The notes below the pieces were generated by a model. That model had not been told where the DNA came from, searched no databases, and saw only the letters and a list, made by a program, of their open reading frames with translations. From Candidatus Woesearchaeota archaeon (lineage in GTDB: Archaea > Nanobdellota > Nanobdellia > Woesearchaeales > WAPY01), in the NCBI GenBank assembly GCA_027064225.1, contig JAMOQB010000053.1:1-30725 (forward strand): a stretch of 30,725 bases of DNA, read 5' to 3'. Shown here one piece after another: positions 1 to 30,725 of this stretch. Within the stretch, counting starts at the first letter, position 1. Each line of letters begins with the position of its first letter. Both the position numbers and the translations under genes were made by a program.

Positions 1-474
1 TTCATTAAAAAGTTCTCTTCAAAAAAACTGTGTATGTTGAATGAGAAGCAGATTGAAAAGGAGATCTATCCTGTTGGGTTTTACAAGACAAAAGCCAAGC
101 GTATTGTTGAAATTTGTAGGATAATCAACGAAAAGTATGGTGGTAAAGTGCCGCGAAGTTTTGAAGAAATCATAAAGCTCCCTGGAATTGGAAGAAAGAC
201 AGCAAATCTATTCTTAGCAACAGCTTTTGGAGTAGACACAATCTGCGTCGATGTTCATGTTCACAGGATATCAAATCGCTTGGGATTAGTTAAGACAAAA
301 ACTCCAAAAGAAACTGAAGAAGCATTGAAGAAAGTGTTCAAAAGAAAGGATTGGATGAGAATAAATCAGGTGTTTGTTCCATTCGGCAAGGAAATATGCA
401 GACCCGTAAGTCCAAAGTGTGAAATATGTCCATTAAGGAAAACATGCAAGTTTGCTTCAGAAAAAGTTCTTTAA
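1..474 (+). CDS. nth: Endonuclease III (HhH-GPD DNA glycosylase/AP lyase), 5'-truncated by the window edge
   Basis: Frame 1 is open from base 1 (FIKKFSSKKLCMLNEKQ...). Motifs: IYPVGFYKTKAK, HhH LPGIGRKTANL, VDVHVHRISNRLG and complete 4Fe-4S motif C-x6-C-x2-C-x5-C (CRPVSPKCEICPLRKTC). Confidence 0.95.
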   Translation, partial: FIKKFSSKKLCMLNEKQIEKEIYPVGFYKTKAKRIVEICRIINEKYGGKVPRSFEEIIKLPGIGRKTANLFLATAFGVDTICVDVHVHRISNRLGLVKTKTPKETEEALKKVFKRKDWMRINQVFVPFGKEICRPVSPKCEICPLRKTCKFASEKVL

Positions 475-2796
475 ACTCTTGTTGTTTGAAAGCACATCTC
501 TTTTTGAAGAACCAATTAACTGCAAAAGACTGTCCACAACTTGAAGAACCTGATGTGTTATATAGTATTCAGAGTCGTAGCATCCCTGACTGCACTCAGA
601 AGGGACTTCAACCCTTGAACTAATCCTGCCAGAGCCCGGCTTAACAATGTATTCAATTATCATACCTGGATGCACAATAAAACCCCTCTTCCTCATCTTC
701 TGTGCGAGCACAACATGCGGACCATACGACTTGTAGCTTGAGGGCATTTTCTGAAGTTGAGTTCTCATTATTAATTTATCATTCTTAATTCGTTTGTGCT
801 TCAAGTCCTCAACTATTTGTTTGATATAACTTAGAATCTTCTCACGCTTGTCACCATTTAGAATCATCTCTACGACCTTACTCTGCACTTCTTTAGCAAG
901 TGGGCAGTAATTCCTCCTCACAAATTCAAGACCAACAAACTTTATAGATTTATCCTCAGTTAGAAGTGCGTACTTCTTCTTAGCTCCTGATGAGGATCCT
1001 CTTGAACTAACGAAAAGCCCTCTTGGATAAAAACCCTGAAAATCCAAGTTCATCAGTCCGGGCAAGGATTTGTTAATAGACTCCACAAAACGCTCGGCAT
1101 CTCTTCTCGTTTTAGTGCCCAAACTCATAAAGATAGAATCAGTATCTGAATAAATAACTTTAAAACCTGCATCCCCCGCCTCGTGTATCACACGCTGTAT
1201 ATAATACCTGCCATAAGAAGTTATGCTCTCAGCACATTCAAAGCAGTACCACCTCGACCCGAAGAATCCCAAGTAACCATACATAGAGTTTGTTATCTTC
1301 TTAAGCACTCTTTCTCTAGCAAGAAGTGTTCTGTCACTCTTGTCCCTCTTAACTACCCTCTTCAGTTTAGTCCTCTCCACAATGAGTGAGTGTATTACTT
1401 CGGGAATAAAGCCCCTATTTTTTAAGCAGAACCAATAGCTATCAAAACCAGGGACATGAGCTTCTTTCTTATTCCTGCAACAAGAGCACCTGTATGAGTC
1501 GGGAGATATGTTGTGAGCATCAATTATTGAGGGGTACAAACTTTTAAAATCAAAAACAATGATGTTATCATATATGCCTGGACTTGGCTGGAACACAAAA
1601 GCTCCCTCATAAGACCTTGAGGTTCTCTCAGAGATTTCATCATGATTTGGTTTATTCGGAACCAACATTCCGAACTTCTTTGATTCAGAGATAAGGTGCC
1701 ATTCAACTATCTGAGAGTAGCTCATCCGCGAAACATCAAATAATGGTAAAGAGGTAAGTTTAACGAGCTCAATCATATTTGGAAACAGTTCCTCAAATAG
1801 TTTGAACGCCAGCTCAGAGTCCTTTAAGTTATACTCATAAAACAATGTCAAATCATTGTCCCGCCAGTGTTGGGATATTGATGACAGAGTTACATCAACC
1901 TTGTTGTCATGGAGTATTTCTGATGCTACGCTGTTCAAGTCATATGTCTCTGTCTTCAGGGAGCTGGCAACAAAGTTTCGTACAAACCTGAAAAGGTCAA
2001 TGTGAATAAAAGAATCTACATGAACAGATGGAAACCTAGACCGCTTAAACTTCGGCTTTGAATTAGAAAAGAGGAGTTTTACAGAGTTGACATCTGCCCT
2101 TTTAATCAGGTAAGGAAAATCAAAGCTGTCTGATGAGTAGCCAACAAGAACATCCGGGGAGTATTTATTCACAAGGTCAACAAACCTTTCTAAAAGCTCT
2201 TTTTCAGATGAAACTATCTCAACATAAGGAGGAGTTTTAGAACCCTTTTTATCTTTAAGCCAAGCCACGACCTTTTTAAAAGTTTTACCTTTATAAACGC
2301 CGTATAAGCTAAACATAAGAATAGGATTTTTATCAAAGTTGATTTCTTCACCGTATGTTTCAATGTCAAATGCCAACACCTTTAAATTAGAAAGCTCGGC
2401 AAATTTCTTTGACTCAAAAGGATGTTCTTTATTAGTAAGCACAGACAAAGGCTTTATCTTTGAATCGTAAATAAACTTTTTCACAATGGGAAAGTCCGCC
2501 TCAAAAAAATCAATTTTGCTCTTCTTCAGTTTATTTCTGGCCTCAAAAAATGAGCTTACAGAGTCAAATTGAAGCTTTGAGAATTTGTCGCGCTTATTGA
2601 ATACTTTCAGTTCCTGCTCTTGAATTAAAGAAAAATTTAGACCCAAATCAGTTAAGCTATTAACATCTGCACTCCTGACATACATTGACGGCTTGAAATC
2701 AAAAAGAACAAACTCTTTCTTACCTGAAGACAGATTCTTAAAAAGCACTTTTATTTTACCTTTCTCCTCAGCAAAGCACAGGGGGATATAAGTCAT
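457..2796 (-). CDS. polB: Family B DNA polymerase (archaeal PolB3-like) with 3'-5' exonuclease domain
   Basis: ExoI FDIET, ExoII GYSSDSFD, ExoIII YNLKD; polymerase motifs DFKSLYPSII, KKITNSMYGY, YSDTDS, then KKKYALL and GLEFVRR. No intein. Confidence 0.97.
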   Translation of the reverse strand: MTYIPLCFAEEKGKIKVLFKNLSSGKKEFVLFDFKPSMYVRSADVNSLTDLGLNFSLIQEQELKVFNKRDKFSKLQFDSVSSFFEARNKLKKSKIDFFEADFPIVKKFIYDSKIKPLSVLTNKEHPFESKKFAELSNLKVLAFDIETYGEEINFDKNPILMFSLYGVYKGKTFKKVVAWLKDKKGSKTPPYVEIVSSEKELLERFVDLVNKYSPDVLVGYSSDSFDFPYLIKRADVNSVKLLFSNSKPKFKRSRFPSVHVDSFIHIDLFRFVRNFVASSLKTETYDLNSVASEILHDNKVDVTLSSISQHWRDNDLTLFYEYNLKDSELAFKLFEELFPNMIELVKLTSLPLFDVSRMSYSQIVEWHLISESKKFGMLVPNKPNHDEISERTSRSYEGAFVFQPSPGIYDNIIVFDFKSLYPSIIDAHNISPDSYRCSCCRNKKEAHVPGFDSYWFCLKNRGFIPEVIHSLIVERTKLKRVVKRDKSDRTLLARERVLKKITNSMYGYLGFFGSRWYCFECAESITSYGRYYIQRVIHEAGDAGFKVIYSDTDSIFMSLGTKTRRDAERFVESINKSLPGLMNLDFQGFYPRGLFVSSRGSSSGAKKKYALLTEDKSIKFVGLEFVRRNYCPLAKEVQSKVVEMILNGDKREKILSYIKQIVEDLKHKRIKNDKLIMRTQLQKMPSSYKSYGPHVVLAQKMRKRGFIVHPGMIIEYIVKPGSGRISSRVEVPSECSQGCYDSEYYITHQVLQVVDSLLQLIGSSKRDVLSNNKSLKNFF

Positions 2797-2818
2797 ACTC
2801 TTTGAAAGCTTTCCACAT

Positions 2819-3475
2819 TTAAAAGTTTATCTTGTCTCCAGTCAGATGAAAATATGCGGAATAAGCTATACCCACAATTGCATTAACAACATCTTCCCAC
2901 GACTCAACTGAAGAAGAATCGCCTTGACTCTTCAACTTTTTTGAAACCGCATCTTTTAACTTTACAAAGAACCCTTTTGACTTACTTTCTCCATCATAAA
3001 TTTTCTTATCAACATGATATGACAAAATAGCAAGCTCGTAGTTAAAGAAAAAATCAGAAAGTGTGTCCCTAAGCAAATTTTCAATATTTGGATAAAACAA
3101 ACTCGAATTGCTTGAAAGATTTTGTTCAACAGTTGCAACAATGCTATCTGTATCAACTCCATAAATAGCGAGAATATGATACGCTTCCATTTTGGCAGTT
3201 TCATTATCAGATCCAAAAAAGGATTTTGAGAAGGAAGACACTAAGATTTCCAAAGTAGAAGAGTTACAATCTTTCTTCGTTTGCCTTTTCGCCCGTTTCA
3301 CTGGGAAGAAAGATAAGTTTGTGTAATTTTCCTCCGTTCCAGAACAATTATTTTTATTATCTGATAATCTCTCTGAAAAAAGCTCATAAAACTTGTTTTC
3401 CTTTGTTTTCAATTCCTTTAAAAAGTTCAAGGAGTCATCAACTAAGGATTCTAACAAGGACTTCCTCTTAGCCAT
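2819..3475 (-). CDS. Hypothetical protein (~218 aa)
   Basis: Long ORF filling the gap between polB and the divergent gene. Start moved from 3538 to ATG 3475 (MAKRKS) because a TTTTTATAT box lies at 3496-3504, 22-29 nt upstream. No recognisable family. Confidence 0.7.
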   Translation of the reverse strand: MAKRKSLLESLVDDSLNFLKELKTKENKFYELFSERLSDNKNNCSGTEENYTNLSFFPVKRAKRQTKKDCNSSTLEILVSSFSKSFFGSDNETAKMEAYHILAIYGVDTDSIVATVEQNLSSNSSLFYPNIENLLRDTLSDFFFNYELAILSYHVDKKIYDGESKSKGFFVKLKDAVSKKLKSQGDSSSVESWEDVVNAIVGIAYSAYFHLTGDKINF

Positions 3476-3558
3476 AAACATAAATGACAATACAAATATA
3501 AAAATCTTACTAAAATAACTACTATAAAAAGAATACAATACTTTTTAACGAGTAAGAG

Positions 3559-3594
3559 TTTATAAATTATACTAAATATGATTATTAAGAGGTG
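3559..3594 (+). promoter_or_regulatory. TATA box (TTTATAAA, 3559-3566) and Shine-Dalgarno (GAGGTG, 3589-3594) for the 3600 gene
   Basis: Archaeal consensus motifs at the expected spacing from ATG 3600. Confidence 0.6.
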
Positions 3595-3599
3595 TCTTC

Positions 3600-5456
3600 A
3601 TGACTGAAAAAGGCAAAAAGAAAACAATTAACAATAAAAAGAAACAACCGCTTAACAAAAACAAAAGTCCTGTTGAGGAAGGGCTAAAAAACATGATTTC
3701 TGACCCAAAAATTAAGGAAAAGCTGAAGAAGATTGTAGATGACAGTAAGAAGTTTGAGAAGGAAATTGTCAAAAAGTTTGGAGATTACATCTTAGGTATA
3801 TCTCTGCTTCCAAAAAAACCTGAAAATAAAGGTGAAAAGGAACATATAAGACTCATAGTACTTGTTGATGATTCTGACTCTAAAAAGATGAGCAAGGAGG
3901 AATTAGAAGCAAAGCTCTCAGCTGTTATGAAAAAGATCGCCTCAGACATTTCAAAAGACCTTGAACCTGAAACACTTCTCCTGTCAAAACTTTGGGAGAA
4001 ATGTTATGATGGTGATTATGACATCCTGAAAGACCTTGCGGTTTCAACAATTATTTATGACAAGGGTATGATGTCTGCCATAAAGATTGCAGAAGTTCAC
4101 AAAACAATGATATTGAAGAAGTTTGAAAAGTATATAGTAAGCTATGTTCTTGCAGGGTCATTAGTCAAGGGCAGAGCGACGAAAGAAAGCGATATTGATG
4201 TCTGGGTTGTTGTAGATGACACAGATGTGAAAAGGATGAGCAGAGCTGAGCTTAAAGATAAGCTAAGAGCTATTATAATAAAATACGGCATTGATGCTGG
4301 AGAAATAACAGGAATAAAAAACAAATTGAACATACAGGTTTATATACTCACGGAGTTCTGGGATTCTCTAAAAGAAGCCAACCCAGTAATATTCACTCTC
4401 CTAAGGGATGGTGTGCCTTTCTACGACAGGGGAATATTCATGCCTTGGAAGCACCTGTTAAAGATGGGCAGGATAAAACCAAGTCAAGAAGCGATTGATC
4501 TTTTCAAAACAACTGGTAAGGAAATCCTACCAAGAGTAAAAAGTAAACTTAGAGACATAGGCACAGAGGATTTGTATTATGCCATGCTGACTCCTGCTCA
4601 AGCAGCAATAATGCTCTATGGACTGCCTCCAAAAGACCCGAAAGAGACAGCTGAAACCCTAAGAGAAATCTTCGTAAAAAAGGAGGGAATTTTAGAAGAG
4701 AAATATGCAAAGATGCTTGAAAGGGTTATAAAACTGAGGAAAGATGTGGAACATGGAGTTAAGAAGGAAGTTACCGGAAAGGAAATTGACGAATTAATAA
4801 GTGATGCTGATAAGTTCTTGAAGAGGATAGACAGATTATTTACTCAGATATACAAGAAGAGGGAAGAAGAGAAGGTCCTTAAACTCTACAACTCAGCTGT
4901 TGATGTAATAAGGGAAGCACTAAAATCCGTCGGAAAGGAAAGTATCAAAGAGAGGGATATTCCAAAACTATTCCGTGAAGAACTTGTTGAAAAGGGATTT
5001 GTAAGAAGCGAACTGCTCAAAAAGGTTGAAAATTTAAGCAAATGGAAGAAGCTCTATGAAGACAAAAAGATAACAAAATCAGAGCTTGAAAAGGCATTCA
5101 AAGACACAGAAGAGTTAATAAGAGAACTCATAGAATTCGTACAGAGGAAAAGATTCTTAGAGATTGAGAAAGCCAAAGTAAGGATTAGATATAACAAGGA
5201 TAAAATAGCGGAACTTGTCCTCTTTGAAAACCATGCTGTTTTGTACCCAAACATAAAAAACAAGGAAAACGCAAAACTTCTGTTAGTCAGTAAAGAAGGA
5301 GGATTCAAAGAAGAAAAGGAAAATGCAAATGAAGATGAAATACAAGAAATAATGAAAAAGGAAAAAACAATAAACAGAGGTTTAAAGAGAAATGACCTTG
5401 AAAGCTTGGCTGAAATCTTAAACGACGAGAACTTAGAGGTAATAATAAATCCCTGA
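3600..5456 (+). CDS. Pol-beta-superfamily nucleotidyltransferase (MNT)-HEPN fusion protein with duplicated domains
   Basis: GS-x10-DID motif (G186-S187, D198, D200: LAGSLVKGRATKESDIDVWVVVDD), a degenerate N-terminal copy of this domain, and a HEPN-like helical region with RKDVEH (R380-x4-H385). Confidence 0.8.
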   Translation: MTEKGKKKTINNKKKQPLNKNKSPVEEGLKNMISDPKIKEKLKKIVDDSKKFEKEIVKKFGDYILGISLLPKKPENKGEKEHIRLIVLVDDSDSKKMSKEELEAKLSAVMKKIASDISKDLEPETLLLSKLWEKCYDGDYDILKDLAVSTIIYDKGMMSAIKIAEVHKTMILKKFEKYIVSYVLAGSLVKGRATKESDIDVWVVVDDTDVKRMSRAELKDKLRAIIIKYGIDAGEITGIKNKLNIQVYILTEFWDSLKEANPVIFTLLRDGVPFYDRGIFMPWKHLLKMGRIKPSQEAIDLFKTTGKEILPRVKSKLRDIGTEDLYYAMLTPAQAAIMLYGLPPKDPKETAETLREIFVKKEGILEEKYAKMLERVIKLRKDVEHGVKKEVTGKEIDELISDADKFLKRIDRLFTQIYKKREEEKVLKLYNSAVDVIREALKSVGKESIKERDIPKLFREELVEKGFVRSELLKKVENLSKWKKLYEDKKITKSELEKAFKDTEELIRELIEFVQRKRFLEIEKAKVRIRYNKDKIAELVLFENHAVLYPNIKNKENAKLLLVSKEGGFKEEKENANEDEIQEIMKKEKTINRGLKRNDLESLAEILNDENLEVIINP

Positions 5457-5601
5457 AAGGTATGATACTTAAATTAGGATAAACAAAACTATACTCTTCT
5501 TTATTTTTATTTAAATGATTTATATTCTTTCTTAAAATTAGAACTATATTTTTACATTGCAATAAGTTTATAAGCAAGATTAACTAACTCAAGATAGCAC
5601 A

Positions 5602-6174
5602 ATGAAAACAGGTTACAAAGTGTTGGACGCAATGACAAAAAATCCGATAATAATCTCTCCAGATGCGACAGTAAAAAGCTGCGCCGAATTAATGCGAAAA
5701 GAGAAGGTAAGCGGACTTCCAGTCGTGGAGGATGAAAAACTTGTTGGTGTAGTAACCGAACATGACATAGTTAGAAAAGTCGTTGCAGAAGGAAAAAGCT
5801 TGAACAAGAAAATCAAAGATATAATGGTAAAGAAAGTTATTACAATAAAATCAAACGCAGATATATATGAAGCTTTAGAAAAGATGAAAAACTATGGAAT
5901 AAGACACTTACCTGTAGTTTACAAGAAAAAATTAATTGGGCTTCTAACAGTTAAGGACATTCTAAAAATAGAACCCCAACTCTTTGAACTCATAGCAGAG
6001 ACATATGAGATAAGAGAAGCATACAGAAAGCCGATAAATAACAAATCAGGACCAGGAATCTGCCAGATATGTGGGAGATTCGCCACAGAACTCTTCTTAG
6101 TTGATGGGGTGCTTATGTGTGAGGAATGCAAAAGGGAGAATGAACAACAGAAGAGTCACAAGAAAAGTATTTAA
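5602..6174 (+). CDS. Tandem CBS-domain protein with C-terminal zinc ribbon
   Basis: Two CBS repeats (SGLPVVEDEKLVGVVTEHDIV; RHLPVVYKKKLIGLLTVKDIL) and CQICG...CEEC. TATA TTTATAA at 5567-5573. Confidence 0.9.
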   Translation: MKTGYKVLDAMTKNPIIISPDATVKSCAELMRKEKVSGLPVVEDEKLVGVVTEHDIVRKVVAEGKSLNKKIKDIMVKKVITIKSNADIYEALEKMKNYGIRHLPVVYKKKLIGLLTVKDILKIEPQLFELIAETYEIREAYRKPINNKSGPGICQICGRFATELFLVDGVLMCEECKRENEQQKSHKKSI

Positions 6175-6198
6175 ATGAATTGAAAAAACTAATTCTAC

Positions 6199-8109
6199 AT
6201 GCTAAAATTCAAAACAACTGAAGAGATAAAGGTTCCGAAAAAGCTGATAGACCAAGTAATAGGTCAAGAGAGAGCTGTAGAGATAATAAAAAAAGCAGCC
6301 AAGCAAAGGAGACATGTTCTCCTCATGGGTGAGCCGGGCACCGGAAAATCCATGCTTGGAATGGCTCTGGCACAACTTCTACAGAAAGAAAAGCTCATTG
6401 ACATACTTGCATATCCAAATCCCCACGACGAAAATAAACCATTAATAAGGACAGTTCCTGCAGGAAAAGGCAGAGAAATCGTAATGAAAGCAAAGCTTGA
6501 GAGTATGGGAAATATGAAGAACCAACAGGCAATAATGTTCATACTCCTCCTTATCACAACAATCTCCCCTTGGTTAGCATTTAATTATTATCAACAAATG
6601 TTTTCAGCAACTGTTGGAGCAATCATGTTTACCTCAATGTTTCTGGGAGGAATGCTATTCCTCGTCAGTTTCATGGTTTTTATGAATCTAACCAAAAAAA
6701 CCAACAATACAAATAATGTCCCAAAGATAATTGTGGATAATTATGGCAGAAAAGAAGCACCATTCTTAGATGCTACTGGAGCACATGCAGGAGCCCTACT
6801 CGGAGATGTGCTGCACGACCCATTTCAAAGTGGGGGTCTCGGAACTCCTGCACATGAAAGGGTTGTTGCAGGTATGATACACAAAGCACACCTTGGAGTT
6901 CTGTTTATAGATGAAATCGCAACTTTAGACCCAGCAACCCAACAAGAATTACTAACCGCTCTGCAAGAGGGTAAGTACCCAATAACTGGACAGAGCGAAA
7001 GGAGTGCGGGGGCTATGGTAAGAACAGAGCCCGTGCCCTGCAAGTTTATACTCGTAGCCGCGGGGAATTTAGAGACATTAAAGCATATGCATCCAGCTTT
7101 GAGGTCAAGAATAAGAGGGTATGGGTATGAGGTTTATATGGATGAAACAATGCCCGACACACCCAAAAATAGGGATAAGATTGTTAGATTTGTCGCTCAA
7201 GAAGTTGTCAAGGACGGTCGCATTCCTCACTTCACCAGAGACGCAGTTGAAGAGATTATAAAACAATCGCGGAAGATGGCAAACAGAAAGAACCACTTAA
7301 CATTAAGATTCAGAGAACTTGGCGGCTTGGTTAGAGCTGCAGGAGATGTTGCAAGAGAAGAAAACGCAAAGTATGTTACGAAGAAACATGTTATAAAAGC
7401 TGAGAAAATAGCTAAAACCTTAGAGAAACAAATAGCCGACAAATACATCGAGAGAAAGAAAGAGTATGAAGTTATCAAAACAAAAGGAAAGGAAATAGGC
7501 AGAGTTAATGGCTTGGCAGTTATGGGCTCAGGCAACTCATACTCAGGAATTATGCTCCCCATAGAAGCAGAGGTTACTGACTCTGAGAAAGAAACGGGCA
7601 ATGTTGTAGCAACTGGAAAACTTGGCAAAATAGCCAAGGAGGCTGTCATAAATGTGTCTGCAATAGTGAAGAAGTACTTTGGCCAGGAACTTAAGAAGAA
7701 ACAGGTCTTCATACAATTCCTACAAACATACGAAGGCGTTGAGGGCGACTCAGCCAGCATAGCAATAGCAACAGCAATCATATCATCACTAACAGGCATT
7801 CCTGTGAAGCAGGATGTTGCCATGACCGGCTCATTGTCCATACTTGGAGAGGTCCTACCTGTTGGAGGAGTGTCCTCAAAAGTTGAAGCCGCTATCAACT
7901 CTGGAATAAAAGAGATTATAATCCCAAAATCAAATATAAAAGATGTTATTATTGATGAGGAAAAGCTGAAGAAAATAAAGATAATCCCTGTATCAAACTT
8001 CATAGAAGTTCTTGAAGAAAGCTTAGATTGGAGCAGCAATAAAAGGATCTTCAAAGATTTAAAGAAGAATTACTCAACATTTAGAAGAGATAAAAATAAA
8101 ATCAAATGA
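6199..8109 (+). CDS. lonB: Archaeal membrane-anchored ATP-dependent Lon protease (LonB)
   Basis: Walker A GEPGTGKS, two hydrophobic segments inserted in the AAA domain, Walker B LFIDEI, ALRSRIRGYG, and Ser-Lys dyad motifs EGDSASIA and PVGGVSSKVEAA. Confidence 0.97.
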   Translation: MLKFKTTEEIKVPKKLIDQVIGQERAVEIIKKAAKQRRHVLLMGEPGTGKSMLGMALAQLLQKEKLIDILAYPNPHDENKPLIRTVPAGKGREIVMKAKLESMGNMKNQQAIMFILLLITTISPWLAFNYYQQMFSATVGAIMFTSMFLGGMLFLVSFMVFMNLTKKTNNTNNVPKIIVDNYGRKEAPFLDATGAHAGALLGDVLHDPFQSGGLGTPAHERVVAGMIHKAHLGVLFIDEIATLDPATQQELLTALQEGKYPITGQSERSAGAMVRTEPVPCKFILVAAGNLETLKHMHPALRSRIRGYGYEVYMDETMPDTPKNRDKIVRFVAQEVVKDGRIPHFTRDAVEEIIKQSRKMANRKNHLTLRFRELGGLVRAAGDVAREENAKYVTKKHVIKAEKIAKTLEKQIADKYIERKKEYEVIKTKGKEIGRVNGLAVMGSGNSYSGIMLPIEAEVTDSEKETGNVVATGKLGKIAKEAVINVSAIVKKYFGQELKKKQVFIQFLQTYEGVEGDSASIAIATAIISSLTGIPVKQDVAMTGSLSILGEVLPVGGVSSKVEAAINSGIKEIIIPKSNIKDVIIDEEKLKKIKIIPVSNFIEVLEESLDWSSNKRIFKDLKKNYSTFRRDKNKIK

Positions 8110-8180
8110 AGAAGAGATAGTCACTCATAAGTAATAAAAAACGAAAGATTTATAAATAATAGACCTTTCTCACTATTAAG

Positions 8181-8984
8181 GTGTTAAAGATGGATAATCA
8201 AAATTCAAAACTGGAAGAAATAATAAACAAGTATGAACCCTCTGCAATATGTAAGGAAAAAATAAAGAAGGATAAAGTTAAAAAATTAGTTAGGGGAACC
8301 GTTCAGTATTTAAAAGACGAAGATTTAATAAAAACTGATAATAAAAACAGCCAAAAAACAGAAACAAAATATCCTTACTCAGTTTATATAGGAATAGTAA
8401 GAGCGATTAGGAATGGAGTTTTAGGACGAATGAATGAAAAAGATAGAAAATATTGCGAATTATGTGTTATTGATGATACCATAGAAAGAATCATTCAAAA
8501 AGGATTAATCAATGAAGAAAAAATATTCCCTTATGAGAGTAAAGAGAAAACTTTAAAAGAAATTCCAAGCGTAGAAAAAATCAAAGAATATTTGCATCAA
8601 ATACTCCCAGAACAGAAGACTACAATAGATAAGGTAATAACTTTCTTTGAAAAAGATAAAGGATACATATTAAACAAAGAGGAAGAACCGAAAGAAGAGA
8701 ATGTTACAAAGGAGTATGCTCTTAATTATTTTATATCAACCACATTTATAAATGAGAAATTTAATGATCTGTTTGAGGGAGAAGGGAAAATAGAAGATAA
8801 ATTAAAATCTATAAATGCAGTTTATTTGACAATAAAAGCAATGCAAGAATCAGGACTTTTAGATAACACTAAGATAACTAAAGAAGAGAAGATTAAAGAG
8901 AAAATGAAGGAAGAGATTAAAAAAAAGTTCGATGAAATTTATTCTAAATCGTTGGGGAAATATAACTGGATAAGTTGGGAGTAA
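8181..8984 (+). CDS. Hypothetical protein (AT-rich ORFan)
   Basis: 267-aa ORF with its own TATA box (TTTATAAA 8149-8156). Start is GTG 8181 or ATG 8190. No recognisable motif. Confidence 0.7.
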   Translation: MLKMDNQNSKLEEIINKYEPSAICKEKIKKDKVKKLVRGTVQYLKDEDLIKTDNKNSQKTETKYPYSVYIGIVRAIRNGVLGRMNEKDRKYCELCVIDDTIERIIQKGLINEEKIFPYESKEKTLKEIPSVEKIKEYLHQILPEQKTTIDKVITFFEKDKGYILNKEEEPKEENVTKEYALNYFISTTFINEKFNDLFEGEGKIEDKLKSINAVYLTIKAMQESGLLDNTKITKEEKIKEKMKEEIKKKFDEIYSKSLGKYNWISWE

Positions 8985-9044
8985 AAAAAGTAAGATTCTA
9001 AATAAAACGCATTAAAACATTTTTCTTCTTTTGAGTTTCTTTCC

Positions 9045-9386
9045 TTACCACCTATTCTTAACTTGCTGTTCTAAATTTGTAATCCTCTGGTTTAAAGAGT
9101 CAATTGAAACCTTTATTGCATCAAGTTTAGCAGATATAACCTCCAAATTCTTGTTGAAAAGCTCGTTTGAATAAGGATTTTGATTAAAACTTTGCTGCTG
9201 AAAGCTTCTCTGCTGAAACGGCTCCTGAAAACTCTGCTGAGGCGTGTTTGAAACACCGAGGTTTGTCTGCTCAACATTAGAACTCAGAGGGTCAGGCTCA
9301 GCACTAACTTTAGCATCTTTCAGAATATCCTCCTTAAGTGCATCTAGATCATCTCTCTTTTTCCAAAACTTTAAGTTAAATCCCAT
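9045..9386 (-). CDS. Hypothetical protein: N-terminal FWKK motif, Q/F-rich low-complexity linker, C-terminal coiled coil
   Basis: 113-aa ORF with SD-like GAGGTGA upstream; heptad-patterned C-terminus LEVISAKLDAIKVSIDSLNQRITNLE. Confidence 0.8.
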   Translation of the reverse strand: MGFNLKFWKKRDDLDALKEDILKDAKVSAEPDPLSSNVEQTNLGVSNTPQQSFQEPFQQRSFQQQSFNQNPYSNELFNKNLEVISAKLDAIKVSIDSLNQRITNLEQQVKNRW

Positions 9387-9392
9387 AAAATA

Positions 9393-10127
9393 TCACCTCT
9401 CCAATTTGTCCGCCACCTTTGAAGTTAAACTCTTCAAAAATGACTCAGGAACATAATTCAAAACTCTAAAGAGTATGGTTTTTGGATAAACCTCTAAATC
9501 ACCTTTCTTGTAAGCATTGAAGAAGAACATTGGATTCTTTGCAGAAGAATCAACTTCTTCAGAAAAGAGGTATGCTTTAAGTGTAGAATCATTGAAGGAG
9601 GAGTTCAACTTAGCCATGACAAACTTGCTGTCAATATCCTTCTTATCAGCGATGTAATTAGACAAGTCCTTGATAGGCGTGTTGCTCACAAACAACTTCT
9701 TAACCTCAGAGTATGGAAGTTCAAAGTTATCAACAGTTATTGAAGAGTTGAAAGCAGACATCTTAAACGCAAACACGTATGAAGAGTTCAGAATCTTCGG
9801 TAGATTGTTTGGATCCTTTGAATAGTTTTGAGACAAATCCCAAAGTTGATTATTCCGAATGAACTTTGGCTCAGAATTCATAAGCGTGAATCCTGTTATG
9901 ACATAATCTTTGTTCACAAGCAGGAAAGAGTTGGTTCCATTAACAAAGCTGTTTTGCAGAGTTACGCCGTTGCTATATGACAAAAACCCTACCAAGCCAA
10001 TGATAACGAGAAGCAGAAGTCCAACAATCACAACAGCTTTCAGAACAACATGAACAATCTTAAAAACCAAAAACAACACTACCAATATGACAAGCAAGGA
10101 TACAAGCGTAGATGCTAAAGGAACCAC
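9393..10127 (-). CDS. Hypothetical membrane protein (two N-terminal hydrophobic helices plus a soluble domain)
   Basis: Residues ~5-50 are strongly hydrophobic. SD-like GAGGTGA upstream. The gene ends 6 nt before the next co-oriented gene. Confidence 0.75.
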   Translation of the reverse strand: MVPLASTLVSLLVILVVLFLVFKIVHVVLKAVVIVGLLLLVIIGLVGFLSYSNGVTLQNSFVNGTNSFLLVNKDYVITGFTLMNSEPKFIRNNQLWDLSQNYSKDPNNLPKILNSSYVFAFKMSAFNSSITVDNFELPYSEVKKLFVSNTPIKDLSNYIADKKDIDSKFVMAKLNSSFNDSTLKAYLFSEEVDSSAKNPMFFFNAYKKGDLEVYPKTILFRVLNYVPESFLKSLTSKVADKLER

Positions 10128-10284
10128 ATTATCACCTCAATCAGAAAAGCTGTGAGTGTTAATAAAACTTTCTAATAATTGTTCATATGGAGAAAACTTT
10201 TTGAACATCATAAAAACAAAAGTTTTTTAAAGAACACATAAACCTCACTCCTTATAAGTTTTTGATTTTAAAGGGGGAATAAAA

Positions 10285-10512
10285 ATGACTGAACCACCAA
10301 GACCATTAGATGCCTTAAACAAGGCGAGAGATAAAAGAGTAATAGTTGAATTAAAGAGCGGAAAGCAATACATTGGAAAACTCAAAGCATTTGACATTCA
10401 CATAAATGTTGTGCTTGAAGATGCTGAAGAGCATATAAACAACGAGCTCCAGAGAAAGTTGGGAGTTGTCTTCATAAGAGGAGATACTATCACAACAATA
10501 TCACCTCAGTAG
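10285..10512 (+). CDS. Sm-like (LSm/SmAP) RNA-binding protein
   Basis: RPLDALN, Sm1 motif (GKLKAFDIHINVVLEDAEE) and Sm2 motif (VFIRGDTI). Directly upstream of rpl37e, the usual archaeal arrangement. Confidence 0.96.
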   Translation: MTEPPRPLDALNKARDKRVIVELKSGKQYIGKLKAFDIHINVVLEDAEEHINNELQRKLGVVFIRGDTITTISPQ

Positions 10513-10522
10513 GTGAATCAGA

Positions 10523-10690
10523 ATGAAGGGAACACCATCAATGGGGAAGCATGGAAAGAAGAGCGTCCATATCAGATGTAGAAGGTGTGGCCACATCTCC
10601 TACAATGTAAAAACAGGAGTGTGCAGTTATTGCGGCTACGGAAAGTCCAGCAAGTTGAGAAAATACAATTGGAAGAAACCTGGAAAGTAG
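10523..10690 (+). CDS. rpl37e: 50S ribosomal protein L37e (not in the ORF track)
   Basis: My translation: [56 protein letters not shown]4 zinc finger; SD AGGTGA at 10511-10516. Confidence 0.96.
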
Positions 10691-10699
10691 GTGAGTTAA

Positions 10700-11077
10700 A
10701 TGGCAAGGTCACAGTTTAGATCAAGGAAAAAGATAAGTGGGGGAAGCTACAAGGATTTTAGGAAGAAAAAGCAGAGATATGCAGCTGGAGAGCCCGCATT
10801 CACAAAGGTTGAGGAGGAGTCAAAACTCAAGAAGGTAAGGACTCTCGGCGGAAATGCGAAGAACAAACTCTTAACAGCTAGTGAAGCCAACGTGATTATG
10901 AAGGATGGCAAGGCGAAGAAAGTTAAAATAAAGAAGGTCGTTGAGAACCCTGCAAATAGACATTATGTTAGACGAAATATAATAACAAAAGGAGCAGTTA
11001 TTGAAACAGAAGTTGGAAAGGCAGTTGTAACATCAAGACCTGGACAGCACGGCATTGTCAACGCCAAACAACTCTAA
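10700..11077 (+). CDS. rps8e: 30S ribosomal protein S8e
   Basis: [67 protein letters not shown] upstream. Confidence 0.97.
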
Positions 11078-11202
11078 ACCTATTTTTAATTTTAAGTATT
11101 AATCCCATTTGTAAAGATTTCTTCTCAATCGTTATTGTGTTGAATGATGAATTAACATATAAAACAGAAAATTATATATAATGAAATAACCTTAAAGTAA
11201 TT

Positions 11203-11628
11203 ATGAGCTTAACAGATTTAATACGAAATCTAAAAAGCATGAGAACAAAAGAAACAATCCCAAAAATAAAGAGAGATGGAGCTAATTCTTTAGAGTACAA
11301 AGCAACTGAATTTTACACTGGAACAAGAAATTTCTCCACAACAACGCCAAAAAACATGGAATACAAAGCAGAAAATAAAGAATGGGAAGTATACGCAAGG
11401 CTAGGGGAAGGCAGAGAACTGGTAGGAGTACTACGTCTTCCTGAGGGTCTGGGATTAGTTGTAAGTCCTGAGGGAGGATTATTTATAGTTAATGTAAGTG
11501 AAGAAGAAAGAATATATAAAAGAAGAATAGGAGGTATAAATGATCCTAAATACGACCCATATTCTCCTAATAGTGACGAAAATGGATTTATAGACACGCC
11601 CCTTGAGAAATACAAATTTAGAGGATAA
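11203..11628 (+). CDS. Hypothetical protein (ORFan)
   Basis: 141-aa ORF with TATA (TTATATAT 11172-11179) ~25-30 nt upstream and a T-rich tract downstream. Confidence 0.65.
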   Translation: MSLTDLIRNLKSMRTKETIPKIKRDGANSLEYKATEFYTGTRNFSTTTPKNMEYKAENKEWEVYARLGEGRELVGVLRLPEGLGLVVSPEGGLFIVNVSEEERIYKRRIGGINDPKYDPYSPNSDENGFIDTPLEKYKFRG

Positions 11629-11722
11629 AAGAGACAAGAGGAACCTCACAAATCTAAACAATTTTTATTTTCATTACTTCCAAATAACAAAATTTATATA
11701 GGAGTTCTAAATTGGTCTTAGT

Positions 11723-12301
11723 ATGGGAAAGCTTATTCATCATGTAAGAGAGGATGACCCCTTTGGAAATCCAATTAACGGCCGTAATCCTGCTAATGGA
11801 TTCAAAGAGAAGAGAATACAACCTAAAGAGGTAGTGGAAAATAACTTCTTCAACAACGAACAAATTATGCGAAGAGCATATATAAATGCAGGAAGAACTT
11901 TTGAAGAGGAGATTAATTACTACCCAAACAAAATTGAATTTTCAATAAAGAACGACTTAGGAAAACAGCAATTTGAGTTCAACGAGAAGCATGAAAACTT
12001 AGAGTCATTTGTGAACAAACTTTTTAATCAAATTGCTTCAGACATTAAAAACAATCAAATCTTAGAGTTAGAGTATAAGCATAAAGAAACAACAACACAG
12101 AGTAATCAAATTGAGTACAGCGGAGCAATTTTAGTAAATGTTAAGGAAGGTTCAGAAGTAAAATACCACATAAGGATTAATTTAGTCAACGGAATTTATG
12201 ACAACACTGAAGAAGACAAAGAAGAAATCAATAAGGATATAAAGGAAAAGGAACAAATGCGTGATGAATTAATGAACCACTTCAACGGAAAACTCTTTTA
12301 A
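11723..12301 (+). CDS. Hypothetical protein (ORFan)
   Basis: 192-aa ORF with TATA (TTTATATA 11693-11700) upstream. Its 3' end overlaps the convergent glycosylase gene. Confidence 0.65.
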   Translation: MGKLIHHVREDDPFGNPINGRNPANGFKEKRIQPKEVVENNFFNNEQIMRRAYINAGRTFEEEINYYPNKIEFSIKNDLGKQQFEFNEKHENLESFVNKLFNQIASDIKNNQILELEYKHKETTTQSNQIEYSGAILVNVKEGSEVKYHIRINLVNGIYDNTEEDKEEINKDIKEKEQMRDELMNHFNGKLF

Positions 12302-12971
12302 CAGTATTGAATGGACAGCCATCGCATATGGGCTTCTTTCTACAATGCACCTTGGCGTGCTGAACTATCAGCGCGTGGAATTCATTGAAGAGTTTATAGT
12401 CATGAGGAAGTTTTTTGTGAAAGTATGATTGAACCTCATCATAACTTCTGTAAAAATCAAAGTGGTTCTCAATTCTTGAGAAAAATCTTCTTGTATATGC
12501 ATCCACGACGAAAAAGGGTTTGTTCATGGCGTAGAGTAGTATGGAATCAGCGGTTTCATTGCCGACCCCCCATATGGATAAGAGTTCCCCTCTCGATACG
12601 GAGTTATGCTCAAATTCGGACTTGTGTTCAAGAAAGAACTTTGAAAATGTTTTCAACTTCTTCTCTTTAATATTGTAATAACCAGCAGGCCTTATTAAAT
12701 CTTTAACATCTTTCTTAATAAGTTTGTTAGGTGTTAGTAATCCCTGTTTTTTAAGATTAATGAGAGCTTTCTCCACATTTTTCCAAGAAGTGTTCTGCGT
12801 CAGTATGGCTCCGACTGATATTTCAAATTTTTCAGCCAAACTCCTACTCTTATTTTTGAATTCTTTATCATAAACAGAGTGATATTTCCCCTGCTCATTA
12901 ATAATAATGGGCCACCATCCCTGTTCTCCATATTCAGATAGAAGTTTTTCATATATTAATTTGAGGTTCAT
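12282..12971 (-). CDS. Endonuclease III-related HhH-GPD DNA glycosylase (MJ1434-like subgroup)
   Basis: GWWP, GAILTQNTSWKNVEKA, IRPAGYYNIK, LLSIWGVGNETADSILLYA, VVDAYTRR. Start moved to ATG 12971 because the track's 13010 start lies inside tRNA-Phe. Confidence 0.92.
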   Translation of the reverse strand: MNLKLIYEKLLSEYGEQGWWPIIINEQGKYHSVYDKEFKNKSRSLAEKFEISVGAILTQNTSWKNVEKALINLKKQGLLTPNKLIKKDVKDLIRPAGYYNIKEKKLKTFSKFFLEHKSEFEHNSVSRGELLSIWGVGNETADSILLYAMNKPFFVVDAYTRRFFSRIENHFDFYRSYDEVQSYFHKKLPHDYKLFNEFHALIVQHAKVHCRKKPICDGCPFNTVKRVFR

Positions 12972-12980
12972 TTTTGAAGA

Positions 12981-13052
12981 TGGGTCGGCGGGGATTTGAA
13001 CCCCGGACACCCACGGCTTCAGCGTGGTGCTCTCCCGCTGAGCTACCGACCC
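12981..13052 (-). tRNA. tRNA-Phe (GAA), no intron, CCA not encoded
   Basis: Cloverleaf: acceptor GGGTCGG/CCGACCC, D-arm GCTC/GAGC, anticodon arm CCACG-CTGAAGC-CGTGG, T-arm CGGGG-TTCAAAT-CCCCG, discriminator A. Confidence 0.97.
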
Positions 13053-13079
13053 GAGAATAAAATTAGTGATTAGTTTTCT

Positions 13080-13087
13080 TTTATAAA
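13080..13087 (-). promoter_or_regulatory. TATA box of tRNA-Phe
   Basis: TTTATAAA located 28-35 nt upstream of the tRNA 5' end. Confidence 0.7.
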
Positions 13088-13105
13088 GTTTTTTATTCGG
13101 AGAAG

Positions 13106-13191
13106 TGCGGGGGCTGGGATTTGAACCCAGGAACCCACTGAGGGACAGGATCTTAAGTCCTGCGCATTTGACCAGGCTTTGCTACCCCCGC
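13106..13191 (-). tRNA. tRNA-Leu (TAA), long variable arm, no intron, CCA not encoded
   Basis: Acceptor GCGGGGG/CCCCCGC, anticodon arm CAGGA-CTTAAGA-TCCTG, variable arm CCC-TCAGT-GGG, T-arm CTGGG-TTCAAAT-CCCAG, discriminator A. Confidence 0.97.
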
Positions 13192-13219
13192 AAGTGTGAG
13201 AAGTAGTTATTTAGGATAA

Positions 13220-13227
13220 TTTAAAAA
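13220..13227 (-). promoter_or_regulatory. TATA box of tRNA-Leu
   Basis: TTTTTAAA preceded by a purine-rich AAAG (BRE-like), 29-36 nt upstream of the tRNA. Confidence 0.65.
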
Positions 13228-13243
13228 CTTTACTAAGCAAGAA

Positions 13244-13585
13244 TTAAATCTTCTTTATTTTCTTCTCAATCTCAAGAAGTTCCCTCTCAAGTTCTTCAAG
13301 GTTAAACTCTTCCTTAATTTGAGATTTATTCTCTGTGCTTTTAGCAACAGATAAGGGAACATCACTCGGCTCTGAGAGTTTTGGCATGAGCTTTTTTAAA
13401 TTTTGAATGATTAGTTTTAACTCTGCGATGAGCTCTTTAGCTTCCTTTATGTTTTCAAGCTTCTCATCTCTGAGAGATTTCAGCTTCTCATACTCCAAGA
13501 GAAGATTTATTGTCTCCTTTGAAGCACTGAGTAAAGCTCTCCTTATCGTCTTAACATCCACTATTTTTACAAAGTAATCTGCCAT
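13244..13585 (-). CDS. Hypothetical coiled-coil protein
   Basis: 113-aa ORF starting MADYFVKI, with long heptad-patterned helices; 4 nt from the upstream gene. Confidence 0.8.
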   Translation of the reverse strand: MADYFVKIVDVKTIRRALLSASKETINLLLEYEKLKSLRDEKLENIKEAKELIAELKLIIQNLKKLMPKLSEPSDVPLSVAKSTENKSQIKEEFNLEELERELLEIEKKIKKI

Positions 13586-13589
13586 TTTT

Positions 13590-13814
13590 TCACTCAGGTT
13601 TTATTTTTTCATCAATGAAATCTATCTTTTCATTGATATCTTTGATTGAGGACTCCCAGTTGTTGATTATAGAATTTTCCCTTTCTCTTATATCATCTAT
13701 GTTTGACAGGATGACCTTCAGGTTTCTAAGCTTGCTTTTGAACATAGTAAATAGTCCAAATATCTCTGAGTAATTGTCCAGTTTTGTATAGAGCATCTCA
13801 TCGTTTTCTTTCAT
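13590..13814 (-). CDS. Small hypothetical coiled-coil protein (~74 aa)
   Basis: Start moved to ATG 13814 (MKENDEML), preceded by SD GGTGAGG and 1 nt after the upstream stop codon. Confidence 0.8.
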   Translation of the reverse strand: MKENDEMLYTKLDNYSEIFGLFTMFKSKLRNLKVILSNIDDIRERENSIINNWESSIKDINEKIDFIDEKIKPE

Positions 13815-13815
13815 T

Positions 13816-14604
13816 TTAGTCCTCACCGAATAAGGATTGGTCAAGGTTGATTATTTTCCTCTCAACATCTTCCAACTTCAATTTGAGGTCTGAAAAATTC
13901 TTCGCTTCCTCCTGAACATTGGACTTAACATCCTCAAGCAGAGTGCTTGATTCTGATAGAATCTTTCTTATGACATTAAGCTCCTTTGTGGCCTGCTTAT
14001 ACGCGGCTATGCTTACAAATTTATCCTTCGGCTCTTCTTGAATATCCACTGAGGATGAACTGTTAAGAACATCTGTATCTGAATCTTCATAATCATATAA
14101 GTCAGCGTTGTATTTCTCGTCAAGTTCATTATGAGAAATGTCCTCTGAGCTGTATGAGTCCTGATTATCTGACTTTAAATTTGGACTAGCTGATGAGGAG
14201 ATGTCTGAAGCAATTTTACCTATTTCTTTCTCATTGTCAATGACTGTTTTCTTAAGTTCATCTGCATTTGGGTTGCTTAAGCTGTTTGCTCTGAATGGCT
14301 CAAACAGCTTTGACTTCTCATTAATAAGTGCATCATTCGGAGCCTCTTTTGGCTTTGTTATAGACATTGCGTTAATCTGTGAATTCGACGGTGCAGGTGG
14401 GATAAGATTAGAGTTAAACACATTTGAATTAGGACTGTTTTGAGATGGATTTGGAGCAGGTGGCATGTTAGGTAATGTATTTTTAGAGGAAGTGTTAGAA
14501 GGCAGACCTAAAATATCTTGCATGCTCTGATTTGAATCGTCTTTTTTACTGTCAAGCTTCGCTTTCTCAACTTTCTTCTTTTTTCTAAAAAACAAAATTA
14601 CCAC
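13816..14604 (-). CDS. Hypothetical protein: N-terminal LFFRKKKK, P/S/N/D-rich disordered linker, C-terminal coiled coil
   Basis: 262-aa ORF. The C-terminal ~65 aa align without gaps to the next gene's product. Confidence 0.8.
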   Translation of the reverse strand: MVILFFRKKKKVEKAKLDSKKDDSNQSMQDILGLPSNTSSKNTLPNMPPAPNPSQNSPNSNVFNSNLIPPAPSNSQINAMSITKPKEAPNDALINEKSKLFEPFRANSLSNPNADELKKTVIDNEKEIGKIASDISSSASPNLKSDNQDSYSSEDISHNELDEKYNADLYDYEDSDTDVLNSSSSVDIQEEPKDKFVSIAAYKQATKELNVIRKILSESSTLLEDVKSNVQEEAKNFSDLKLKLEDVERKIINLDQSLFGED

Positions 14605-14753
14605 CCCTTTTTTGCTTATTGAATGTGAAATAACTCATTATTTTTATACTTTTTATTGAATAAGAAATGCTTTTTATTAAAAGTTTTGCTGTTACTAAAA
14701 AATAGAAAAAGCTTATGACAAAATTTTTATATGATTATAACTTTTGTTAATTT

Positions 14754-15614
14754 ATGAGAATTCGAGAACCAGTCGCAGCAGGACTTTTTTATGAGTCAAA
14801 CCCGAAATTATTGCAACAACAGATAGAACAAGCATTCAAGGATGATTTTGGGCCAGGAGCTCTGCCTATAAAGAACAGGACAGGATTTGTATATGGAGCT
14901 ATTGTACCGCATGCAGGATATTCTTATTCAGGGCCAGCAGCAGCTTGGGCTTACAAAGAACTGGGCGAAGCAAAGCCTGCGGAGACCTATGTAATATTAG
15001 GACCAAATCATACAGGCATGGGAGGTTCTGGAATAACAACCGCTGCGTTCTCAACACCTTTCGGTGTTGTAAGAACCGATAAAAAGCTTGCAGATTATTT
15101 AATAAGAAAGGGAACAATAAAAGAGGATGACTTGCCTCACATGAAGGAGCACAGTATTGAGGTTCAGCTCCCTTTCTTGCAATTTATAAATAGGGATGTT
15201 GAATCTTGGAAAATTCTCCCTGTTGTGCTTTCGGATGATGTTGATTACAAGCAGTTTGCAACAGACCTCAAAGAGGGAATTATTGACCTAAACAGAGATG
15301 TGACAGTAATTGCAAGCAGCGACTTCACCCATTATGGAAACGCGTATAGATATATCCCATTCAGTTTAGATGTGAGGGACAATATAAAGAAGCTTGATGA
15401 AGGTGCTATTGAATGGATAAAGAAGCGTGATGATGAGGGCTTCTTAAAATATATTGAGAACACAGGAGCAACGATTTGCGGTGCGATTCCCATAGCCACT
15501 CTTCTGAGAATGATGGTTAATAGAAAACCAGATTTTCTACAGTACTACACTTCCGGAGACCTTATCAATAATTACAGAAACAGCGTTAGCTATGCATCCA
15601 TTGTCTTCAAGTGA
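14754..15614 (+). CDS. MEMO1-family protein (AmmeMemoRadiSam system protein B)
   Basis: REPVAAGLFY, IVPHAGYSYSG, LGPNHTG, EHSIEVQLPFLQ, ASSDFTHYG, TICG. Confidence 0.95.
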   Translation: MRIREPVAAGLFYESNPKLLQQQIEQAFKDDFGPGALPIKNRTGFVYGAIVPHAGYSYSGPAAAWAYKELGEAKPAETYVILGPNHTGMGGSGITTAAFSTPFGVVRTDKKLADYLIRKGTIKEDDLPHMKEHSIEVQLPFLQFINRDVESWKILPVVLSDDVDYKQFATDLKEGIIDLNRDVTVIASSDFTHYGNAYRYIPFSLDVRDNIKKLDEGAIEWIKKRDDEGFLKYIENTGATICGAIPIATLLRMMVNRKPDFLQYYTSGDLINNYRNSVSYASIVFK

Positions 15615-16084
15615 GAATGAAAATTAAAAGATTGAGCAACAAGGAAATAAGAGCGTTAAATAAGGATATTGAAAGCTTCGGAGTTTCTTTCAAAAAGGGC
15701 GACGAGCTTTTTATGGCTGATGCCAAAGTTAAGGTCATCCTCTATAACAAAAGTGCTGTGTTCTTTTACAATAAAGACAGAATTTTCCCAACACTAAAAG
15801 CAGTTTTAAGCAGTGAAGAGCTAAGGAGGATACTCCCAACAGTTACCGTAGATAAGGGTGCGGTTAAGTTTATCCTTAATGGAGCAGATGTTATGAGGCC
15901 GGGCATATTAGAAGTATCTGACTTTGATAAGGATTCTCCTGTCATTGTTGAGGATGAGAAGCACAGACCTATTTCAGTTGCTTTATCACTTTACAGCTCC
16001 AAAGACATCTTATCAATGAGTAAAGGCCCTGTTTTGAAGAATCTTCACCAGTTCAATGATTCCATCTGGAACTTTCATATATAA
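15611..16084 (+). CDS. Pre-PUA + PUA domain RNA-binding protein (Tma20/MCT-1-like)
   Basis: PTL...VTVDKGAVKFILNGADVMRPGI...GPVLKNLHQFNDSIW; GTGA start/stop overlap with the MEMO1 gene. Confidence 0.9.
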   Translation: MRMKIKRLSNKEIRALNKDIESFGVSFKKGDELFMADAKVKVILYNKSAVFFYNKDRIFPTLKAVLSSEELRRILPTVTVDKGAVKFILNGADVMRPGILEVSDFDKDSPVIVEDEKHRPISVALSLYSSKDILSMSKGPVLKNLHQFNDSIWNFHI

Positions 16085-16098
16085 TGCATTCTCTAAAA

Positions 16099-16587
16099 TC
16101 ATTCAAAGAAGTTCTTTAACCTTCTCTCTTTTGGAATATAATTTCTTACAATTCCTTGACTCTTTATGAACAAGCCCGAACCTGCGTAGTCATCTCCAAA
16201 TTTTATTATGACAAATCCCGATTCCAAACCATGAGTGTTTTCAACTTGTAAATCCCCTCCTGATATCCAAATTTTAAATTCTCTGCTGTCAATCTTCAGA
16301 ACATTCTTCTCAGCACTTGGACCTATAAGTTGGGACCCCTCAATGCTCAACCTTATCCTGCCTGTTTTAAGTTTATCCTCTATTGTGGCTATGTAAAGCC
16401 CGATGTTGTCAATCCTAAGTTTGTCAGTGTCAATTTTGGACAGGGCTCTGTTGGTTATGTAAACCCTTTGTCCTGCTCTTAAAAAAACATAATGATCAAG
16501 GATTGATGAATCAAACGCGAATCTATCCTTTATCTCATGGATTATTCTCTTCTTTTCCCTCGTGTTCAAAATGTTTATTTGTCTCAT
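16099..16587 (-). CDS. NOL1/NOP2/fmu-associated PUA-like ribosome biogenesis protein (COG3270-like)
   Basis: GLYIA...IRLSIEGSQLIG...KNVLKI...WISGGDL...GFVIIKFGDDYAGSG...NYIPKERR. TAATG overlap with the aIF5B stop codon. Confidence 0.8.
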   Translation of the reverse strand: MRQINILNTREKKRIIHEIKDRFAFDSSILDHYVFLRAGQRVYITNRALSKIDTDKLRIDNIGLYIATIEDKLKTGRIRLSIEGSQLIGPSAEKNVLKIDSREFKIWISGGDLQVENTHGLESGFVIIKFGDDYAGSGLFIKSQGIVRNYIPKERRLKNFFE

Positions 16588-18374
16588 TACACTCCCCAGA
16601 GAGGATTCTCTTTCCTCATAATTTGACTTATTTCCTTAAGAACTTCAATCTCACTCTTTGAGAGTTTATCTCTAAACTTTTTCAATGTCCTAAAATCTTC
16701 CTCGCTAATGTGAGAGTATAATTCTTCGTGGTCAGATATTTGCCTTCCTATGGTAACTCCATCAAGCGAAACAGCGACCTGTTTACCCTGCTCTGCAGAA
16801 TCAACATTTTTTTTGTCAACCTGTATTGCTCTTACAGAACAAACTTCCTTGCCTTTATCATTCATCAGTTTTATCCCTGCTCTCAGCGTTCCAAGTTCCA
16901 CCTCAACACCTACAATTGCAGGATTTGATTGCCTAAATATGAACTGTGGAAGTATTCTGATTTTCACAGGTCTCATCGTTTTTGAAAGTATCTCTGCAAC
17001 TTTTCTACGCTCTAACTCCTTTAAGAATTGCTTGTAATCATCTAAAAGCTCATAGATAATATTCCTAGTTATCACCCTTACCTTTTCTTTTCCCACCCTG
17101 TTTAGATATTCCTGAGCCTCCTTTGTTAAAGATGTGTTGAATCCAAGAATAACTCTGTTGCTCTCCTCAGAGTTCGACTCAGCATTAATTATATCTTTCT
17201 TAGTTATCTTACCTATAGAGGCTGACCTTATTTTCACGCCCTCCTTTTTGAGCATAAAAAGGGTTCCTTCCAAAGAGCCGAGAGAATCTGCTTTAACAAT
17301 TATACCTTCTCTATCAGTTTCAATTATGACTTGACCAACTTCATCTTCCACTTTTTGTTTAAGTTCTTCCAAATTCCCATTTGAGGAGTATATTGGCATT
17401 CCGGAGAGAACCTCTTCATCTGAGGTAATTATGAGCTTTACTCCTGCGGCAGCCCTAACTTCTTCAACTTGCCTAAACTTTGCATGCTTATCCCTCATTT
17501 CATTTAATGGGAGAGGTTCTAAAATCGCCTTCACTTTTGTAACGATTGGCTTACCTATATTTCCAATAATAACTTCATCTTTCTTCCTTAAGATTCCATC
17601 GTAAAGAATAACATTGAGCGTTTCCCCAAGCCCCTTTTCTTCTTTAACCTCAAGTATAGTGCCTTTGGCTGTTCCTCCAAGATTAACTTTCAGAGTTTCA
17701 GAGAGATACTTTTGAGTTAACCCTGTGAGAGTCATTATTAACTCAGGTATGCCTTCTCCTGTTTTTGCAGAGACAGGAACAATTGCAACTTGCTTTGTGT
17801 AGTCAGAAACTCTGTCAAACCTTTCTGACTCGAAGCCAAGCTCATATAGAGATGCGACTAAGGAGTATATTTGTTCGTCTATTTTCCTCTGCACCTCGGG
17901 ACTCTGACCTTTTATGGATGAGAGTATTGGTTTATTGTTAGTTCTCCATCCAGGTATCAAATCAACCTTATTTGCTGCAATGATAAAAGGAGTTTTATAT
18001 TCCTTCAAAATCTCAACTGATTCAATTGTTTGTGGTTTGAACCCCTCGTTTATATCAACAACGAGAATAGCGATATCTGCTAAACTGCCCCCCCGCTTCC
18101 TCAAACTGTGAAATGCTGCGTGTCCAGGAGTATCTATAAACAGCAGCCCAGGTATGTCAAATCTTATCTTAATATTTTTAAGAAGGTCTTTGCACACTTC
18201 TTTAATTGTGGATGATGGTATAAGCGAAGCTCCTATCTCTTGAGTTATGCCTCCGGCTTCTGTCGCAGTAATAAAAGTTCCCCTAATCTTGTCAAGTATG
18301 GATGACTTTCCATGGTCCACATGCCCAACCACAACACATATTGGGCTCCTAAAAACTTTTTGTATTTCAGACAT
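16587..18374 (-). CDS. infB: Translation initiation factor aIF5B (IF-2)
   Basis: RSPICVVVGHVDHGKSS, EAGGITQEIGA, FIDTPGHAAF, ANKVD, VSAKTGEGI, IKADSLGSLE, FRQSNPAIVGV, C-terminal PLWG. Start moved to ATG 18374, with a TATA-like ATTTAAAA 22-29 nt upstream. Confidence 0.97.
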   Translation of the reverse strand: MSEIQKVFRSPICVVVGHVDHGKSSILDKIRGTFITATEAGGITQEIGASLIPSSTIKEVCKDLLKNIKIRFDIPGLLFIDTPGHAAFHSLRKRGGSLADIAILVVDINEGFKPQTIESVEILKEYKTPFIIAANKVDLIPGWRTNNKPILSSIKGQSPEVQRKIDEQIYSLVASLYELGFESERFDRVSDYTKQVAIVPVSAKTGEGIPELIMTLTGLTQKYLSETLKVNLGGTAKGTILEVKEEKGLGETLNVILYDGILRKKDEVIIGNIGKPIVTKVKAILEPLPLNEMRDKHAKFRQVEEVRAAAGVKLIITSDEEVLSGMPIYSSNGNLEELKQKVEDEVGQVIIETDREGIIVKADSLGSLEGTLFMLKKEGVKIRSASIGKITKKDIINAESNSEESNRVILGFNTSLTKEAQEYLNRVGKEKVRVITRNIIYELLDDYKQFLKELERRKVAEILSKTMRPVKIRILPQFIFRQSNPAIVGVEVELGTLRAGIKLMNDKGKEVCSVRAIQVDKKNVDSAEQGKQVAVSLDGVTIGRQISDHEELYSHISEEDFRTLKKFRDKLSKSEIEVLKEISQIMRKENPLWGV

Positions 18375-18464
18375 AGAAAAAAAGAAAGTCATTTGTTTTA
18401 AATATTTAACTGAGGAAATCACAGAAGCATCAAATATTTAAATGAAGCGTGGAAATAATTGTTT

Positions 18465-19643
18465 ATGAGTTCAGTTAAAATGAGGGTATTTCATGAGGGC
18501 TCTGTAGATTTTCTCTCAGCTGAGAACAATCTAAAAACTAAAGGTTCAATATTCTACAATCCCATGATGAGAATTAGCCGGGACTTCACCATTGCTGTCT
18601 TGGATTTCTTATCAAAGGAACTAAACAAGGGGAGAGTATCTTTTCTTGACTTAATGGCTGCTTCAGGCGTTAGGTCTTTAAGAATAATAAAGGAATGCTC
18701 AGAGGCAAGTGCAGATGTTTTCATAAATGATTATTCAAAAGCATGCACAGAAATTATAAAAAAGAATTTAAGCATGTTAGATTACAACAAGAGCAGATTT
18801 AAAGTAAAAGTTTTGAACAGAGAAGCTTTATCTCTACTTTCAAGTCCTATGTTTTTTGATTTTATTCACATTGACCCTTTTGAAGACATAAACAAATATC
18901 TCTACATGAGCATTCGGAGCGTAAAGAACAGGGGGGTTATATCTCTAACAACAACAGACACAGCATCCTTATCTGGAACTTACCCAAAAGCGTGTATGAG
19001 AAGATACGATGCAGTTCCTCAGCAGTTTGATTTCAAGCATGAATTCGGCCTAAGAATATTAATAAGAGCTATTCAAATTGAAGGAGCAAAACAGGACAAG
19101 GCACTTAAACCCATACTTGCTTATTATTACAAACATCACTTCGGAATTTTTATGAGAGTTATTAAAGGAAGAAAAAAATCTTCTGAAGTATTTAAAGACC
19201 ACAAATACTTAACCTTCTGCAAAAATTGCTTAAGCAGGAAGATTACGCCCAGCATTTTCAACGATGTCAAATGTTCAAACTGTGGAGATAAGTTAAGTTG
19301 GGCGGGAAAGTTCTACACAGGAAGTTTAATTAGCAGAGAATTTTTAGATTTTATTTCAAAGAACTATCAGAAATACCAATTTGGAGAAGAAACAAAAAAA
19401 ATCATAACCTTACTAAAAGAAGAATCTTCAATAAGCACACCTTTCACAATAAACACACACTTGCTATTTAAGAGGTACAATATAAAACCTGCCAGGATAA
19501 GTGAGATAATTCATCTTTTGAGAAATGCGGGCTTCAAAGCTGAGAGAACTCATTTTAATCCTCTGAGTTTAAGAACAAATGCAGATATTCCGCAGATAGT
19601 CCGACTGTTGAAACAAGCAGCAAACCACAATACTTTTAAATGA
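18465..19643 (+). CDS. trm1: tRNA (guanine-26-N2)-dimethyltransferase
   Basis: FYNPMMRISRD, DLMAASGVRSLRI, IDPF, TDTASLSGTYPKACMRRY, HEFGLRIL, CxxC...CxxC, RTHFNPLSLRTNA. Start set at ATG 18465 from TATA spacing. Confidence 0.93.
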   Translation: MSSVKMRVFHEGSVDFLSAENNLKTKGSIFYNPMMRISRDFTIAVLDFLSKELNKGRVSFLDLMAASGVRSLRIIKECSEASADVFINDYSKACTEIIKKNLSMLDYNKSRFKVKVLNREALSLLSSPMFFDFIHIDPFEDINKYLYMSIRSVKNRGVISLTTTDTASLSGTYPKACMRRYDAVPQQFDFKHEFGLRILIRAIQIEGAKQDKALKPILAYYYKHHFGIFMRVIKGRKKSSEVFKDHKYLTFCKNCLSRKITPSIFNDVKCSNCGDKLSWAGKFYTGSLISREFLDFISKNYQKYQFGEETKKIITLLKEESSISTPFTINTHLLFKRYNIKPARISEIIHLLRNAGFKAERTHFNPLSLRTNADIPQIVRLLKQAANHNTFK

Positions 19644-19672
19644 AAGCTCTTCTCTAACCTAAGGTGGTTTTT

Positions 19673-19831
19673 ATGAAGTGCATTTCATGTCATAAAGATG
19701 TAACAAATGACAAAGGAGTTGTTAGATTTATGTGCCCAAAGTGTGGCAAGTATGAAATAATAAGATGCTCAACATGCAGGAAAAATGGGACCCCATACAA
19801 ATGCCCAAACTGCGGATTTGAGGGACCGTGA
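19673..19831 (+). CDS. Small double zinc-finger protein (DUF1610/COG2888, HVO_2753-like; not in the ORF track)
   Basis: My translation: MKCISCHKDVTNDKGVVRFMCPKCGKYEIIRCSTCRKNGTPYKCPNCGFEGP*. Four CxxC motifs, the typical C-terminal CPxCGFEGP, SD AGGTGG, and the usual position upstream of aEF-1beta. Confidence 0.95.
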   Translation: MKCISCHKDVTNDKGVVRFMCPKCGKYEIIRCSTCRKNGTPYKCPNCGFEGP

Positions 19832-19840
19832 GGTGTAAAA

Positions 19841-20116
19841 ATGGCAAAGGTTGTAGTTACTTTGAGGATTATGCCAAAAGATCCAAGTGTGGATTTGGAG
19901 AAAATCAAAAAGGATGCTGTTTCAAAGATAGAAGCATTAAAAGGCGAAGTTGGGAAGGTTGAAGTGCAACCAGTCGCCTTTGGCTTGAACGCAGTAATGA
20001 TTTACTTTGTCAGGGATGAAAGCTTGGGAGGAACCAGCGAAATTGAGAAGGAACTCTCAAGTATTGAAGGCGTTGATTCCGTTGAAACCACAGATGTCCG
20101 ACGAACTATTGGATAA
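19841..20116 (+). CDS. ef1b: Translation elongation factor aEF-1beta
   Basis: MAKVVVTLRIMP...VAFGLNAV...GGTSEIE...VETTDVRR. SD GAGGTG at 19830-19835. Confidence 0.95.
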   Translation: MAKVVVTLRIMPKDPSVDLEKIKKDAVSKIEALKGEVGKVEVQPVAFGLNAVMIYFVRDESLGGTSEIEKELSSIEGVDSVETTDVRRTIG

Positions 20117-20187
20117 AACAATTTTTTATTTTTAAATAATAACAAAATTATATAAAGCGTATTCTTAAACTTTTATTGGGGATTTTT

Positions 20188-22071
20188 ATGGGAGATGAAA
20201 TGATTCAAGCAGATGAGAAAGTTCAAAGTCCTAAGAGGGGAATATTCGCGAGATTATTCAGAAGAAAGAGTAGTAAAGAGCAAAAAGCAAATGGAGAGGA
20301 AAATAAAGAGAAAGCGGATGAGAAAACTAACAAGAAAGAAGATGACCTTTTAAACCTCCTTGCTCCTAAAAATAATGAGAATTTAGCAGGAAATAATGAA
20401 ACAGAAGAAAGTTATAATTCAGATTCGGACCTTGTTCTAATAAGTGGTGAAAAAATAAAAACTCTAAGCGAACTTGAAGCTTTTCTGCAGTTTATGGATG
20501 ATTTTACATTTGAGTATCACTGCAATGAAAACAAAAACGACTTTGCTGATTGGGTTGAGCACAGTTTAAAAAACAAAGAACTTGCTGACAAGATGCGAAG
20601 TGCAAAGACAAAGGAAGACCTGCTTTCAATACTGAATAAGTATCTAAATAAGGACGAAACTACTGAAGACCTTGAACCGCAGAAGATAGAAGAGTCGCCC
20701 GAAGCTGTTGAGGATGCTCTTCTTGAAAAAGCAGCGGAGAAGATTCAAGAGGATAATAAGCCAAAGCTTGTAAAACCACATGAACTTCCGAGAGATGAAA
20801 AGAATGACACAGAGGTAGAGTTGAAACGGAAGATAAAAGTTTATGAGAAACAGATGTTTGAGCAGCAACTGAAACATGAGGATGAGATTAAGGAAAAAGA
20901 AGACAAAATAAACGAACAGAACATAATCATTCAAGGTTATGAGAAAAAGGTTGACCTGCTTGAGAAAGAAAGGCAGAGGTTAATGGAAGAAGTTGAAAAA
21001 CATAAGAAGAGAATTATTGAACTTTTAGCAAGAATTGATGAACAGGAGAAGAGGTTCCAAGCTCAAAAGGAGATTATTGATAAGCGTATTGAAGAGCTTG
21101 ATGAAAAAGAAGCAGAGCTTAATGAGAAAGAAAAGGAAATTGTTCTCAGAACAGAGGAGTTGAGTCAAGCCAAAGAAAAGCTTGACGAGAAAAATGCTGA
21201 ACTCTCATCAAAATTAAAAGCTGTTGATGAAGATAGGCAGATGCTTGAACAGAAGGAAGAAGAGGTAATTGATAAAATTTTAGAAGTTGAAGAGCGCGAA
21301 AAGGAACTTGAAAAGAGAGAGAAAGAGATTAATGAAAAGCTCCTGCTCATAGACAAATCAATAGATAAACTTGAAAGTAAAAAGGCAAGTGTTGATAGGG
21401 AGATTGAAAAACTCAACAAGTTGAAAGAGGAGTTAAAGGAAAGAGAAAAAGCAGTTAAGGATAAGGAGAAAGACATACAGAAGAGGGAAAAAGCTGTTGA
21501 GAAAAAAGAGGAAAAGATTAAAGAAGCTAAAAAGCTGTTGAAAGACCTCCCAAAGCTCAAAGCAGAGTACAAGAGGTTATCCAAGAAGATTCCAAAACTT
21601 GAGGAGGAATATAACAAACTTGTTGAGAAGAATGAAAGCTTCAAGAGAGAACTTGAGAAAAGGGAAAAAACTGTTAAGAAGAAGGAAGAAGAGATAAAGG
21701 CCAGAGAGAGAGCTTTAGAGGAGAAGAAGGAGAAACTCCTGAGGATACAATACCGTTTAATAGAGGAGAAGAAGAATATTGAAGACATGCGATTACAATT
21801 GTATTTGAAAGCACACAACTTAGAGGATGTTGTGCCTAAAAAGAAAGTTTCCAAACTTTTGAAGCCACTGCCGGAGGTTAACCCTGAAGAGAAAAACTCG
21901 CTAATTGCAGAGGCTAAGGAAGCCATCGCATCCAAAAACTTTGTGAAGGCGAACGAGATAATAAAAAAACTTGACAAGATATACGAACAGATGACAAACA
22001 TAGACGACAAAAAAGAGCTTTACTATAAGATATTAGAGTTAAAAACTGATTTAAGATTGGCAACGCTGTGA
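20188..22071 (+). CDS. Large K/E-rich coiled-coil protein with a DUF5752-like N-terminal domain
   Basis: ISGEKIKTLSEL...MDDFTFEYHCNENKNDFADWVEHSLKNKELADKM resembles DUF5752-type modules (recalled, not searched). ~330 aa of continuous heptads follow. ATG 20188 chosen over TTG 20176 because GGGGAT precedes it. Confidence 0.8.
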   Translation: MGDEMIQADEKVQSPKRGIFARLFRRKSSKEQKANGEENKEKADEKTNKKEDDLLNLLAPKNNENLAGNNETEESYNSDSDLVLISGEKIKTLSELEAFLQFMDDFTFEYHCNENKNDFADWVEHSLKNKELADKMRSAKTKEDLLSILNKYLNKDETTEDLEPQKIEESPEAVEDALLEKAAEKIQEDNKPKLVKPHELPRDEKNDTEVELKRKIKVYEKQMFEQQLKHEDEIKEKEDKINEQNIIIQGYEKKVDLLEKERQRLMEEVEKHKKRIIELLARIDEQEKRFQAQKEIIDKRIEELDEKEAELNEKEKEIVLRTEELSQAKEKLDEKNAELSSKLKAVDEDRQMLEQKEEEVIDKILEVEEREKELEKREKEINEKLLLIDKSIDKLESKKASVDREIEKLNKLKEELKEREKAVKDKEKDIQKREKAVEKKEEKIKEAKKLLKDLPKLKAEYKRLSKKIPKLEEEYNKLVEKNESFKRELEKREKTVKKKEEEIKARERALEEKKEKLLRIQYRLIEEKKNIEDMRLQLYLKAHNLEDVVPKKKVSKLLKPLPEVNPEEKNSLIAEAKEAIASKNFVKANEIIKKLDKIYEQMTNIDDKKELYYKILELKTDLRLATL

Positions 22072-22074
22072 GCA

Positions 22075-23100
22075 TTAAATTCTCTTTATTATTTTATTTT
22101 CCTCGTCAAGTTCTACTTTTTCATCAATAAACTTGTTAACAACATAAACTGCTGATTTTATATGGTCTGTTATTTCTGAGGTTTTAATAGAACCGCCCAC
22201 AATTGAGAGCAGTGGGATGAGCTGATCTGCAAGCAGCTTATCAACAACACCGTGCTTAACCTCATAAACAAGTTTTTCCGCGCACAGCTTTCCTATTTTC
22301 TCAGAGGAGACACCTCTCTTGCCAAGCTGGTCAGCTCCAAGAGTATAAGATGCTTCACCTGAAAGATTCTCAAAAACCGCCCAGAGGCAGATTGAAGAAC
22401 CTGGAGAGGACGCCTCCGAATAAACCACATCAATAACTGCCTCTTTTCCAAGCTGATGCTTTATAAACTCCCTAGCTGATTTTGCCTGTCTCTCAGAGAC
22501 CTCAGCATTCATAAGATTCTTTGACGCTGTAGATATGCCGAGGATGTGAAACTCTTCCTCAGCTTTATTTAATATGAGAGGTCTGTAATGCCCCAAGTTG
22601 TAAGGCCTTGTTTTTATAGAAACAACTCCCCCTCCCTTCGGGTAGTATCCCCTTTTAAGAATCTTAAAACTCACTTCAGAGTATTTTCTAAAGTAGAAGA
22701 GCAGGACATTTTTAAAATAGTCAGATGTTGGTGAGTATGGAACATCTGTGCCTCCCACTATTTTTAAGCTTGTCGGCTTCAATAGCATCATAGGTAGGAG
22801 GATGGATTGTAGAACTAAGGTAATAGAACCAGCAGTGCCCACATCTAAGTTCAAATGGCCTCCCTTATACTCTCCAGGATAAAAAGTAAGCTCTTCTGAT
22901 CCTAAAAAAGCCCCTTCAACCTTCGAGTTGGAAAGCTTCTTCAACGCGGTTATGCCAAGTAAGTGCTGAGCTTTTACCCCGGGTTTTGGCCTGTTTTTTC
23001 TTATGTTAATTATGTGAAACGGCTTCTGGGTCACAATTGACATTTGAAGAGCAATTCTCAAAACACTGCCGCCTCCCAACGCTCCATCTATTTCAATCAT
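22075..23100 (-). CDS. rtcA: RNA 3'-terminal phosphate cyclase (RtcA family), divergent N-terminal motif
   Basis: GGGSVLR, NIRKNRPKPGVKAQHL, GTAGSITLVLQ, GGTDVPYSP, RGYYPKGGG, LADQL, and catalytic-His motif ITDHIKS (His313). Confidence 0.93.
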   Translation of the reverse strand: MIEIDGALGGGSVLRIALQMSIVTQKPFHIINIRKNRPKPGVKAQHLLGITALKKLSNSKVEGAFLGSEELTFYPGEYKGGHLNLDVGTAGSITLVLQSILLPMMLLKPTSLKIVGGTDVPYSPTSDYFKNVLLFYFRKYSEVSFKILKRGYYPKGGGVVSIKTRPYNLGHYRPLILNKAEEEFHILGISTASKNLMNAEVSERQAKSAREFIKHQLGKEAVIDVVYSEASSPGSSICLWAVFENLSGEASYTLGADQLGKRGVSSEKIGKLCAEKLVYEVKHGVVDKLLADQLIPLLSIVGGSIKTSEITDHIKSAVYVVNKFIDEKVELDEENKIIKRI

Positions 23101-24268
23101 TCAGACCGACCACCTTATCATATTCCACAAGTATTATTGAGTCAAGATTATTAAGCTTTTTTGTGAGGTACAACCTGCCCTGTGATATATCAACTATTTT
23201 TTGGGCAAGCCCAATTGCCTCTCCTTTCAAGTTAATTCCAACGATAGATATTTTTATTCCAAGATTAACTGCCCTGTAAACTGCTCTCATAGTTCTCTTC
23301 AGCGGCTTATCCCCCTTCGTCGGTTGGAGATCAGTTATAAGTATTACATACTTATCTCCCTTTTGATTGGAGAGCAGTTTAATTGATTCTTCAATGGCCA
23401 AGCTTATGTCAGTCTGCTGTTTTGGTTTAACTCTCACAAGGTCTTCTATCAGAGAGTAAATGTCACTGCTTGGTTTCCTATTTGCAACTACTTCATTTCT
23501 AAAGATTATAAGTCCCACTCGGTTCTTGTCTTTAATTGCTTTGTAAATTAATGCAGCTCCAGCTCTCTTAGCTTCCCTAAGTTTCTCCCCTTTCATAGAA
23601 GCGGATGAGTCAAGCGCGAATATTATGCTTATTGAACCTTTATCTCCACGGACCTTTTTTCTCAGATCATCTTTAGTAATCTCTTTGTGCATCCTCTTTA
23701 CAGCTACTCTAAGCGTCTTCTTAACGGATATGTCTGCAAATCTACGTGGTTTAGCATTTGAGAAGTCCTTAACTATTCCCAAATCTGTTTTCTCATTACT
23801 CTCATAGCTGCCTGTTGAGTTTGAAAGTTTATCAACTTCTTCTCTGAGGAGTTCAACAGCGGCCAGCTTGATTGACTTATCTGTCAATGCCCCATCTTTA
23901 TCTATAAGTTCTTCCTTTTTTAGCTCCTCAATCTTTTTATCAATCTTCTGCTTAAGCTCCTTTTTGAATTCCGGCAGGTGTATGTTTCTCTTTATATACT
24001 CTTCACTGTATCCTGTAAGTTTCTCTATGAATCTTGCTCCAAGCTTTCTCTTTGAAAGTTTAAAGTTATTGACTATGTCCTCAAAGAGCTTATTTGAGTT
24101 GAGGAATATGTTGCTGTCTATTGCAGATGAGATAATAAATATGTTCTCAAGGTAGTTCGGCTTATCTCTCTTCAAATTTTGCCCGTTGCCATTTGAGTTT
24201 GACTCCGCCTCTTTAACATCCTTCTTCTCGGGACTGCTAAACTGAATCACCGGGTTGCCCAGATCCAA
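23093..24268 (-). CDS. vWA-domain protein (ChlD/MoxR-partner type)
   Basis: MIDAS motif LDSSASM, TDISLAI, ILITDLQPT, preceded by a helical region. Start uncertain (TTG 24268 or GTG 24250). Confidence 0.88.
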   Translation of the reverse strand: MDLGNPVIQFSSPEKKDVKEAESNSNGNGQNLKRDKPNYLENIFIISSAIDSNIFLNSNKLFEDIVNNFKLSKRKLGARFIEKLTGYSEEYIKRNIHLPEFKKELKQKIDKKIEELKKEELIDKDGALTDKSIKLAAVELLREEVDKLSNSTGSYESNEKTDLGIVKDFSNAKPRRFADISVKKTLRVAVKRMHKEITKDDLRKKVRGDKGSISIIFALDSSASMKGEKLREAKRAGAALIYKAIKDKNRVGLIIFRNEVVANRKPSSDIYSLIEDLVRVKPKQQTDISLAIEESIKLLSNQKGDKYVILITDLQPTKGDKPLKRTMRAVYRAVNLGIKISIVGINLKGEAIGLAQKIVDISQGRLYLTKKLNNLDSIILVEYDKVVGLND

Positions 24269-25283
24269 CTGCTTCTTTAAGCTTCTCGAACTCCCTTTTG
24301 ATTAGGTCCTTCTTATTTTCTTCAAGTTTATAACTTGGCTTTAAGCTAATCCTATGCTCCAAAACTGAGAGCAGTATTTCTTCAACATCTTTCAGAGTTA
24401 CGGATTTACGGCCGTTGAGTAGAGCGTTTGCCTGTGCTCTCTCATATATTCCTATTGATGCTCTAACACTTGGCTTCCTTGAGAGTTTCTCATTGCGCCT
24501 AAGATTCCTTACAAATTGAATTGTCTCTCTCAACAGGTGATTAGGAAACTCAACGAACTTTTTACCTTTCAGTTTGACGATTTTAACCTCTATGTCTGTT
24601 GTTTCTGGATAGTCCATTTCTATTATGTCAAACCTATCTAAGAACACTTCTGACAGTGGTTCTGTGCTGGAATCCTCTGGGTTCATTGTTCCTATGAGTA
24701 TAAAGTTTGTCGGAACATTGATTGTGTATCCTGACAGCGTAACCTGATTCTCCTCTAAAACTTGGAGTAAAGAATTTTGTATTCTCTCAGGTGCGCGGTT
24801 TATCTCATCAAAGAAAAGTATTCCATAGTTGGCTTTGAAGATCTTACCTGGCGTAAATGCTTCTATTGATGCAGGTCCATATTTAAGAGCTTTCACAGGG
24901 TCAATGTCTCCTATCAAGTCTTCAGATGTTAAATCTGGAGAACCCTGCACTCTTATGAATCTTTCAGCTCCCAAAAAGATCTTTGTATCTGGTTTTTCTC
25001 CTCTGCGAATTTTTGCGAGGCATTCTGGACATTGTGGTTTGTTTGGGTCGCAGTGGTATGGGCAGTTGTTAAGCTCAATCTCAGGAAGTGTTTCGGCTAT
25101 GTTCCTTGCAAGCGTTGTTTTTCCACATCCAGGAGGCCCGGAGAGAATAATATTTCTCCTGCTTAAGATGGCTGTTTTAACAAGTTTTTTTACTCTTTCC
25201 TGTCCAATTATTTTGTCAAATTTAGCGGAGATAATTCTTTTCTTAAGCTCCAAATCATAGCGTTCAAAGTTTTTGTTTTTCAT
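24237..25283 (-). CDS. AAA+ ATPase of the ChlI/MoxR (helix-2-insert) clade
   Basis: Walker A GPPGCGKTT, Cys-rich insert CPYHCDPNKPQCPEC, GSPDLTSEDLIG, Walker B FFDEINR, sensor GTMNP, Arg finger FLDRF, SVRAS. Strong SD AGGAGGTG. Confidence 0.92.
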   Translation of the reverse strand: MKNKNFERYDLELKKRIISAKFDKIIGQERVKKLVKTAILSRRNIILSGPPGCGKTTLARNIAETLPEIELNNCPYHCDPNKPQCPECLAKIRRGEKPDTKIFLGAERFIRVQGSPDLTSEDLIGDIDPVKALKYGPASIEAFTPGKIFKANYGILFFDEINRAPERIQNSLLQVLEENQVTLSGYTINVPTNFILIGTMNPEDSSTEPLSEVFLDRFDIIEMDYPETTDIEVKIVKLKGKKFVEFPNHLLRETIQFVRNLRRNEKLSRKPSVRASIGIYERAQANALLNGRKSVTLKDVEEILLSVLEHRISLKPSYKLEENKKDLIKREFEKLKEAVGSGQPGDSV

Positions 25284-25284
25284 A

Positions 25285-30725: not shown

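What the first reader, a model, noticed from the sequence alone, without database searches (positions are those of the whole stretch)
3600..5456. Single-chain duplicated nucleotidyltransferase-HEPN protein (dMNT-MNT-HEPN-dHEPN)
Seen: two internal duplications. NTase copies: KKFGDYI / KKFEKYI; VLVDDSDSKKMSKEELEAKL / VVVDDTDVKRMSRAELKDKL; IIYDKG / PFYDRG. Copy 1 has lost the GS and DxD motifs; copy 2 keeps G186-S187 and D198-x-D200. Helical copies: LREIFVKKEGILEEKYAKMLERVIKLRKDVEH / FREELVEKGFVRSELLKKVENLSKWKKLYED; EVTGKEIDELISDADKF / KITKSELEKAFKDTEEL. Only the first has Rx4H (R380-H385). A small beta-rich C-terminal domain follows. Established: MNT-HEPN pairs are toxin-antitoxin modules in which the MNT adenylylates the HEPN RNase, and HEPN RNase sites form at a dimer interface. 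Inference: one chain encodes a pseudo-dimer of each half, with one active and one dead copy. It sits among housekeeping genes with strong TATA and SD signals, suggesting a domesticated, self-regulated RNase or nucleotidylation enzyme rather than a mobile TA pair.
Basis: partly seen in the sequence, partly recalled or inferred. Interest (0 to 1): 0.8.

Follow-up and report, generated by a model that had tools for sequence, protein, structure and literature searches.

The report
Duplicated MNT-HEPN core protein of DPANN
This gene encodes a 618-residue protein built from two nucleotidyltransferase and two HEPN domains (one live and one dead copy of each) plus an orphan end domain; it is a near-universal, expressed housekeeping protein of Nanoarchaeota-type archaea, its function is unknown, and its only fully conserved chemistry is nucleotide transfer, not RNA cutting.

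Summary
ORF 3600-5456 (+) encodes dMNT(45-166)-MNT(167-300)-HEPN(301-420)-dHEPN(421-525)-C domain(526-618). Profile-profile comparison supports both duplications (N1/N2 99.3%, E 5e-20; H1/H2 97.5%, E 5e-12). The AF2 model (pLDDT 87.7) and fold searches agree. The C domain is a confident fold with no relatives outside this family.

The family is not new. It is the DPANN cluster cls.004259/NEQ050 of Makarova, Wolf and Koonin 2019 ('MNT fused to HEPN ... house-keeping context'), and this scan has met it before on other genomes. It matched in 401 of 401 good genomes of the phylum, and NEQ050 is detected in the N. equitans proteome.

The 'self-regulated RNase' reading is weakened:
- The MntA signature GSX10DXD is exact and invariant.
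- The HepT acceptor Tyr (RX4HXY) is absent.
- The HEPN arginine is replaced by Tyr/Phe/Trp in every member of one whole family (0/14 keep R).
- K381, E384 and H385 stay near-invariant.

Best reading: a domesticated, single-chain nucleotidyltransferase that uses the HEPN K-x2-E-H face to bind its acceptor; the substrate is unknown. A CBS/zinc-ribbon gene follows it in 12 of 23 loci. Shorter MNT-HEPN-dHEPN forms occur in Aenigmarchaeota.

The parts
3559..3566 (+). TATA-like box TTTATAAA, about 35 nt upstream of the start codon
   Evidence: Read directly from the sequence
3589..3594 (+). Shine-Dalgarno-like GAGGTG, 5 nt before the ATG
   Evidence: Read directly from the sequence
3600..5456 (+). 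Whole ORF, 618 aa (P0001), member of DPANN cluster cls.004259/NEQ050
3600..3731 (+). Residues 1-44: poorly conserved tail, Lys-rich in this protein; disordered to about residue 23, then the start of a helix
   Evidence: pLDDT below 50 for residues 1-23; column entropy 2.49 bits and variable length and charge across the family
3732..4097 (+). N1, residues 45-166: degenerate MNT (Pol-beta NTase) copy without GS or DxD; keeps a DD(S)D loop
   Evidence: hhalign against N2 99.3%, E 4.9e-20; motif states; same secondary-structure order as N2
4098..4499 (+). N2, residues 167-300: active-type MNT domain and the most conserved part of the protein
   Evidence: Pfam NTP_transf_2/Polbeta; MNT antitoxin 8xeh_E Z 9.6; entropy 1.41 bits
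4155..4199 (+). G186-S187-X10-D198-x-D200, the exact MntA signature GSX10DXD
   Evidence: invariant in 106/106 and 14/14 orthologues
4500..4859 (+). H1, residues 301-420: HEPN domain
   Evidence: 2hsb (AF0298 HEPN) profile E 7.8e-8; VIA Z 11.3, rmsd 2.6 A, 24% identity
4737..4754 (+). R380-K-D-V-E-H385. It matches Rx4H here, but the family-wide invariant part is K381-x2-E384-H385
4860..5174 (+). H2, residues 421-525: degenerate HEPN-derived four-helix unit (K483...D488 in place of R...H)
   Evidence: hhalign against H1 97.5%, E 5.1e-12; VIA matches to small HEPN-type bundles at Z 7-9; no PDB HEPN hit by sequence alone
5175..5453 (+). C domain, residues 526-618: family-restricted beta/alpha domain
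   Evidence: pLDDT 94; best PDB Z 4.7; significant AFDB-cluster and Atlas matches appear confined to this family
5602..6174 (+). Downstream CBS-pair plus C-terminal CxxC...CxxC zinc-ribbon gene, the only recurrent neighbour and a candidate partner or regulator
   Evidence: Pfam CBS; same-strand downstream neighbour in 12 of 23 loci; Cys positions at least 90% conserved; has its own TATA-like box after an oligo-T run

Best explanation
This is a domesticated, housekeeping Pol-beta-type nucleotidyltransferase of Nanoarchaeota-type (DPANN) archaea, derived from an MNT-HEPN module.

The catalytic unit is the inner pair. N2 holds the GSX10DXD site that binds NTP and metal and transfers an NMP. H1 is a HEPN domain used, as in two-domain NTases such as ANT(4')/KNTase, AadA, HI0073/HI0074 and GlnD/GlnE, as the helical domain that binds and positions the acceptor. 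Its conserved K381-x2-E384-H385 face is the likely acceptor- or phosphate-contacting site.

The outer, fast-evolving pair (dead N1 and dead H2) probably replaces the second subunits that free MNT and HEPN proteins get by dimerising, so one chain carries one active site. The C domain and, in some lineages, N-terminal TPR arrays would dock a macromolecular target.

Shown: domain identities, the duplications, conservation patterns, distribution, and expression of the orthologue.
Inferred: that catalysis is nucleotidyl transfer, that H1 binds the acceptor, the intramolecular pseudo-dimer, and the type of acceptor (protein or RNA 3' end; not determined).
For: - NTase residues are invariant: G186, D198, D200, D207 in 106/106 and 14/14 orthologues, and 39-41 of 41 in the divergent set.
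- N2 is the most constrained domain, then H1; N1, H2 and C are looser.
- The GSX10DXD spacing equals the MntA signature.
- The HEPN arginine is dispensable in a whole family (0/14 keep R) while K381/E384/H385 persist. This fits a binding or acid-base face better than a canonical HEPN RNase site.
- Fold matches for 157-422 are two-domain NTases (ANT(4') Z 10.9, 3c18 Z 10.5, AAD(9), LinB). Among reviewed proteins the best are GlnD and then MntA.
- Core-gene behaviour: a match in 401/401 genomes and 281 genera, more than 570 named Woese/Nanoarchaeota records, a full-length orthologue in a 490,885-bp N. equitans-type genome, and NEQ050 (540 aa) detected in the proteome.
- TPR-fused forms and a recurrent CBS/zinc-ribbon neighbour point to macromolecular partners and nucleotide-sensing regulation.
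Against: - There is no biochemical data for any member.
- In the window's own order the full Rx4H is almost invariant (103-104/106), so an RNase activity may matter there.
- The inter-domain geometry differs from ANT enzymes or could not be superposed (rmsd 18-19 A), and I could not inspect coordinates.
- Net charge of all domains is near neutral, with no clear RNA-binding surface signal.
- The third catalytic carboxylate is not clearly identified (position 252 is D/E in 34/41; Q246 is near-invariant).
- The CBS interaction test gave no answer.
Confidence: 0.5

Rival explanations
1. Domesticated self-regulated HEPN RNase. H1 is an RNA-processing or quality-control endoribonuclease, and the cis MNT switches it off and on by ATP-dependent auto-AMPylation, tying RNA cleavage to energy state.
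For: - H1 is a true HEPN fold with Rx4H in this protein, and the motif is kept in 103-104 of 106 orthologues of the window's order, in G247 and in the N. equitans-type genome.
- The N2 motif is the MntA signature.
- A fused MNT-HEPN that auto-oligoAMPylates has been shown experimentally (FhepTA, PMC13000451).
Against: - The acceptor Tyr of RX4HXY is absent in all lineages.
- The arginine is Y/F/W in 14/14 genera of family f87, and R380 is only 27/41 in the divergent set.
- HEPN RNase sites are normally composite, from two Rx4H motifs at a dimer interface (established knowledge). Here the partner repeat H2 has lost the motif, so a full site would need a further homodimer.
Confidence: 0.2
2. Small-molecule nucleotidyltransferase of the ANT/Lnu type. 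The N2-H1 cleft adenylylates or otherwise nucleotidylates a metabolite or cell-envelope precursor needed by these host-dependent cells.
For: The best two-domain fold matches are aminoglycoside and lincosamide nucleotidyltransferases, in which the helical domain helps to bind the small acceptor (established for KNTase/AadA).
Against: - Sequence-level kinship is to MntA-type protein adenylyltransferases (NCBIfam MntA E 5e-6; PDB 5yep) and GlnD.
- TPR fusions and the extra docking domains suggest macromolecular targets.
- The surroundings are information-processing genes, not metabolic ones.
Confidence: 0.12
3. Nucleotide-binding scaffold or sensor without turnover. The conserved site binds ATP or another nucleotide, and the protein acts structurally or as a regulator, perhaps with the CBS protein.
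For: Half of the domains are already pseudo-enzymes. The CBS neighbour suggests adenosyl-ligand sensing. Some members (P0154, P0157) have lost both DxD and Rx4H.
Against: Strict invariance of both metal-binding Asp residues and the GS loop over more than 120 orthologues is typical of active NTases. The doubly dead members are rare.
Confidence: 0.1
4. Ordinary type VII toxin-antitoxin or anti-phage defence module that happens to be fused.
For: The domain families are those of HepT/MntA. There are weak PADLOC hits of the NTase domain to candidate system PDC-S09 (E about 1e-6).
Against: Near-universal in the phylum (one full-length locus in each genome examined, plus a short paralogue), 50-64% identity over the full length, no mobile-element context, and expressed in N. 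equitans. The PADLOC hits cover only a generic MNT domain.
Confidence: 0.03

Closest known systems
DPANN-specific cluster cls.004259 (representative NEQ050), Makarova, Wolf & Koonin 2019, PMC6393860
   Same: This is the same family. [quoted passage not shown] A full-length orthologue lies at 42.8-44.4 kb of a 490,885-bp genome, and its 540-aa length equals the NEQ050 entry in the proteome table.
   Different: The paper calls it most probably a TA module with some important role. In the passages read, it does not describe the internal duplications, the dead copies, the orphan C domain, the missing acceptor Tyr or the lineage-wide loss of the HEPN arginine.
Type VII TA HepT/MntA (Shewanella SO_3166/SO_3165; PMC7641770)
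   Same: MNT with GSX10DXD and a HEPN with Rx4H. MntA is the nearest characterised sequence relative of N2.
   Different: That system is two small genes, patchily distributed and often on mobile elements, and it AMPylates the Tyr of RX4HXY. Here there is one 618-aa chain with duplicated domains, no such Tyr, core-gene distribution, and no separate HEPN toxin in the genome.
FhepTA, fused MNT-HEPN TA of Shewanella prophage CP4So (Yao et al. 2026, PMC13000451)
   Same: A single chain with an N-terminal MNT and a C-terminal HEPN. In FhepTA the cis MNT controls HEPN by auto-oligoAMPylation and by blocking HEPN dimerisation.
   Different: FhepTA is 276 aa with one copy of each domain, sits on mobile elements, and keeps the Tyr next to the motif. 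The window's genome has a protein of that size (273 aa, on contig C49), but it lacks Rx4H.
Two-domain nucleotidyltransferases: ANT(4')/KNTase, AadA/AAD(9), LinB, HI0073/HI0074, GlnD/GlnE
   Same: A Pol-beta NTase domain followed by a helical, HEPN-like substrate-binding domain. These are the best fold matches over residues 157-422.
   Different: Identity is only 10-16%. The domain orientation could not be superposed (rmsd 18-23 A). Those enzymes are homodimers or multidomain regulators, not N-N-H-H single chains, and their substrates are known.

Membership tests
DPANN cluster cls.004259 / NEQ050 | MNT domain fused to a HEPN domain in one protein | tested here: met
   Pfam and PDB profile hits; fold Z 9.6 for MNT and 11.3 for HEPN
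DPANN cluster cls.004259 / NEQ050 | Orthology to NEQ050 of N. equitans | tested here: met
   The family profile hits a 540/541-aa ORF at 42,835-44,421 of a single 490,885-bp contig (E 4.4e-80, profile positions 31-591). NEQ050 is listed as 540 aa.
DPANN cluster cls.004259 / NEQ050 | Conserved across DPANN genomes in a housekeeping context, not patchy | tested here: met
   401/401 genomes with a match; neighbours PolB, LonB, S8e, L35Ae, TFIIB, LSm
[quoted passage not shown] | GSX10DXD motif in the MNT | tested here: met
   G186-S187, ten residues, D198-I-D200; invariant
[quoted passage not shown] | RX4HXY motif in the HEPN (Tyr is the AMP acceptor) | tested here: not met
   R380-x4-H385-G-V387. 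Tyr is not among the residues listed at position 387 in any lineage; the common ones are T/E/D/V/S/L/K.
[quoted passage not shown] | Two-gene (or simple fused) module with patchy, often mobile distribution | tested here: not met
   Core-gene distribution and no mobile context; no stand-alone HEPN gene in the genome
HEPN RNases (Rx4-6H) | HEPN four-helix fold | tested here: met
   2hsb Z 11.3, rmsd 2.6 A; sacsin, Roquin and TT1696 HEPN domains Z 8-10
HEPN RNases (Rx4-6H) | Catalytic Arg and His conserved across the family | tested here: not met
   Arg is 0/14 in family f87 and 27/41 in the divergent set; His is 30/41. Both are kept in the window's order (103-104/106).
HEPN RNases (Rx4-6H) | Composite active site from two Rx4H motifs at a dimer interface | not testable with these tools
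   H2 has lost the motif.
Pol-beta superfamily nucleotidyltransferases | hG[GS] loop and DxD metal-binding pair on the adjacent strand | tested here: met
   (the strand at 199-205 follows the GS loop)
Pol-beta superfamily nucleotidyltransferases | Third catalytic carboxylate | tested here: inconclusive
   Candidate position 252 is D/E in 34/41; Q246 on the neighbouring strand is 39/41. It cannot be placed without coordinates.
ANT/KNTase-type two-domain NTases | NTase domain plus helical domain forming one substrate cleft | tested here: inconclusive
   Both domains match (Z 7-11 over 157-422), but with rmsd 17-19 A, so the relative orientation is not shown to be the same.

The most novel reading that the evidence does not exclude
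A toxin-antitoxin module was turned into an essential single-chain enzyme at the root of the Nanoarchaeota-type DPANN. Its one live MNT site nucleotidylates a cellular macromolecule (a protein, or an RNA 3' end) held on a re-purposed HEPN K-x2-E-H face, possibly under control of a CBS/zinc-ribbon nucleotide sensor. That would be a previously undescribed housekeeping modification pathway specific to these ultra-small archaea.
Probability: 0.3. Interest if true: 0.75.

Novelty: new variant of a known kind. Interest (0 to 1): 0.55.

Why it matters
DPANN archaea have very small genomes (this one is 735 kb), so a 618-residue protein found in every sampled genome of the phylum, and expressed in N. 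equitans, is likely to do something important. Yet it has no assigned function.

It is a clear case of a conflict-system module (MNT-HEPN) being fixed as a core gene. The pattern of what is and is not conserved narrows the experiments:
- The MntA-type site is invariant.
- The acceptor Tyr is missing.
- The HEPN arginine is dispensable.
- K-x2-E-H is invariant.

So the first thing to look for is NMP transfer to a target, before RNA cleavage.

The series MNT-HEPN (273 aa), MNT-HEPN-dHEPN (about 430 aa, Aenigmarchaeota), four-domain plus C domain (about 620 aa) and TPR-fused (about 1,100-1,340 aa) also shows how a homo-oligomeric system can be hard-wired into a single asymmetric chain.

Tried and rejected
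1. Replacement of the CCA-adding enzyme: rejected. A canonical class I CCA enzyme (PF01909 plus PF09249, 439-aa frame) is on contig C71.
2. Replacement of the exosome's tailing and decay role: rejected. Adjacent Rrp41/Rrp42-type RNase PH genes are on C70.
3. A separate HEPN toxin as target of the MNT: none in the genome.
4. Binding to the downstream CBS/zinc-ribbon protein: complex prediction gave no answer (score 0.00, below the mark). This is neither support nor evidence against.
5. Conserved upstream divergent partner (about 200 aa): the upstream ORFs of different loci are not detectably homologous (best cross-match E 0.015).
6. PolB/LonB adjacency as an operon clue: not conserved beyond close relatives.
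7. H2 alone against PDB sequences: no HEPN hit. Its HEPN origin rests on the H1/H2 profile match and weak fold matches.
8. C domain: no fold relative in PDB (best Z 4.7). In AFDB clusters and the Atlas the only significant matches appear to be this family.
9. Defence-system models: only generic MNT-domain hits.
10. Expression of this very gene: only DNA runs (hydrothermal-vent metagenome) hold it, and no RNA run was listed.
11. Geometry of the model (N1:N2 and H1:H2 packing, distance from DxD to K-E-H): not possible because coordinates are not exposed.
12. One-step 'nested insertion' origin (an N-H unit inserted into another N-H unit): considered, but the existence of N-H-H' forms without N1 favours stepwise duplication.
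Full report
**What is there.** The window holds a single 618-codon ORF at 3600-5456 on the + strand. A TTTATAAA box lies at 3559-3566 and a GAGGTG site at 3589-3594.

Pfam finds a Pol-beta/MNT nucleotidyltransferase domain at 172-237 (E 1.7e-6), above its gathering cut-off. It also finds weak HEPN signals at 324-411, below their cut-offs. NCBIfam's best hit is the MntA antitoxin model (E 5e-6, below cut-off). The only PDB sequence hit is the HEPN protein AF0298 (2hsb, E 0.002).

**The two duplications are real.**
- Residues 40-165 align to 166-300 at 29% identity (E 7e-7).
- On sub-alignments cut from family alignments, hhalign gives N1/N2 99.0% (E 9e-18, 35 close homologues) and 99.3% (E 4.9e-20, 41 divergent homologues).
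- The helical halves are not significant as single sequences. They reach 69% (E 4e-5) and 97.5% (E 5.1e-12, 97 columns) as profiles.
- Every non-cognate domain pair scores 3% or less, so Lys/Glu-rich composition is not the cause.
- In the H1/H2 alignment R380 faces K483 and H385 faces D/E488. N1 lacks GS and DxD.

**Structure.**
- AlphaFold2 with the 41-sequence alignment gives mean pLDDT 87.7 and pTM 0.60.
- The helix/strand order of 36-154 repeats in 157-276. Two four-helix units are joined by one continuous helix, 393-443.
- VIA-align matches H1 (313-416) to the HEPN protein 2hsb (Z 11.3, rmsd 2.6 A, 24% identity) and to other HEPN domains (sacsin, Roquin, TT1696).
- N2 matches MNT antitoxins (8xeh_E, Z 9.6). 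The N2-H1 pair matches two-domain nucleotidyltransferases (ANT(4') Z 10.9, 3c18 Z 10.5, AAD(9), LinB), but with rmsd 17-19 A.
- H2 (about 411-520) matches small helical bundles, including HEPN toxin 8xdj and Csm6, at Z 7-9. That is within the noise range for helical bundles. Foldseek agrees.
- Among reviewed proteins the best matches are GlnD and then MntA.
- The C-terminal domain folds at pLDDT 94 by itself. It has no PDB relative (best Z 4.7). In AFDB clusters and the ESM Atlas its only significant matches are Nanoarchaeota-type proteins that appear to belong to this same family.
- I could not read the coordinates, so the intramolecular 'pseudo-dimer' packing remains an inference.

**The family is known but uncharacterised.** Makarova, Wolf and Koonin (2019, PMC6393860) list DPANN cluster cls.004259, representative NEQ050. 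[quoted passage not shown]

The family profile finds a full-length orthologue (E 4.4e-80) at 42.8-44.4 kb of a single 490,885-bp contig. From my own knowledge, that is the size of the N. equitans Kin4-M genome. The ORF is 540 aa, the length given for NEQ050 in the N. equitans/I. hospitalis proteome supplement (PMC3149612). There it is called 'Predicted nucleotidyltransferase' and carries non-zero counts (90 and 241), higher than aeRF1 (56 and 98). No other paper in the library mentions NEQ050, and I found none that assigns a function.

This scan has noted the same family on other genomes. Two earlier follow-ups reached the same identification.

**Distribution.**
- The word-indexed search gives more than 3,400 homologues, nearly all about 600-650 aa and 50-64% identical.
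- The exhaustive profile search gives 878 clusters at the 50% identity level (269 at E below 1e-30).
- All 401 high-quality genomes sampled from the phylum (281 genera) have a match, roughly 380 of them a strong full-length one. Most have a second, weaker match.
- Named records are Woesearchaeota, Nanoarchaeota or Nanoarchaeia.
- The window's genome is 735 kb and estimated complete. It has only three Pol-beta NTase genes: the CCA enzyme, this protein, and a 273-aa MNT-HEPN paralogue on contig C49 that keeps GS/DxD but reads SKKIIYRD where Rx4H would be.

**What is conserved.**
- Domain entropy ranks N2 (1.41 bits) below H1 (2.04), then N1 (2.44), C (2.56) and H2 (2.74). So the inner N2-H1 pair is the functional core.
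- In 106 non-redundant orthologues of the window's order, G186, S187, D198, D200, D206, D207, D209, K381 and E384 are 106/106. R380 is 103/106 and H385 is 104/106.
- In 14 genera of another family of the class (f87), all NTase residues, E384 and H385 are 14/14 and K381 is 13/14. But R380 is never Arg (Tyr 11, Phe 2, Trp 1).
- In the divergent 41-sequence set, R380 is 27/41 and H385 is 30/41, against 39/41 for K381 and E384.
- So the invariant motif on H1 is K-x2-E-H, not R-x4-H.

**Comparison with the TA mechanism.** HepT/MntA pairs are defined by GSX10DXD in MntA and RX4HXY in HepT, the Tyr being the AMP acceptor (PMC7641770). The fused FhepTA of Shewanella keeps that Tyr and auto-oligoAMPylates (PMC13000451).

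Here GSX10DXD is met exactly (186-200). The H+2 position is Val in this protein and T/E/D/V/S/L/K across lineages, with no Tyr recorded. The genome has no stand-alone HEPN gene. PADLOC gives only generic MNT-domain hits.

**Context.**
- Neighbours in the window are PolB, an unannotated 239-aa ORF, a CBS protein, LonB and S8e.
- Across 23 loci from about 20 families, the only recurrent neighbour is the CBS-pair/zinc-ribbon gene. It is downstream on the same strand in 12 of 23, eleven of them within about 510 bp.
- In this genome that gene has its own TATA-like box after an oligo-T run.
- Tandem small paralogous proteins follow in 5 loci, in line with an earlier follow-up's note.
- In family f87 the long form and the short paralogue lie 3-5 kb apart in at least seven genomes.
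- Some relatives of 1,083-1,340 aa carry about 700 residues of TPR repeats in front of the module.

**Origin.** Proteins of 420-443 aa, one cluster of them named Aenigmarchaeota, align to residues 159-511 (32-35% identity). They keep R-K-x-V-E-H and lack both N1 and the C domain. With the 273-aa MNT-HEPN paralogue, this gives a series N-H, N-H-H', N'-N-H-H'-C and TPR-N'-N-H-H'-C. That favours stepwise domain duplication over a single nested insertion.

**Most likely function.** I commit to a housekeeping nucleotidyltransferase in which N2 transfers an NMP and H1 serves as the acceptor-binding helical domain through its K-x2-E-H face. The dead N1 and H2 act as built-in partners, and the C domain (or TPR arrays) docks a macromolecular target. 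Confidence is about 0.5. The acceptor (protein or RNA 3' end) is not determined.

The self-regulated RNase reading keeps about 0.2, because Rx4H is nearly invariant in the window's own order. Small-molecule NTase (0.12), non-catalytic sensor or scaffold (0.1) and ordinary TA/defence (0.03) are the other rivals.

**Ideas tested and dropped.**
- CCA-adding substitute.
- Exosome substitute.
- A conserved upstream partner.
- The CBS interaction test gave no answer.
- No RNA run was listed for this gene.

**Verdict.** The family was already flagged in 2019 and repeatedly in this scan, so it is not a new kind. This analysis adds:
- the statistical proof of both duplications;
- the orphan C domain;
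- the missing acceptor Tyr;
- the lineage-wide loss of the HEPN arginine, against an invariant K-x2-E-H;
- the three-domain intermediates;
- the CBS/zinc-ribbon linkage;
- the proteomic evidence for the orthologue.

Noticed in passing
L002:1495-2316 (-) = own genome contig C49:3143-3892: A 273-aa single MNT-HEPN paralogue (35% identical to residues 163-416) that keeps GS and DxD but has SKKIIYRD instead of Rx4H. It lies next to a 335-aa ORF that I judged QueA-like by eye (no family search was run). Most genomes of the phylum show such a second match, and in family f87 it lies 3-5 kb from the long form.
   Followed up: partly
window 5602-6174 (+): A CBS-pair protein with a C-terminal CxxC...CxxC zinc ribbon. 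It is the same-strand downstream neighbour of the MNT-HEPN gene in 12 of 23 loci from many families. The complex prediction gave no answer.
   Followed up: partly
window 2819-3538 (-): A divergently transcribed 239-aa ORF (possibly about 217 aa from an internal ATG) with no Pfam hit. Helical ORFs of about 200 aa occupy the same position in other loci but are not detectably homologous.
   Followed up: partly
P0185, P0186, P0189, P0198, P0204, P0211, P0219 (representative search): Giant relatives of 1,083-1,340 aa carry about 700 residues of TPR repeats N-terminal to the module. Their taxa are unknown.
   Followed up: partly
P0229, P0250, P0253 (420-443 aa): Three-domain MNT-HEPN-dHEPN forms without N1 and without the C domain. 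One cluster is named Candidatus Aenigmarchaeota. They are likely evolutionary intermediates.
   Followed up: partly
P0154, P0157 (585-588 aa, in alignment A2): Full-length family members that have lost both the DxD pair (E-I-N and P-I-K) and the Rx4H motif. They look like fully dead paralogues or orthologues.
   Followed up: no
G402:C1:51657-53321, G396:C13:23111-24622, G410:C28:106-1605: Orthologue matches in family f87 with in-frame stops (8, 2 and 1 respectively). These could be pseudogenes, assembly errors or matches running past the gene end; I did not examine them.
   Followed up: no
L027:8542-9570, L035, L040, L045 (downstream of the orthologue): Tandem arrays of two or three paralogous small proteins (166-207 aa, no annotation) downstream of the MNT-HEPN gene in 5 of 23 loci. 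This echoes an earlier follow-up's 'partner triad'. They are absent from this window.
   Followed up: partly
L050-L129 record titles: Many Woesearchaeota-type MAG contigs are deposited under the title 'uncultured Methanosarcinales archaeon'. This appears to be a bulk-submission label, not a real taxonomic signal.
   Followed up: no
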